NCBI GenBank assembly: GCA_963796285.1
Contig: CAWCKW010000003.1
Coordinates: forward strand, 160,001 to 224,000
Origin: Nitrospirota bacterium
GTDB lineage: Bacteria > Nitrospirota > UBA9217
Reading direction: 5' to 3'
DNA: 64,000 nucleotides
Shown here one piece after another: positions 1-64,000 of this stretch (positions are counted from its first letter, which is position 1; each line of letters starts with the position of its first letter). Both the position numbers and the translations under genes were made by a program. The notes beneath the pieces are model-generated. The model made no database searches. It saw only the letters and a program-made list of their open reading frames with translations, and was not told where the DNA came from.

Positions 1-570
<570 letters not shown>

Positions 571-573
571 ACC

Positions 574-642
574 GATTGCGGATTACAGGATTTCGGAATG
601 CGGATTTACACTCTGTTATGCCCTCTGAAATCTCGAAATTGA
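574..642. repeat. 7-nt periodic imperfect palindromic element (GATTGCG units)
   Basis: gattgcg gattacag gatttcg gaatgcg gattt ... tctgaaa tctcgaaa in the murA-hisD spacer. Confidence 0.6.
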
Positions 643-652
643 AGGGGTTTGT

Positions 653-1945
653 ATGAAGATCATCGACTCACAGCAAAATGACATCGTCTCCGAGCTCAAG
701 CGCATCATCAACCGCGGCGAGACCGCGACCGAGGAAGTCGCCATTGTCGTGAAAGAGGTCGTCGAGCGCGTCCGCAAGCAGGGCGACCCGGCAGTGCTCG
801 AATATACCGAGAAGTTCGACCGGGTGACCCTCGCGCTCAAGGACCTCAAGGTCTCTCCTGAGGAGATCAGGGATGCCTATACCAGGGTCGAGACGAAGAA
901 GGTGGACGCGCTCAAGGTTGCGGCGCAGAACATCCGCGCTTTCCATGAAAAGCAGAAGATCAGCACCTGGGTCAACCAGGAGGCCGACGGCGTTATCCTC
1001 GGCCAGCTTGCGCGGCCGATCCGGAGCGTCGGCGTCTACGTACCCGGCGGCAAGGCGTGCTATCCGTCTTCTGTGCTGATGAATGTCATTCCCGCCACGG
1101 TGGCCGGCGTTGAACAGATCGTGATGTGCTCGCCCGTGCCGGGCGGCGTTTTGAACCCCTACATCCTCGTTGCCGCTGATATCGCGGGTGTACGCGAGAT
1201 CTACAAGATCGGCGGCGCGCAGGCCGTCGCGGCGATGGCCTACGGCACGGCCACGATCCCCAAGGTCGACAAGATCGTAGGGCCGGGCAATATCTATGTG
1301 GCCACAGCCAAGCGGTACGTTTTCGGCCAGGTGGACATCGACATGATCGCTGGACCGAGCGAGATCCTGATCATTGCTGACGGCTCGGCGAATCCGGTGT
1401 TCGTGGCCTCGGACCTGCTGTCGCAGGCGGAACACGATGAGCTTGCATCCTCGATCCTGGTCACCACCTCCCGGGAACTGGCGGAAAAAGTCGTCGTAGA
1501 GGTCGAAGTTCAGCTCGCGAACCTGAGCAGGAAGGAGATCGCGCGCAAGGCCATCGACAGGTTTGGTGCGATAGTACTCGTGAAAACGCTGCAGGATGCC
1601 GCTGAGGTCTCTAATTCCATCGCGCCCGAGCATTTGGAGCTTGCCGTCGAGAAGCCCTTCGAGCTGCTCGCATCGATCAAGAACGCCGGCGCCATATTTC
1701 TCGGCCACTACACCCCCGAGTCCGTGGGCGATTACATAGCCGGTCCAAACCATGTACTGCCGACGGGCGGCACGGCCAGGTTCTTCTCGCCCCTGTCCAC
1801 GGACAGCTTCATGAAAAAATCCAGCCTCATCTTCTACACGAAGGAGGGCCTGGACAAGGTGGCTGAGTCCGTGATACAGATCGCGGACGTGGAAGGACTT
1901 GAAGCCCATGGAAACACGATCAAGGTGAGGATGGGGAAAAAATAA
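653..1945 (+). CDS. hisD: histidinol dehydrogenase
   Basis: GVYVPGG, YPSSVLMN, DMIAGPSE, SQAEHD, APEHLE, GPNHVLPT motifs. Confidence 0.98.
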   Translation: MKIIDSQQNDIVSELKRIINRGETATEEVAIVVKEVVERVRKQGDPAVLEYTEKFDRVTLALKDLKVSPEEIRDAYTRVETKKVDALKVAAQNIRAFHEKQKISTWVNQEADGVILGQLARPIRSVGVYVPGGKACYPSSVLMNVIPATVAGVEQIVMCSPVPGGVLNPYILVAADIAGVREIYKIGGAQAVAAMAYGTATIPKVDKIVGPGNIYVATAKRYVFGQVDIDMIAGPSEILIIADGSANPVFVASDLLSQAEHDELASSILVTTSRELAEKVVVEVEVQLANLSRKEIARKAIDRFGAIVLVKTLQDAAEVSNSIAPEHLELAVEKPFELLASIKNAGAIFLGHYTPESVGDYIAGPNHVLPTGGTARFFSPLSTDSFMKKSSLIFYTKEGLDKVAESVIQIADVEGLEAHGNTIKVRMGKK

Positions 1946-1947
1946 TT

Positions 1948-2010
1948 ATTGGAAATTGAATAGTTGGAAATTTAAAATTTACAATTTCCAATCTTCAATC
2001 TCCAATTACT
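1948..2010. repeat. 7-nt periodic palindromic element (ATTGGAA / TTCCAAT units)
   Basis: attggaa attgaat agttggaa ... ttacaat ttccaat cttcaat ctccaat in the hisD-hisG spacer. Confidence 0.65.
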
Positions 2011-2041
2011 TGCGCCAAAAGTAATCACATGAGGAGGCCAC

Positions 2042-2962
2042 ATGCCTGTAAAATCCAAAAAACAATCACCAAAAGCAACGACTCCCGCAAGTCAGAAGCT
2101 CAAGCTCGGCCTGCCCAAGGGCAGCCTGCAGGAGTCGACCTTCAAGCTTTTCGACAAGGCAGGATACCGCGTGCAGGTCAGTTCGCGCAGTTACTACCCG
2201 ACCATCGATGACGCGAACATCGACTGTACCCTCGTCCGGGCGCAGGAAATGGCGCGTTATGTCGATATCGGCATTTTCGATGTAGGCCTTACGGGCAAGG
2301 ACTGGATCCTCGAGCAGAACGCCGATGTGGTCGAGGTTGCCGAGCTCCGCTATGCCAAGGGCGGGTTGAATCCGGTGCGCTGGGTCGTGGCCGTGCCTGA
2401 GGATTCGAAGATCAAAACCATCAAGGACCTGAAAGGCAAGCGCATCGCCACGGAGCTCGTGGGCTATACAAAGCGTTATCTCAAATCCAGGGGAGTCACT
2501 GCCGAGATCGAGTTCTCCTGGGGCGCCACAGAGGTGAAGCCTCCCCGCCTGGCCGACGCGATCGTGGAACTCACCGAGACCGGCAGCTCGCTCCGCGCGA
2601 ACAATCTTCGCATCATTGAAGTGATGCTTGAGTCCACTACGCGGCTCGTCGCGAACAAGAAGGCCTGGAGCGACCCCTGGAAACGGAAGAAGATCGAGAA
2701 CATGGCCATGCTGCTCCAGGGTGCGCTCGCGGCCGAGGAAAAGGTCGGCCTCAAGATGAACGCGCCCAGGGCGCACCTGCAGGAGATCTGCGGTCTCCTC
2801 CCCTCCCTGCATGCGCCGACGATCTCTCAGCAGACCGACCCGGCGTGGGTCAGCCTGGAAGTGATCCTCGACGAAAAGCAGGCCCGTGACCTGATCCCCC
2901 GGCTCAAACGCCGCGGAGCATCGGGGATCGTGGAATATCCGCTGAACAAGGTGATTTCGTAA
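2042..2962 (+). CDS. hisG: ATP phosphoribosyltransferase, long form with C-terminal regulatory domain
   Basis: [36 protein letters not shown]; C-terminal GLKMN...PTIS...GASGIVEYP domain; SD gaggagg. Confidence 0.97.
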
Positions 2963-2977
2963 CTGTGATTGGAACAC

Positions 2978-3010
2978 AAAAGGCGGCCCACAAGGCCGCC
3001 TTTTTCTTTT
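2978..3010. terminator. bidirectional intrinsic terminator
   Basis: aaaaggcggcc-cacaa-ggccgcc-tttttctttt between convergent hisG and the GGDEF gene. Confidence 0.85.
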
Positions 3011-3032
3011 CTGCCGAAAGTTCCTTCGCGTC

Positions 3033-4803
3033 TTATATAATCGAATACTTCGGCTTGTCCTTTTTTTGTTCGTACATCGACGTATCCGCCCGGATCAGCA
3101 GATCATCGAGGGAACATGGACGGGACGGGTCGTAATAGCCGACTCCCACACTCAGTGACAGCTTATAGCGTCTGCTCATTGAATTATTATACGTACCCAC
3201 GTTTTTTTGCAACCGGGCAACGATCAGATCGGTACTGTCTGTGGTTGTCCCTACGGGGACGACCGCAAATTCATCCCCGCCGATTCGGGCTATGATATCG
3301 ACATTTCGACACGTTTCTTTCAGAATTCCGGCAACCGCTATTAATGCCCTGTCTCCTTCCTGATGGCCCAGGGTATCGTTAATCACCTTTAAACCGTCCA
3401 TGTCGGCCGAAAGCACATACAAATCTCTCTTCAAGCGACTGGCCAGGTTCAACTCGCGTTCCGCGAGCGCGTAGAATCCTCGCCGATTGTTCAGGCCGGT
3501 CAGCTCATCCGTAATTGAAAGTTCGCGGAGTCGCTCTTCCATGCGTTTGCGCTCGGTTACATCCCTGAGTATCCCCTTGATGCCGAGAAAATTGCCATTC
3601 TTGTCCTCTATTACCATGCTCGACGACTCAAGTTCGATTGGTTCTCCATATTTGCTCTTCGCTCTCATGTGGTAGGCGCTCAACGCTTTTTTCAAATACA
3701 ACTGTTTTCTGAAAGCGTCTCTGTCCTTCGGATCTCTCCAGTATTCCAACGCGTTCCTCCCGATCATGTCGCGGGGACTCTCATGTCCGAAAATCTTTGC
3801 GCCCGCGAGGTTCATGAGAACGAATACGCCGTCGGCGTTTACTTCATATATGCCATCAAGGGAGGAGTCAACGAGGTTTTTGTACTTCGCTTCGGTCTTA
3901 CGATAGTCCGCTTCCGCAATATCGCGCTCGGCATGTGCGCGGTCTATTTCATCTCCGATTGATTTTGATATTTTAGATATTAACACGCCAACCAAAATTA
4001 TCGACAGGAACGCAATTGCAGAGGCGATCAGCGCGGGATTGCCCGCTCTGCTGAATGTGGTCTCATACATCAAACCATCGATCAGGACAAAAATGACGAT
4101 AGACGGAAGGAACGCCCTCATCAACCGGCTGCGGACTGTCGGCCCTATAAAGCCCCTGACCGGCGAAACCGTCGGCCCTGCCGCGGCTATCAGTCCGAGG
4201 GCCATGAGCACAAAAGCAATCGCGGTTGGAAGAGCGACAGGTATTATGTTTCCGCCGTACAAGAGAGGCGTGCCGTGCAAATAGCCGAGAATGACGATGA
4301 ACCCTATCGAACCAACCGCCATCGCCGGAAAAGCCGCGGCTTGTTTTAACCATTGTCTGCCTTCTGAATAGACCAGAAACAGGACTCCCAGTCCTGTTAA
4401 AAAAAAAAGCCACGGCCGTGATTGGAGACATATGGCCGGATGGAATAGTGGTCATGGATGGGGCTGCTTCAATTCCAAGGCGTTCGACTTCACTGGATAT
4501 GCCGAAAATAAAGAGGATGAGGATTGTCAGACAAATTAAGACAGTCAGGCATGCGCACAGGACCGCTGTCAATCGTCCCGCAGAACTTCGGGGGTCGCGA
4601 CCAAATACCAGCAATGACGCGCTCAGCATGCAGAAGCAGACTGCAGTGCTCGGAGCTATCGGCACATAATCCGTTCTGATCATCGTGACGATGAACGAGC
4701 CTGAGATCCAGCCCAGCAGGGAAACAGTGCTGATGAGCAGGACGGAAAGAAAGCTCCATCGGGCCATACGTTTTAATTCAATCTCTTGCGCGTCAAGCGA
4801 CAT
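3033..4803 (-). CDS. membrane-bound PAS-GGDEF diguanylate cyclase, split by a frameshift at a T10 tract (4399-4408)
   Basis: ORFs 4063-4803 and 3033-4322 join into 589 aa if T10 becomes T9; several TM helices, PAS, TDELTGLNNRRGF, RNVD I-site, GGDEF. Confidence 0.88.
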
Positions 4804-5130
4804 TCACACCACTCCATAGCTTTCAGTCTGTCGTTTATCATCCTTATTATGGTTCATGGTCCTGCATCCCTCTTAAGCCTCTGGGAACCTGCCAAATATA
4901 ATTGAATAAGGACGGCGTCATCGGGACTATCTTTGAAATAAGGTCGCTTCTCGATCCTTGAAATGTTGCGATACCCCTCTCTGCAGAGAACGTCCCATAA
5001 GTATAGCAAAAACATGCATGAATTGTCATCGAATTCCCGGTCATACGGTCTTCATAACCGTTATCATCGACAAAGAAGGTTACCTTTTTTTACTCACGTT
5101 GGGTAGAATATGACTCATAAGCCACCAGAT

Positions 5131-5158
5131 AAAAAAAGCGGCCATCTGGCCGCCTTTT
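5131..5158 (-). terminator. intrinsic terminator of the DUF255 gene
   Basis: aaaaaaagcggcca-tc-tggccgcctttt hairpin with T-tract on the minus strand. Confidence 0.7.
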
Positions 5159-5187
5159 GTTCTGTGCAAACCGCGCAGCAGCTTTTT

Positions 5188-7029
5188 TTAATCCCTTCCC
5201 GACTTTGTGACAGCGTCTTTGAGACCGGTTTTCAGGCCATCTGCCGATGTGATCGGCGCTGAACACCGCTTCCCGACACAGAGGTAAACAGCTTCCCGGA
5301 GCGGGTAGTTGAGTTTCTTGATCGCCTTCGCTTCCTCTGAAAGCGAAAGCACGCGTACGGTCTTCTCCGGAACAAAGAGACGGTTGATCGTTGACAGATA
5401 GTTCCGGGCCCCTTCGCCGTCCGCAAGTATGATGATCTGAACGGGTTCGCCCACGATCCAAAGCAGCATGGCACCATAGGTCCCTGCCTGAGGAGGGAAT
5501 TTTTCGTATTCTCTCGAGATGCTCGATGTAACAATATCACGGACGACCTTCAGCTTGTCGTATTCTCCGGTAAAACCAAGCCTGCTCAGAAAACGGACCG
5601 CCCGGTAGTTGGCAAGATTCTCATTTATCTCCGACAAGACCCCCGCCGTGACCGGCTTCTTGATCGGCGCGTCGGGGTTGGCACGGAGCCGCTTCGTCGA
5701 CCTTTCATAGCGGCTGCTCACCAGCCGGCCTAAGTCTTGCGCTGTCAGCAGATAACGCCTTTCTCCCGTTGTATTGTACAGATCGAGCATGGCTGATCCA
5801 AAGAGCGCATTGTCCGACAGAAGCCCCTTGAGAGACGGCACTCCGTTATGGAAGGCGTGGAAGACACCTTCGTCCCCGGCTGACATGTTCCGGAGCAGGA
5901 ACGCTGCGCTCTTTACGGCCATGTCAAGATACAGTTTCTCTCCGGTCGCGTTGTACGCAGCAACGAGAGCGCTGATCATGAGAGAGGAGGAATCGGCATA
6001 GGTCGTTTTATCAACAAAAGGCGGCCTCAGGCCTTTCCGGTCCTGCTTTTTGTAGTAACTCTCATCAGCGTCCTGGCTGCCATACAACGCGCCGCTTGCG
6101 GGGTCGTACAGCCTGGCCTGCACGAACCGTATGCTCTCGCGGACGACAGGGAGATACTCATTGCTGTTGAACACCAGTGATGCATCAGCGTAGTTCCTGA
6201 TCAGACCGGCGTTCACCTCGAGCATCTTTTCAAAGTGCGGCTCGGACCAGTCCGGCTTTGTGGCGTAGCGGAAAAAGCCTCCCTCGACCTTATCATAGAG
6301 CCCGCCATTTGCCATCCCATCGAGGGTCTTCTGGACGATCTTTTTTATACTCGCGTCCTTGTTCCGCGCATACCGGGAAAGCAGGAAGTCGATCGCGTCC
6401 GGATTCGGAAACTTCTGGCTGTGTCCGAAGCCCCCATGGATGTCGTCAAAGGAATTTTTCAGGACCTCCGTGATCTTATCGAGTTCGCCCTTGTCCGGCA
6501 GACTCCTCAGGCCGGTCTCTCGAATGCGGCCGAGCTCCTTCATCGCTTTAAACTCTTCGAGCCGGTCTGCGATCGTGCTGCGATCCGTGCTGAACAGCGT
6601 CGCGACGCGTTTCAACCGCGGGAGCATTTCCTCCGGTGGAATATAGCTCCCGCCGCTGATCACCTCTCCCTGCGGTGTAAGAATGGCGGTGCTTGGCCAA
6701 CCACCCTGGTTGTACAGCGTATCGATATCAGGACGCAGATCGGAATCGACCCGGACGGGGATGAAATGCTCATTGATATACGCGATGATCTCGTCGTTCG
6801 AGTACGTGGTCTCGTCCATCACATGACACCAGTGGCACCAGACCGCGCTGAGCGAGAGCAGGACGAGCCTGTTCTTCTTTCGCGCCTCCTCCAGCGCCTC
6901 GGGCCCCCAGCTCCTCCACTGGACCAGGTGCGCCTTGTTCGGCCGGGGCGAAAAACGAAAGTCCGACGCCATCGCATGGTGAGAAACGAGAACGATACTG
7001 CAAACAAGAATTATGAAGAGCCTTTTCAC
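5188..7029 (-). CDS. exported thioredoxin-domain / alpha-alpha toroid protein (DUF255, YyaL/SSP411-like)
   Basis: WCHWCHVMDE, GGWPST, GGFG..QKFP, GGFFRY...W..PHFEKML; GTG start at 7029 with SD and signal peptide ending AMA. Confidence 0.88.
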   Translation of the reverse strand: MKRLFIILVCSIVLVSHHAMASDFRFSPRPNKAHLVQWRSWGPEALEEARKKNRLVLLSLSAVWCHWCHVMDETTYSNDEIIAYINEHFIPVRVDSDLRPDIDTLYNQGGWPSTAILTPQGEVISGGSYIPPEEMLPRLKRVATLFSTDRSTIADRLEEFKAMKELGRIRETGLRSLPDKGELDKITEVLKNSFDDIHGGFGHSQKFPNPDAIDFLLSRYARNKDASIKKIVQKTLDGMANGGLYDKVEGGFFRYATKPDWSEPHFEKMLEVNAGLIRNYADASLVFNSNEYLPVVRESIRFVQARLYDPASGALYGSQDADESYYKKQDRKGLRPPFVDKTTYADSSSLMISALVAAYNATGEKLYLDMAVKSAAFLLRNMSAGDEGVFHAFHNGVPSLKGLLSDNALFGSAMLDLYNTTGERRYLLTAQDLGRLVSSRYERSTKRLRANPDAPIKKPVTAGVLSEINENLANYRAVRFLSRLGFTGEYDKLKVVRDIVTSSISREYEKFPPQAGTYGAMLLWIVGEPVQIIILADGEGARNYLSTINRLFVPEKTVRVLSLSEEAKAIKKLNYPLREAVYLCVGKRCSAPITSADGLKTGLKDAVTKSGRD

Positions 7030-7364
7030 TGGGATACGCCTTTCTCCGTGTACCTTCCATCTCGATAGAGAAGCATGCATGGACGGAGGTAATGAATCGT
7101 TGTTCAATGATACTCCATTGCCTGCGAGAAATGAAGCACCATCTATGCGTCTTTCATTATTGATCACAGCCAGATAAGTCTACATGATCTCTCCGGGCAA
7201 AGGACTGAAAACTACTATTTGAAAGATTGTTATTATGATATAGCTAGTTGGCAAATAGTTCTTCCTGTATCACGCAGAGTTCTCATTCTTCAAAACACAT
7301 CAAGTTTCATTCTGTATCTGTTACCATGTGCCCATAAAATACCTCTTATCCCCATTCGATCTCG

Positions 7365-7393
7365 TTGACATCATGGAAGAGAAGGCATATATT
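7365..7393 (+). promoter_or_regulatory. sigma70-type promoter
   Basis: TTGACA-N17-TATATT upstream of the 7511 gene. Confidence 0.6.
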
Positions 7394-7510
7394 TGTTTCA
7401 ACGAATGCTGGAAAAACGATCGAATATCAGGATCACTTAGCTAAGCACTCATTTATTGGTGTTGAGTAGGGTCCTCTCAATCACTGGTTCGCTAACAAAG
7501 GAGAAAAGAG

Positions 7511-7786
7511 ATGGGATGCCTAATTGCAGTTGTCGCCTTGGCTGCGCCCCGGGTACTGATAGTCTTCGCCTTTCTGTTGACGGACTGGTTCGGACGTGCA
7601 TTTCAGACCAGCGTGTGGCCGATCTTGGGATTCGTGTTCATGCCGTATACTACGCTCGCTTATATGGCGGCTATGCTGAACAACAATCACACGGTGTCAG
7701 GTGGCTGGCTGGTGCTTCTTGTTGTAGCCATTGTCGTCGATGCTGGACATTGGGGTGGTGGTGGAGCTACCTATCGTCGAAGATGA
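7511..7786 (+). CDS. small multi-pass membrane hypothetical protein
   Basis: 91 aa, three hydrophobic segments, SD aaggag; WPILGFVFMPYTTLAY. Confidence 0.75.
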   Translation: MGCLIAVVALAAPRVLIVFAFLLTDWFGRAFQTSVWPILGFVFMPYTTLAYMAAMLNNNHTVSGGWLVLLVVAIVVDAGHWGGGGATYRRR

Positions 7787-8249
7787 CGCGGAAGTGAGTC
7801 GCGGAATCTACGAACCCTGCGGCAAACGACTGAGCAACGCGGAACGCAGAAAATGGCGAACCAGAGGTTCTTCCTGAACGGTTGCAATTGCAGTAAATCG
7901 AAAAACCAATAGTACCCTTAGACTTGCTTGTCTTTATACGGACATTCTCATATGGAGATTTGATGAGCGATCGATTGAAATCTACCTTAAAGTATTTCGG
8001 GATAGTACTTCTTGGGCTTTTTCTTGGCGCATTTCTTATAAAAACCCTTGAAATGTTTCTTCACGCGCTCTAGCAATCGAAACGTTTCATGCACTTTGCT
8101 TCCTGAAGCCCACAGCAGTTGAATAATTTGGAATTTACGGACTTCATGTCGAATTCGTGATAGCAAACCCAAATAATATTTGACTGTCCATTGCTTTTTT
8201 GTAAAAATATGCAACTACCCTTCGACTCGATTTCTCTGACCATTCAACC

Positions 8250-8408
8250 AGACTCGATCTCGTGATCGTGAAAAAGATGCTCACTATGATGAACAGTACG
8301 ATCACGTTGAAGAGCCGGACAGACGAAGGGACTATTGTAGAGATATTCATTCCTAAAAAAATGACCGAGAGATCTCAGTTTCTCTCTGATTGTGACTATA
8401 TATGGTAA
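8250..8408 (+). pseudogene. 3' remnant of a histidine kinase (HATPase G2 box to C-terminus)
   Basis: Reads RLDLVIVKKMLTMMNSTITLKSRTDEGTIVEIFIP...W*; its end overlaps the ATG of the downstream regulator. Confidence 0.6.
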
Positions 8409-9885
8409 CGAAGCCAATTGCGGTGCTGCTCATAGAAGACGATCCTGGTGACGCGGTTCTTATCCAGCGGCACTTGTCCAATAAGCAGAACGTTCATTAC
8501 GAAGTGACGCGTGTTGACCGGCTGAGTAACGGGCTGGCTTGCTTACAGAAAAGCGGTTTCGACGTCGTGCTTCTGGACCTCGGTTTGCCGGACTCGGCGG
8601 CGGGCTTCGGCGGTTTTGAAACGGTGCATGTGTATGCGCCCGACGTCCCCATAATCGTTCTGACTGGCTACGATAATGATGAATTCGCTATCGAGGCTGT
8701 TGAGAAAGGCGCTCAGGACTATCTTGTAAAAGGCCAGATCACCGACGTTATGCTGGGGCGCTCTATACGCTATGCTATCGGACGCCAGAAACTGCTCACG
8801 CAACTGGAACATTCCGCAAAGGAAATACAGGAGCGCAAGGGGACGGAAGAGTCGCTCCGGAGCGCGTATGCGGAAATCAAGCAGTTAAAGGACCGGTTCC
8901 AGGCTGAGAACATCTACCTGCAGAAGGTGATCGCCAGGGAATACAACTTCGGCGAGATCATCGGGCAAAGCAATGCTCTCGAGTATGTGTTCTTCAGGGT
9001 CGAACAGGTGGCGCCCCAGGATGCGACCGTTCTTCTCCTTGGCGAGACCGGCACCGGCAAGGGAGTGGTGGCCCGCGCCATCCACGGCAAGAGCAGCCGC
9101 AAGGACCGGCCCATGATAACGGTCAACTGCTCGGCGCTCCCGGCGAACCTCATCGAAAGCGAGCTCTTCGGGCGGGAAAAGGGCGCGTTCACCGGGTCCA
9201 ATGCCCGGCAGATCGGGCGCTTCGAACTGGCCGACGACGGCACCATGTTCCTCGACGAGATCGGCGAGATGCCGATGGACCTGCAGACCAAGCTGCTCAG
9301 GGTCATCCAGGACGGCGAGTTCGAGCGGCTGGGCAGCCCCCACACCATCAAGGTCAATGTGCGGATCATCGCGGCCAGCAACCGGAATCTGGAGGAGGAG
9401 ATCCGGAACGGCAGGTTCCGGGAAGACCTGTTCTACCGGCTGAATGTTTTCCCCATCACGATCCCGCCGCTCCGGCAGCGCAAGGAGGACATCCCGCTTC
9501 TCGTCGATCATTTTGTCGCCAAATTCAACAAGAAAACAGGCAAGAAGATCGAGACCGTGTCGAAAGAGACCCTGAACGCCCTCCAGGAATACCACTGGCC
9601 CGGCAACGTGCGCGAGCTGGAGAGTGTCATCGAGCGGGCGGTGATCACGAGCCAGGGGAGCGGCGTTGCAGGTACTGGACCGGTTCGTGAATTCCCGGAA
9701 GGCCGGTGAACAGGAGGCGCGGGACGGCAAAGGCCCTTGCCGAGCTGGAACACGACCACATCCTCCAGGTGCTCCAGAAAACCGGTTGGCGGATCGAGGG
9801 GAAAAACGGCGCAGCGGCGATCCTCGGTCTCAACCCCAGCACGCTTCGCGGCCGGATGCGGAAATACGGCATCCGCCGTTCATAA
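8402..9885 (+). CDS. REC-AAA+-HTH sigma54-dependent response regulator, frameshifted near 9655-9735
   Basis: REC ([13 protein letters not shown]), [27 protein letters not shown]; Fis-type HTH ([22 protein letters not shown]) continues in another frame to 9885. Confidence 0.9.
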
Positions 9886-9938
9886 ATACAGTTTCTTTCT
9901 AGAAAAACCTTGCCGCTCAAGCGAAGTGTTGTGTCTAA

Positions 9939-9995
9939 GTTTCAACCTGTATTTGTTAGTCGTTTGGATTATCTAAGAGTACACAGTAGTAGGTG
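9939..9995 (+). repeat. left copy of a degenerate 57-bp direct repeat
   Basis: Blocks GTTTCAACC, GTA.TTG, AGTACA, GTAGGTG have the same spacing as in 16238-16294 (36/57 identical, ungapped). Confidence 0.5.
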
Positions 9996-10062
9996 CTACA
10001 GAGTAAACAACAAAACCCCAAAGGCATTGATTACTGCTGGTACTCACCAGTCATAAGGCTTC

Positions 10063-10900
10063 TTATTTCCCATGAAGTGTATCCATCCAACGTATCGCTT
10101 CTGTATCTGTTACCTTGCCGAGATAAACTTGCGTCGTTTTCAAATCGTGATGTCTGAGAAGAACCTTTGATATTATTTCCAAAGGTACACCATTACGACT
10201 GGCATACGTTGCGGAATGCCGCCGAAAATCATGAGGAGCAATCTTCACATTGAATTGGGCGCTAAGCCTCTTAATCATTGATCGAACGGTTGAATAGCAC
10301 ACAGAAAATAGTCTGTCATCTGGATTCAGACCTTTACTGCTGACATACTCAGCTATACGCTTGCAATTTGCTCTGGCATAAAAGCGATTTCTGCATCTTT
10401 GCCGGATTTCGGCTCTCTAATTATAAGCTTCCTGTCTGAAACGTCAGCAACTGTAAGCTTCAGGACTTCACCGACTCGCAAACCACATCTGCCTGTAGTT
10501 CCAGGATTAGCCTATCCCTCGTTGAAGTAGTTTTATAGATCAGCTCATCGACAAGTTCCTTGTCTAAGATCTTTTTGAGCATCTGTTTTGGCGTCCTGAA
10601 TTGTTTTGATAATAAGGTGTATGCACACGGGTTTTTAATATCCAGCGCGCATTCATCAATTACGTAGTTGAAAAAAGCTTTGACTTGCGCATACTTTAAT
10701 CGTCGAGTTGATCTTGATGCAGTCCCAACTATCGATTCAAGAAACCTTGATATATCATCGGGTGATATTGCATTCAGTGGCTGATCTGCAAAGCTGTACC
10801 GCAATTTAGAAAGCAAGTAGTTGTAACTGTGCTGCGTGCTCTGTTTCAGTGTTGACACGTGGTGGTATCTGAAGAAATTGATGCCCTCAAGAGTGTTCAT
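10063..10900 (-). pseudogene. tyrosine recombinase/integrase, frameshifted
   Basis: N-terminal domain and RDRLILELQA in 10460-10900; HDFRRH and LRHHDLKTTQVY catalytic motifs in 10063-10302; SD ggagg. Confidence 0.85.
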
Positions 10901-10951
10901 CGTATACCTCCTATATGAGATGGGCCTTCGGGGTTTTAATCAGCAGGGCGA

Positions 10952-10980
10952 TTGACAAGTCCTATAAAGAAGTATAAGCT
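10952..10980 (+). promoter_or_regulatory. possible sigma70 promoter divergent from the integrase, facing the kinase
   Basis: TTGACA-N17-TAAGCT. Confidence 0.45.
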
Positions 10981-11408
10981 AATTTAGTCGAGGATACTTC
11001 CCAATACATTGTGGTTTCCATTTTTAGAAACGGTCAATACTTCATCTGGAATTGATTGGCTTCCCACCCCGAAAATACCCCATTAGGATCGCGACAATTT
11101 CAGCCTTTTGAAATTGCAGAGTTCATCTGGAATCCGTTACCCGCCTTGGCTCGTGTCTCCCGCTCTTTGGTCCCCAATTCGACAACCAGAACAACATATC
11201 TCGACGAAATGGTGTTGCGGCGGTAATTTTGCAACATTTTGTCGATCAGGAAAAACGAAGCTTAAAATCAGGGTTTCCTTATGAAATAAAAGTATATACT
11301 CTGATATAATAAAGAATGCTGACATTCATTATATTACCTATGCATAATATTATTAGCGTTTTGCCCTGCAGACTGACTTGAGCATTGTTTCATGAAGGGG
11401 GAGATCAG

Positions 11409-14400
11409 ATGTTAATCCAGGAAGACTATTTCAAGAACATTTTTAACACAGTTCGTGAAGCTATTCTCGTCCTGGACGAAAACATGAGAGTTCTGTCGGC
11501 CAATCGCAGTTTCTTCACTATTTTCAAAGTAGATGCCGCAAATACTATCGGCTCTCTTTTATACGATCTTGGAAACGGACAATGGAACATCCCGTACCTT
11601 CGCGTGCTGCTTGAAGATGTTCTTCCGAAGAACGACACCGTTGATGACTACGAAATTGAACATAATTTTGAGAGCATCGGGCAGAAAACCATGCTCCTTA
11701 ACGCCTGCAAAATCAGGGAAAAGAAAAACGACCTGCCGATAATCCTTCTCGCCATCGAGGACATTACCGAGCGCAAACGATTGGAAGACCTGTTGACAGA
11801 TTCTGAAAAGCGCTACAGGCGTGTTTTTGAGACCGCAAGCGACAGCATCGTGCTTCTCGAAAAACGCGAAGGGACATATAATCCAAGCTAATCCGGCCAC
11901 CGAGAAAATGTTGGGTTATTCCGAAAAGGAGTGCGTCGGGAAAAACCTTCAGGATATCGGTGTATCGCTCGATATGAGTGATTTCGCAGCGATAATGCAA
12001 GCCTTGAACAAGAAAGGTATTCTTAATTACGATGATGTTCCGGTAAAAACCAGGTACGGGCAAGATATCAACGCGGATATCTACATGGTCGACAGGGCAA
12101 AGCTGGCACAATGTAATATTCGAGATGTCACTGAACGGAAGCACAAAGAGGAGAATATCCAGAAGCTGAACCGGATATTAGTGGCGCGCAGCAATAGCAG
12201 CAAGGCCCTGATAAGCGCCAGTGATGAGTCATGGTATCTCAATGAAGTCTGCAGGATCATTGTCGAGGACTGCGGCCATGCCCTGGTCTGGATCGGATTT
12301 GCGGAGCAGGATGAAGGCAGGACCGTCAGGCCGGTGGCCCACGCAGGCTTTGAGGAGGGCTATCTTGATGTATTGAATATCACGTGGATGGACACAGAAC
12401 GCGGCCGCGGTCCTGTCGGAACGGCTATCAGAACGGGCAAGCCTTCCGTCATCCACGATATCCACGGCAATCCCGCATTCTGCACCTTGGCGCGATGAGG
12501 CTGTCAAGCGGGGATATGCCTCGATAATCGGCGTCCCACTCCTGGCAGAGGGAAAAGCCTTCGGTTCTCTCAATATCTACTCCCGGCAGCAGGACCCCTT
12601 TTCCAAAGACGAAGTGCAGCTGCTTACTGATCTGGCCGCGGACCTGTCGTACGGCATCGCCACCATCAGATCGCGTGCCGCGCAGGCAGAGGCTGGCAAA
12701 GCGCTGATCGAGAGCGAAGAGCGATTCCGTCTGGCAATTCAGGCAACGAAAGATGGCATTTGGGAATGGAATATTCTAACCAATCAGGTTTTCTTTTCCC
12801 CTCGGTTGTGTGAGATTATCGGATATTCGGTTGATGATCCGGAATTTCCACATTCGTATAAAGCATGGGCAGAAAGAATCCACCCTGATGACTACGAGCG
12901 GGTGCAGAAGGCAATGACCGACCATCTTGAAAAAAGGACGAAATATGATATTGATTATCGTCATCGGCATAAATCTGGTGAATACCGCTGGCAAAACTCC
13001 ACAGGAGAGGCGATTTTTGACGAGAGTGGGAAATTCACGAAGATGGTCGGATGTATCTCAGACATAACCGAGCGCAAGAAGGCGGAAGAAACGCTGTACA
13101 TAAAAGAACACCAGCTCACTGAAGCGCAGCGCATAGGGCAAATCGGTAATTGGGATTGGGATTCGACAACTGACACAATTATCTGGTCTGATGAGTATTA
13201 TCATATCTTTGGCATTGATCCGAAACTGCCCGCTCCTAACTACCATGAGCATCTGAAGGCTTATACCGCGGAGAGCGGCGCGCGGCTCGATGCAGCGGTA
13301 AAAAAAGCCATGCAGACCGGAGAGGCTTACGAACTCGATCTGGAGTTTGCCGATCCGGGCAAACGGACAAGGTGGATTTGTGCGCGCGGCGAAGTAAAAA
13401 AAGACGCAAACGGCCGCATCGTAGGTCTTCGCGGCACGGCCCAAGACATCACCGAGAGGAAGAAGGCAGAAGATCGCCTTGTTGTTTTGAATCAGGCCAT
13501 TGAGGCATTACCTGTTGGTGTGACCATAAGCGATTTGGAAGGAAAAATACTATATATAAATCCATTTGACGTAGAGACTCACGGATATGTCATTGACGAA
13601 TTGATAGGAAAAAATGCGCGGATATTCGCCCCTGAAGAATATAGTCGGCCAATAAATATCGCGGTATTGAGTTCCATGAAAGTCTGGAAAAGGGAAACTG
13701 TAAATATCAAAAAGAGCGGTGACATATTTCCTGTATATTTGATATCCCTGTCTGTCAGGACTTCCGATGGAAAACCTATTGGAATTGTTACTGTATGTGA
13801 GGACTTAACTGAAAGGCAAAAACTTGAAGAGCAACTCCGTCAATCCCAGAAGATGGAGGCTGTCGGCACGCTGGCCGGGGGGGTTGCACATGATTTCAAT
13901 AATATCCTCAATGTAATTATGGGATATGGCACCATGGTCATGGACAAGTTGGAAGCCGGTAGTCCTTCAAAGGAACAGATGAATGAGGTGCTCAGTGCCG
14001 CCGACAGGGCTGCGAATCTGACCAGGAGGCTGCTTGTCTTCAGCAGAAAACAGGCTGTTGAAGTGAAGCCCGTTAATATCAATGAGCTTATCCTCGGACT
14101 GCAGAAAATGCTTGTCCGGATTATCAGAGAGAGCATTGAATTTAATTTGGACCTTGCGGACAGGCCCTTGATAGTGCTGGCTGATGCCGGCCAGATAGAA
14201 CAGGTGCTGATGAACCTTGCCGCAAATGCAAAGGATGCGATGCAGGAGGGCGGCCGGCTGACGATCGGCAAAAACTTGAGGAAGTAGATGATGAATATGT
14301 TGCAGCGTATGGATATGGAAAGCCTGGAAGGTATGTGCTTATCACGGTTGCTGATACAGGGCACGGGAATGGATGAGGAAACTCAGAAGAAAATATTCGA

Positions 14401-14970
14401 GCCTTTTTTTACCACAAAAGGTATTGGCGAAGGGACAGGGCTTGGCCTTGCAATTTCCTATGGAATAATAAAACAGCATAGCGGATACATAAAGGTCTAC
14501 AGCGAACCGGGACAAGGTACGGTCTTTAAAATATATCTGCCTCTCGCTGAAGAAACGGCATCCCTGCATAAGAAGACGGAGATTGCCGTCCCGGTTAAGG
14601 GCGGCAATGAGACTATCCTCGTGGCCGAGGACGACGCTTCGCTGAGGAATTTGGCAAGGATCGTACTGGAGTCCTTCGGCTACACTGTTATCTCCGCAGA
14701 GGACGGGGAAGATGCGATCGCAAAATTCATGGAGAACAGGGACCGTATCAACCTCGCCCTGCTTGATATGATCATGCCGAAGAAAAACGGGAAAGAGGTC
14801 AGTGAGGCGATCAGAAAAGTCAACCCTCGGATAAAAGTACTCTTTGTGAGCGGATATACCATGGATATCATCAAGAGCAAAGAATTGACAGAGGCCGGTT
14901 TTGACTTCATCCACAAGCCTTTCCCGCCACAAACCTTTTGATAAAGGTAAGGGAGGTCCTGGATCGATGA
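11409..14970 (+). CDS. multi-PAS/GAF hybrid sensor histidine kinase with C-terminal receiver, several frameshifts
   Basis: Consecutive ORF pieces give PAS, GAF (GRGPVGTAIRTG), PAS, H-box AGGVAHDFNN, EPFFTTK, GTGLGL and REC; KVREVLDR* ends at 14970, overlapping the next ATG. Confidence 0.88.
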
Positions 14971-16033
14971 GCGAAAAAATACTGATTGTCGACGATGAGG
15001 ATGCAAATCTCAGGCTGCTTACCCAGTGGCTCATTCCGTTAGGCTATGCTATTGAAATAGCCTCAAACGGAGAAGAGGCTGTACGGAAGGCCAGGGACAG
15101 CAGACCTGACCTGATAATACTTGATATCATGATGCCGGTCATGGATGGCTATGAGGCGTGCAAACGTATTAAGGCTGATCTTGATACTGCGAATACCCCG
15201 ATCATCATGGTCACGGCTTTGCATGACAAGGAATCCAAACTTAAAGGACTTGAAGCAGGCGCAAATGAATTTCTTTCCAAACCCATTGACCGGTCGGAGC
15301 TGATCATACGGGCGAAGAACCTCCTTGCGATCAAGGCATCCGCAGATTTTATGCTCAGGCATTATCAAATACTGGAGGATGAGGTCAGGAAAAGGACACT
15401 TGAACTTGACGATTCTATGAGAGATCTCGCAAATATGAGCAACGAGATGGTCCTGAAGTTGATGGCTGCAGCAGAATTCAGGGATACGGACACAGGTGCT
15501 CATATAGCGAGAATAGGGTTTTATGCTAATAAGATCGCAGCAGCGATGGATATGCCGATGGACTTTATTGAGACGATAACCTCTGCGAGTTTGCTGCATG
15601 ACATCGGGAAGATCGGGATCCCGGACAGCATTCTCTTAAAGCCGGGTCCTCTTACACGAGATGAATATGAGATTATGAAGACTCATTGCGCAATGGGAAA
15701 TAAAATACTCTTCGGGATCAACCTATCCCAGATATTCAGATGGCTGCCTCCATTGCCTTAAATCATCACGAACGGTGGGACGGCGGGGGCTATCCAGGTG
15801 GCCTTAAAAGAGGAGAAACACCCGCTGAGGGCAGGATTGTCATGCTTGTCGACCAGTATGACGCTCTCAGGTGTCATAGGCCCTACAAAGCAGCCTTTGA
15901 CCATCAAAAGACCTTCACGATCATTACCGAGGGTGACGGAAGGACCGTGCCAGAACATTTTGATCCAGCGGTCCTCAAGGCTTTCAAGGAAATCGCACCA
16001 TTATTTGAAGAGATATTCGATCAACACCAATAG
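14967..16033 (+). CDS. REC-HD-GYP c-di-GMP phosphodiesterase response regulator, frameshift near 15715
   Basis: [42 protein letters not shown]. Confidence 0.9.
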
Positions 16034-16237
16034 GAATCATCAAAAAAATCAGTTGTGAGAACAACGAGGCCGGGTACACAGTGTTAAAATAACTGAGATT
16101 TGATTTCACTGGGTTGCTGCTGTCCTCAGGAAATTGTGACTTCAGAATTGCATCTTTCCTCATGTTCTACCCATATATGACGTTGTGTCCGAAGTGAACT
16201 TACGAACCCGAAGACTAAACGAGATCTTCGTTAGCAT

Positions 16238-16294
16238 GTTTCAACCGGTACTTGACAAATATTTCGGCTTAGCGAAAGTACAGGTTTGTAGGTG
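16238..16294 (+). repeat. right copy of the degenerate 57-bp direct repeat
   Basis: gtttcaaccggtacttg...aaagtacaggtttgtaggtg aligns with 9939-9995. Confidence 0.5.
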
Positions 16295-16509
16295 TACCAA
16301 ATAATCCACAATTTGTCGATGAATGCACGATTTCAACATGAAATCGGCAGTACAATACCTTTTGTCTTGTATGAAAGCTCTATGCATGACATTGCAGGAT
16401 GAACCAAAGTTCGCGGTTCCCCTGTCTAACGCAAAGCTCTTCGTCTTACACCAGCTCTAACAATTTTCCCCTTGTACATCCATCCGGATTCTTGTATATT
16501 CCCCATACC

Positions 16510-17598
16510 ATGGCCGCAAAATCAGAAAAAAATAAGGACATCTCAACGCTCATCAGGCCCCAGGTGCGCAAGCTCGCGGCGTACCACGTCGACGAAACGC
16601 CGGTCCGCATCAAGCTTGACGCCATGGAGAACCCGTTTCTTATGCCCGAAGCGGTGCGGCGCGAGATGGCGGAGGTCGTCCGCAAAACACCGATCAACCT
16701 TTACCCCGATCCCTCGGCCAAAGAGGTGAAAAAGTCCATTGCCTCATTCTGGAAGATGAGGCCGGAGCAGATGATCCTCGGCAATGGTTCCGACGAACTG
16801 ATCCAGGCGATCATCCTCGCCTTCGGCGGCCCGGTGCTCGTTCCCGTGCCGACCTTTGCCATGTACGAGATCACCTCACGCGCTCTCGCGCAGAGCGTGG
16901 TCACCGTGCCGCTCGACGACACCTTTGACCTCGACGCGGACCTGTTGCTCAAGAAGGCAAAAGAACGCAAGGTGAAAGTCATCTTCCTCGCCTGCCCGAA
17001 CAATCCTACGGGAAACCGTTTCTCGGACACGGCGATCAGGAAGGTCCTGGACAATGCCGATGCAGCGGTCGTGATCGATGAGGCCTATTTCAGCTTCTCC
17101 AACAAGACCTATCTGCCGCTCCTGAAGAAGTACCCCAACATGATCATCCTCAGGACGCTTTCGAAGATCGGTTTTGCCGGCCTCCGCATCGGCGTGCTGA
17201 CCGCCTCGCAGGCCATTGTTGATGAACTGAACAAGATCAGGCTTCCGTACAATATCAACAGCCTGTCCCAGGCGGTCGGGGTAACTGCGCTCAAGCATAA
17301 CACAGTCATCAACCGCCAGATTTCCCTGTTGATTTCAGAACGGGAAAGATTATATAATGAACTGACAAAACTGCGGAATGTCATTGCCTATTTGTCAGAG
17401 ACCAATTTCATCATGTTCAGGACCGCTGCGGATGCATCAGGCATCCACAGAAAGCTCAAGCAGGCCGGTATCCTTATCAAGAACCTGAACAAGCCGGGCC
17501 CGCTCAAGAACTGCCTTCGGGTGACCATCGGGACGCCTGAGCAGAACAAGGCCTTCATTGCCGCACTGAAAAAAATCCTGGACACTGATGAACACTGA
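16510..17598 (+). CDS. hisC: histidinol-phosphate aminotransferase
   Basis: KLDAMENP, GNGSDELI, PNNPTG, IDEAY, LRTLSK, GLRIG. Confidence 0.96.
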   Translation: MAAKSEKNKDISTLIRPQVRKLAAYHVDETPVRIKLDAMENPFLMPEAVRREMAEVVRKTPINLYPDPSAKEVKKSIASFWKMRPEQMILGNGSDELIQAIILAFGGPVLVPVPTFAMYEITSRALAQSVVTVPLDDTFDLDADLLLKKAKERKVKVIFLACPNNPTGNRFSDTAIRKVLDNADAAVVIDEAYFSFSNKTYLPLLKKYPNMIILRTLSKIGFAGLRIGVLTASQAIVDELNKIRLPYNINSLSQAVGVTALKHNTVINRQISLLISERERLYNELTKLRNVIAYLSETNFIMFRTAADASGIHRKLKQAGILIKNLNKPGPLKNCLRVTIGTPEQNKAFIAALKKILDTDEH

Positions 17599-17658
17599 TG
17601 GCAGCTCTGATAAGAACCGAAACGACTTGATCATACTGTTTCAGTGAAAATCAGTGTC
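17581..17658. repeat. 10-nt periodic palindromic element overlapping the hisC stop
   Basis: gacactgatg aacactgatg ... tcagtgaaaa tcagtgtc; encodes the hisC tail DTDEH*. Confidence 0.6.
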
Positions 17659-17679
17659 AACGATTGCAAGGAGATCCGC

Positions 17680-18270
17680 ATGCCCCGAAAGGCAACGATC
17701 GAACGCAAGACCAAAGAGACGGACATCAAGATATCGCTGAACCTTGACGGGACCGGCCAGTACCGCATCAAGACCTCGGTGCCGTTCATGGACCACATGT
17801 TCTCGCACATTGCCAAGCACGGTTTCTTCGACTTGATGATCAAGGCAAAGGGCGACACGGAGATCGACGACCACCACACCGTGGAAGACCTCGGCATCGC
17901 CTTCGGCCAGGCGCTCAAGAAGGCGCTCGGGGACAGCAAGGGCATCCGCCGGTATGGCGAGGCGACCGTGCCCATGGACGAGACGCTCGCGCAGGTGGTC
18001 ATGGACCTCTCCGGCAGGCCGTACCTCGTGTACCAGCTGGACCTGCCGAAAAAATACAAGCTCAAGGACTTCGACCCCGGACTTGCCGAGGACTTCTTCC
18101 GCTCTGTTGCCAACCACGCAGGCATGAACCTCCACATCCGCATACTCTATGGCCGCGATGTCCACCACATGCTCGAAGGCATCTTCAAGGCCTTCGGCCG
18201 CGCCCTGGACCAGGCCACCAGCCTGGACCCGAGGATCAAGGGCGTGCTCTCGACGAAGGGCAAGATATAA
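17680..18270 (+). CDS. hisB: imidazoleglycerol-phosphate dehydratase
   Basis: [28 protein letters not shown]; SD aaggag. Confidence 0.97.
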
Positions 18271-18280
18271 ACCTTTTTTT

Positions 18281-18360
18281 ACCGCGGAGGACGCGGAGAG
18301 CGCCGAGAAGTTAATATCTTTAGACTTTCAACTCTGCGTGCTCTGCGGTGCTCTGCGGTG
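18281..18360. repeat. 9-nt periodic palindromic element (ACCGCAGAG type)
   Basis: accgcggag gacgcggag agcgccgag ... ctctgcgtg ctctgcggtg ctctgcggtg. Confidence 0.75.
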
Positions 18361-18372
18361 GAGCCTTTTACA

Positions 18373-18990
18373 ATGATCGCAATCATCGATTACGGAATGG
18401 GAAATCTCAGGAGCGTCCAGAAGGGCTTTGAACACACCGGCCATGAGGCCGTGGTCACCAGCGACGCCAAGACGATCCTGAATGCGGACAAGGTCGTGCT
18501 GCCCGGCGTGGGCGCGTTCTCCGATTGCATGAAGAACCTTGAGCAGTACGGCCTCATCGATGCCGTGCGCACAAGCATCCGCTCCGGCAAACCCTTTCTC
18601 GGGATCTGCCTGGGCCTCCAGCTGCTCTTTACGGAAAGTGAGGAGTTCGGGATATCCAAAGGCCTGGACATCATTAAAGGAAGGGTCATCCGATTCAAAG
18701 GTCCCGAATTCGCCGACCTCAAGATCCCTCACATGGGCTGGAACTCACTTACCTTCAAGAAGCGGCCGACTGCGCTCATAGACGTGCCGGAGAACAGCCA
18801 TGTGTATTTCGTGCATTCGTTCCATGTCGTGCCCGATGATAAGGCCGTGATCGCGACCACCACCCCGTACGGCATCGACTTCGTCTCAAGCATCTGGAAG
18901 GACAACATCCTTGCGGTCCAGTTCCACCCCGAGAAGAGCCAGGCGCTGGGGTTGTCGATCCTGAAAAGATTCGGGGAACAGAAAGGCTAA
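18373..18990 (+). CDS. hisH: imidazole glycerol phosphate synthase, glutaminase subunit
   Basis: IIDYGMGNL, LPGVG, GICLG, PHMGWN, YFVHS, QFHPEKS. Confidence 0.98.
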   Translation: MIAIIDYGMGNLRSVQKGFEHTGHEAVVTSDAKTILNADKVVLPGVGAFSDCMKNLEQYGLIDAVRTSIRSGKPFLGICLGLQLLFTESEEFGISKGLDIIKGRVIRFKGPEFADLKIPHMGWNSLTFKKRPTALIDVPENSHVYFVHSFHVVPDDKAVIATTTPYGIDFVSSIWKDNILAVQFHPEKSQALGLSILKRFGEQKG

Positions 18991-18993
18991 TTT

Positions 18994-19238
18994 CACCGCA
19001 GAGGTCGCAGAGAACGCGGAGAAAACCTAATAATTCTGCAATTAATCAGGACCTAAAATATATGCTCACACGAAGGCACGAAAGCACACGAAGGAAAGCA
19101 CAGTTGCATCTTGCTTTTTGGTTCAAACCCAGGAATTAAAGCCTTTCTTCGTGCCTTTGTGGCTTCGTGAGACAATGATCTGAGTAGTTACATTGTTCTC
19201 TATGTTTTTTTCTCAGCGTCTCAGCGCCTCCGCGGTTA
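18994..19238. repeat. 9-nt periodic palindrome (outer arms) containing a nested MITE
   Basis: caccgcagag gtcgcagag aacgcggag ... ctcagcgtctcagcgcctccgcggtt flank the 19038-19191 element. Confidence 0.7.
19038..19191. mobile_element. MITE-like element, copy 1 (TIR GTAACTACTCAG-like)
   Basis: gcaattaatcag...ctgagtagttac; internal ctcacacgaaggcacg...cttcgtgcctttgtggcttcgtg shared with the 25181 and 27022 copies. Confidence 0.7.
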
Positions 19239-19254
19239 ATTTTTTTGAGGTTTT

Positions 19255-20001
19255 ATGCTTATCATTCCCGCCATCGATCTTAAAGAAGGTAAATGCGTCC
19301 GCCTTGAACAGGGGCTCATGGACAAGGCCACGGTCTATTCCGAAGACCCCGCGACCACGGCACGGCACTGGGAGTCACAGGGGGCCGAGCTACTGCATGT
19401 CGTGGACCTGAACGGCGCCTTTGCGGGCGTGCCGAAGAACCTCGACGCCATCAAGGCGATCCGCGCTGCGATCAAGATCCCGATCGAGGTTGGGGGCGGC
19501 ATACGAGACCTGGCAACGATCAGGACCCTAGTCTCGATCGGCATAGACCGCATCATCCTCGGTACTGCCGCCATCGAGAACCCCTCCTTTGTGCAGGAAG
19601 CCTGCAGAGAGTTCCCGGGCAGGATCATCGTGGGGATCGACGCTAAGGAAGGCCTTGTGGCGATCAAGGGCTGGGCAGAGGTCACGAAGGTGCAGGCCGT
19701 CGACCTTGCGCAACAAATGCAGGAGTATGGCGTCATCGCCGTCATCTATACGGACATCAAACGCGACGGCATGCTGTCGGGCCCGAACATCGAGGCGACG
19801 CAGGTGCTCGCGAAGGCGCTCCATATCCCGGTCATCGCTTCGGGCGGCGTTCATACGATGAAGGACATTGAGGACCTGCTAGCAGTGCGACACTCAGGCG
19901 TGAGCGGGGTCATCACCGGAAAAGCGATCTACAGCGGTTCGCTGAATTTAAAAGAAGCCATCACCTTTGTCAAACTGAACGATAATCAGTGCGCGAGATA
20001 A
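19255..20001 (+). CDS. hisA: ProFAR isomerase
   Basis: [48 protein letters not shown]. Confidence 0.97.
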
Positions 20002-20007
20002 ACAAAG

Positions 20008-20091
20008 ATCACGAATGTCACGAATAGACGAATCGCACGATAGCTCCGAAGTTCATTCGCGTCATGCGTATTATTGCGTCTTTAAGCGTGA
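20008..20091. repeat. degenerate periodic palindrome (CACGAAT units)
   Basis: tcacgaatg tcacgaat agacgaat cgcacga ... attcgcgtc atgcgta ttattgcgtc. Confidence 0.55.
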
Positions 20092-20116
20092 GAATGCGCT
20101 ATAGGATTTTAAAATC

Positions 20117-20974
20117 ATGTTAACCAAACGCATCATACCCTGCCTTGACGTGAAAGCCGGACGGGTAGTAAAGGGAGTAAGCTTCGTGAACCTGCGCGAT
20201 GCAGGCGACCCCGTCGAGATAGCGAAGATCTACGACGAGCAGGGCGCGGACGAGCTAACATTCCTCGACATCACGGCCTCCCATGAGGAGCGCGGCATCA
20301 TCCTCGATATCGTGCGCCGCACTGCGGAGCAGGTCTTCATGCCGCTCACCGTGGGTGGAGGCATCAAGGTCCTGGACGATATCCGCAACCTCCTGCTCGC
20401 CGGATGCGACAAGGTCTCGATCAACACCACCGCGGTCCACGACCCGGAGTTCATCAAGGCCGCCTCCATGCGCTTCGGAAGCCAGTGCATTGTCGTCGCC
20501 ATCGACGCGAAGCAGGTGGTAGCCCATGACAAGAACTTCAAACCGCCATTGAAATGGGCAGGCGATCCAAAATACAAATCTTTGTTTCTTTCCCAATCCG
20601 CAATCCGCAATCCGCAATCCGAAATACATTGGGAGGTCTACACCCATGGCGGCAGAAAACCCATGGGCATCGATGCCGTGGCGTGGGCAAAGAAGATGGA
20701 GGAGTACGGCGCGGGTGAGATCCTGCTCACGAGCATGGACCAGGACGGACAGAAGAACGGCTACGACCTGGCGCTCACGCGTGCCGTGGCCGAGGCGGTC
20801 CAGATACCGGTCATCGCCTCGGGCGGCGTGGGGAATCTTGAACATATTTATGACGGGTTCACAAAAGGCAAGGCCGATGCCGCTCTTGCTGCCTCGATCT
20901 TCCATTTCAGGGAATATACCATAAGGCAGGCGAAGGAATACCTCAAAGAACGGGGCGTTCCGGTGAGATTGTAA
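20117..20974 (+). CDS. hisF: imidazole glycerol phosphate synthase, cyclase subunit, with ~30-aa loop insertion
   Basis: [49 protein letters not shown]. Confidence 0.98.
20594..20625 (+). repeat. (CAATCCG)x4 heptamer tract in frame within hisF
   Basis: caatccg caatccg caatccg caatccg aaat encodes [11 protein letters not shown]. Confidence 0.85.
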
Positions 20975-21145
20975 ATTCGACATCAACGTACATCTAAGAG
21001 TGGTATATCAATCTGCTTTCGCGGCAAACACTATCCCCGATCACTATCGATCGTACATTCTTTAACGCTCTGATACATTGAAGCTCCCTGCAGCAGACTG
21101 CGGGGAATGCGCTCACTCCGGAATTTCGCGGTAACATCAATATCT

Positions 21146-22102
21146 ATGCAAAAACTCAAACTATTATTGACCGTTATTATTCTCATAAACGTGATTTTTT
21201 TTTCTTTGTCCGCAATTACGCATGCCGTGAATGCAATGGATCTTCAGAGCACGATGATTCAGGAAAATAATGTCGATACGCTGCTTTTAAATCCCGCGCA
21301 GGAAAAGACGGCTCCGGCCTCGCGTGTTTCGTCGGAGTCTGACTTGCACATGGAGTTCGGCGTCCAGTACATTCGGTACCGCAATATGGATGAACCTTAC
21401 GAGTTCAACCCGGCGGCCGAGCTGATGCCGGCTTCTTCTCCCGGATGGGAACACACGTGGCACGAGGAGAGGACCTGGTTGCGTGCGAGCGATGATCTGT
21501 TCAACAGCAAGCATCTTTTATTGCAGCCGGGATTGATGCTGGGTGCGGTGAGGGGCGAATTCAAGGCAAGCAATGCCGCTCTCCACTTCTCAGAGGAATG
21601 GCGGACAAAACCCGCCTTGCTCTGGGGCCTGTCATTCACCGGAGAGCTGCGCGCGGACCGGCATAGCGGTCCGTTCCTGAACGTGCGGTACATGATCAGT
21701 GGGGCCGAGGCCTCTGAGGAGCATGAAACCCTGACCTCGGACAATCTCGGGACCTCGGGCGATATGAGAGACGCGCGCTTCCGCTGGCAGGAGACCGAGG
21801 CGTTTCTGGGCGCGGGTTATCGATGGGGAACGCTGAAACCGATGGCAGGAATATCCTATACCAACTTCCGTCTGCAGAAGCGGTTGCGCTACCATATCCC
21901 TGAGGCGGGCTTAAGCAGCACTGATCTGCAAGTCGTCCGCGCCCTGAACAGCAGAGAAAGCGAGTACGACTTCCGAAACGGTCATCCCTGGGCGCCGTTT
22001 CTGGCCCTGGAATGGACAATGACGCCGGGCTGGACGCTCGTTGCCGTCTTCACGTTCCGGCAGAATGAGGACCTCAGCCTGTCGTTGCGCAAGAACTTTT
22101 AG
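21146..22102 (+). CDS. putative outer-membrane beta-barrel protein
   Basis: N-terminal signal peptide, amphipathic beta-strand pattern, C-terminal LSLSLRKNF. Confidence 0.65.
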
Positions 22103-22118
22103 ACCAGGGAAACACGTA

Positions 22119-22212
22119 GGCGGCGTGGGGTATCTTGAACACATTTATGACGGGTTCACAAAAGGCAAGGCCTATGCCGCTCTTGTTGCCTCAATCTTCC
22201 ATTTCAGGGAAT
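22119..22212 (+). repeat. 94-bp direct copy of the hisF 3' region (20822-20915)
   Basis: 5 mismatches in 94 bp; translates [31 protein letters not shown]. Confidence 0.95.
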
Positions 22213-22220
22213 TTATAGCT

Positions 22221-22264
22221 AAAAAAAGCGGCCCCGACCGAGAGTCGGGGCCGCTGCTGTTTTA
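22221..22264. terminator. intrinsic terminator, probably bidirectional
   Basis: aaaaaaagcggccccgac-cgaga-gtcggggccgct followed by gctgtttt. Confidence 0.8.
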
Positions 22265-22281
22265 CGAACTGGAAAGAACGC

Positions 22282-22545
22282 TTACTTCGCCTTTACTTCG
22301 ATCTCTGCTGCACGTGATTCGTACTTAATGGTCACTTTCGCTCCGACCTTCAGGTCTCCCTTGACCTTCGTGCCGGCGTCCTTGGTCATTTCGAATTTCT
22401 CGCCGTTCTTGTCCACCACGATGACGTTGTCCTTGACCTCCAGGACCTTGCCGGTGAACTGATAGGTCTTTCCTGCGTACGACACCGATGCAACCAGGCA
22501 CATCACTACCGCAAATGCCACAACCATTGCTGATACACGCTTCAT
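22282..22545 (-). CDS. small exported beta-rich hypothetical protein
   Basis: ATG at 22545 with SD gaggagg, signal peptide ending [13 protein letters not shown]...[13 protein letters not shown]. Confidence 0.8.
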
Positions 22546-22588
22546 AGAAAACCTCCTCAACGTAAGATATGAATTTCGAACCGTTGTA

Positions 22589-22617
22589 ACTATATCGAAT
22601 CCGGACCACGCTGTCAA
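22589..22617 (-). promoter_or_regulatory. sigma70-type promoter
   Basis: TTGACA-N17-TATAGT on the minus strand. Confidence 0.65.
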
Positions 22618-22640
22618 GCGCTCCGGCTAAATCCGCGACG

Positions 22641-24107
22641 CTATCGTTTCTTTCCGCTGCCGAGGATCGAGCCAAGCACCCCGCGGATGATCTGCCGTCC
22701 GATCGAGCTGCCGATGGCATGGGCGGCGCTCTGGGCCATGGCTCCGAAGAGCTTTGAGGTCTCCGACGCCGGCTCGGCAGTGCGGCCGCGTGCCGGCGCA
22801 GTTGCCTCGGCAGCCTGTGTTTCCGTTGTCCGCTGTTTCAGCTTCTCATAGGCCGATTCACGGTCCACCGCCTTCTCGTAGTGCCCGAACAGCACTGATC
22901 CTTTGATGATCCCTGAGCGCTCCTCCGAAGACAGTGGTGTAAGACGGCTCCTTGGCGGACAGACCATCGCACGCTCTACCATGGTCGGGGCCCCCTTCGC
23001 ATCCAGCACCGACACAAGGGCCTCACCCACGGCAAGTTCGGTGATCGCCTTTGACACATCGAGGCCGGGGGCTGCGCGGAAGGTTTCCGCGGCTGCCTTC
23101 ACTGCCTTCTGGTCCTTGGGTGTGAATGCCCTGAGCGCATGCTGGACCCGGTTGCCCAGCTGGCCGAGGATGACCTCCGGAACATCGAGCGGGTTCTGCG
23201 TCACGAAATAGACTCCGACGCCCTTGGAGCGGATGAGCCGGATGACCTGTTCGATCTTGTCCTCGAGCGCCTTGGAAGTATCATTGAACAGCAAGTGCGC
23301 CTCGTCAAAGAAGAACACGAGTTTCGGTTTGTCAGGATCGCCCACCTCGGGCAGATTTTCGTAGAGCTCCGCCAGCAGCCAGAGCAGGAATGTGGCATAG
23401 AGCGTCGGTGATTGCATAAGCTTGTCAGCGGCAAGGATGTTGATCACCCCTTTGCCGTTGGCGTCGGTCTGCATCAGGTCTTCGAGGTTAAGGGCCGGCT
23501 CGCCGAAGAACGTGTTGCCGCCCTGCTCCTCGATGGCAAGCAGCCCGCGCTGTATCGCGCCGATGCTGGCAGTCGAGACGTTGCCGTACTCGGTCTTGAA
23601 CTTTTCAGCATTCTCCCCCACGAACTGGATCATGGCCCGGAGGTCCTTGAGGTCCAGCAGCAGGAGGCCGTTGTCGTCGGCGATCTTGAAGGTCAGCGTG
23701 AGGACCCCGCTCTGGATGTCGTTCAGGTTCAGCACGCGGGAGAGCAGCAGCGGGCCCATCTCGGAGATGGTCGCGCGGACCGGATGTCCCTGCAGGCCGA
23801 AAACGTCCCAGAACACGGTCGGGCAACTGTCAAAGGCAAAATCTGGAATGCCAAGCTGCCTGGCGCGCTCGGCGAACTCGGGCCGGTCGCCGCCCAGTTT
23901 TGCGATGCCCGAGAGATCGCCCTTCACGTCAGCCATGAAGACCGGTACGCCGATCCTGCTGAACTGCTCGGCCATCACCCTGAGCGTAACGGTCTTGCCT
24001 GTGCCGGTGGCGCCGGCGACCAGACCGTGCCGGTTGGCCATCCGCGGCAGGATCCCGACCTCGGCCTTGCCTTTTGCAATAAGCAGAAATTCAGCTTTTT
24101 GTGCCAT
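22641..24107 (-). CDS. DUF853 / YjgR-like HerA-FtsK family ATPase
   Basis: [51 protein letters not shown]. Confidence 0.92.
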
Positions 24108-24303
24108 AGATCCTCCAGGGAACAGACGCCGGTAGCATAAACCTGAAACAGCACGTGGACACGGAAGAAGCGGAATGGATTATTCCACAAATAAATTTGC
24201 AGCGCAAGCACTTATTGCTAAGGCTCAGGTGTTCCTGGTTCACGAGCGGCGATGTTTCTGCCCTCCCGTTTCTGAACCGGTCCGACCAGCGTTTCGTAAA
24301 ACC

Positions 24304-24340
24304 AAAAGGCGGGATGAGTGTTCATCCCGCCTTTTTTTGT
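24304..24340. terminator. intrinsic terminator downstream of adk
   Basis: aaaaggcgggatga-gtgt-tcatcccgcc-ttttttt. Confidence 0.8.
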
Positions 24341-24419
24341 TGTTCGCTTTCCTGCTGAGCCGAAGGAAGAACCTGCTTTTCTTCCGACCCCTGAATACTT
24401 TCTCCTGACTCCTGCGTAA

Positions 24420-25073
24420 TTACTTTTTCGCCGCAATGCCCTTCTGGATCGCCTTCACCACGCCGTCGCTGCTGGCCTCGCTGATCTTGAGGAGCATGCC
24501 CTTCTTCTCGTAGTAGCCGATGAGCGGCGCGGTCTTTTCGTTGTACACGTCGAGGCGCTTGCTGATGGCCTCCACGGTCTCGTCAGCGCGCTGGATCGTG
24601 GGGTGGCCGCACTTCTTGCACTTGTCGCCGGTGGCCGGCGGGTTGCTCTTGATGTTGTAGATCTCCTGGCACGAAGCGTTCGAGCAGGTCCTGCGGGTGG
24701 TCAACCGGTCGAGGATGACATCGCGCGGCACTTCGATGCTCGCCACGAGGTCAAGCTTGATGTTGAGTTTCTTCATCAAGGCATCGAGCGAATCAGCCTG
24801 CGAGATAGTCCTCGGAAAACCGTCGAGCAGAAAACCCTTCTTGCAATCCGGCTCCTGGAGACGATGCTCCATGATTCCCATAATGAGAGAATCGGGCACC
24901 AGGTCGCCCCGGTCCATGTAGCCCTGTGCTTCTTTGCCGAGCGCTGTGCCGGCCTTGACCGCTCCGCGCAGAATGTCGCCCGTCGAGATCTGCACCGATC
25001 CGTCCAGTGCTGTCAACAGTTTTGCCACCGTGCCCTTGCCCGCGCCCGGTGCGCCTAAAAGAATGATTTTCAT
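24420..25073 (-). CDS. adk: adenylate kinase with Zn-binding LID
   Basis: GAPGAGKGT, STGDILR, LDGFPR, CSNASC...CKKC LID. Confidence 0.97.
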   Translation of the reverse strand: MKIILLGAPGAGKGTVAKLLTALDGSVQISTGDILRGAVKAGTALGKEAQGYMDRGDLVPDSLIMGIMEHRLQEPDCKKGFLLDGFPRTISQADSLDALMKKLNIKLDLVASIEVPRDVILDRLTTRRTCSNASCQEIYNIKSNPPATGDKCKKCGHPTIQRADETVEAISKRLDVYNEKTAPLIGYYEKKGMLLKISEASSDGVVKAIQKGIAAKK

Positions 25074-25180
25074 TGTTACGTGCCTCCTCGGATTGGAAAG
25101 TGGATTAGTGTTTCAAGTCGGCCATTATCGTATGAACGGGTAAAAAAATCAAGGGAAATATCATAAAGCAGTGGTTGTTC

Positions 25181-25330
25181 GCAACTGCTCAGGACCATGA
25201 TAAAGACATTCTCACACGGAGGCACGAAGCCACAAAGGACGGCAACAAATTTACGGGCTGGTTTCAACCCCTATTTTAAGCCTTTCTTCGTGCCTTTGTG
25301 GCTTCGTGTGAGACATGCCTGAGCAGTTTC
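25181..25330. mobile_element. MITE-like element, copy 2
   Basis: TIR gcaactgctcagg / cctgagcagtttc (12/13); internal CACGAAG-type periodic palindrome. Confidence 0.75.
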
Positions 25331-25359
25331 CGCTGTTCCTGAAAATCGGAACAGCGGAA

Positions 25360-26865
25360 TTATACCATCACCACTTCATACTGCTCCTGGTGCAGGTTGG
25401 GGTCGGCCTTGATCACGATCTTCTTCTGAAATTCCTTTTCCAGTTCCTCCACTCCCTGCCGCTCCTCATCGTACATCAGGTCGGCGACCCCGGAGTTCAC
25501 GGTCACGAGCGCCTTCTTTTCATCGGACCCGGTAAAGGCCCTGCGGAGCTCGCGGAAGACCTCGTAGCAAACCGTGCGGTTCGACTTGATGTAGCCGCGG
25601 CCTTCGCAGTAGGGGCAGGTATCGCACAGTGTGCGTCCCAGGCTCTCTCGAATACGCTTGCGCGTCATCTCGATCAGCCCGATGGGAGAGATGTGCGAAA
25701 TGGTCGTCTTGGCCTTGTCGCTGGCCAGGGCCTCCTGGAGCGCCGCGTACACCTTGCGCCGGTTGTCCTCGCGTTCCATGTCGATGAAGTCGAGGATGAT
25801 GATGCCGCCGATGTTCCGGAGCCGGAGCTGGTAGGCGATCTCGCGCACCGCCTCGAGGTTGGTCTTCAGGATCGTGTCTTCAAGAGAGCGCTTGCCCACG
25901 TACCTGCCGGTGTTCACGTCGATCGTTGTGAGCGCCTCGGTCTGGTCGAGGACGATATACCCGCCCGACTTGAGCCAGACCTTCCTGCCGAGGGCCCGCG
26001 AGATCTCGATCTCCACGCCGAAATGCTCGAAAATAGGGTCGTCTCCGTCGTAGGGCTTCACACGCCTGCCGAGCTGGGGGATGTAGGAGTCCACGAACTC
26101 TTTCACCCGCTGGTATTCCTCAGGGGCGTCGATGACCATCCTGTCCACGTCACGGGTGAACACGTCGCGGATCACGCGGAAGACGAGGTCGAGCTCGTTG
26201 TGCATCAACGCGGGCGCGGAGGCCTTCTCCTTTTTCTTCTGGATGTTCTCCCAGAGCCGGGAGAGGAACTCGATATCGGTGGCGAAATCATCCTCGCTCC
26301 TGCCCTGGCTGGCGGTCCGGATGATGTAGCCGGTGTTCGGCTTCCGGAGCCGGCTCACGATCTCGCGCAGCCGCTTTCGTTCCTCGCCGTTCTCGATCCT
26401 GCGTGAGACGCCGATGTGGTTGACGCCCGGCATCATGACCAGATAGCGGCCGGGAATGCTGATGTAGGTCGTCACGCGCGCGCCCTTGGTGCTGATCGGC
26501 TCCTTCGAGACCTGGACCAGAATGTCCTGGCCTTCCTGCAACAGGTCCTCGATCTGGGTCGCGTGAGAGCGCTTCCGTTTGGGCTCGACCTCGAGCTCAA
26601 GGCCCTCGTCCTCCATCATGGGGGTGTATTCCGACGTGCTGTCGAACACATCTCCCACATACAGGAAGGCGGACTTCTCCAGCCCGATGTCCACGAAAGA
26701 CGCCTGCATGCCCGGAAGGACCTTCATCACGCGGCCCTTGTACACATTGCCTGCAACGCCGCGGTCTTTCTTACGGTCGATATATATTTCCGTGACCAGG
26801 GCGTTCTCCAGGAACGCCACGCGAGTCTCCTCCCGGCCTGCGTTTACGATGATCTCAGATGACAT
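25360..26865 (-). CDS. rng: ribonuclease G (Rne/Rng family)
   Basis: GNVYKG..VLPGMQASFVDIG S1 domain, IDVNTG, LRNIGGIIILDFIDM, CPYCEGRG; ATG at 26865 with SD aggag. Confidence 0.95.
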   Translation of the reverse strand: MSSEIIVNAGREETRVAFLENALVTEIYIDRKKDRGVAGNVYKGRVMKVLPGMQASFVDIGLEKSAFLYVGDVFDSTSEYTPMMEDEGLELEVEPKRKRSHATQIEDLLQEGQDILVQVSKEPISTKGARVTTYISIPGRYLVMMPGVNHIGVSRRIENGEERKRLREIVSRLRKPNTGYIIRTASQGRSEDDFATDIEFLSRLWENIQKKKEKASAPALMHNELDLVFRVIRDVFTRDVDRMVIDAPEEYQRVKEFVDSYIPQLGRRVKPYDGDDPIFEHFGVEIEISRALGRKVWLKSGGYIVLDQTEALTTIDVNTGRYVGKRSLEDTILKTNLEAVREIAYQLRLRNIGGIIILDFIDMEREDNRRKVYAALQEALASDKAKTTISHISPIGLIEMTRKRIRESLGRTLCDTCPYCEGRGYIKSNRTVCYEVFRELRRAFTGSDEKKALVTVNSGVADLMYDEERQGVEELEKEFQKKIVIKADPNLHQEQYEVVMV

Positions 26866-27021
26866 TGTGTCTCCTTCATGATGTTTATGACCGTCTCTAA
26901 AATCTATTTTATAATACAACAGGATTGAATACAAGAATTAAAAAAGGGGGTGGGGTCAGATGCCGGCAGAATGCTCCACGGCAAACCATCAAAAGTGCTC
27001 AGGGGCATGATCTTAAATAAC

Positions 27022-27165
27022 GTAACTATTCAGGTTTTCTCACACGAAGCCACAAAGGCACGAAGAAAGGCTTTAATTTCTGAAAAATCCGGATTCATAC
27101 TGTATTTGCCTTCGTGTGCTTCGTGCCTTCGTGTGAACATATGGTTTTAGATCCTGAGTAGTTAT
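27022..27165. mobile_element. MITE-like element, copy 3 (inverted relative to copies 1 and 2)
   Basis: TIR gtaactattcagg / cctgagtagttat; ctcacacgaagccacaaaggcacgaagaaagg is the reverse complement of the arm in copies 1 and 2. Confidence 0.75.
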
Positions 27166-27220
27166 AAAAAACAGTGATGACCACGCCGTCCCGAAAAGCG
27201 CGCGTCTCCTGAACCGGTCC

Positions 27221-29710
27221 TCAGGGCACCATCGGACTTACCCACTGATCCTGCTCCCGGCAATACACCCCGATGCGCGTTGCCCTGAAGAGCACGGACT
27301 CATCACGCCCGATGCCGAACAGGTGCTCGATCACATCCTGCAGGCGCGGCTTGATCTGGTCATGATCGACCAGCGTGCAGAGAAGACGGTCAGGAGCCGC
27401 GGCGATCGACTCAATACACGGGCGGATGTCCTTCTGCTTCCCCTCTTTTGAAACGATCACCGATGCGCGGGACAGGAACTCCTGCACCCGCTCTTCGATC
27501 CTGTCCCGATACGGCGCTGCGACAATGACCTCGTACGTGTATCTGCTGATGCTGCCGGACAGGGACGGCGATTTCTTTGGAACAACCTTTGATTCAAGGA
27601 TCCTGACGCCCTCAGGCAGGGTGCTGTTCAGGCCCTTGGTTATCTGGAGCTGGTCCGCGAACGGGTCGATCTCCAGGTCCAGATATTCCGTCTCGCTCTC
27701 CATGCCCACCGGGAGAGCCGGGCCGAACGCGATCTTCAAATGGGGGTTGAAACCCTGGGAAAAGGCGATAGGCACCTGCGCTCGGACCACGGCACGATGG
27801 AACAGGGCCATGAAATCGAGATGGGAAAGAAAGCGAATGCGTCCGGTCTTGGTGAACTTCATCCTGACGCGAACGGTCATGTCCGGTAGTCCTGCGGGTT
27901 TTTGTCGATCTGCCGGCGCGAATTGTTGCGGAACGGGCTTCGTTGTTGCCAGTGCTGCCGGCCTCCCAAGCTCGTTCGTCCCGCCGTCCGCGCACCCGAT
28001 GCCACAATGCTCGCACTCCTCCCGGCAGTTCTCCGTGATCTTCTCCTCCACCGCGCGTTGATACTCGCGCTTCAGGAATTCCCCGGTCACGCCGCTCTTG
28101 ACAACGCCCCAGGGCAGTTCCTCCTCCAACCCGAATGTCCGCGAGGCATAGGTAGAGGCATCGAGTCCGCATTTCTGAAAAGCCTCGGTCCATTTCTTGA
28201 AATCAAAGCACTCGGTCCATCCGTCGAAGCGGCAGCCGAGGCGCACCGCCTCCTCAATGACCTTGCCGAGCTGCCGGTCGCCGCGCGCGAACGCGCCCTC
28301 CAGCAGGCTCGTCTCGGGATCGTGGGCCTTAAGCGTAATGCCGCGCTTCTTCAATCCCCGGTCGAGATAGGCCTGCTTTCTCCGGATCTCCCCGATGGAC
28401 GCCTGTCCATGCCACTGGAAAGGCGTGTGCGGCTTGGGCACGAAGGTCGAGACGCTGATATTGAGCTGTACAGCGCGCTTGGAGGCGCGCTTGCCGACGC
28501 TGAAAAGTTCGTTCGCGAGCCTGATGATGCCGTCGAGGTCTTCATCGGTCTCGGTCGGGAGTCCGATCATGAAGTAGAGCTTGATCGTGTTCCATCCGCT
28601 CCTGAAGATGGTCTCCGCCGCGTCCAGCAGGTCCAGGTCGGTCACCGGTTTGTTGATGACCCTGCGCAGGCGCTCGGTGCCTGCCTCAGGCGCGAGAGTA
28701 AAGCCGGTCTTGCGCGTACCGGCAATGGCCCTGATCATCTCCGGCGTGAGCGTGCCCACGCGAAGCGACGGGAGCGAGACCGAAACGCGGCTCTCCCGGT
28801 ACTTCTCCATCAGTTCGATGATGAGCGGCTGGATCTCGGAGTAGTCGCCGGAACTCAGCGAGGCGAGCGACAGTTCGTCATACCCGGTGCACGCGAGCGA
28901 TTCATCAAGCAGCCCTTTTACCGTTTCCGGGCCCCGCTCCCGATAGGGCCGGTAAATGATCCCTGCCTGGCAGAACCTGCAGCCGCGGATGCAGCCGCGC
29001 GCGACCTCGACGGTCACCCGGTCGTGGATCGGTTTCATGAGCGGCACGAGGGGTTTGTCCGGATAGGGCGCTGTATCGATGCTTTTGAGATACCGCCTGC
29101 GTACAATCGCCTTTCCAAGCGAGGGAACGTAAAAGCCTTCCTGCTTCGAGATGGCCTTGAGAAATTCCTGTTTGCCCCGATGTTCCTGCCGCAGCGCCAC
29201 GATCTCGTGCACTGCCTCCTCTGCCTCGCCGATGAAAAAAACATCGATAAAATCTGAAAGCGGCCCCGGGTTCACGGCGCAGGGGCCGCCGGCGATGATG
29301 AGCGGGTGGTTCCCGTCGCGGTCCGCGGAACGCACAGGGATCTGAGCGAGCTCCAGCCCCGTCAGGATGTTGGAGTAGGAGAGCTCGTACTGGAGGGTGA
29401 TGCCGATAATGTCGAACTCCGCAAGCGGCAGATTGGACTCCAGGCTGGTAAGCGGCCTTCCTGATGCGCGGAGCCGGTCCTCATAGTCTGTCCAGGGAGA
29501 GAAGACCCGTTCGCATGCCGTGTCCGGCCTGTTGTTCAGGATGTGATAGAGGATCCGGATGCCGAGGTGCGACATGCCGACCTCGTAGGTGTCGGGAAAG
29601 AAGAGGCAGACCCTGGTCTTGACCCGGGCCAGGTCTTTGTGGACTGCGTTGATCTCGGTGTTGATGTACCGTGCGGGCTTGGTGACCAGCGGGAGAAAGT
29701 CTTCGAGCAT
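27221..29710 (-). CDS. B12-binding-like radical SAM protein (TIGR03960-type) fused to a TIGR03936-type domain
   Basis: FPDTYEVGMSH, RGCIRGCRFC (CxxxCxxC), APEAGTERLR, FVPKPHTPFQW; C-terminal RFLSHLD...FSQGFNPH. Confidence 0.9.
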   Translation of the reverse strand: MLEDFLPLVTKPARYINTEINAVHKDLARVKTRVCLFFPDTYEVGMSHLGIRILYHILNNRPDTACERVFSPWTDYEDRLRASGRPLTSLESNLPLAEFDIIGITLQYELSYSNILTGLELAQIPVRSADRDGNHPLIIAGGPCAVNPGPLSDFIDVFFIGEAEEAVHEIVALRQEHRGKQEFLKAISKQEGFYVPSLGKAIVRRRYLKSIDTAPYPDKPLVPLMKPIHDRVTVEVARGCIRGCRFCQAGIIYRPYRERGPETVKGLLDESLACTGYDELSLASLSSGDYSEIQPLIIELMEKYRESRVSVSLPSLRVGTLTPEMIRAIAGTRKTGFTLAPEAGTERLRRVINKPVTDLDLLDAAETIFRSGWNTIKLYFMIGLPTETDEDLDGIIRLANELFSVGKRASKRAVQLNISVSTFVPKPHTPFQWHGQASIGEIRRKQAYLDRGLKKRGITLKAHDPETSLLEGAFARGDRQLGKVIEEAVRLGCRFDGWTECFDFKKWTEAFQKCGLDASTYASRTFGLEEELPWGVVKSGVTGEFLKREYQRAVEEKITENCREECEHCGIGCADGGTNELGRPAALATTKPVPQQFAPADRQKPAGLPDMTVRVRMKFTKTGRIRFLSHLDFMALFHRAVVRAQVPIAFSQGFNPHLKIAFGPALPVGMESETEYLDLEIDPFADQLQITKGLNSTLPEGVRILESKVVPKKSPSLSGSISRYTYEVIVAAPYRDRIEERVQEFLSRASVIVSKEGKQKDIRPCIESIAAAPDRLLCTLVDHDQIKPRLQDVIEHLFGIGRDESVLFRATRIGVYCREQDQWVSPMVP

Positions 29711-29725
29711 GGAACTCCTTCGAAA

Positions 29726-29818
29726 CAGAATTCAGGAGTCAGAGTTCAGGAGTCAGAAATCTGGCTTCTGTACTCCTCGACTTCTGAATTCTGACTTCTG
29801 TCTTCTAGCTTCTGATTT
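29726..29818. repeat. 7-nt periodic palindromic element (CAGGAGT / CTGACTT units)
   Basis: cagaatt caggagt cagagtt caggagt cagaaat ... ctgaatt ctgactt ctgtctt ctagctt ctgattt. Confidence 0.85.
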
Positions 29819-30949
29819 TTAGTAGAACAGCATAAACCGCCGTGTCTGGATATTCAAGAGAATTCCGAGGGCGAGAAAGGTGGCAATGATTGACGTCCCG
29901 CCGTAGCTCACGAGGGGAAGCGGCACGCCGACGACGGGCACGATGCCCACGGCCATGCCGACATTGATGATGACGTAGAGCGATATCATGGAGACAAGGC
30001 CGCCGGCCATGAGAGCGCCGAGACGGTCCTTTGCGTTCTTGGCAATGTCCACGCCCACAAGGAGAAGGAGCAGATACACGAACAGCAGCAGGCCGGCGCC
30101 GACGAGGCCCGTCTCTTCCGCGATCACGGCGAAAATGAAGTCTGTGTGGCGCTCGGGCAGAAAGGCCATCTGGCTCTGCGTGCCTTTTCGGTAACCCTTG
30201 CCCATGATCTGGCCCGAGCCCACGGCGATCTTGGACTGGTTCGCGTGATAGCCGCTCCCGAGCGGGTCCGAGCCCGGGTCGACGAACGCCTTGATCCGGT
30301 TCTGCTGGTACGGCTTGAGAGAACCCCAGATCTTGTGACGCACCGGCGACACGGCGAAGACGAGTGCGGCGATCACCACTCCGGTGACGAGCACCATCAG
30401 GGCGGACCGCAGGTGTATGCCGGCGAGCACGACGATGAGGGACGACGTCATCAGCAGCATGATCGCCGTGCCGAGGTCAGGCTGTTTGAGCACCAGCAGG
30501 AGCGGGACCAGGACCATGGCCCCGGGTACGGCCAGGTCGCGAAGCTCGTAACCTCCCCGCTTCGGGTCTTCAGCAAAGTACCGCGCCAGGGCGAGTGTGA
30601 CCGAAAGCTTCGCAAGCTCCGAAGGCTGGAAGGCGAAGGGGCCGATGGCGAGCCAGCGCTGGGCCCCCATGCCGGTCTTGCCCATGACCATGACGAGGAA
30701 CAGGAGCACAAGCGAGACCGCGTAGAGCAGGTAGGCATAGCGGCCCACCGTGTGATAATCAGGGATGAGCGCAAGGACCATGACAACGAAACCTATGGAA
30801 ACCCAGATAATCTGCTTCGTGAACAGGGACGAGGGCCCTCTCGACGTATACGTTGCGCTGTATACCGCAGCAAGGCCGATGGCGGCAATGATGACGACCA
30901 GCAACACGAGCCCCCAGGGCAGATTATCGAACCGTCTTTGGCTCAACAT
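29819..30949 (-). CDS. rodA: rod shape-determining SEDS protein RodA
   Basis: GAQRW, QPSELAK, QPDLGT, LPERHTDFIF, PLPLVSYGG. Confidence 0.96.
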   Translation of the reverse strand: MLSQRRFDNLPWGLVLLVVIIAAIGLAAVYSATYTSRGPSSLFTKQIIWVSIGFVVMVLALIPDYHTVGRYAYLLYAVSLVLLFLVMVMGKTGMGAQRWLAIGPFAFQPSELAKLSVTLALARYFAEDPKRGGYELRDLAVPGAMVLVPLLLVLKQPDLGTAIMLLMTSSLIVVLAGIHLRSALMVLVTGVVIAALVFAVSPVRHKIWGSLKPYQQNRIKAFVDPGSDPLGSGYHANQSKIAVGSGQIMGKGYRKGTQSQMAFLPERHTDFIFAVIAEETGLVGAGLLLFVYLLLLLVGVDIAKNAKDRLGALMAGGLVSMISLYVIINVGMAVGIVPVVGVPLPLVSYGGTSIIATFLALGILLNIQTRRFMLFY

Positions 30950-32738
30950 TTTTCAGATACTCCTCAATGACTTTTTTTGCAATGGGGGCGGCGGCGCTTC
31001 CACCGTGTCCGCCGTGCTCGACCACCACGGCCACGGCGATCTTCGGGTTATCGACCGGAGCAAAGCCAACGAACCACGCGTGGTCCTTCGTTTCGTCCGA
31101 GAGTTTTCGGCCGGAAACTTTCTGCGCAATGACCTGGGCCGTGCCTGTCTTGCCGGCGACAATTGCAAGCGGCGTAGCGGCCGCATGGGCGGTGCCTCCG
31201 GGTTCGTTGACCACACCGGCGAGGGCACTGCGCACTTCCTCGAGTACGTTGGGATCGAGCGTGACCGAACCAGTGTGTTCCGGAGAAATAACGTTCACTT
31301 CCCCGGTCTCCCGGTTCCTGGTCTGCTTGAGCAGCTGGGGGCGGAAGAAGCTTCCGCCGTTCGCAACGGCGCTCATCATCTGGCAGGCCTGGATCGGGCT
31401 GACGAGAACGAAACCCTGGCCGATGGAGTTGATGTATGTGTCCCCCGGATACCAGGCTTCCCCGGTCCGTTTCTTCTTCCACGCTGTCGTAGGAATGAGG
31501 CCCGGTTTTTCGTCAGGCAAAAGAATGCCGGTCAGACTCCCGTAACCGAGTTTCCTTGCATACTCGGCCACACGGTCCCAGCCGATGCGCTCTCCCATCG
31601 TATAGAAATAAACATCGCAGGACTCGACGAGCGCCTGGTGGAGAGAGACCGCGCCGTGTCCGCCTTTTTTCCAGCACCGGAAGGAGTGCCTGCCGCTCGT
31701 GAGAAACCCCTTGCACGTTACCTTATCATCTAGCTTGATCACACCGGACTCCAGGCCGGCCAGCGCCACGATGATCTTGAACGTGGAACCCGGCGGATAC
31801 ACGCTCTGGATCGCGCGGTTGTACATCGGGTGGCTGGGGTCTTTCATGAGCTGCACCCAATCCTTTGGAGAAATTCCCCGGGGGAAGAGGTTCGGGTCGT
31901 ATGAGGGATGGCTGGTGAGGGCGAGGATTTCGCCGGTGTTCGGGTCCATGGCCACCACGGCCCCTGCCCGGCTGCCGAGACCTTCCTCGGCCGCTTTTTG
32001 CGCATCGAGGTCGATGGTGAGATAGATGTCCGTGCCGGGCTTTGGCTCCTCGATGCCGAGGTCCTTCACCTTCCTGCCCGCTGCGTTGACCTGGATCATG
32101 CGCCTGCCCGCAACGCCGCGCAATAACTTGTCGTAGATCTTTTCCAGGCCACTCTGGCCGGTAAGCATCCCGATATCGGCCTGTACTTTCTTGCGCTGGG
32201 ACTGAGATACCTTGCCGATGTAGCCGAACTGGTGGGAAGCGAGCTCCCCGTAAGGATAATGCCTGAGGTGCTCAGGTTCGATGATCGCCCCGGGCAGATC
32301 ATCCTGATGGGCCTCGACCACGGCCACCTCGTCCCAGGGCGCCTCTTCCCGGATCTTTACCGGATCATAACTTGTTCTGACGTCGTTAGCTTCTTCGAGG
32401 GCTTTGCGGATGGCATCCGGAGTGACCTTGACGATTGCCGACAACTTCTCAATCGTGGCGTCAAGGTCAGGGGCGTCTTCGGGGATCAGCGAGACATCGA
32501 AGACGAGTTCATTCTCGACAAGCGGCCTGCCGCTGCGGTCGTAGATAACACCCCGGGGCGGCCTGAGCATGACCGGTCTGATCCGGTTGTTCTCCGCCTG
32601 CTCCTGATAATACGCTCCCTTTACCACCTGGAGATACCAGAGGCGGATGAAGAGTATCACAATAACAAGGATGATAAAGGCTGCCAGAAGCGGAAGCCTA
32701 CTCTGGATATCGTCGGGGCTGTCCTGTTGCTGATACAT
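30924..32738 (-). CDS. mrdA: penicillin-binding protein 2
   Basis: PPRGVIYDR, PGSTFK (SxxK), SCDVYFY, AGKTGT. Confidence 0.96.
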   Translation of the reverse strand: MYQQQDSPDDIQSRLPLLAAFIILVIVILFIRLWYLQVVKGAYYQEQAENNRIRPVMLRPPRGVIYDRSGRPLVENELVFDVSLIPEDAPDLDATIEKLSAIVKVTPDAIRKALEEANDVRTSYDPVKIREEAPWDEVAVVEAHQDDLPGAIIEPEHLRHYPYGELASHQFGYIGKVSQSQRKKVQADIGMLTGQSGLEKIYDKLLRGVAGRRMIQVNAAGRKVKDLGIEEPKPGTDIYLTIDLDAQKAAEEGLGSRAGAVVAMDPNTGEILALTSHPSYDPNLFPRGISPKDWVQLMKDPSHPMYNRAIQSVYPPGSTFKIIVALAGLESGVIKLDDKVTCKGFLTSGRHSFRCWKKGGHGAVSLHQALVESCDVYFYTMGERIGWDRVAEYARKLGYGSLTGILLPDEKPGLIPTTAWKKKRTGEAWYPGDTYINSIGQGFVLVSPIQACQMMSAVANGGSFFRPQLLKQTRNRETGEVNVISPEHTGSVTLDPNVLEEVRSALAGVVNEPGGTAHAAATPLAIVAGKTGTAQVIAQKVSGRKLSDETKDHAWFVGFAPVDNPKIAVAVVVEHGGHGGSAAAPIAKKVIEEYLKNVEPKTVR

Positions 32739-33251
32739 TTACAACTCCCTTTGAACGGTTCGTCGCATCACTGCCGACATGACTCTCTTGTTGCCGAGCA
32801 GCCTCAGCAACATCGCGCCCAACACGCCGGTGTATAGTGCTTGGGGAAGGATGCGGCCCGCCATCAGGCTGAAAAAGGGGACCGACCCGTAGAACAGCTG
32901 CAGAAAAAACGTTACGACGATCCCTTCCAGCAGGCTGAAAGCCGCCAGGAAGACGCTGTTCGAAGGGCTGGTATAGTCGAGCACTCTCCTGCCGAGCAGT
33001 CCCGCGGAGAGACCGACCAGCCCCCTGGTCAGGCCCGAAAACCCGATAAAGCTCGCAGAACCGATATCCTGGACCAGCCCGATGGCCATGCCCGCGAGAG
33101 CGGCCTCCCAGGGTCCGGTCAGCAGCCCTATGATATAGAGCAGGGCCAGGGCAAGGTCCGGCTTGATTCCACCAAGCGACAGGGGTTCGAGCAGGACTGC
33201 CTGAACAGGAATGATCAAGAGCAGAATAGTAAAATACACGAGGGATTTCAT
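32739..33251 (-). CDS. mreD: rod shape-determining protein MreD
   Basis: Hydrophobic, KPDLAL and GLVQD motifs, lies between mreC and mrdA. Confidence 0.88.
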   Translation of the reverse strand: MKSLVYFTILLLIIPVQAVLLEPLSLGGIKPDLALALLYIIGLLTGPWEAALAGMAIGLVQDIGSASFIGFSGLTRGLVGLSAGLLGRRVLDYTSPSNSVFLAAFSLLEGIVVTFFLQLFYGSVPFFSLMAGRILPQALYTGVLGAMLLRLLGNKRVMSAVMRRTVQREL

Positions 33252-34054
33252 TTCAAGAGCACGAGCGCCTCTTCCAGGCGAGAGAGTCCGACTGCAGGCT
33301 CAGCCACCACGGTCTGGAACGGGATGGCCTCATGTTTTGATACTTTGACGACACTCGCCACGGCGAGACCTTTGGGATAGATGCCATCGAGGCCCGACGT
33401 GACGAGCACATCGCCTTCCTGGATGTCAGCATAGTACGAAATATATTTAAGGGAGCAATTGACGAGCTTGCCCTCGAGCAGCCCTTCTTCGCGGTTCCGC
33501 AAGACACGGACGGCGATCGTGCTGCCGGGATCGGTCAGGAGAAGGACCTTCACTGTGCCGGGAAGCACGGCCTGGACCTTCCCGACCACCCCTTGCGCGG
33601 TGATCACGGCCATGTCCTTCCGGATTCCATTGTCCGAACCCTTGTTGAGGGTGACCGTGCTGGAAACCGGCGAAGACTGCTTGCCGATCACCTCCGCCAT
33701 GACTGACGGCGGCGGATAGGTCCGTTTAAAGTCCAGCGAATCCCGCAGCCGTTCATTCTCGTGCAGCAGCTCGTTCATGACGCCGTTCTCGAGCTGCAGT
33801 CGTTCATTCTCGCTCCGAAGCCGCTGGTTATCCTGCTGGGTGTTGACGAGAAGAATATACCCCTTTCCGATGGACGCCGCAGTGTCAAAGGGCCAGCTTA
33901 TGATACGCTCAAAAAAGCCCGAGACGGCCAGGACCGGCTCTTCCATGAACGTGAACCGCCCGTTCTTTACCTGGAGAGTGATCAGCCAGAAGAGGAGGAT
34001 AAAGAGGAAAAGGATCGACAACGATTTTCTGTGTTTTGCAATAAACCCGGGCAT
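33248..34054 (-). CDS. mreC: rod shape-determining protein MreC
   Basis: TM, coiled coil ENERLR, LNKGS..GI, GDVLVTSGLDGIYPKGL. Confidence 0.93.
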   Translation of the reverse strand: MPGFIAKHRKSLSILFLFILLFWLITLQVKNGRFTFMEEPVLAVSGFFERIISWPFDTAASIGKGYILLVNTQQDNQRLRSENERLQLENGVMNELLHENERLRDSLDFKRTYPPPSVMAEVIGKQSSPVSSTVTLNKGSDNGIRKDMAVITAQGVVGKVQAVLPGTVKVLLLTDPGSTIAVRVLRNREEGLLEGKLVNCSLKYISYYADIQEGDVLVTSGLDGIYPKGLAVASVVKVSKHEAIPFQTVVAEPAVGLSRLEEALVLLK

Positions 34055-34280
34055 CCGCTTCAGCCGCTTTCCGTTTACCCCGTTAGAGCCCGTCCCGAGC
34101 GCTCTCGTGGGCGCCATGGCAATGATTGCCGTAAATTGCATCCGTGAGGATCAATATCTTCGACAAGCTCTGACGGGGTTTACCCCATCTTTCCTTGATC
34201 GGCGTGCCGCTCCTGGTTACAGAGCTGTTCGTCAAAACGTTCGTGCTCGTTGGGCAACATTTTTCTATCTCTCACGGGAG

Positions 34281-35306
34281 TTACATGATGACTTTTTTCA
34301 GAATTTCCTCATCATCGAGGACCATACCTGCCCCGAGCGCTACGCAGGTAAGCGGGTTTTCAGCGATGATAATGGGAAGGGAGGTCTCCTCGCGCAGGAA
34401 CACATCGAGCCCTTTCAGGAGCGCGCCTCCGCCTGCCAACACAATGCCTTTGTCCACGATGTCCGCCGACAGCTCCGGAGGTGTGTTCTCGAGCGCCAGC
34501 TTGATGCCGTTCAGTATCTGGCTGACCGTTTCCGCGAGCGACTCGCGCACTTCGTCGTCGTCGAGGACGAGCGTCTTGGGGATGCCGGAAACCAGGTCGC
34601 GGCCCTTGATCTCCATCGTATGCCGTTCGCCGTCCGTCTTGTACGCCGAACCGAGTTCGAGCTTGATCGATTCGGCCATCATTTCGCCGATCAGGAGGTT
34701 GTACTTGCGCTTGATGTAGTTGATGATCGCCTCGTCCATCTTGTCGCCGCCCACCCGGATGGCCTTGCTGTAGACCACGCCGTCCATGGAGATGACGGCG
34801 ATGTCCGTGGTGCCGCCGCCGATGTCCACGATCATATTGCCCGAGGGCTCGGAGATGGGCAGCCCCGTCCCGATGGCCGCTGCCACGGGCTCCTCGATGA
34901 GGTAGACATCCCGTCCGCCCGAGGTGATGGCGGCGTCCTTGACCGCCCGCTGTTCCACCTGCGTGATCCCCGAGGGGACGCCGATGACGATGCGGGGCCG
35001 CATGAACGACTTGCGGTTATGTACCTTGCGGATGAAGTACTTCAGCATCTCGCCGGTGATGTCGAAGTCGGAGATGACGCCGTCCTTGATCGGACGGATC
35101 GTCTTGATATCGCCGGGCGTGCGGCCGAGCATCCGTTTCGCCTCCACGCCCACGGCAAGCACCTTGCCGGATTTGACAGAAATGGCGACGACAGACGGCT
35201 CGTTGCAGATGATCCCCTTCCCTTTCACGTAGACCAGGGTGTTGGCCGTGCCCAGATCGATCGCCATGTCGTTCGAAAACCAGCCCATGATAGTATTGAT
35301 AAACAT
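34281..35306 (-). CDS. mreB: actin-like rod shape protein MreB
   Basis: [31 protein letters not shown]. Confidence 0.98.
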
Positions 35307-35344
35307 TGTTACAGGAACTCCTTTCGATGAGAAAAAAATACATA

Positions 35345-35439
35345 TACTCAGGACCAGAAAAAAATCATGCAGGTAGAAACCTTTGCGTTCTGGTTTTGCG
35401 CGAGATGCTTTTCCCCGTCTTGTTAGACCTGAGCAGTAA
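35345..35439. mobile_element. degenerate MITE-like copy 4
   Basis: tactcaggacc ... cctgagcagtaa ends; internal ctttgcg...tttgcgcga remnant. Confidence 0.5.
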
Positions 35440-35479
35440 GAAGTTAATTCACGTTCACACTGCTGTCATAGATACATAA

Positions 35480-35965
35480 TTATTGCGGCATATCGAGCGG
35501 CCTGTTCGTACCCGTCGGCGAGGCCTCGTGCTGCTGAACCAGCGCGGCCTTTTTCTCTCCCGGGACCGGCGCCTCCAGAACAACCTGCGTCCTCGCCAGC
35601 ATGTCGCCGATCCGCATCCCTGTCTTGTCGCCAATTGCTGTAAGGCATTCCGCGCCGAGGGCAAGCGTTCCGAATACCCAGCCCACATAGGGTATCAAAA
35701 AGAGAAAATAGGCCAGAACAAGCGGGACATTCCTGATGATCGAGTCCCGGTAGGTCGACGCAGGCCCGGAGTCCTCCAATGATACGACCCTCAGCCCGAT
35801 GAGTTTTTTCCCGATGCTTCGGCGATCGAACAGCCCATCACGGATGAGAATGTACCCTGACGCGGACAAAAAACCGATGACATCCGGCAGTCTTGCCAGG
35901 CCGATGATAAGCAGGAGATCGACAAGTCCCGCAACTGCTCTGGTTGTAAGGTCCGCCCTCTGCAA
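35480..35965 (-). CDS. RDD family membrane protein
   Basis: TRAVAGLVD, SIGKKLIGLRV, RIGDMLART. Confidence 0.85.
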   Translation of the reverse strand: MQRADLTTRAVAGLVDLLLIIGLARLPDVIGFLSASGYILIRDGLFDRRSIGKKLIGLRVVSLEDSGPASTYRDSIIRNVPLVLAYFLFLIPYVGWVFGTLALGAECLTAIGDKTGMRIGDMLARTQVVLEAPVPGEKKAALVQQHEASPTGTNRPLDMPQ

Positions 35966-36138
35966 TGAGCCTCCTGAACTAGTTCATACTAGCAGAATAA
36001 AAAAGGTATTTCAAGACTAAAAAAGGCTTCGGGTACTGTGGAGAGAACTCAAAAAGGGTCACTGTGCGCCTAACATGCAATGGACGAAGTGGTCCTGACC
36101 GGGTATACTTAAAGCATCGTTTCCCGAAAGGACCTCCT

Positions 36139-37983
36139 ATGCCAATTGACGCAGAGGGTAAAGGCCGTTCCCTGCTATCCAATACAGATTGGGGGAAAAT
36201 ATTACCTTTCCTGAACTGGAAGCAGTTGATAAACCGCAGAAGCACCCGCGCCGACCTCTTGGCCGGGATCACCGGTGCGATCATCGTGCTGCCGCAGGGA
36301 GTCGCCTTTGCCATGATAGCGGGCCTCCCGCCGGAATACGGGCTCTACTCGGCGATCGTCCCCGCGATGATCGCAGCCCTGTTCGGTTCTTCATTTCACC
36401 TGATCTCCGGGCCCACGACCGCCATCTCCATCGTGGTCTTCACCACCATCAGCCCCCTTGCCGAACCTTCAAGCGCGACATATATAGAAATGGTTCTGAC
36501 CCTCACGTTCATCGCCGGCGCATTCCAGTTCGCCTTAGGGCTTGCGCGGCTCGGCGCGCTCGTCAATTTCGTGTCCCATTCCGTGGTCGTGGGCTTTACG
36601 GCCGGGGCTGCCTTGCTTATCGGGTCCAGCCAACTTAGCAACTTCTTCGGCGTGCCGGGTTCGAAGCATCATGCCTTTGTCCATGTCTGGATGGACCTCT
36701 TCCACAAGCTGCCGGAGGCAAACCTCTATGTCGTGGGCATCGCCCTGACCACGCTGGTTGCCGCCCTTGTGTTCAAAATCTACCTCCCCCGCTGGCCCGG
36801 CATGCTGCTTGCCATGATCATCGGCAGCATCCTATCACTGGCGCTGAACGGCAAGGAACACGGCGTACGGCTCATCGGGTCCTTGCCAGGCCATTTGCCG
36901 CCGTTCTCTCTGCCCGATCTTTCGACAGCTTCGGTGCGCGAGCTTGCGCCTGCCGCTCTCGCCGTTGCCATGCTCGGCCTGACCGAGGCCGTGTCCATTG
37001 CGCGGGCCGTGGCCACCCGCTCTCATCAGCGCATCGACAGCAACCAGGAGTTCATCGGCCAGGGCCTTTCGAACCTCGTGGGCAGCTTTTTTTCGAGCTA
37101 TGCCGCGTCAGGCTCTTTTACCCGCACGGGACTTAATTACGAGGTGGGAGCCAAAAGTCCCATGGCGGCCGTGTATGCGGCAATCACCCTGGCCATGGTG
37201 CTGCTGCTCATCGCCCCGCTCACGGCCTATCTGCCCATCGCATCCATGGCCGGCGTGCTGCTCCTGGTGGCCTACGGCCTTGTGGACCTGCACCATATCA
37301 AAACCATCGTCAGCGTAAGCAAACAGGAGACCTCCGTGCTTGCTGTCACCTTTTTTGCGACGCTGCTTGTAGAACTGGAATTCGCAATTTACGTCGGAGT
37401 TATCCTGTCGCTCCTGCTCTACTTGAACCGCACCTCGCACCCCCATTTTGTCACCCTGGTCCCCGATCCCGACAGCAACCGGCGAAGCTTCGTGAACATA
37501 CTGAAAAAGCCGTCACTTGAATGCCCCCAGATGAAGATCATCCGGATCGACGGATCACTGTTCTTCGGCGCCGTAAATCATATCGCCGATCAACTGGACA
37601 AGATCGCCAAGGAGAGCCCCGAGCAGGCCCATATATTGATCGTCGGCAGTGGCATCAATTTTATCGATGTGGCCGGATGCGAAATGCTGGCCAACGAGGC
37701 CCATCGACTCCACCTCAACGGAAGAAAGCTCTACCTATGCTCTATGAAGAGCGAGATCCTTGACATACTGGGGCGTGGCGGCTACCTTGATCGGATCGGC
37801 GAGGAGAATATCTTCCTGTCCAAGGTCCAGGCAATGAAAAGGATCGTGCTCCAACGTCTGGACCCTGAGCGGTGCCGTATCTGCCACGTCCGCATCTTCA
37901 CGGAATGCAGCCAGATGCCGCAGGAGCCAATGGCCAATGATCCTGAAAAGATCGTTGAACAAAGGATTAACTCGGAGTTATAA
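36139..37983 (+). CDS. SulP family anion transporter with STAS domain
   Basis: DLLAGITGAIIVLPQGVAFA, YGLYS, GPT, NQEFIGQG, SGSFTR; STAS RIDGSLFFG, FIDVAG. Confidence 0.94.
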   Translation: MPIDAEGKGRSLLSNTDWGKILPFLNWKQLINRRSTRADLLAGITGAIIVLPQGVAFAMIAGLPPEYGLYSAIVPAMIAALFGSSFHLISGPTTAISIVVFTTISPLAEPSSATYIEMVLTLTFIAGAFQFALGLARLGALVNFVSHSVVVGFTAGAALLIGSSQLSNFFGVPGSKHHAFVHVWMDLFHKLPEANLYVVGIALTTLVAALVFKIYLPRWPGMLLAMIIGSILSLALNGKEHGVRLIGSLPGHLPPFSLPDLSTASVRELAPAALAVAMLGLTEAVSIARAVATRSHQRIDSNQEFIGQGLSNLVGSFFSSYAASGSFTRTGLNYEVGAKSPMAAVYAAITLAMVLLLIAPLTAYLPIASMAGVLLLVAYGLVDLHHIKTIVSVSKQETSVLAVTFFATLLVELEFAIYVGVILSLLLYLNRTSHPHFVTLVPDPDSNRRSFVNILKKPSLECPQMKIIRIDGSLFFGAVNHIADQLDKIAKESPEQAHILIVGSGINFIDVAGCEMLANEAHRLHLNGRKLYLCSMKSEILDILGRGGYLDRIGEENIFLSKVQAMKRIVLQRLDPERCRICHVRIFTECSQMPQEPMANDPEKIVEQRINSEL

Positions 37984-38277
37984 CGCTTCCGGAACGTGTG
38001 TGACGGGCGACCTGTCCGGGGAGCTTTGATTTACCCTCTTGCTTCCTTTTACGTCGTTTTTCTGCGAAAATCTGCATAAACCTCATACGTAAAGACGACA
38101 GGTTGCGTCCCTGTCCTTAAAAAAGAGTTAGAGCTTTTCGTTTCAAAAAGGTGTATACTGATGTTTCCTGGAAAGGACCTCTGGTCCAGACGAGAACCTT
38201 CCGGAGCAATCCCCTCGACAGAGAAACTGCAAGTTCGTTGCAGATACCTCAGCCTAGTCAATGAAAAGGAGAGCACT

Positions 38278-38682
38278 ATGCCAGAAAAAATCCAAGCCGG
38301 CGAGAACATTGCCTCATACTGCACCAAGTGCAAACTGAGCCTCGACCATACGGTCGTGGCAATGACCGGCGAGACCATCGCCAAGGTAAAATGCAAAACC
38401 TGCGCCAGTGTGCACAAGTTCAAGGACCCGGCGGCCGTCAAGAAGCCCCGGACCGTGAAAAAGAAGGAAGATGCCGTGCGAACTGCCGAAACACTGTGGG
38501 AGACCAGCCTGTCCGAGACAAAAGGCAAAGAGCGCGTGTACGACATGTCCGGGAAATACCGCGTCGGCGACATCGTGCTCCACAATACCTTTGGCAAGGG
38601 CATCGTTCGGAAGCTCTATATGAACAAGTGCGACATGCTCTTCAAGGACAAAGAACGCCTCATGGCGTCGGCGAACCAATAG
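38278..38682 (+). CDS. hypothetical protein: Zn ribbon plus Tudor-like C-terminus
   Basis: CTKC..H...CKTC..H; YRVGDIVLHNTFGKGIV; SD aaggag. Confidence 0.8.
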   Translation: MPEKIQAGENIASYCTKCKLSLDHTVVAMTGETIAKVKCKTCASVHKFKDPAAVKKPRTVKKKEDAVRTAETLWETSLSETKGKERVYDMSGKYRVGDIVLHNTFGKGIVRKLYMNKCDMLFKDKERLMASANQ

Positions 38683-38755
38683 CCTTCATTCTCTTACCGC
38701 ATTCGCCCCTGTGAGATAAAAAATGCTGACAGGAGAGAATCGCAAAAACGAACTG

Positions 38756-38831
38756 TAGGGGAAGAAGGTGAGAACGCAGGCACGTAAGCCGGCCCCCGTT
38801 TCTCACCTTCTTCCCTTTTCAACTTCTCACC
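38756..38831. repeat. 8-nt periodic palindromic remnant
   Basis: aggggaag aaggtgag aa ... ttctcacc ttcttccc ttttcaac ttctcacc. Confidence 0.6.
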
Positions 38832-38857
38832 ACAGCGCCAGGCAGTCTTGTTCCGAA

Positions 38858-40030
38858 ATGAGTACATCAAAAATCCTCATCACCTGCCCCAAAGGCATCC
38901 CTCCCTTTCTCAAGCAGGAGTTGTGCAACCTGCGCTTCCCGGTACTGTCCGAAAACATCGCCGGTGTCGAGACCGAGGGCAGCCTCGACGACGCCATGCG
39001 TTTAAACCTTCTTCTTCGAACCGGACACCGCGTTCTTTTCGTGCTGAAGGAATTTACGGCCGGGAACGCCGACGAACTCTATCGGGCGATACACGGCATC
39101 GCCTGGGAGCGGCACATCCCCGAGGACGGGTATCTCTGCATCACCTCGAGCGTTGATAATCCCACGATCAAAGACTCCCGCTTCGCGAGCCTGAAATGCA
39201 AGGACGCCATTGTCGACCGCATACAGGAACAATGCGGAAGGCGGCCCGACTCCGGTCCCGAACGCGACCGGTCCGTGGTGCATCTCTACTGGAAGGACGA
39301 CCAATGCTCGGTGTATCTCGATACTACCGGAGAGCCGCTCTCGCGCCGCGGTTACCGGAAGATCCCGCTGGGCGCGCCCATGCAGGAGACGCTGGCCGGT
39401 GCGGTCGTGCTCGCGACGGGCTGGAACGGAACGGGGAACTTCATCAATCCCATGTGCGGCAGCGGGACGCTCGCTATAGAGGCGGCGCTCATCGGCTTGG
39501 ACCGCGCGCCGGGGATACTGAGGAGCAACTTCGGGTTCATGCACCTCAAGGGATTCAACGAAGCCCGCTGGAACGAACTGCGCGAGAAGGCGCGGAAGGA
39601 GGCAAAGAAAAGCCTGCCTGGGAAGATCATCGCCACGGACATCAGCCCTCATGCGGTCGAAGCTGCGAAGAAGAACGCGACGACCGCCGGCGTTGAGCAT
39701 TCCATCGAATTCAGCGTCTGCAATTTCTCCGACACTCCCCTGCCCGGGGACGGAGGCGTCATTGTGCTGAACCCCGAGTACGGCGAACGGATGGGTGAGG
39801 TCCAGAGGCTGGAGGCCACCTACAAGGACATCGGCGATTATTTCAAGCAGAAGTGCAGAGGCTTTACCGGCTATGTCTTCACCGGCAATCCCGCGCTCGC
39901 CAAAAAGGTGAGCCTCAAACCGAAGAGGACCTTTCAATTTTTTAACAGCGGGATCGAGTGCCGGTTGCTCGAGTATGAGCTGTATGAAGGGACCAGAAAG
40001 GTCAAAAAGCCAAAACCGCCGAAGGACTAA
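38858..40030 (+). CDS. THUMP-domain class I SAM-dependent RNA methyltransferase (RlmL/YpsC-like)
   Basis: LSRRGYR, APMQETLA, NPMCGSGT, VLNPEYGER. Confidence 0.9.
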   Translation: MSTSKILITCPKGIPPFLKQELCNLRFPVLSENIAGVETEGSLDDAMRLNLLLRTGHRVLFVLKEFTAGNADELYRAIHGIAWERHIPEDGYLCITSSVDNPTIKDSRFASLKCKDAIVDRIQEQCGRRPDSGPERDRSVVHLYWKDDQCSVYLDTTGEPLSRRGYRKIPLGAPMQETLAGAVVLATGWNGTGNFINPMCGSGTLAIEAALIGLDRAPGILRSNFGFMHLKGFNEARWNELREKARKEAKKSLPGKIIATDISPHAVEAAKKNATTAGVEHSIEFSVCNFSDTPLPGDGGVIVLNPEYGERMGEVQRLEATYKDIGDYFKQKCRGFTGYVFTGNPALAKKVSLKPKRTFQFFNSGIECRLLEYELYEGTRKVKKPKPPKD

Positions 40031-40218
40031 AACCCGCCTCCCATCGTTTTTTGGCAGGAAGAGAATGCGTTTGTATGAACTCGAAAATCGTCATACCCGC
40101 CCTTTCCCCTCGTCAATAACCCCTTACAAAAACAAAAAATCATTTGCCATATCAACCCTGCTGCGTTATTATGCTAAGCTGTTTTAGCAACTCATCTTTT
40201 TACCAGCAAGGAAAACAA

Positions 40219-42085
40219 ATGCTCCAGATCACGAACATAGAAAAATCCTACGGCAAACAGCTGCTCTTTGACAGCGTCAACCTCACGGTCAATCCCGGGG
40301 AACGCGTGGGGCTCGTGGGCAGGAACGGCCACGGCAAGACCACGCTCTTCCGCCTGATCCTCGGCGAAGAGCATGCGGAATCGGGCTTGATCAAGGTGCC
40401 GAATGGATACACCATCGGCCACCTCTCGCAGCATATCAGTTTCACCGAGGACACGGTGATCAAGGAGGCCTGTCTGAGCCTCCCGGAGAACGAGGACCAT
40501 ATCGATGAAACGTACAAGGCCGAGGCGATCCTGTTCGGCCTCGGGTTCACGGCCGAGGACATGGACAAGGACCCGGCCTCGCTCTCGGGCGGGTACCAGG
40601 TCAGGCTGAACCTCACGAAGGTCCTGGTGTCCGAGCCCAACCTCCTGCTGCTCGATGAACCCACGAACTATCTCGACATCATCTCGGTCCGCTGGCTCAC
40701 CCAGTTCCTGCGCGCCTGGAGGAGCGAACTCATCATCATCACCCACGACCGCGACTTCATGGACAGCGTCACCACCCACACCATGTGCATCCACCGGAAC
40801 AAGATCCGCAAGGTCGCCGGGTCCACGGAAAAGCTGTACGCCCAGATCCTGCTGGAAGAGGAAGTCTACGAAAAAACGCGGCAGAACGACGACAAGAAGC
40901 GCAAGGAGGCCGAGGCCTTCATCAACCGCTTCCGCGCTTCTGCCACGAAAGCCAAAGCGGTCCAGTCCCGCATCAAGGCCTTCGAAAAACGCGAAAAATT
41001 CGATAAGCTCGAGGAGATCAAGACCCTCGATTTCTCATTTCGCTCGGCGCCTTTTGCCGCCAAATGGCTTCTGACCGTGGAAGACCTTTCCTTCTCCTTC
41101 ACCCCTGACGGGCCGAAGTTGATCGACGGGATCTCCTTCGGCGTCGGGAAAAAAGACCGCATCGCCGTCATCGGTAAGAACGGCAAGGGAAAGACCACTC
41201 TCCTGAACCTGCTGGCGAACGAGATGACCGCAACGGACGGCGAGGTAAGGCTCCATCCGAACACGAAGCTCGCTTATTTCGGCCAGACGAACATCAACCG
41301 GCTGAATCCCGCCAAAACTGCCCTTGACGAGATCATGACCGCCCATCCGGAGCACAGCCATGGCATGGCCCGCGCCATCTGCGGCGCCATGATGTTCGAG
41401 GGCGACAACGCCCTCAAAAAGGTGAGTGTGCTCTCGGGCGGTGAGAAGAGCCGCGTGCTGCTCGGCAAGCTCCTTGTCTCTCCAGCCAACCTCCTGATGC
41501 TCGATGAGCCGACGAACCACCTGGACATGGAGTCCATCGACTCGCTTGTCGAGGCCATCGAGGTCTTCGACGGCGCGGTGATCATCGTGACGCACAGCGA
41601 AATGATCCTGAACGCCGTGGCCACGAAGCTGATCGTCTATGACAAGGGAACGGTCAGCGTGTTCGACGGCACGTACCGGGAATTCCTCGAGCGCGTGGGA
41701 TGGGACGACGAGGGCGGCGTCAAGGCGCCGAAACAAAAGAAGAAGGACCAGGACCGGGGCGGCAACCGCAAGGACGCGAAGAAACTGCGCGCCGGGCTCG
41801 TGGCGGACAAGTCAAAGGTCCTGAGCACACTGAAGAGCAGGATCGCGGCGCTCGAAGAAGAGATCACGAAACTGGAGTTCGACGTGGAACAGGACACGCA
41901 GAAGCTGCTTGAGGCCTCCGTCAAGGGCGAGGCCCTGTCCATCAAGCGGCTGTCGCAGACCGTCCGGGACAACAAGGCGCGCATCGATGCGCGCTTTGCG
42001 GAGCTCCAGACCGTCACCACCGAGCACGACGAGAAGGCGAAACGAGTTCGACCAGCAGCTGAACGAGCTGGCGCTGATATCGTAA
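40219..42085 (+). CDS. ABC-F family ATP-binding protein, frameshift near 42043
   Basis: Two NBDs (GRNGHGKT, LSGG, LDEPTN; GKNGKGKT, LSGGEK, LDEPTN) and a C-terminal coiled coil that ends EFDQQLNELALIS* in another frame. Confidence 0.92.
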
Positions 42086-42108
42086 AATTTTGCAACAGGA
42101 TACCATCG

Positions 42109-42252
42109 TCTCGCGCAAAGCCGCAAAGACCGCAAAGAACGGCAAAAACAAAGGGGGCTATTGTCTAAATTCAAGACTTATCGGTTTTCCTTTGCGACTT
42201 GGCGGCTTTGCGCGAAAATGATTTGCCTGGTTCCGGCTTGTCCATGTTTAGG
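42109..42252. repeat. periodic palindrome (CGCAAAG units) followed by a TGGTTCCGGCTTGTCC tail
   Basis: tcgcgcaaag ccgcaaag accgcaaag ... ctttgcgacttggcggctttgcgcga; 16-bp tail identical to 63575-63590. Confidence 0.75.
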
Positions 42253-42267
42253 TATGGTGATACAACG

Positions 42268-44239
42268 ATGAAAGGCTTTAACCGCTTTCTCCTCCAGTTC
42301 CAGCAAGACGTAAAGCAATGGCTGTTCTTCATGCTTTACCTGTCTTTCTTCCGCATCTCCTTTATCCTCTATTTCAGGAGCAAGATCGAACCCGCCACCA
42401 GCCTCTCCGATGTTCTGATGACCGCGCTGAACGGGTTGCGTTACGACTCCATGGTCTCCACCTGGTGGATCCTCCCGGCGTTCCTGGCAGGCATCGCCTA
42501 CGGGGTTCATCAACATCGGGCGATTCACCGACCGCCTGCGCAGCGTTGTCGGCGCTCTCTTCATCGGGTTAACATCCATCGCCTGGGTCTTCACCTTCGT
42601 CTACTTCAAGGAATACAACGAGCAGTTCAACTTTTTTATATTTAACCTGTACTATGACGATACGAAGGCGATCTTGCAGACGATCTGGTCGGATTACCAT
42701 CCCATCCCCGTGCTGATCATCATCGGCGTTCTCTCGACCATCGCCTTCTCCGCGGTACAATTCCTCCTGAAGAGAAGGCCCCGTGCGACGGAGACGATCG
42801 CGGCCCGCCAATTTTCCATTGTCTCACGAATGCTTATTTCCCTGCTCATTCTGGCGCTGCTCATCGTAGCCTCGCGCGGATCGATCGGCCGCAGGCCCGC
42901 GCAGCGCAAGGACGCGGCGATCTCGAAGGACGCCTTCCTGAACAAGTCCGTGGTGAACCCCTACTTCTCGCTTCTCTTCGCAATACAGGACCATGTCCTG
43001 CAGACCGGCCTGGCGGGCCTGGAAACATATTTGCCTGACCGTGACGTACGAAAGGCGGCGCAGGAACTGTTCAACGATCATCGATCATTCGATAACCTCG
43101 ATGCCTATCTGAGAAAGTATGCGAAGGGACCGAAGACCGTGCCGCCGCGCCACATTTTCCTCGTTGTCATGGAGAGCTACGATGCCTGGCCGTTCATCAA
43201 GAAGTACGCCTCCCTCGGCCTGACGGGAAATCTCACCCATCTCGCCGAGAACGGCATTTATTTCGAGAACTTCGTTCCTGCCTCGGACGGCACCATGCAG
43301 TCGCTCACCGCGATCATGACGAGCATCCCCTATACTCATGTTGAGATCAATTATCAGTTCACGGCCCGCAAACCCTATCCTTCGTCGCTGTTCGAGACGT
43401 TCAAGCGACTTGGTTACCGCACGAGGCTGTTCTACGGAGGGTATCTGAGCTGGCAACGATTCGGGGATTTCGCAACAGACCAGGGAGCGGAAGAGGTCTA
43501 CGGCGCGCCGCATATGAGCAAAGGCGTGGCAACCCATGAATGGGGCGTGGACGATGAATACCTGCTCGACTTTATCGCGGGCAAGGTGGATGACAGCCAG
43601 CCGAGCTTCAACCTTATCATGACGACGAGTTACCACCCACCCTATAACGTCGATGTGTGGGGCAAAGGCTTTCCCTTGAAACAGGTACCGCCCGATATCG
43701 CTCCGATGTTCGACAACACCACGAGCCTCAAGATGCTCGGTCACTTATGGTACTCGGACAGATGCCTTGGCGATTTTGTGAGGAAGATCGAAGGCAAACT
43801 ACCCCGAGCGCTCTTTGCGTTCACCGGCGACCACTACGGTCGCAAGTTCATTAATGCCAATCCGGATTATTTTGAGCGGTCCGGGGTCCCCCTGATCCTG
43901 TATGGAAGAGAAGTGCTGCGCGGCATCAAGCTCCCCCGGGGCGCTGCAGGCTCCCATATCGATATCGGACCCACGTTGGTTGAGCTCACAGCTCCGAAAG
44001 GGTTCGAGTACTTTTCGGTCGGACAGGACCTGCTGGCGCCGAGGGAACGGTTTCTGGCCGTCGGTTTCGGGAAGATCATCGGAAAGGACTTCATCTTCGA
44101 TGAGGGAAGAAAGGAGTTCCATCCTCTTCCGGGGAAAACGCTGCCTCAGAACTTGCCTGACATGCAAGAGCTGTTAGCGCTCTACGACCGTACCTATGGC
44201 ATCGGATGGTGGCGGGTGAGACGGGGGAATCAGTTGTAG
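42268..44239 (+). CDS. LTA synthase / sulfatase family membrane protein, frameshift near 42505
   Basis: N-terminal TMs with GLRYD; HIFLVVMES, WGVDD, TTSYHPPY, FTGDH, SHIDIGPT. Confidence 0.88.
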
Positions 44240-44300
44240 AAGAGTGCGACAGAACCCTGCGGTCACTTGAACGGAATATAGGTGCGCGGTCGATAACACA

Positions 44301-44332
44301 ACAGCCCCGGCCTGAAGGTCCGGGGCTGTTTG
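44301..44332. terminator. hairpin between convergent genes, probable terminator
   Basis: acagccccgg-cctgaaggt-ccggggctgt-ttg. Confidence 0.6.
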
Positions 44333-44354
44333 AATGAGTACGCTGCGGATCGAC

Positions 44355-44885
44355 TTACTTCGGAGCCGACAACTTCTTGAGGGCCTCCCTGGCCGAGTCG
44401 GCACCAGGTCCACTCGGCGCCAGTTCAAGATAGCGATTGAACTCCTGTATGGCCTCTGCTTTCCTGTTCAGATCAAAACCCAGCACCACGCCGAGATTGA
44501 GGTGTCCATTCGGAAATTTCGGGTCGATCTTGAGCGCCTTCCGGTACTGCTCCGCTGCCTTGTCGAATTTTCCGATCCCGCGATAGCAGGTCCCCTGGTC
44601 GACCAGTACGGCCACGTTCTTTGGCTCAAGGGCGAGCGCTTTTTCATAGGGATCCACAGCCTCGCCAAAGCGCTGCGCATCCATCAAGGCATTGCCGAGA
44701 TCGATCCAGGCCTTCGCATTCTTTGGCGCCATCTTTGCCGCCTGCTCCATCTGGTCGAGCTGCAATTGCGCCGGCGGTGCCGCTGGCGCATAATTTAGCT
44801 GCTGCTGTTTCTCCTCCTGCTTCTTGCACCCGATGGCCATAAGCATCATGAACGACACGACCGCAACAACAACGATTTTTTTCAT
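44355..44885 (-). CDS. TPR-repeat lipoprotein
   Basis: Lipobox AIGC and three to four TPR motifs (AWIDLGNALM, YEKALALEP, YRKALKIDP). Confidence 0.88.
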   Translation of the reverse strand: MKKIVVVAVVSFMMLMAIGCKKQEEKQQQLNYAPAAPPAQLQLDQMEQAAKMAPKNAKAWIDLGNALMDAQRFGEAVDPYEKALALEPKNVAVLVDQGTCYRGIGKFDKAAEQYRKALKIDPKFPNGHLNLGVVLGFDLNRKAEAIQEFNRYLELAPSGPGADSAREALKKLSAPK

Positions 44886-44962
44886 GCTTCCTCCTTGCCA
44901 CAGTTATATTGCCTCCCATCAAGGGAGAAGAATTACTATGATAGTGCCTGATGTTCCCTGGC

Positions 44963-45280
44963 TTATCTCTTGACGAACGAACAGCAGTAATCGCTCAGCC
45001 TTTTTACTTTCATCGTGAATTTGGAATTGGCGGCCACTGCAAAGGACTCGCCGCCCTTGACCGTCAGCCAATTCTTCTCTCCCGGCAGGAGGACGTCAAG
45101 CTCGCCGGACATGATCTCCATAATCTCCTTGTCAGTCGTGCTGAACTCGTAAACGCCGGGCTGCATCACGCCGAGGGTCTTTTTTGAACCGTCGGGAAAG
45201 ACCACGGTCCTGCTGGTCACCTTGCCGTCGAAATAGACATTTCCTTTTTTGATCACGGTTACGTTCTTAAATTCGGACAT
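44963..45280 (-). CDS. ppnP: pyrimidine/purine nucleoside phosphorylase (YaiE/DUF1255)
   Basis: [35 protein letters not shown]. Confidence 0.92.
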
Positions 45281-45540
45281 TGAACCCCCTTTTCAGCCAC
45301 CGATGAATGCTTATAGGATACTATCGATGTTCTCTGGGCAGTTTTGTACCACGTTCTCCTGATTTTGTATAGTATTTTTTACCTGCATCGTCCGTCCCAG
45401 CACCCGGGATTCGATGGATTTCGTGATCCCGTCCTACAGACCCCTGGGGAAGGAAAACGTCGTTGCTGACGTTTACGCAGTTTCTATTGCAGCCAAAACT
45501 AATTATCCTCTCGTGACAAATCTCTCTTGTTTCCCGGAGA

Positions 45541-46458
45541 TTATTTTCGGGGCGACGCTTTTTCAAGGGATGCAGGGCGAATGAACTTTTCGAGCCCTTC
45601 ACGGAACCCTATGGGCTCTATGTTGAAAGCGTCCCGTATGTCGCGCATGGTGCAGACCGTGTCTTCCTGCAGCATGATGAGCTGGTCCGTGGTCACCGGC
45701 GATTTCGGCAGCACGGCTTTGAGTACCGCTGCCATGGACTTCATGAAGAAGAGCGGCAGGTGCAGGGTGGGCCGCTTCACTCCCATGGCATCGGCGATCG
45801 CAACGGTGACTTCCTCGTAGGTCAGCTGGTCCGGCCCGCCGATCTCGTAGATCTCGTTCAAACAGCAATCGCTCGTCACGGCTTTCACGATGCACGTCGC
45901 GACATCGTCGATGAAGATCGGCTGAACCTTTGACTTGCCCGACCCGATGATGGGCAGGACCGGCGATAACCGGATCATCTCCGACAGCCTGATCGTGAAC
46001 TGGTCGCCGGGACCGTAGATGAGCGACGGGCGAAGGATGGTGAAGGAGATCCCGCTCGCGCGCACGAGTTCCTCTGCCGCCCACTTGGACTTGTGATATT
46101 CGCTCTTGGCGTTGGGCCGGGTGCCAAGGGCGCTCTGGTAAAAGAAGTGGCGCACACCGTTCTTTCTCGCCGCATCAAGAAGGTTCCGCGTGCCGTCAAC
46201 ATGCACACTCTGGAATGTCGCGCCCGCGGCCTCCTGGATGATGCCCACGAGATGGACAATGCGCTCAACGCCGATTGTCGCCTTCTCAAGCGAGGCAGGG
46301 TCCGACACATCTCCTTTGACGACATCCACCCCGAGGTCTTTGAGAGCCCGGGCCCTGCCCGGGTCCCTGACGATCGCCCGCACAGGAATGCCCTCCTGAC
46401 GCATGCGCTTGATCAGGTGACTGCCAACGAATCCCGTGCCGCCGGTTACGAGTATCAT
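45541..46458 (-). CDS. NDUFA9-like NAD(P)-dependent epimerase/SDR
   Basis: VTGGTGFVG, SALG, YHKSK, RPSLIYG, QPIFIDDVA. Confidence 0.9.
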   Translation of the reverse strand: MILVTGGTGFVGSHLIKRMRQEGIPVRAIVRDPGRARALKDLGVDVVKGDVSDPASLEKATIGVERIVHLVGIIQEAAGATFQSVHVDGTRNLLDAARKNGVRHFFYQSALGTRPNAKSEYHKSKWAAEELVRASGISFTILRPSLIYGPGDQFTIRLSEMIRLSPVLPIIGSGKSKVQPIFIDDVATCIVKAVTSDCCLNEIYEIGGPDQLTYEEVTVAIADAMGVKRPTLHLPLFFMKSMAAVLKAVLPKSPVTTDQLIMLQEDTVCTMRDIRDAFNIEPIGFREGLEKFIRPASLEKASPRK

Positions 46459-46692
46459 AGAGAACCCCCGTGAACGTCATTTTTTCGAGGCAAAGGAAGA
46501 CAGGAAGAGATCGCCGATGTTACCGTTTCAAAACCACACAGGCCTGTTTCATCATACATTAAGCAAAACCGGACCGAACGTCATTCTTTGACGGGATTAA
46601 AGCATAACGATGGATAAAAACTTACATCAATTCCTGTTGACCCTGTTATCCCGTCTGAAAAGGTTTTGCTTTTTCAGTTCTCATATGAACAA

Positions 46693-49599
46693 TTAAAACA
46701 ACGACGGCATCCAGAGCGACACATAGACTTGCGACTCGCCTTTGTCGTCAAATCCGTGTGCAAATACGATTCGGAACGTGATCGGGAGATAGTATGTCAG
46801 GTTTGTGTCGAGCCGGACCTCGGCGCCGGCAGATCGTTTGAAATCCCTGCTGCGGAAAGCGTTGTCCCAGGCGTTGCCGGCTTCGGCAAATATCGCACCG
46901 TGGACGCGGCGTAAAAAGATGGGAGCGCTGCTCCAGCCCAGCTCGATGTCCTTGATCGGGAACCGGTACTCGAGGCTTGCGAGACCTGCCTTTCTACCCC
47001 GAAATTCATTGATCCGGTAGCCGCGCAAATAGACCGACTCGTCATCAACCTGTATTAACGTGTCACCAGGATTATCGCCGCCGACTTGAAACGCACCCTG
47101 GGGCATCACATCCCCGGCCGAGTTCCCGGCAAAGGCCCGGACCTGGAGTACGTGGTGTTTCCAGGGAAAGTTGATGTACTCATGCCAGTCTGCCGTATAC
47201 TTGGTGATGTCGAAATCGCTGCCGATTGATTTATCGTAACGTGTATACCCTACTTCGATGGTCCTGCCGTCCTCCGGGCTGATGGAAAAACCATACTTTT
47301 TTGCGTTGTTGAAGAGATAAACGGCTCGGCCCGACGCCAGAGTGCCCTCGGAGGGAAGGGGACCGCTGTAACCCGGCCAGGGCGGGAGCTTGGTAAGCGC
47401 TGAAATTTCTTTCCTCCGGTACCCGATGAGCAGCTCGTGCTGTTTCTGCAACTTGAGCAGGGGAAACACGAGCGATGCATCAAGGGTCTTCTCACGCTGC
47501 ACATAATCCTTTGACCCGGTCGCATCGATCAGCAGATCGCTGAACGTACCATCCACATCCGATGCCGCGACCTGGATGGTCGGGTACAGCCCGTCATAGG
47601 CATAATTGAACTCATACCACGTGCGGTATGTTTTGGGGCTGTAGAGGCCGGCCAATGAATAGGAGTGGCGTTCGACCGCGTCCTGGCCGAACGTCAGAAA
47701 CCCGAAAAGCCAGCGGCTTTCTTCACTATACCCGTACCAGGGAATCCAGAAGCGCGGGACAAGCGTAGGGAAGGGATTATACGTGCTCGTTTTCATTTCA
47801 ACCGGTTTCTCTGCATAGGTGACGACAGGATGCCGGTCCTGGTAGGGTTCCGCCGATTTCCACGAAGCGGAGTCCGCAGGTCTCAGGTGAATGTCATATC
47901 CTGCGGAGCTGTATGACGAGAAAATGAGCGTTTTTCCGTCCGGCGAGGGGGCGGGCGTGAATGCGCCGCCAAGTACATTCGTTATCTGGTAGATCTTCTT
48001 TGTTGCAAGTTCAAGGCGTAGAGGTTGAAAATGCCGGTACGGTCCGAGGAGAAATAGATGATCTTGCCATCGGGACTCCACGTAGCGTTGCCGTCGATCG
48101 CGCGGTCGTGCATCAGTTCTTCGATCTTGTTTCCCCGATTGTCGAGGACCCAGATATCCTTGTAGCCGCCCGGCTGCCATACGCCCATAACGATCATGGG
48201 CCCCATCCGGACTGTACCGCGGCGTTTCATATTGGTCCGCGCTCTCTTCAGTAAGCCAGGTGATGTCCTTTTCGCGCGCCGGCCCGTGGAGCTTTCCGTG
48301 GTAATATCGAGCGAGCGCGAGCCGGTTCCTGCCGAGCTGGTTCATTACAAAGATGAGCTTCTTGCCGTCCGGCGAAGGATAGGGGTCGCGGGCGCGGAGC
48401 CCATCAGTAATGCGTAGTTCCTTGTTCTTCTTCAGATCGAAATAATAAATATCGTTATAGATGTTCGTGTTCCTGACGGTAATCGAATTTTGGTATAGTA
48501 AATACCGCTGCCATCGGGGCTCCACGCGATGCTTTCACCCGAGGAGGTCGAGGAGGTCGTGTTCTCGACCAGCTTGCGGTCTCCGGTTCCGTCCGCGTTC
48601 ATGATATAGATGGCGGGGAATTCGTCATCATTTGAGACAGCATAGGCGATGCTCTTCCCATCAGGTGAGAAAGCAGGCGAGACGTTCACGTACCCGCGCC
48701 GGGTAAGGGCAAGCGAAGCCGTCAGGCCTTTTGCGTTCAATTCCTCCTGCATTTTTGTCGTAGCGTACCTTCAGCTCGTTTTGCCATTCGTCCCAGAGGT
48801 CGCTGTACCACTCGCCCAGCGTCCAGCGACCATTCGTATCCACAAGCCAGGGAATGCCGTAACCTGCTGTAGCGCCTGGAAATGTCGGCGAGCTTTTCCC
48901 TTCCGTACTTATCCGCGATAAAGCGGGTAAAGCCTTCGCCGAAGAGGTAGGGGACCTCGCCCGAGGGCCAGAAATCGGGGAAGACCGTGGCCTGGGAGAG
49001 GCGCGGGAACCGGTCCTCGAGCACTGCCATGCGAATGATCATCTCCGATCCGGGCGAACGGCCGCGGCCACCGGGGGTTTGCTCGGTCTCCTCGTACACG
49101 GCAAGCCCTTCGATCATCCAGATGGGCTCGAAGAGGTTCGGAAAGTAGAGTCGGCCAAAGATATACTGGAGAAAATCGGTACAGCCGTGGACCATGTCGA
49201 GATGAAGAATGTGCGTGTACTCGTGCGTGATGAGCGTCCGCATCCACTCGTCGTAAGCCGTAGTTCCGAAACCCGGAGCGCCGATGGGCGGCGTGAGGAT
49301 ACAGCGTAATATGGTTATAGGGAAACGGCGTGGTCAGATCCGTTCGTATCATCCATGGCGTCGACAAGGACCGATGGCGTCCTGCCGGTCGGGTCCCACT
49401 TGATGCGCGGGACGAGCCGATCATGCACGTCCTCGGCGATCACCGCAGTTCGCTTCGCGATCTCCTCTTCACCCTGGTGATAGTGGATGGAAAAGTGCGG
49501 GGTCTCGAGCGTGGTCCAGGTGAACGAGGGGTCGAACTTGGCGAAAGCAGGCGAGATGCTGAACAGGAGAACCAAGAAGAGGAATACAATCTTTTTCAA
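46693..49599 (-). CDS. Omp85/BamA-family protein with N-terminal HEXXH peptidase-like domain and TolB/PD40 propeller, multiple frameshifts
   Basis: Signal peptide, LETPHFSIHY, ITHEYTHILH, WMIEGLAVYEE, repeated SPDG motifs, C-terminal LRGY...SLEYRFP, FAEAGNAW, SAGAEVR. Confidence 0.82.
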
Positions 49600-49659
49600 G
49601 GGGGCCCTCCGAAACAGGATTTGAACAACACCAAAATCATATCAGACCCCGATTCGAAG

Positions 49660-50394
49660 TCAAGGGAATAGTTTCGGTGTTCCTGTTGTACTGACAGCCT
49701 GTTTTGCCACATCCCGCCTGATCTGGTACCGTCCGACAAGGATGACCGCCGCGGCGCAAGCGATCTCGACAGAATAGAGGATCAGCGGTGTCGGCGTGAT
49801 GAACCGGCTGATGATCGGATCGGTCATGATCATCTGGCCGCCGATCTTGCCGAGGAGGGCGGCGCCGATGTAGATGATGATCGGATAGTTGTCCATGAGC
49901 CTGGAGATCAGAGTGCTGGTGAACACAATGAAGGGGATGCTCAGCCCCAGGCCGAAGAGGAGGAGAAAGAAATTCCCGTTCGAGGCCGCGCCCACGGCCA
50001 GCATATTGTCGAGGGCCATGGTGATGTCGGCGATCACGATCAGCCGGATGGCGTGCCACAACGTGACAGCCTCCTTATGGATGTCCACTGCTTCTTCGTC
50101 TTCGACAAAGAGCTTGATGGCGATCCAAACGATGACGATGCCGCCGATGAGCTTGACGTAGCTGACGGTGAGCATTTGCGCAACGAAAAAGGTCAGCACG
50201 ACCCGAAGCAGCACGGCCGCGATCGAGCCGTAGATGATGCCTTTCCCGCGTTGTTCCTTTGGGAGCGTTCGCACGGCCATGGCGATGACCACGGCGTTGT
50301 CGCCGGCCAGGAGGAGATCGATGAGGACGATGCTGAAAAGAGAAGAGAGAAAGGCCCAGTCCCACTGGATCGTGCCGAGTACTTCGAAATTCAA
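49660..50394 (-). CDS. TerC family (YjbE-like) membrane protein
   Basis: IDLLLAGDNAVVIAMA, IADITMALDNMLAVG; probable TTG start at 50394 with SD agggag. Confidence 0.92.
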   Translation of the reverse strand: MNFEVLGTIQWDWAFLSSLFSIVLIDLLLAGDNAVVIAMAVRTLPKEQRGKGIIYGSIAAVLLRVVLTFFVAQMLTVSYVKLIGGIVIVWIAIKLFVEDEEAVDIHKEAVTLWHAIRLIVIADITMALDNMLAVGAASNGNFFLLLFGLGLSIPFIVFTSTLISRLMDNYPIIIYIGAALLGKIGGQMIMTDPIISRFITPTPLILYSVEIACAAAVILVGRYQIRRDVAKQAVSTTGTPKLFP

Positions 50395-50418
50395 GTGCTG
50401 CTCCCTGGAGAAAAAATG

Positions 50419-50442
50419 ATGGGAAGGCACGTGCCTTCCCAT
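50419..50442. promoter_or_regulatory. perfect 24-bp palindrome in the terC leader (operator or attenuator candidate)
   Basis: ATGGGAAGGCACGTGCCTTCCCAT between a TATACT -10 and the SD, followed by T6 on the minus strand. Confidence 0.5.
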
Positions 50443-50512
50443 GTTGTGTCATGAGTATACCACCGACAATGGCTTTTTGACTACGGCTATCTGGTGTTCA
50501 TCAAACAATGCA

Positions 50513-51208
50513 TTATCGGGATCGATGATCGAGTGAAGCGGAGTCCGTCGTCTTCTGCAGGTCCACGATCTTTTTTCTGACATCCTGTGCCCGGATGTCA
50601 GCCCCAATCCCCATGAAGAAGAGCATCACGCCGATCAGTCCGAAGACCACCCATGCCCTCGTGAACTCGATCCCGTGTACCGTTCTGCTGATCAGGACGT
50701 AGAGGTACGTGAGCAGGGCAACGGACACCACGAGGCCCGCGTAGGGGATGGCCAGGAGCAGCGTCGTGATCGGCATGAACGCCGCGAGATAGGCCACGCA
50801 GCAGTAGGCGGTCTCGTAGGATTCACGGGACCCCATTATTTTCCAGACGGCAAACACGAGACCGGCGCCGGCAAAACCGAGTACGGCATAGGCCAGAGGA
50901 TAGAGCATGATTGAGGCGATCGCCATCCCGGTGCTCAGGATCGGGGTGTGCGAAAGCTCGGCGAATGGATAGAGAACAATGGATACCATCATCATGCCGG
51001 TGCTGAAGATGGGGTTCGATGCCACGTCGAACAGGCCGAGCGCGGCGGTGACCAGTCCGTTGATCACGCCCATCATCACCATGAACGCAAGCGGCAGGGA
51101 AAAACCTCCGCTCTTCGGCATCTCCCGAAAGAACGCTGCCGGAGATGTTATGACCTTGACCGCAGTTTGCATGAGCGCCGTAACCGTAACAGACGTTTTC
51201 TTCTCCAT
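50513..51208 (-). CDS. Yip1 family membrane protein
   Basis: VITSPAAFFREM, GSRESYETAY..VAY, AIPYAG, multiple TMs; SD ggagg. Confidence 0.82.
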   Translation of the reverse strand: MEKKTSVTVTALMQTAVKVITSPAAFFREMPKSGGFSLPLAFMVMMGVINGLVTAALGLFDVASNPIFSTGMMMVSIVLYPFAELSHTPILSTGMAIASIMLYPLAYAVLGFAGAGLVFAVWKIMGSRESYETAYCCVAYLAAFMPITTLLLAIPYAGLVVSVALLTYLYVLISRTVHGIEFTRAWVVFGLIGVMLFFMGIGADIRAQDVRKKIVDLQKTTDSASLDHRSR

Positions 51209-51666
51209 AACGATTCCTCCCCTGAGTATTATTGCGCACTGATACAGATCGCGCTGAGATGGATACGTGAAAAAAATAGCCGTACGATGAACCTGGAGCC
51301 GCTGCCGGTAAGAACAGGTTGCTTGTCAGGATCGTGGTGCCTGGTTCCGACCGTATGAATCTGTCGAGAGAAAAAAATACAGACCGCCAGTCCGTGGCGT
51401 AATGCCAGCCAGAATTCACTACTGTCTTCCGTTTATTACGTGCGTATACGTTCCTTCTATCCTCAATTGATATCGAACCGGTTCCTTGCGTGCTGAAAAC
51501 AGTGTAGTTCCATGGCAAATCCGCCGCATCATATCATCTCACGTGAACAGGAACAATCCTTGCCGACGTCACATTATACTCTAAATGCGTATTGATTAAA
51601 AAAAATTTTCAACAATAACATGTCGTTATGTCTATTTATAACTTTACAAGTTATGAAGTTAGGTCT

Positions 51667-54366
51667 TTAGATGGGTCGACGTGTTCTTCGTCTCTTGATC
51701 ATTTTCTCGATCTCGACAGCGATGAACACGACCGATGACAGGAGCAGAACGAACGCGAGTTCCACGGGCGTAAGCGGCTGGGTCTTGAAGATGGGATTTA
51801 AGAAAGGAACATAGATGGTGGCCAGTTGAAGGACCAGCGTTATCAAGACGCTCAGAAAGAGCGTTTTGTTCGTAAATATCCCCTGCGAAAAAAGTGATTC
51901 TTTCTCGGAGCGGATAGCCATTACGTGGCCCATCTGCGTGAGGCAGAGCACGGTGAAGACCATGGTCTGCCAGTGGGCGTCGCCGGAATGGATTGCCCAT
52001 GCCTGGAGCGACAGTGTGACCCCTCCCATGAGCAGTCCCACCCAGATCGCGTGGATGCCGAGTCCATGGGCAAAGAGGCTTTCCTGCGGCTTGCGCGGCG
52101 GCCGCTTCATCACGTCCCCTTCCTCCGGCTCCACGGACAGGGCCAGCGCCGGAAGGCCGTCGGTCACGAGGTTGATCCAGAGGATATGGATCGGCAGGAG
52201 CGGGATCGGGAGGCCTAGAAAGGGCGCCAGGAAGAGGGTCCAGATCTCGCCTGAGTTCGTGGTGAGCAGGTACTTGATGAACTTGCGGATGTTGTCGTAG
52301 ATGCGCCTCCCCTCTTTCACGGCCATCACGATGGTGGAGAAGTTGTCGTCCAGCAGGATCATGGCCGACGCCTGCTTGGCCACATCCGTACCCGTGATGC
52401 CCATGGCCACACCGATGTCGGCGCGCTTGAGCGCCGGCGCGTCGTTCACCCCGTCGCCGGTCATGGCCACGAAATGCCCCTTGTCCTGGAGCGCCTGGAC
52501 GATCTTCAACTTCTGTTCCGGCGCTACCCGCGCGTACACACGGATGGACTCGACGCGCTGTTCGAACGCCTCAAGCGAGAGGGCCTCGAGCTCAACACCG
52601 GTGATGACCGCCGCAGGGTCATCGTTCTCGAGGATGCCCACCCGTTTCGCGATGGTCCTCGCGGTCAGGGGGTGGTCTCCGGTGATCATGACCGGGATGA
52701 TGCCGGCGCTTTTGCAAAGCGAGACGGACTCCTTTGCCTCTTCCCGCGGAGGGTCCATCATGCCCATGAGGCCGAGGAGGACCAGACCTGTCTCGGCGTT
52801 CTCAGAAGACAGGTCCGACGGGACAGCTTCCCAGCCCCGCATCCCGATGGCCAGGACCCGGAGCCCGTCCGCCGCCATCTGGTCGCTGATCGATTGCATC
52901 TTCCTGGCATCAAGGTCCTGCATCCCTCGTGATGTCAGGACGCCTGCTGATCGTTCGAGCACAACCTCCACCGCACCCTTGGTGAAGGAGATATACGCAC
53001 CGCTTATCACTGATGCCTGGCCCCTGACCCCTGATTCCGGCATCGCATGGAACGTGGTCATGAGTTTTCGCTCGGAATCAAAGGGGAGCTCCGCAGTGCG
53101 GGGATAGACGGCCTCCAGTTCCTGCTTTCTGAATCCATGGTCGCGCGCAGCAATAAAGAGCGCGGCTTCGGTGGGGTCTCCGGTCACTTCTCCCGACGTG
53201 TCCTGGCGTGCATCAGTGGAGAGGGCCAGGGCGGTCATAAAGAACGATTTCGGATTGCGGATTGCTGCTTGCGGATTAACAGCTTCTTTGCCCGTTTCAT
53301 TCCGCAATCCGAAATTCGAATTCCGCACTGCATTCCCATCCACCCACATCTCCTCCACCGTCATTCTGTTCAGGGTGAGCGTTCCGGTCTTGTCCGTGCA
53401 GATGTAGGTGACCGATCCGAGCGTTTCGACAGCCGGAAGTTTGCGCACCAGGGCATTCCGTTTCACCATCTTGCGTGCGCCGAGGGCAAGGGCGATGGTG
53501 ACCACTGCGGGCAGGGCTTCGGGAATGGCGGCAACGGCGAGGCTTACGGCCACGAGGAACATCCTGACGGGCTCCTCTTCCCTCATCAGGCCCGCGGCAA
53601 AAACGATGGCGCAGATGGCGAGCACGGCATAGGCGAGTTTTTTGCCGAACGCAGCGAGCCGCTTCTGGAGCGGCGTCTTTCCCTCTTCCTCGCCCTGAAT
53701 CATGGCCGCGATCCGGCCCAGCTCGGTGTCCATACCCGTTGCCGTCACCATGCCGATGCCCCGGCCGTAGGTCACGATCGTGCCCTTGTAGAGCATGTTC
53801 TTCCGGTCGCCAAGGGCAAGTGGCTCCTGCTTGATCGTCTCGGGGTGCTTTTCCACGGGGAGCGATTCTCCCGTCAACGCGGCCTCTTCGATCCGGAGCC
53901 GGACCGACTCGATGACCCGCATGTCTGCGGGCACGATCCTGCCGGCCTCAAGGACCACGATATCGCCGGGCACCAGCTCAGATGCCGCGATGGTCTGATG
54001 CTCGTTGTCGCGGAGCACGACGGCAAGCGAGGCCGTCATCTTTTTGAGCGCCTCCATTGCCTTTTCCGCGCGGTACTCCTGCGTGAACCCGAGCACGGCG
54101 TTCAGGAGAACGATCACGATGATGGCCGCCGTATCAACCGGCTCGCCGATGACCCCGGAGATCACCGCCGCCGCGATCAGGACCAGGATCATGAAGTCCT
54201 TGAACTGGTCAAGGAACAGCAACAGGGGTGTCTTCTTCTTTTTTTCGACAAGCTCATTGGGGCCGTGCAATTCGAGGCGGACCTGTGCCTCTTCCGAGGT
54301 CAGACCCTGGAGGGAGGATCTCAGTTCAACAATGGTTTCTGCAACACTGCGTTGGTAGGGATACAC
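51667..54366 (-). CDS. P2A-type (Ca2+/Mn2+-like) cation-transporting ATPase
   Basis: LTGES, AIPEALP, DKTGTLT, MITGD, TGDGVNDAP, WINLVTD. Confidence 0.95.
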   Translation of the reverse strand: MYPYQRSVAETIVELRSSLQGLTSEEAQVRLELHGPNELVEKKKKTPLLLFLDQFKDFMILVLIAAAVISGVIGEPVDTAAIIVIVLLNAVLGFTQEYRAEKAMEALKKMTASLAVVLRDNEHQTIAASELVPGDIVVLEAGRIVPADMRVIESVRLRIEEAALTGESLPVEKHPETIKQEPLALGDRKNMLYKGTIVTYGRGIGMVTATGMDTELGRIAAMIQGEEEGKTPLQKRLAAFGKKLAYAVLAICAIVFAAGLMREEEPVRMFLVAVSLAVAAIPEALPAVVTIALALGARKMVKRNALVRKLPAVETLGSVTYICTDKTGTLTLNRMTVEEMWVDGNAVRNSNFGLRNETGKEAVNPQAAIRNPKSFFMTALALSTDARQDTSGEVTGDPTEAALFIAARDHGFRKQELEAVYPRTAELPFDSERKLMTTFHAMPESGVRGQASVISGAYISFTKGAVEVVLERSAGVLTSRGMQDLDARKMQSISDQMAADGLRVLAIGMRGWEAVPSDLSSENAETGLVLLGLMGMMDPPREEAKESVSLCKSAGIIPVMITGDHPLTARTIAKRVGILENDDPAAVITGVELEALSLEAFEQRVESIRVYARVAPEQKLKIVQALQDKGHFVAMTGDGVNDAPALKRADIGVAMGITGTDVAKQASAMILLDDNFSTIVMAVKEGRRIYDNIRKFIKYLLTTNSGEIWTLFLAPFLGLPIPLLPIHILWINLVTDGLPALALSVEPEEGDVMKRPPRKPQESLFAHGLGIHAIWVGLLMGGVTLSLQAWAIHSGDAHWQTMVFTVLCLTQMGHVMAIRSEKESLFSQGIFTNKTLFLSVLITLVLQLATIYVPFLNPIFKTQPLTPVELAFVLLLSSVVFIAVEIEKMIKRRRTRRPI
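53004..53040. repeat. heptamer tract in frame within the ATPase
   Basis: ttatcac tgatgcc tggcccc tgacccc tgattcc; encodes ESGVRGQASVI. Confidence 0.65.
53246..53330. repeat. two-armed heptamer palindrome in frame within the ATPase
   Basis: gatttcg gattgcg gattgct gcttgcg / attccgc aatccga aattcga attccgc; encodes VRNSNFGLRN...NPQAAIRNPKS. Confidence 0.8.
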
Positions 54367-54587
54367 GCGTTTTTCTCCTCGCGCCTCTCGCGCAATAGAG
54401 CAGGATGAACAGGTACGACAGAAGCCGACATACGGCGAAGCCCGCGGGCACGGGAACTGCGCCCGTTTTCTTTGAACATATCATTAATTCCCGTGTATGT
54501 AAAGGCAGGCGAGGAGGTCCGGCCCAGGAATACAAGTACACCATCGGGCAAACGGAGGAGAAACATTAAACCAGGAAGGAGGAAAAC

Positions 54588-54630
54588 AAAGAGGCAGCAG
54601 GATCACTACTTTCCCTGCTGCCTCTTTTTA
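54588..54630. terminator. intrinsic terminator after the Met-rich operon
   Basis: aaagaggcagcagg ... cctgctgcctcttttt. Confidence 0.75.
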
Positions 54631-54643
54631 TCTCTTTCATTTA

Positions 54644-54784
54644 TTATTGGAACGGCACAACCGGCGGCTGATCTTCTCCACATAGATGCATTCCCTGCAT
54701 CAAATGCATTCCGCCGATCAATATCATCACAACCATCACGACTACCACGATACCGATGACGACTTAGGCTCTCTGATTGTCCAT
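54644..54784 (-). pseudogene. small single-TM Met/His peptide gene with an in-frame TAA at codon 7
   Basis: MDNQRA*VVIGIVVVVMVVMILIGGMHLMQGMHLCGEDQPPVVPFQ*; ATG lies 12 nt after the upstream stop, behind gagag. Confidence 0.5.
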
Positions 54785-54796
54785 ATAACTTCTCTC

Positions 54797-56531
54797 TTAA
54801 ATGGTTCCGTTGGAGGAGGTCAACTGGTTCATAAGCGACTGCATGTCTGTCACGGTCAGCCCTGATTTGTTCGCTGTTGACCCCATGAACGTTGTAATCG
54901 CAGTGGCCAGCCCGCTTGTTCCTGCCGTGGACTGCATCATGGTACCGCCGCCCATCATGCCTCCACCCATGCCGCCCATGGTGATAGACGTGCTGCCCAT
55001 CATGCCGTTCATGATACCATCCGATGCGTCATTCATCATGGCCGTTATCAGCGCTGCGGGATCGGTCATGCTGATGGTCTGGGCATACTGAGACATGGCG
55101 GCAATGCAAATGCCGTAGTTCTTCATGGCCGTCGTCGTACCTCCGGATACTAATTCAGCCGCGTTCATCGGCATCGTCTGGAGGATGTCAGTGACCATGA
55201 AGTAATTGCCCACGGACGTGTTTGCCGCAGTGATGTTCGCGCCGGTCATGCCGCCTGCCATGTTGTTGGCCATGGCCTGGGCCATGGATGTAAGGGGCGT
55301 CATCTGAATGCCGGTGACCGTGCTGCCGCTCGAAATGTTCGGAATGACTGCTGTCATCATATCGCCGGACAACATGGGCATGGTCGTACCGGTTGCCAGG
55401 TTCGTATACGAGCCTCCGCTCATCTTGAGCATGACGGGACCGGAATAGGCGCCGAGGGACAGGCTGAAGCTGCCCATGCTGTTCGTGGTCCCGCTGGCCA
55501 GCTGCGCGCCCATGGCGCCGCCAGTCATTGAATATGCCATGACCGTGGCGTCGCTCATCGATCCGTTGAAGACCGATCCGCTGACCATCCCGTTCATCAT
55601 CGTTCCTCCTCCGCTCTGAATAGTGCCGGTCGCCGAGGAAGTCAAGTGGTTCATGAGTGTCTGCATGTCCGTCGCGGTTACGCCTGACTTATTCATGCGT
55701 GGATGCAATGAACGTCGCCATTGCCGAGGCGAGCCCGCTTGTTCCCGCCGTTGTGGTCATCATTGAGCTGCCGGACATCATACCGCCCATCATGATCGGC
55801 GTACTTCCCATCAAGCCGTTCATGACCCCGTCCGACGCGTCGCTCATCATGGACGTGACCATGCTTGACGAGGAGGTCATTCCCATGTCCTTTGCGGACT
55901 GCGACATGGCAGCGATGGCCATCCCGTAGTTTTTCATGTCCTGGGTCGCCGTGCCGCTCGAACCTGACACCAGCGGGTTCATCGGCTGCGTATGCAGGAT
56001 ATCAGTGACCATGAAGTAATTGCCCATGGACGTGTTTGCCGCAGTGATGTTCGAGCCGGTCATGCCGCCTGCCATGTTGTTAGCCATGGTCTGGGCCATG
56101 GAAGTAAGCGGGGTCATTTGAATTCCGGTCACTGACGCATCGCTCGATACCGACGGGATGACAGCGGTCATCACGTCACCGGGAGACATGGTCATGGTGG
56201 CTCCCATTGCTTCATCGATATAGGTTCCGCCGCTCATCTGGAGCATGACAGGACCGGTGTAAGCGCCCATCGTCATGCTGAAATTGCCCTGCGAGTCCGT
56301 TGTTCCATTGGCCACCGGAGTTCCCATGACTCCATTTGTGATGCCGTATGCTGTTACCGTCGCGCCGCTTACCGGCCCCTTGACCACCATGCCGCTGATA
56401 GTTCCGTTACTTGTACCAGAAGTTGTCCCGTTGTCGCTGCCGCCTCCCCCTCCGCAACCATAGAGAAGCGACATGGAGCCGATCAAGAGCGTGAGAGCCA
56501 AAATTACATGTAGATTTCTGTTTCTTTTCAC
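54797..56531 (-). CDS. methionine-rich two-repeat lipoprotein (~577 aa), +1 frameshift near 55698
   Basis: GTG start, SD aggagg, lipobox LYGC; two ~271-aa paralogous halves; removing one C restores ASTMNKSG, matching STANKSG of repeat 2; about 80 Met. Confidence 0.85.
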
Positions 56532-56589
56532 TTTGTAAGCCTCCTATTGAGATTGTATTGAGTACTTTTTTTCACAATTAACAACCATT

Positions 56590-56616
56590 AGACGAGCGGA
56601 AAACAAAAAGGTTACA
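56590..56616 (-). promoter_or_regulatory. ECF-type promoter for the Met-rich lipoprotein
   Basis: TGTAAC-ctttttgttttccgct-CGTCT (N16) on the minus strand. Confidence 0.75.
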
Positions 56617-56674
56617 AAGAAAAAAATTGGCTCTTTAGTAGCCGGCCGATATATAAGGGCTATCCCTATGATGA

Positions 56675-56683
56675 TGGTATAAT
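56675..56683 (+). promoter_or_regulatory. extended -10 sigma70 promoter for the CBM48-like lipoprotein
   Basis: TGGTATAAT (TGn-TATAAT) about 55 nt upstream of ATG 56736. Confidence 0.55.
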
Positions 56684-56735
56684 AACACAAAGCAAGGAAC
56701 GCAATGCAATGACGTGTCTCGATAACAAGGAACAA

Positions 56736-57083
56736 ATGTGCAACCGCTCTTTTATAAATATTATCGTCATCCTCCTGCTCACCGGTTGCGCACCCAAGTC
56801 GCCTGCACCTGAGGTGTTGAGCAACGGGGTCCGCTTTTCGTTTTTCGCTCCCTCTGCAAAGAGCGTCGCCATCGCCGGCAGCTTTAACCAGTGGGATCCA
56901 GAGCAGACCCACCTCACCGGTCCTGACAAGAAAGGACTCTGGACCATTATTCTCCCGCTCTCCACGGGACGCCATGAGTACCACTTTGTCATTAACAACA
57001 GTGAATGGGTCCTCGACCCGGCTGCTCCGTCAGTGGATGACGGGCTCGAAGGGAAGAACTCCTTTGTCATGGTTCCGCCATAA
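56736..57083 (+). CDS. lipoprotein with CBM48/AMPK-beta-like (early-set) domain
   Basis: Lipobox LTGC; FAPSAKSVAIAGSFNQW, GLWTIILPLSTGRHEYHFVIN..EWVLDP...DDGLEGKNS. Confidence 0.85.
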   Translation: MCNRSFINIIVILLLTGCAPKSPAPEVLSNGVRFSFFAPSAKSVAIAGSFNQWDPEQTHLTGPDKKGLWTIILPLSTGRHEYHFVINNSEWVLDPAAPSVDDGLEGKNSFVMVPP

Positions 57084-57174
57084 GAATCCGCAGAGCAGAG
57101 CGCCCCGGAACAGAGGGAAGTATCCGAAAAAAAGTACCTATGCTACAGTGAATTGGCGAAGTCCGATAAAAAGA

Positions 57175-57201
57175 TGTAACTTTTTTTCTTTTTACTCGTC
57201 T
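57175..57201 (+). promoter_or_regulatory. ECF-type autoregulatory promoter
   Basis: TGTAAC-tttttttctttttact-CGTCT (N16), 13 nt before the sigma ATG. Confidence 0.75.
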
Positions 57202-57214
57202 TACGAGTATCAAT

Positions 57215-57778
57215 ATGAACATTGATCAGCAGTCCGGGGAAGCGGACATCATCAGGCAATGTCTCGATGGCGAGTCGGATTCCTATTCCGTCCTGGTGGA
57301 CCGCTATAAAAAGATGGTTTACAATGTGGCCTACCGGATGCTGGGAGACGGTGATCTTGCGAACGATATTGCCCAGGAAAGCTTTATCGCCGCCTATGGG
57401 GGCCTGAAGAAGTTCAAACAGGACGCGAAATTTTCATCATGGCTCTACAGCATTGCCTTGAACAAGTGCCGGGACCATCTGCGGGTGACAAAAGAAAACA
57501 TCCCGATCGACGATATTTCAGATATCAAACCCGGCAGCGGTCTTTCTCCGGAACAGGCCGCGTCGGACCACCAGAGCAACGACCTGCTGCAACAGGCCTT
57601 GAATGCGCTCCCTGCGGAATACCGCGAGGTGCTCGTTCTGAAACACATTGAGGAGCTGGATTACCAGGAGATCTCGGCGATCACGGGGGCCAGCGTGTCG
57701 GCGCTCAAGGTCAGGGCGCATCGGGGGCGTGAGATGCTGAGAAAGATACTGGAAAGATCAGGAGTGACCCATGGATAG
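57215..57778 (+). CDS. ECF RNA polymerase sigma factor
   Basis: Region 2 (ANDIAQESF, FSSWLYSIALN) and region 4 (LPAEYREVLVL, YQEIS, LKVRAHRGR). Confidence 0.95.
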   Translation: MNIDQQSGEADIIRQCLDGESDSYSVLVDRYKKMVYNVAYRMLGDGDLANDIAQESFIAAYGGLKKFKQDAKFSSWLYSIALNKCRDHLRVTKENIPIDDISDIKPGSGLSPEQAASDHQSNDLLQQALNALPAEYREVLVLKHIEELDYQEISAITGASVSALKVRAHRGREMLRKILERSGVTHG

Positions 57779-58424
57779 AGAACGGGAGATCATACATAAG
57801 ATCCTTGATGGCGATGCGGAGGAGGAAGAACAAAAGGTCCTTTCGCGGGGCATGGAGACCGATACCAGGCTGAAGGAGGACTTCACCGGCCTCATGAGCG
57901 CGGTCCGATTGCTCAAGGAGAGCGAACGGCGCGAGGCGCCGTTTTCCTTTACCGCCGAGGTAATGAAGAAATTGCCGCGGAGATCGCCGTCCGTGCTCAG
58001 CCGTTTCAGGGAATTCCTGTTTGGCAGCCGGGTGCTGCGCTGGAACATGGCGTCGGCGCTGGCAACGGCGCTGGTCGTACTGGTCATGGTCGTGACTGTT
58101 ACCCGGACGCATCGCGAGCAAACCGGGACGATCGTCAGCAGTTCGTCGGGCCAGGAGGAGACCGCGGTCTCGGTCCGGCTGACCTTTCACGCTCCCCAGG
58201 CGCAGCGTGTGGCGGTAGCCGGCGATTTCAATAAGTGGAAGACCGATGTTCATGAGATGAAAAAGAGCGATGGCGTCTGGAGCATCGATCTGAAACTAAA
58301 GCCCGGAATCTATTCCTACAGCTTCGTCGTTGACGGTAAATCATGGGTCCCCGATCCCGGAGCGGAATCGTATGCAGATGACGGTTACGGGTCCCGGAAC
58401 TCCATCTTGAGAATAAACATATGA
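57771..58424 (+). CDS. anti-sigma factor: cytoplasmic domain, TM and periplasmic CBM48-like domain
   Basis: Overlaps the sigma stop; APFSFTAEVMKKL, TM ASALATALVVLVMVVTV, APQAQRVAVAGDFNKW...GIYSYSFVVDGKSWVPDP...DDGYGSRNS. Confidence 0.85.
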   Translation: MDREREIIHKILDGDAEEEEQKVLSRGMETDTRLKEDFTGLMSAVRLLKESERREAPFSFTAEVMKKLPRRSPSVLSRFREFLFGSRVLRWNMASALATALVVLVMVVTVTRTHREQTGTIVSSSSGQEETAVSVRLTFHAPQAQRVAVAGDFNKWKTDVHEMKKSDGVWSIDLKLKPGIYSYSFVVDGKSWVPDPGAESYADDGYGSRNSILRINI

Positions 58425-59305
58425 AAAGGACAAATAACATGCTTAGGTTTGCCGGCACGGTACTGCTCCTGATACTTCTGCTCCCGTTGTCAAGGACGTT
58501 TGCTGCGGAGAACCGGCATCTTGACAACATTCGCAATGTCCTGGAAGCATCGACACTCTCGCGACCAGAGCAGGCTGAAGTGAATGCCAGGGCGGCCGCC
58601 GCAATGAACGCCGGGGTGCCGGGTGAGGACGTGGAGATCATTGTTTCGCGGTCAGTGGGCCGAGGAGCAGACGCCGGAGCGATCAACCGGTTCCTCGACA
58701 CCGGTCTGTCGGCAAAAAAAGAGGGCCTGTCTGCTCGTCCCGTACTGGACAGGATAGAGCAGGGACTTTCGAAGGGTGTTCCGACCGAGCGGATCGTCGC
58801 GGCTTCCCGACGGCTTGCGGAGAAAATTGCAACAGCGCAGCCTCTTGTCGATGCGCTCATTCGCGACGGCATGACACCCCGTCGGAACAATGAACGCGAA
58901 GCAGCGATCGAATCAGCTGCCCGCGCGCTCGAGAAATCCATGGATGCCCACGATATCAGGGCCATGGGCGCGGCGGTCCGTAGCCAGCGGGGATCGCTGC
59001 TGCTCTTTAGCAGTGCCATGGACACGGCAGCCTATTTTGCCGCAAGCGGCATGTCTCCGAAGACTGCCTCGCGCCTTGTCCGGGATGCCGTGCAAAAGGG
59101 TTCTACCGAACACGGCCTGGGCGTCATGGTACGTAGGATGGATGATGAGATGAAACACGGGACCAGCGCAGAGGACGTTGCAAGGAAAATGGAACGCGGA
59201 AATATGCAAGAAGAGCGGGGCATGGAACGTCAGGAAATGCGCCAGGAGATGAATACCGACCACGGAAAGGGATCAGGTTCCGGTATGGGTGGGCACGGGA
59301 TGTGA
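58421..59305 (+). CDS. exported helical hypothetical protein with Met-rich tail
   Basis: ATGA overlap, signal peptide ending TFA, GLSKGVP motif, tail MERQEMRQEM...GMGGHGM. Confidence 0.78.
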   Translation: MKRTNNMLRFAGTVLLLILLLPLSRTFAAENRHLDNIRNVLEASTLSRPEQAEVNARAAAAMNAGVPGEDVEIIVSRSVGRGADAGAINRFLDTGLSAKKEGLSARPVLDRIEQGLSKGVPTERIVAASRRLAEKIATAQPLVDALIRDGMTPRRNNEREAAIESAARALEKSMDAHDIRAMGAAVRSQRGSLLLFSSAMDTAAYFAASGMSPKTASRLVRDAVQKGSTEHGLGVMVRRMDDEMKHGTSAEDVARKMERGNMQEERGMERQEMRQEMNTDHGKGSGSGMGGHGM

Positions 59306-59401
59306 TGCGCGGGAACATTCCTGGAACCAGGCTGTAATGGTATGGTTGAAAACCCATACGCAAGACGCGCGGGCAAACTACAACGATAGGAGGTACATAT
59401 T

Positions 59402-59962
59402 ATGAAACGGTCCTTATATATTCTCATCAGTGTGTTCGTGCTGTTGCTCACCATGCTGGGTGCAGTATGGGCGGCAGAGTCAAAGGAAGAGAAGACTCTC
59501 CAGAAGGAAGCCACTGCGATCAACGCCACGGCAGGCAATGCGCAGGGAGAGAAGGTCGTAACCCAGAGGCTGGAAAAGGAGTTCAAGGTAACAGAGATGC
59601 AGATCCAGCGCCTGCGGGACAAGAAACTCGGCTACGGAGAAATCGCTATTGCCCTGTCCCTTTGCCAGAAGATGCCCGGCGGTGCAACGGACGCTAATAT
59701 TCAGCAGGTCATGACCATGCGCCAGGGACCGCCGACCATGGGCTGGGGCGAAATCGCCAACAAGCTCGGGACCAAGCTGGGTCCTGCGGTCTCCCAGGTC
59801 AGGAACGTCAACAAGGAAACCAACAGAGAGATGAAGCACGAGGCCAAAGGCGATAAGGAGCACATGGAGAAACATCAGGAGCAGCATGAAGATATGCACA
59901 GGGACTCCATGGATCATGAGAGCATGGGTGGCCAGGGTGCGTCTCATGGCAAAGACAAATAA
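59402..59962 (+). CDS. exported hypothetical protein with His/Met-rich tail
   Basis: SD aggagg, signal peptide ending VWA, LGYGEIAIAL and MGWGEIA motifs, tail MKHE..EHMEKHQEQHEDMHRDSMDHESM. Confidence 0.82.
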   Translation: MKRSLYILISVFVLLLTMLGAVWAAESKEEKTLQKEATAINATAGNAQGEKVVTQRLEKEFKVTEMQIQRLRDKKLGYGEIAIALSLCQKMPGGATDANIQQVMTMRQGPPTMGWGEIANKLGTKLGPAVSQVRNVNKETNREMKHEAKGDKEHMEKHQEQHEDMHRDSMDHESMGGQGASHGKDK

Positions 59963-60100
59963 GTTAAAATCGGGGGCTGTTCCATTTAAAACGAAGGCCT
60001 GTCTTCATTCTGTTCGGACAATGCTTTGTTCAGGAAAGAGGAAGAGTGTCCTTCGTTTGTATCTATGCGGTGACATCAATGTGAAGAAGGAGCTGCCATT

Positions 60101-61024
60101 GTGAAGAGAGAACAGGACCGCCTGGAATCGCGTAAGAGATATTTTTTACCTGAACTATTGCTCATTGGATTGATCCTCAGCTTTTTTGTGTTTCCGGGAA
60201 GCGTCTTTGCCGGCCTGCTTCTCGACGCGGAGCTGCGGCTCCAGTATGAGGACAACGTGGTCGGCCTTCTCTCGGACCAGCAGAAGGGCAGTGTCAGTAC
60301 CGGGGCAGGAATGTCCGGTGGCACAGCCATGCAGGCCAGCAGTATGGGGGGCATGGGAGGCGGAAAGAACAATTACACGGGATCAAGTTCGGGCTCCTCC
60401 CAGTCGCCGGGCGATTTTTCCGCGACCCTTTATGCCGAGGCGGGAGGATACCAGGATGTGGGCAGGGATGCTGAGGTGTTCGCGAAAGGCTTTGCCTCAC
60501 ATACTTCCTACGACACCTACACGGACCTGAATTCGAACATCGGAGGTGTCAATACAGGCATTTCTGTCATTCTGAGTGACCTCCTCTCCACCCGCGTTTC
60601 GGTCCTCGGAAAGATCAAGCGTTTTGACGACAGCCAGCGCAACAGCACCGCCTACGCAGGGAACCTCAGCTTGAAGGAAAAGCTGACACCCTCGTTCTGG
60701 CTTCGGGAGTACGGCCAGTATGAAAAGAACAGCGCGGATACTTCTGTTTTCAGTTATACCGGCACAATGATCGGCATGGAGGCGGGTTATGCCGTCATGA
60801 AGAAGACCCGCGCAACACTCGGCTACAGCTATCTCGTCCAGAAGTATGACGAACCTTCGGGCGCCGAGATGAAAACACAGACCGCTTACGTGAGCGCTGA
60901 ATATACCGTGAGGAAGAACTGGGCTGTTTCCGGGGAGTACGATTTACAGCTGAGCAAGGAGAACGTGACGGGGACGAGCGCGACGGACAATATCTTCTCG
61001 CTGGCGCTGCGGTACAATTATTAG
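60101..61024 (+). CDS. putative outer-membrane beta-barrel with Met/Gly-rich loop
   Basis: SD aaggag, signal ending VFA, amphipathic strands, C-terminal SLALRYNY, loop GMSGGTAMQASSMGGMGGG. Confidence 0.78.
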   Translation: MKREQDRLESRKRYFLPELLLIGLILSFFVFPGSVFAGLLLDAELRLQYEDNVVGLLSDQQKGSVSTGAGMSGGTAMQASSMGGMGGGKNNYTGSSSGSSQSPGDFSATLYAEAGGYQDVGRDAEVFAKGFASHTSYDTYTDLNSNIGGVNTGISVILSDLLSTRVSVLGKIKRFDDSQRNSTAYAGNLSLKEKLTPSFWLREYGQYEKNSADTSVFSYTGTMIGMEAGYAVMKKTRATLGYSYLVQKYDEPSGAEMKTQTAYVSAEYTVRKNWAVSGEYDLQLSKENVTGTSATDNIFSLALRYNY

Positions 61025-61149
61025 AATAGTAAAGGGGGCACAACGCACTGTAAGAAGGGTTACGCGCTGAAGAATCGCGGATCCTGATCAATGCAGGATT
61101 TTCGATCAGATGCAGAGTATTTGACGCTATTTGCACATCGACGTGAAAA

Positions 61150-61184
61150 CCAGGGGCGTCGCGACTGTAACGCCACGCCCCTGG
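61150..61184. terminator. GC-rich hairpin between convergent genes
   Basis: ccaggggcgt ... acgcccctgg. Confidence 0.5.
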
Positions 61185-61217
61185 TGAGCGATTTGTTGTC
61201 TGCTATTGCTTTTAATT

Positions 61218-61871
61218 TTATTTCTTGAATTTATCCGGGAACTGTTTCACGATACCGTCCGTCAACGTATCCGCAAACATCAGCATGTGTTCGTGACCTT
61301 TGTCATAATAAGTTATATCGGCCGCCCAATCTTTGTTCAGTCTTGACACAACTTCGCCTGTTGTAAGCGCCAGATGCTTATAGAGCATATTGACAAGGTC
61401 TTGCTTGGGCCAATTCGGATTTGCGCCGCTCAGGAATGTTGCGATATCATCGGCATTCGCTTCCCATTTCTTATTGGCTTTTGCAAGCTCTTCCTTGTTG
61501 CCCATCTTAGCTGCTTTGACGACCTCTGTTGCAACCATAATATGATCTCTCAGTAAAGAAGCTAATTTTTTCCCCGCCGCGTCTCCGTAGACCGGCTTTA
61601 TCGCATCACCAATATCGTCTTGATTTCTGAGAAGTCTCTCGGCGATTTTACCCGTGTCTTCAAGACCGGCCAGTGCGCTTATAATGTAGTTCCGCGTATA
61701 TATTATATGGTCTTCCCATAGCTTCCTCATAGCGATTCTTAAATCAACGACTGATTTGTTGCACACCATTTCACCGGTCATGCTGCCCTTCATGGATTCC
61801 GCAGCTGAAACACTCACCATCGCCGTTATAAAACATACAACCAAAATACAACTTACAATAACTTTTTTCAT
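61218..61871 (-). CDS. exported all-alpha protein with spaced His residues, function unknown
   Basis: SD ggagg, signal ending VSA, LWEDH, LLRDH, MLYKH, GHEHMLM. Confidence 0.8.
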   Translation of the reverse strand: MKKVIVSCILVVCFITAMVSVSAAESMKGSMTGEMVCNKSVVDLRIAMRKLWEDHIIYTRNYIISALAGLEDTGKIAERLLRNQDDIGDAIKPVYGDAAGKKLASLLRDHIMVATEVVKAAKMGNKEELAKANKKWEANADDIATFLSGANPNWPKQDLVNMLYKHLALTTGEVVSRLNKDWAADITYYDKGHEHMLMFADTLTDGIVKQFPDKFKK

Positions 61872-61959
61872 TGTAGCCTCCCGATTAGATTTAGTTTGTG
61901 AACAAATGAAGCAGGTATCCTTTACCTCTGAACCAAAACGCCTCCTTTCATGTAGAAAA

Positions 61960-61986
61960 AGACGAGACTTGTTATTAATTGTAGCA
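61960..61986 (-). promoter_or_regulatory. degenerate third ECF-type promoter
   Basis: TGCTAC-N16-CGTCT, with the same CT before CGTC as the other two sites. Confidence 0.45.
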
Positions 61987-62530
61987 TACTTTATTATTTC
62001 AGCAGTGAGCTTACGATAACAACATCGTTGATTTTCAATTTATCACATGCAATCAATAAATCAGTGAATTGCAATAGGAGCACTAATAGTGCACTTTGCA
62101 GGTTAGCCCATTGATCTCAGTACTTTTTTGTCAGTGAGAAAATTCCTTTATGGCGTTTCTGAGCACGTCCATTGGGATATTCTCATAGAGAACATTTTTC
62201 TGTATCTCGCCGCGGCAACTTGTTTTGTCGCATGGCCCATTCTTTATAACAGTCCCTGCACGATAATTGCACTTACTAATACTTATGACGTAATGTTTTT
62301 CGCCGTTACAGACGAAATAGTTGATGCCTCCCCCTCTTCAGCCCTTTCCGAATCCCGGCGTTGTTATAATATGAAATACTGACAAGTTCATAGAGATCAT
62401 ACTCCCTTCCCCGAACACCCCTGCCCGGTAATCCTGGCTGTTTCGCCATGCTATGAATTCACGGAATAACTTCACGAAGAGATTATCATTCGGCGCCTCT
62501 ATCGTGCAATCAGGATCGCAGAACTATGCT

Positions 62531-63418
62531 TCAAGGCAGGGCCGATGTATGCCGGTAATACCAGCTCACGACCTGTTCAATGTTGCCGATGATGCTCTCT
62601 TTTGCATTCACCAGGAAGATCCGGTCCTGGATGTGAAACAGCTCGCGCTCCAGGCGCGCGATCAACGGAGGATAGGCAAACCGTCGCGCGAGCTCTGCCT
62701 CGAACATGGGCACGAGCTTGTCCTTCATGCGCAGCTCCGTGTCCATGAGGAAAACAGCGATGGCGGGCGCCAGGTCCGCGACGCGGTCGAAGAACGCCGT
62801 GATCTCGCTGTCGTAGATCTGTTTGGGCGGCGAGGATTTGACTTCCACATAAGCAAGCGCGCCATCGATCTTTGCGATCACATCGTAATCGCCGCCGACC
62901 CGCGGCCGCTTGAACTTCACTCCCCAGACCGCAGCGGAGCCGAACTCTCGCTTGAACACTTCGGCGACATACCACTCGAGCGTTTCTCCAAAGCTTCTGA
63001 TCGGCCCTTTGGCAAGGACGTAACCGTTCTCCGTTTTCTTCACTAACTTGAGGGATACGAGATAATCGAGATATCCTTTCGTGATCGACGGTGTGGCATA
63101 CCGCGTCACCTGCTCGAGCGTGAACAGCTTCTGGTGCTTGATCACGTCGCGCAGAAAGAGACGGAACGAATACTTATGGAGCATCTCGTAGAATTTTTGC
63201 TGAGATTTTTTTTGCGGGATAAACAGGTCATCGGCAGGTTCCCTTTTATAGATGATAAAGCCCCGGTGCCGAAGGAGCATGTCAAGGCCAAGCGTCTGCC
63301 GGTTGAGAGCCTTGCGCAGCCGCTTCACCTCTTCCCGCAGGAAGGCAAGCTCAGTAATGGTTTTGGCTTTTTCTGTGGGCACGGCCGTTCTCGCTGTCAA
63401 GTGAATAACGGTGCGCAT
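62531..63418 (-). CDS. hypothetical protein, wHTH-like plus PD-(D/E)XK nuclease-like domain
   Basis: FGETLEWYVA, GGDYDVIA, YVEVKS pattern; start codon uncertain. Confidence 0.7.
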   Translation of the reverse strand: MRTVIHLTARTAVPTEKAKTITELAFLREEVKRLRKALNRQTLGLDMLLRHRGFIIYKREPADDLFIPQKKSQQKFYEMLHKYSFRLFLRDVIKHQKLFTLEQVTRYATPSITKGYLDYLVSLKLVKKTENGYVLAKGPIRSFGETLEWYVAEVFKREFGSAAVWGVKFKRPRVGGDYDVIAKIDGALAYVEVKSSPPKQIYDSEITAFFDRVADLAPAIAVFLMDTELRMKDKLVPMFEAELARRFAYPPLIARLERELFHIQDRIFLVNAKESIIGNIEQVVSWYYRHTSALP

Positions 63419-63455
63419 AAGTTAAAAATAAAATGCCACTCAAAACGGCAAGACA

Positions 63456-63598
63456 TTTTGCCACAGAGAGGCACAGACGAAGCACGAGAGAAAGGCTGAA
63501 ATAATTTCATAGCTAAAAGATTTTCAGTTCATCTCCCCTCTGTGACCTCTGCGTACTCTGTGGCAAAAAGGTTTTGGTTCCGGCTTGTCCGGGTTAGG
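63456..63598. repeat. periodic palindrome (CACAGAG units) followed by a TGGTTCCGGCTTGTCCGGGTTAGG tail
   Basis: ttttgccacagag aggcacagac ... ctctgtgac ctctgcgta ctctgtggcaaaa; tail shared with 42228-42252. Confidence 0.75.
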
Positions 63599-63659
63599 GA
63601 AGGCGATCTGATAAAAGTATAGCACAGGGTGGTGTTCACGAACGAAGAGCGGAAGGAAG

Positions 63660-64000
63660 TTATTGCAGGATGACCCTCATATCGAGTGCCGCAGCGCTGC
63701 GGGCATAGATGCGGACCGGGTTGAGGTCGATCTCTTTGATCCCGGGATGGTCGGTCATGAGCTTTGACAGGGCAGTGATGATCGAGAGCGCCGCCTCCTG
63801 GTCAAGCGCAGGGCTTCCCCGGAATCCCTTCAAGAACAGGCCTGCCCGGGTCTGGTCGATCATGTCGAGCATCTCCTCGCGCGTCATGGGCAGGATGCCG
63901 AAGACCGCGTCCTTCAGCGCCTCGACCCAGACCCCGCCGAGTCCGAAGGCAATGGAAGGGCCGAACTGCTCGTCACGCAGACCGCCGATCAGCAGCTCCA
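63660..64000 (-). CDS. acetate-CoA ligase (ADP-forming) ATP-grasp domain, 5'-truncated by window edge
   Basis: ELLIGG.RDEQFGP.IAFGLGG..VE, LKGFRG, EIDLNP, ALDMR. Confidence 0.9.
   Translation of the reverse strand, partial: ELLIGGLRDEQFGPSIAFGLGGVWVEALKDAVFGILPMTREEMLDMIDQTRAGLFLKGFRGSPALDQEAALSIITALSKLMTDHPGIKEIDLNPVRIYARSAAALDMRVILQ

Follow-up and report, generated by a model that had tools for sequence, protein, structure and literature searches.

Within the window, the 64,000-nucleotide stretch of Nitrospirota DNA that was analysed, three forward-strand open reading frames encode a sigma factor (57215-57778), an anti-sigma factor (57771-58424) and an exported helical-repeat protein (58421-59305). 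They overlap by 8 and 4 bases, in agreement with the translational coupling proposed in the first-pass annotation, and are followed on the same strand by genes for an exported 186-aa protein (59402-59962) and a putative outer-membrane beta-barrel (60101-61024). Upstream lie a CBM48-fold lipoprotein gene (56709-57083, forward strand) and, on the reverse strand, a Met-rich two-domain lipoprotein gene (54797-56531) followed by what is left of a gene for a small membrane protein (54644-54784). A GC-rich hairpin 3' of the Met-rich operon (54593-54622), read from the sequence, has a stem of 9-10 bp flanked by T-rich runs on both strands and is likely a terminator serving both. Our literature search found no study on any part of this sigma, CBM48 anti-sigma and Met-rich module.

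The 187-aa sigma factor is of the ECF (group 4) type, matching Pfam Sigma70_r2 (1.2e-19) and r4_2 (4.6e-16) and scoring 112.5 bits against TIGR02937 (cut-off 42.9). Its best specific model is SigW, albeit below the SigW cut-off, and the nearest solved structure is that of Bacillus subtilis SigW (2.8e-31). The anti-sigma factor is predicted to be a single-pass protein with a non-zinc N-terminal domain, one transmembrane helix and a periplasmic C-terminal domain that matches AMPK1_CBM (6e-12) and CBM_48 (7.5e-11) in Pfam; it contains no Cys, and residues 17-137 weakly match NF052375 ('anti-sigma factor'). The upstream lipoprotein, whose lipobox Cys is invariant in 17/17 orthologues, matches the same two models (CBM_48 1.1e-12; AMPK1_CBM 7.7e-11). 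The profile searches thus bear out the domain assignments made earlier for the sigma factor, the membrane-spanning anti-sigma factor and the CBM48-like lipoprotein, and the lipoprotein is paralogous to the sensor domain of the anti-sigma factor. A TGnTATAAT-like -10 element can be read at about 56675-56683, and the lipoprotein gene is predicted to be transcribed separately, outside the ECF-promoter transcripts.

We collected 244 anti-sigma homologues with the full architecture; the invariant anti-sigma residues are F153, N154, W156, W170, W192, D195, P196, D203, D204 and G205. Aromatic and Asn positions of the family are invariant in both CBM48 copies (W156, W192 and N210 in the anti-sigma factor; W62, W100 and N117 in the lipoprotein), and these may correspond to the sugar-binding residues of AMPK-beta. 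This conservation, together with scores above the Pfam gathering thresholds for both copies, speaks for a module that responds to glycans, in which the CBM48 domains would bind alpha-glucan or some other polysaccharide of the envelope, the regulon would remodel the envelope in response and the Met richness would be incidental. A precedent for a carbohydrate-binding module in an anti-sigma factor is RsgI of Clostridium thermocellum. However, profile searches against Pfam and NCBIfam found neither a sugar transporter nor a glycoside hydrolase in the window's cluster, and GH13/alpha-amylase genes were found in 0 of 100 flanking ORFs at 11 loci of different genera, an ORF set that includes one gene resembling alpha-glucan water dikinase and a single GT2. 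An association with glucan catabolism, which the first-pass annotation had put forward as the competing outcome, did not emerge from these clusters, and the regulon encodes exported proteins rich in Met, Gly and His rather than carbohydrate-active enzymes. We consider such a glycan-responsive module quite improbable. Direct metal sensing also appears unlikely, because no His, Met or Cys is conserved in the alignment of anti-sigma sensor domains, nor, apart from the lipobox Cys, in the sensor domains of the CBM48 lipoprotein orthologues.

Two ECF-type promoters could be assigned, one 5' of the sigma operon and predicted to be autoregulatory (57175-57201, forward strand, TGTAACT-N15-CGTCT), the other 5' of the Met-rich lipoprotein gene (56590-56616, reverse strand, TGTAACC-N15-CGTCT). 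They share the motif GTAAC(C/T)TTTT-N11/12-CGTC, which for the cluster's promoters can also be written GTAACCTTTT-N-CGTC. An exact search with TGTAAC-N16-CGTCT returned three sites in the 3.58 Mb genome against none for the reversed control, and two of the three are the pair in the window, as expected from the matching promoters described earlier; the extended -35 is carried by only 2 of 23 loose genomic matches, both of them again the window's sites. The CGTC ends 14 nt upstream of the sigma ATG, a gap that measures 13-15 nt in 13/16 loci. Wherever a related locus has a sigma gene (19/19), the motif lies 5' of it, and it also precedes Met-lipoprotein genes in 6/6 in-order loci, 6/7 loci from Nitrospirota-labelled genomes and 19/80 metagenome loci with homologues. 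Unlinked Met-lipoprotein genes keep the motif as well, in L055, on the same 369,414-base contig (G003:C14) as its genome's cluster and about 155 kb from it, and likewise in L056 and L057. Relatives have further genes with ECF promoters, whose products are exported and end in Gly/Met/His tails, and one protein is 24.3% Met. The motif is predicted to drive two units, the sigma operon (from sigma through the outer-membrane barrel) and the two-domain Met lipoprotein, which by this promoter would be a regulon member; the cluster as a whole is predicted to form an envelope module whose ECF sigma/anti-sigma pair regulates its own operon and has a periplasmic sensor domain of the CBM48 fold. A third, 'degenerate' promoter had been proposed for the convergent gene at 61218-61871, but it has two mismatches, as do 452 sites genome-wide, and we rejected it as a regulon site. 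The helical protein encoded there was called 'His-studded' and was likewise rejected as a member of the system, having only 5 His in 217 residues (2.3%) and being absent from all 20 related loci.

The Met-rich lipoprotein reads as two ORFs in the window (55689-56531 and 54797-55708) with Met contents of 12.9% and 13.9%, the two halves being 63% identical. Relatives have one uninterrupted ORF of 579-597 aa instead (L049, L054, L055 and L056); in L057 the longest ORF, of 649 aa, has its start further upstream. All five covering short-read contigs of related populations (X1, X3 and X15) have one base fewer at 55698/55699; the two ORFs are one two-domain gene, interrupted in the window by one additional base. 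The Met richness noted in the first pass was correct and is conserved. The protein has an LLYGC lipobox, and each of its tandem domains comprises a beta-sandwich and a Met-rich segment. In the AF2 model residues 43-141 form a confident beta-sandwich, while the remainder has a pLDDT below 50, so that the model of the Met-rich half does not allow a binding site to be shown. A family search gave 1193 matches, and among 50 sequences Met is invariant at two positions and nearly so at 15.

The other exported products are less uniform in composition. The helical-repeat protein has a Gly/Met-rich C-terminal tail; its AF2 model (pLDDT 91.6) shows 13 helices, and structure comparison returned no natural fold match of weight; with 171 representative clusters it constitutes an undescribed family, in which only 17 of 58 tails contain at least 15% Met plus His. 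The 186-aa protein also belongs to an undescribed family, with no Pfam or PDB match and only 'hypothetical protein' clusters in the Atlas; it occurs in 12/20 related loci at varying positions in the cluster, and its His/Met/Glu-rich tail is Met/His-rich in close orthologues and lost in distant ones. The putative barrel, which has a C-terminal aromatic signature and gave only sub-threshold matches to OmpG/EpsL, carries a Gly/Met loop after its first strand that is found in 14 of 15 own-family orthologues read (the exception being L041) and in 0/5 from other families. The Met/His tails and the Met/Gly loop reported earlier are present in the window, but enrichment is conserved in the Met content and Met positions of the lipoprotein and only partly in the tails and the loop, the latter being lineage-specific.

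The cluster itself recurs widely. The helical-repeat protein is found in 36/64 genomes of the window's order, and the 20 loci that we fetched hold sigma and anti-sigma in 19 cases, the CBM48 lipoprotein in 19 and the barrel in 18. The CBM48 lipoprotein adjoins in 19/20 in-order loci and in 12/12 loci from other families. Full-length anti-sigma matches extend to further Nitrospirota families: the order lipoprotein, sigma, anti-sigma, helical protein is kept in 7/7 loci from five other families, with the barrel in 5/7 of these complete clusters, and sigma, anti-sigma and lipoprotein follow each other in that order in 5/5 loci from two further families. The sensor trio is also present in Nitrospira-like genomes. 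The cluster is thus conserved both in the order to which the window belongs and in further families of Nitrospirota, and the expectation that the same partners co-occur elsewhere held in many genomes. The module might instead survey envelope integrity or lipoprotein trafficking in general, given that the lipoprotein is paralogous to the sensor domain and kept off the ECF transcripts, that the helical-repeat fold suggests no ligand and that the gene surroundings vary in other respects. An outer-membrane lipoprotein (here the CBM48 lipoprotein) would then report to the inner-membrane anti-sigma factor, similar to the inward signalling of NlpE/RcsF, and the regulon would supply structural or chaperone-like proteins that have no particular function in handling metals or oxidants. 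Contact between the lipoprotein and the anti-sigma factor is without positive support, however, and this explanation accounts neither for the conserved Met positions nor for the adjacency of copper ATPase, YHS, YtkA and PCYCGC genes described below; we regard it as unlikely.

The window's cluster contains no copper gene, and the genome's copA lies on a different contig and has no ECF motif. The first-pass statement that no P1B ATPase is present stands for the window but not for Met-lipoprotein neighbourhoods elsewhere. A copper-type P1B ATPase adjoins the homologue in 3/11 genome loci, and such an ATPase is found beside it in 11/80 metagenome loci, in about seven distinct arrangements, where about 0.3 would be expected from the 379 kb of metagenome flank; the other 69 loci show no P1B ATPase, the flank being shorter than 3 kb in 42 of the 80. 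The copper-type ATPases score 578-611 bits against TIGR01511 (cut-off 397) and are found alongside HMBD domains and YHS, YtkA and PCYCGC genes. In L079 the ATPase, the Met-lipoprotein and the entire ECF cluster occur together, and the clusters of L158, L159 and L160 are adjoined by MerR/ArsR/HMA-ATPase, PCYCGC/YtkA or YHS genes.

Metal sequestration and an oxidant sink had been left side by side as functions, and these neighbourhoods lend support to the former. As an oxidant sink, the ECF sigma would sense reactive chlorine or oxygen species, and the Met-rich lipoprotein and tails would be oxidised sacrificially and re-reduced by a periplasmic Msr. A precedent is MrpX, which Melnyk 2015 (PMC4436054) describes as a Met-rich periplasmic peptide, ECF-induced under SigF/NrsF in response to hypochlorite and accompanied by a periplasmic Msr. 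Anaeromyxobacter oryzae has a Met-lipoprotein homologue with three domains, encoded immediately 3' of an ECF sigma gene whose anti-sigma factor is of the NrsF type, the regulator type given there for MrpX. The lipoprotein also has a conserved Met content of 13%, and such a cycle would be possible since the MsrA and MsrB of genome G000 have signal-peptide-like N-termini. However, these msr genes have no ECF motif, and MsrA, MsrB or NrsF matches were found beside the Met-lipoprotein in 0/80 metagenome loci (with queries that left out MsrP/YedY). A pure sink would need neither the His and Gly that accompany Met in the tails nor the conserved sequence frame in which specific Met positions are kept, it leaves the copper ATPase adjacency unexplained, and most carriers bear anaerobic-type labels (Thermodesulfovibrionales, Syntrophales, Anaeromyxobacter). 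We judge an oxidant sink unlikely; the P1B ATPase adjacency and the absence of MsrA and MsrB matches beside the metagenomic Met-lipoprotein homologues favour Cu(I) buffering.

Copper buffering in the cell envelope is the probable role of the exported Met-rich proteins, and we place a probability of about 0.5 on the full reading of an autoregulated ECF/CBM48 module whose induced Met-rich proteins buffer Cu(I) there. An envelope signal would set sigma free, probably because proteases cleave the anti-sigma factor, as for other single-pass anti-sigma factors, with the CBM48 lipoprotein as a possible co-sensor. What the CBM48 domains sense would probably not be the metal but a consequence of envelope stress, for example a glycan or a protein partner. 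The induced proteins, with their conserved Met positions and Gly/Met/His tails, would then bind and buffer Cu(I), possibly also Ag(I), in the periplasm and outer membrane. If this is correct, Met-rich proteins would replace CueO in mostly anaerobic lineages, where the oxygen-dependent CueO cannot serve but the proposed buffer would.

The 'micro-ORF' at 54644-54784, annotated earlier as a Met/His-rich gene, is interrupted by a TAA in frame at codon 7. It is related to a longer small membrane protein, of which it is a truncated version, and has no Pfam or NCBIfam match. Its similarity to the 80-aa relative at L056:6441-6683, which has a transmembrane helix and a His-rich tail, is weak (BLASTP E 3e-4), and in both L079 and L091 tblastn matches to this small membrane protein lie 3' of the Met-lipoprotein gene.

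The ORF list and profile scans showed that the gene architecture described in the first-pass annotation is real. The sigma gene (57215-57778, +) encodes a protein of 187 aa that matches PF04542 (Sigma70_r2) and PF08281 (r4_2) only, and it scored 112.5 bits on TIGR02937 against a cut-off of 42.9 in the NCBIfam profile scan. Its best NCBIfam model is SigW, yet the score of 145.7 bits lies below the equivalog cut-off of 209; the nearest solved structure is Bacillus subtilis SigW (2.8e-31), with CnrH also matched (1.2e-13). Having regions 2 and 4 only and a length in the range of about 180-200 aa, the protein is an ECF (group 4) sigma-70 factor. The gene of the predicted anti-sigma factor (57771-58424, +) overlaps the sigma gene by 8 nt and, at its other end, overlaps by 4 nt the gene of an exported helical-repeat protein of 294 aa (58421-59305, +). 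The predicted anti-sigma factor has one hydrophobic segment, read from the sequence at about residues 92-115, and a C-terminal domain matching AMPK1_CBM (6e-12) and CBM_48 (7.5e-11). Its N-terminal region is conserved in 36 sequences, and residues 17-137 gave a weak match to NF052375 'anti-sigma factor' (E 6.7e-6, 26.3 bits against a cut-off of 100). It contains no Cys and lacks the zinc motif HxxxCxxC and is therefore not a ZAS protein, nor did the Pfam scan match it to PF06532 (NrsF). Sigma and its cognate anti-sigma factor are probably co-transcribed from a putative ECF-type promoter that would be autoregulated.

The cluster also proved to be conserved across genomes. Of the 64 genomes in the order to which the window belongs, an order with a single family, 36 carry the 294-aa protein, as do 18 of the 32 genomes of good quality. 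We compared about 20 kb around 20 of the 35 matches outside the window's own genome, giving preference to longer contigs; sigma and anti-sigma were present at 19 of these related loci, the CBM48 lipoprotein at 19 and the outer-membrane barrel at 18. A 186-aa exported protein occurred at 12 of the 20 in varying positions, and the Met-rich lipoprotein at six, mostly upstream and in the same orientation, being inverted only in the window and its closest relative. The CBM48 anti-sigma family yielded 244 matches with the full architecture. At E<=1e-12, anti-sigma matches, CBM48-only ones included, were found in 114 of 401 genomes of the phylum, and full-length matches extend to several further families. 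Among 12 loci from these families, seven carry the order lipoprotein, sigma, anti-sigma, helical protein with the same promoter motif (five of the seven with the barrel); the other five, from families with complete 3-4 Mb genomes, have the order sigma, anti-sigma, lipoprotein, which is followed in at least two cases by a helical-repeat relative.

The CBM48 fold occurs here twice, standing alone in a lipoprotein of 124 aa (56709-57083, +; CBM_48 1.1e-12, AMPK1_CBM 7.7e-11) and fused to the anti-sigma factor. Against the gathering cut-offs of these two profiles, 26.8 and 22.4, the scores were 42.5 and 48.6 bits for the lipoprotein and 46.1 and 42.7 bits for the anti-sigma factor. Across 36 aligned anti-sigma sequences, F153, N154, W156, W170, W192, D195, P196, D203, D204 and G205 of the periplasmic part never vary, whereas no His, Met or Cys is conserved there; the lipoprotein orthologues (n=17) keep the same motif together with an invariant lipobox Cys. 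Generic envelope surveillance by the module, a reading that has to be weighed at this point, we consider unlikely. A structure prediction for the complex of anti-sigma residues 125-217 with the mature lipoprotein (residues 28-124), run without controls, gave 0.00 against a mark of 0.32, a score that speaks neither for nor against a contact. The lipoprotein gene lies between the two predicted ECF promoters and upstream of the sigma promoter and, as read from the sequence, has an extended -10-like element of its own, so it is probably expressed independently of sigma, as fits a part of the sensor and not an output.

The two Trp and the Asn of these domains correspond to what we take to be the sugar-contacting positions of the AMPK-beta module, and a glycan is therefore a possible ligand, although the same residues are also plain family consensus. 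A response to glycans would agree with the conserved aromatic positions of the CBM48 domains, but as an account of the module it is distinctly improbable: whether homologous clusters carry alpha-glucan catabolic genes had been raised in the first-pass annotation, and we found no GH13 match among 100 flanking ORFs (11 loci, different genera). These ORFs included an alpha-glucan water dikinase-like gene as the sole glucan-related neighbour, and also one GT2. Taken as sequence neighbourhoods, they argue against a role in glucan catabolism. The dikinase-like gene was seen in one genome (L163:1202-4303, -), about 2 kb from the cluster.

Matching ECF promoters had been predicted before the sigma operon (57175-57201, +) and before the Met-rich gene (56590-56616, -), and a genome-wide search agreed with this prediction. 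The exact motif TGTAAC-N16-CGTCT has three sites in the 3.58 Mb genome, and none was found in a reversed control; two of the three sit back to back before sigma and before the Met-rich gene. The looser form GTAAC-N16/17-CGTC occurs at 23 sites genome-wide, with the extended -35 GTAACnTT present only in the window's two. The third exact site (G000:C12:498359-498385, in the window's own genome) was treated as a chance occurrence, having no extended -35 and no ORF of more than 40 aa downstream. A degenerate ECF promoter had also been proposed before the last gene, upstream of 61871; we rejected it, since two of its 11 fixed positions are mismatched and the genome holds 452 sites of this kind. Simple sigma-70 and terminator scans performed no better than shuffles (7 versus 6.4 and 9 versus 7.8, respectively).

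Upstream of sigma, the motif is present at all 19 related loci holding the sigma gene, and its CGTC ends 13-15 nt ahead of the start codon at 13 of 16 loci. No Shine-Dalgarno sequence was seen between CGTC and the sigma start, either in the window (57197-57217) or in its relatives, which makes a leaderless or almost leaderless sigma mRNA probable. The Met-rich lipoprotein gene is preceded by the motif at six of the six related loci that carry it and at six of seven Nitrospirota-labelled genome loci, and at none of four loci labelled Anaeromyxobacter or 'delta proteobacterium'. Copies of this gene unlinked to the cluster, at the loci L055, L056 and L057, also carry it, and that of L055 lies on the same 369,414-base contig (G003:C14) as the ECF cluster of its genome, about 155 kb away. 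Among 80 metagenome loci found using the Met-lipoprotein alignment, the strict motif precedes the gene at 19 and an ECF cluster adjoins it at 14. In relatives, the motif also precedes other exported proteins, namely a 168-177-aa family with a Gly/Met/His tail, as well as small charged proteins of 107-127 aa with Gly/Met-rich ends. An exported family of 143-177 aa with its own motif copy (L055:9911-10444, L051:6104-6610, L064:1607-2038) is a member of the regulon in relatives and is absent from the window; it was matched also at L077, L078, L080, L085, L093 and L106, and some of its members have a Gly/Met/His tail. The motif is sharp enough for regulon prediction in metagenome-assembled genomes. 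For the regulatory part, in which an ECF sigma factor is paired with its anti-sigma factor, both promoters are of the same type and the gene set is conserved, we put the probability at about 0.9.

The divergent Met-rich sequence reads in the window as two ORFs of 280 and 303 aa (55689-56531 and 54797-55708, both -) with 12.9% and 13.9% Met. They are 63% identical to each other, and the first opens with a lipobox. The two ORFs make up one two-domain gene, split by a single base at 55698/55699: dropping one base there fuses both frames, and in the relatives L054, L055, L056 and L049 one undivided ORF of 579-597 aa encodes both domains in tandem (at L057 the longest ORF reaches 649 aa because its start lies further upstream). 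We checked the junction in contigs of four public sequencing runs on the window, and one base is missing in every contig that covers it (three in X1, one in X3 and one in X15, an RNA library; X2 has no cover at the site). In the closest related genome, the Met-lipoprotein gene and other genes are also fragmented, which makes an error of the assembly no less likely than a genuine frameshift. Contigs of X15 also extend over parts of the genes for the Met-lipoprotein and the CBM48 lipoprotein, but contigs do not reveal transcription, starts or levels. Elsewhere in the window's own genome, a copA-type ATPase lies in broken pieces (G000:C12:1348280-1350712) with two TGA inside the middle piece, and it may, like the split gene, result from assembly indel errors.

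Among the candidates scored, 1193 proteins belong to the Met-lipoprotein family at E<=0.001, all of them unnamed or labelled 'hypothetical', and members are typically lipoproteins about 305 aa long. By source labels the family ranges over Anaeromyxobacter, Syntrophales, Desulfurivibrionaceae, Acidobacteriota and Thermoleophilia. When 50 members were aligned, two Met positions did not vary at all and 15 were conserved to 90% or more, so that the positions of Met are kept, beyond mere composition. Neither Met-rich ORF matched any Pfam family. In the AlphaFold model, residues 43-141 form a confident beta-sandwich and the Met-rich rest has pLDDT <50; Foldseek matched the N-terminal domain to generic transthyretin-like or Ig-like sandwiches only; the Met-rich half was modelled too poorly for a fold search. 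In one protein labelled Syntrophales (P0089), a homologue is fused to a C-terminal c-type cytochrome domain (PF00034), which may point to a redox partner. An exported 144-aa protein with 35 Met (24.3%) and no family assignment recurs near Met-lipoprotein genes (L051:11069-11503), and was matched also at L075, L076, L079, L087, L091 and L097. The supposed Met/His micro-ORF (54644-54784, -) has an in-frame TAA at codon 7 and turned out to be related, in shortened form, to a small membrane protein of 80 aa whose tail is rich in His, found at L056, L079 and L091.

Conservation of the Met/His enrichment, strong in the Met-lipoprotein, is only partial in the other exported proteins, and this part of the original proposal has to be narrowed. 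In the helical-repeat family, which comprises 171 representative clusters in 1.84 billion proteins, the last 40 residues have a median of 30% Gly compared with 8.7% in the body (58 members); the tails usually close with a basic Gly-Met-Gly-Gly-type terminus, and 17 of the 58 reach 15% Met+His. AlphaFold predicts the 294-aa protein as an all-helical repeat of 13 helices with a disordered tail (pLDDT 91.6, pTM 0.81). Foldseek and VIA-align returned no natural relative of weight for this fold, only designed repeat proteins and weak mTERF/TALE-like rows, and the best Z of 10.1 is below a meaningful level for helical repeats; a profile search of the PDB likewise returned designed proteins only. The 186-aa exported protein (59402-59962, +) ends in a His/Met tail. 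Close orthologues keep it, their last 50 residues including 4-8 each of Met and His, and distant ones lose it. In the protein Atlas, the 294-aa and 186-aa proteins fell only into 'hypothetical protein' clusters without Pfam families. The putative outer-membrane barrel of 307 aa (60101-61024, +) has a signal peptide and a C-terminal aromatic end; it gave only sub-threshold OmpG-type/porin and EpsL matches, and no CopB match at E<=0.1. Its Gly/Met loop is present in 14 of 15 orthologues examined from its own family (missing at L041) and in none of five from other families.

Copper genes were found beside the Met-lipoprotein at several loci. Away from the ECF cluster, its homologues adjoin P1B ATPases with HMBD domains at L057 and L061, the latter also holding YHS, YtkA and PCYCGC genes, and a His-rich P1B ATPase is the neighbour at L060 (Anaeromyxobacter terrae). 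On TIGR01511, a model of copper ATPases with a cut-off of 397, all three reach 578-611 bits. A copper-type P1B ATPase thus stands beside the homologue at three of 11 genome loci. Among the 80 metagenome loci one is present at 11, which represent about seven distinct arrangements since some are near-duplicates; about 0.3 would be expected from 379 kb of flank over the 80 loci (38 with at least 3 kb) and two such genes per 3.6 Mb. YtkA was seen at three of the 80 loci and YHS at two. At L079 the complete ECF cluster stands in one row with the ATPase, the exported protein of 24% Met, the Met-lipoprotein and the small membrane protein. Complete clusters in other families have as neighbours MerR, ArsR and a P1B ATPase of HMA type (L158), PCYCGC and YtkA (L159), and YHS (L160). 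Judged by these neighbourhoods, Met-lipoprotein homologues recur beside copper P1B ATPases and accessory genes.

The co-occurrence with copper export genes suggested for checking was therefore seen, and that with methionine sulfoxide reductases was not: neither MsrA, MsrB nor NrsF was matched beside any of the 80 metagenome loci. The window's own genome has MsrA and MsrB genes with signal-peptide-like N-termini, as well as copA, all located elsewhere and without the motif. These results bear on an oxidant sink, in which the Met-rich protein would scavenge oxidants in the manner of MrpX. In PMC4436054, the ECF SigF/NrsF pair of Azospira suillum mediates a hypochlorite response with the Met-rich periplasmic MrpX and YedY1; the likeness lies in an ECF sigma factor with a small regulon centred on a Met-rich periplasmic protein. 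The differences from that system are that the window's anti-sigma factor is not NrsF, that MsrA/MsrB are missing beside the 80 loci, and that the window's Met-rich protein is no small peptide but a lipoprotein of 580 aa that has two domains and a beta-sandwich. On the Anaeromyxobacter oryzae chromosome (L058:5280-10427), an ECF sigma factor and an NrsF-type anti-sigma factor, the kind of pair that controls MrpX, are encoded immediately upstream of an ORF of 864 aa that contains three Met-lipoprotein domains. This arrangement lends the oxidant sink some weight and appears to count against a simple copper picture; with no MsrA/MsrB match at the metagenome loci, we nevertheless regard an MrpX-like function as quite unlikely. 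A. oryzae is cultured, so the Met-lipoprotein family could be tested there.

A copper function of the module has in our view a probability of about 0.5. In the copper reading, the anti-sigma factor would tether sigma at the membrane until an envelope cue acts on its CBM48 domain, with the paralogous lipoprotein, expressed separately, probably acting alongside; sigma, once freed, would raise its own operon and the Met-lipoprotein, and the products would use their conserved Met and their flexible Gly/Met/His tails to bind Cu(I) all the way from the face of the inner membrane to the outer membrane. This could be extended to a phylum-wide surveillance system of Nitrospirota, a speculative and rather unlikely version in which the CBM48 pair of anti-sigma domain and outer-membrane lipoprotein would sense not the metal but copper-inflicted envelope damage (failed lipoprotein maturation or altered glycan) and induce a multi-protein Cu(I) sponge replacing CueO/Cus in anaerobes. 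The sponge would consist of the two-domain Met lipoprotein, the helical-repeat proteins with Gly/Met/His tails and the outer-membrane barrel with its Met loop. If the copper reading is true, it would give anaerobic, largely uncultured Nitrospirota, and likewise Anaeromyxobacter, Syntrophales and other carriers of the Met-lipoprotein, a route to handle periplasmic Cu(I) without an oxygen-dependent oxidase. It would also provide a function for at least three undescribed protein families (Met-lipoprotein, helical-repeat and CBM48 anti-sigma) and a new type of ECF sensor using a carbohydrate-binding-module fold twice, in the anti-sigma factor and in the lipoprotein. The sensor trio is also present in complete Nitrospira-like genomes, which may allow testing in culture.

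Several parts of the module have counterparts in known systems. It resembles the class I pair SigW-RsiW in its two-domain r2/r4 sigma factor, its co-transcribed, predicted single-pass anti-sigma factor and its putative autoregulated promoter with AAC in the -35 and CGT in the -10 element, and differs in an anti-sigma factor without Cys, a CBM48-fold periplasmic domain and a regulon of Met-rich exported proteins. RsgI of Clostridium thermocellum is an anti-sigma factor with a C-terminal carbohydrate-binding module that acts on a SigI-type sigma factor for cellulosome genes. Both are membrane anti-sigma factors with such a fold on the extracytoplasmic side, whereas RsgI belongs to a Gram-positive host and here an ECF sigma factor, a diderm organism and a second, lipoprotein copy are involved, with no carbohydrate-active genes nearby. 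In CnrYXH of Cupriavidus metallidurans, CnrX is a helical His/Met metal sensor and the output is an RND efflux pump. The two systems share an ECF sigma factor, a membrane anti-sigma factor and a separate periplasmic sensor protein, the envelope metal response being that of CnrYXH; in contrast to CnrX, the accessory role falls here to a CBM48-fold lipoprotein in which no metal ligands are conserved, and the output consists of Met-rich exported proteins. PcoE/SilE, CusF, the Met-rich segment of CueO and the PcoB/CopB barrel are the exported Met/His-rich copper binders of the pco/sil/cop/cue systems. They are alike in their exported, low-complexity Met/His-rich segments, in a barrel with a Met-rich flexible segment and in their genomic association with copper P1B ATPases. 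Unlike them, the proteins here have no sequence-family membership with PcoE/SilE or CopB/PcoB, control is by an ECF sigma factor and not of two-component or MerR type, and metal binding is a prediction. Both the principle of regulation and the kind of output are known ones, while the families that make up the module are undescribed and its sensor fold, present in duplicate, is unusual. No paper was found on the CBM48 anti-sigma factor, the Met-lipoprotein family or the cluster, and the supplements of ECF classifications may list the group; in the main text of Casas-Pastor 2021 and in a second ECF classification paper, glycogen, CBM and AMPK terms do not occur.

The genes flanking the cluster are of mixed standing. 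The convergent 'His-studded' protein of 217 aa (61218-61871, -), initially counted as a member of the system, does not belong to it: this exported, helical protein contains five His (2.3%), lies in a low-GC stretch (0.42-0.44), is absent at all 20 related loci, including the one with 90% identity, and is part of a very large and strongly conserved separate family with at least 7528 matches, often 70% or more identical. Some sources label this family 'glycosyltransferase', and it has no Pfam domain; neither it nor the 186-aa protein gave a PDB sequence match at E<=1. On the other side, a PMR1/SERCA-like P2-type ATPase (51667-54366, -) scored 716 bits on TIGR01522, just below the cut-off, and is present at nine of the 20 related loci, with TerC-family genes beyond it at L036 and L053. 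Its adjacency may be mere synteny or may reflect a link to Ca/Mn handling. A 295-aa protein without a family match (62531-63418, -) is conserved downstream of the barrel at no fewer than eight of the 20 related loci.
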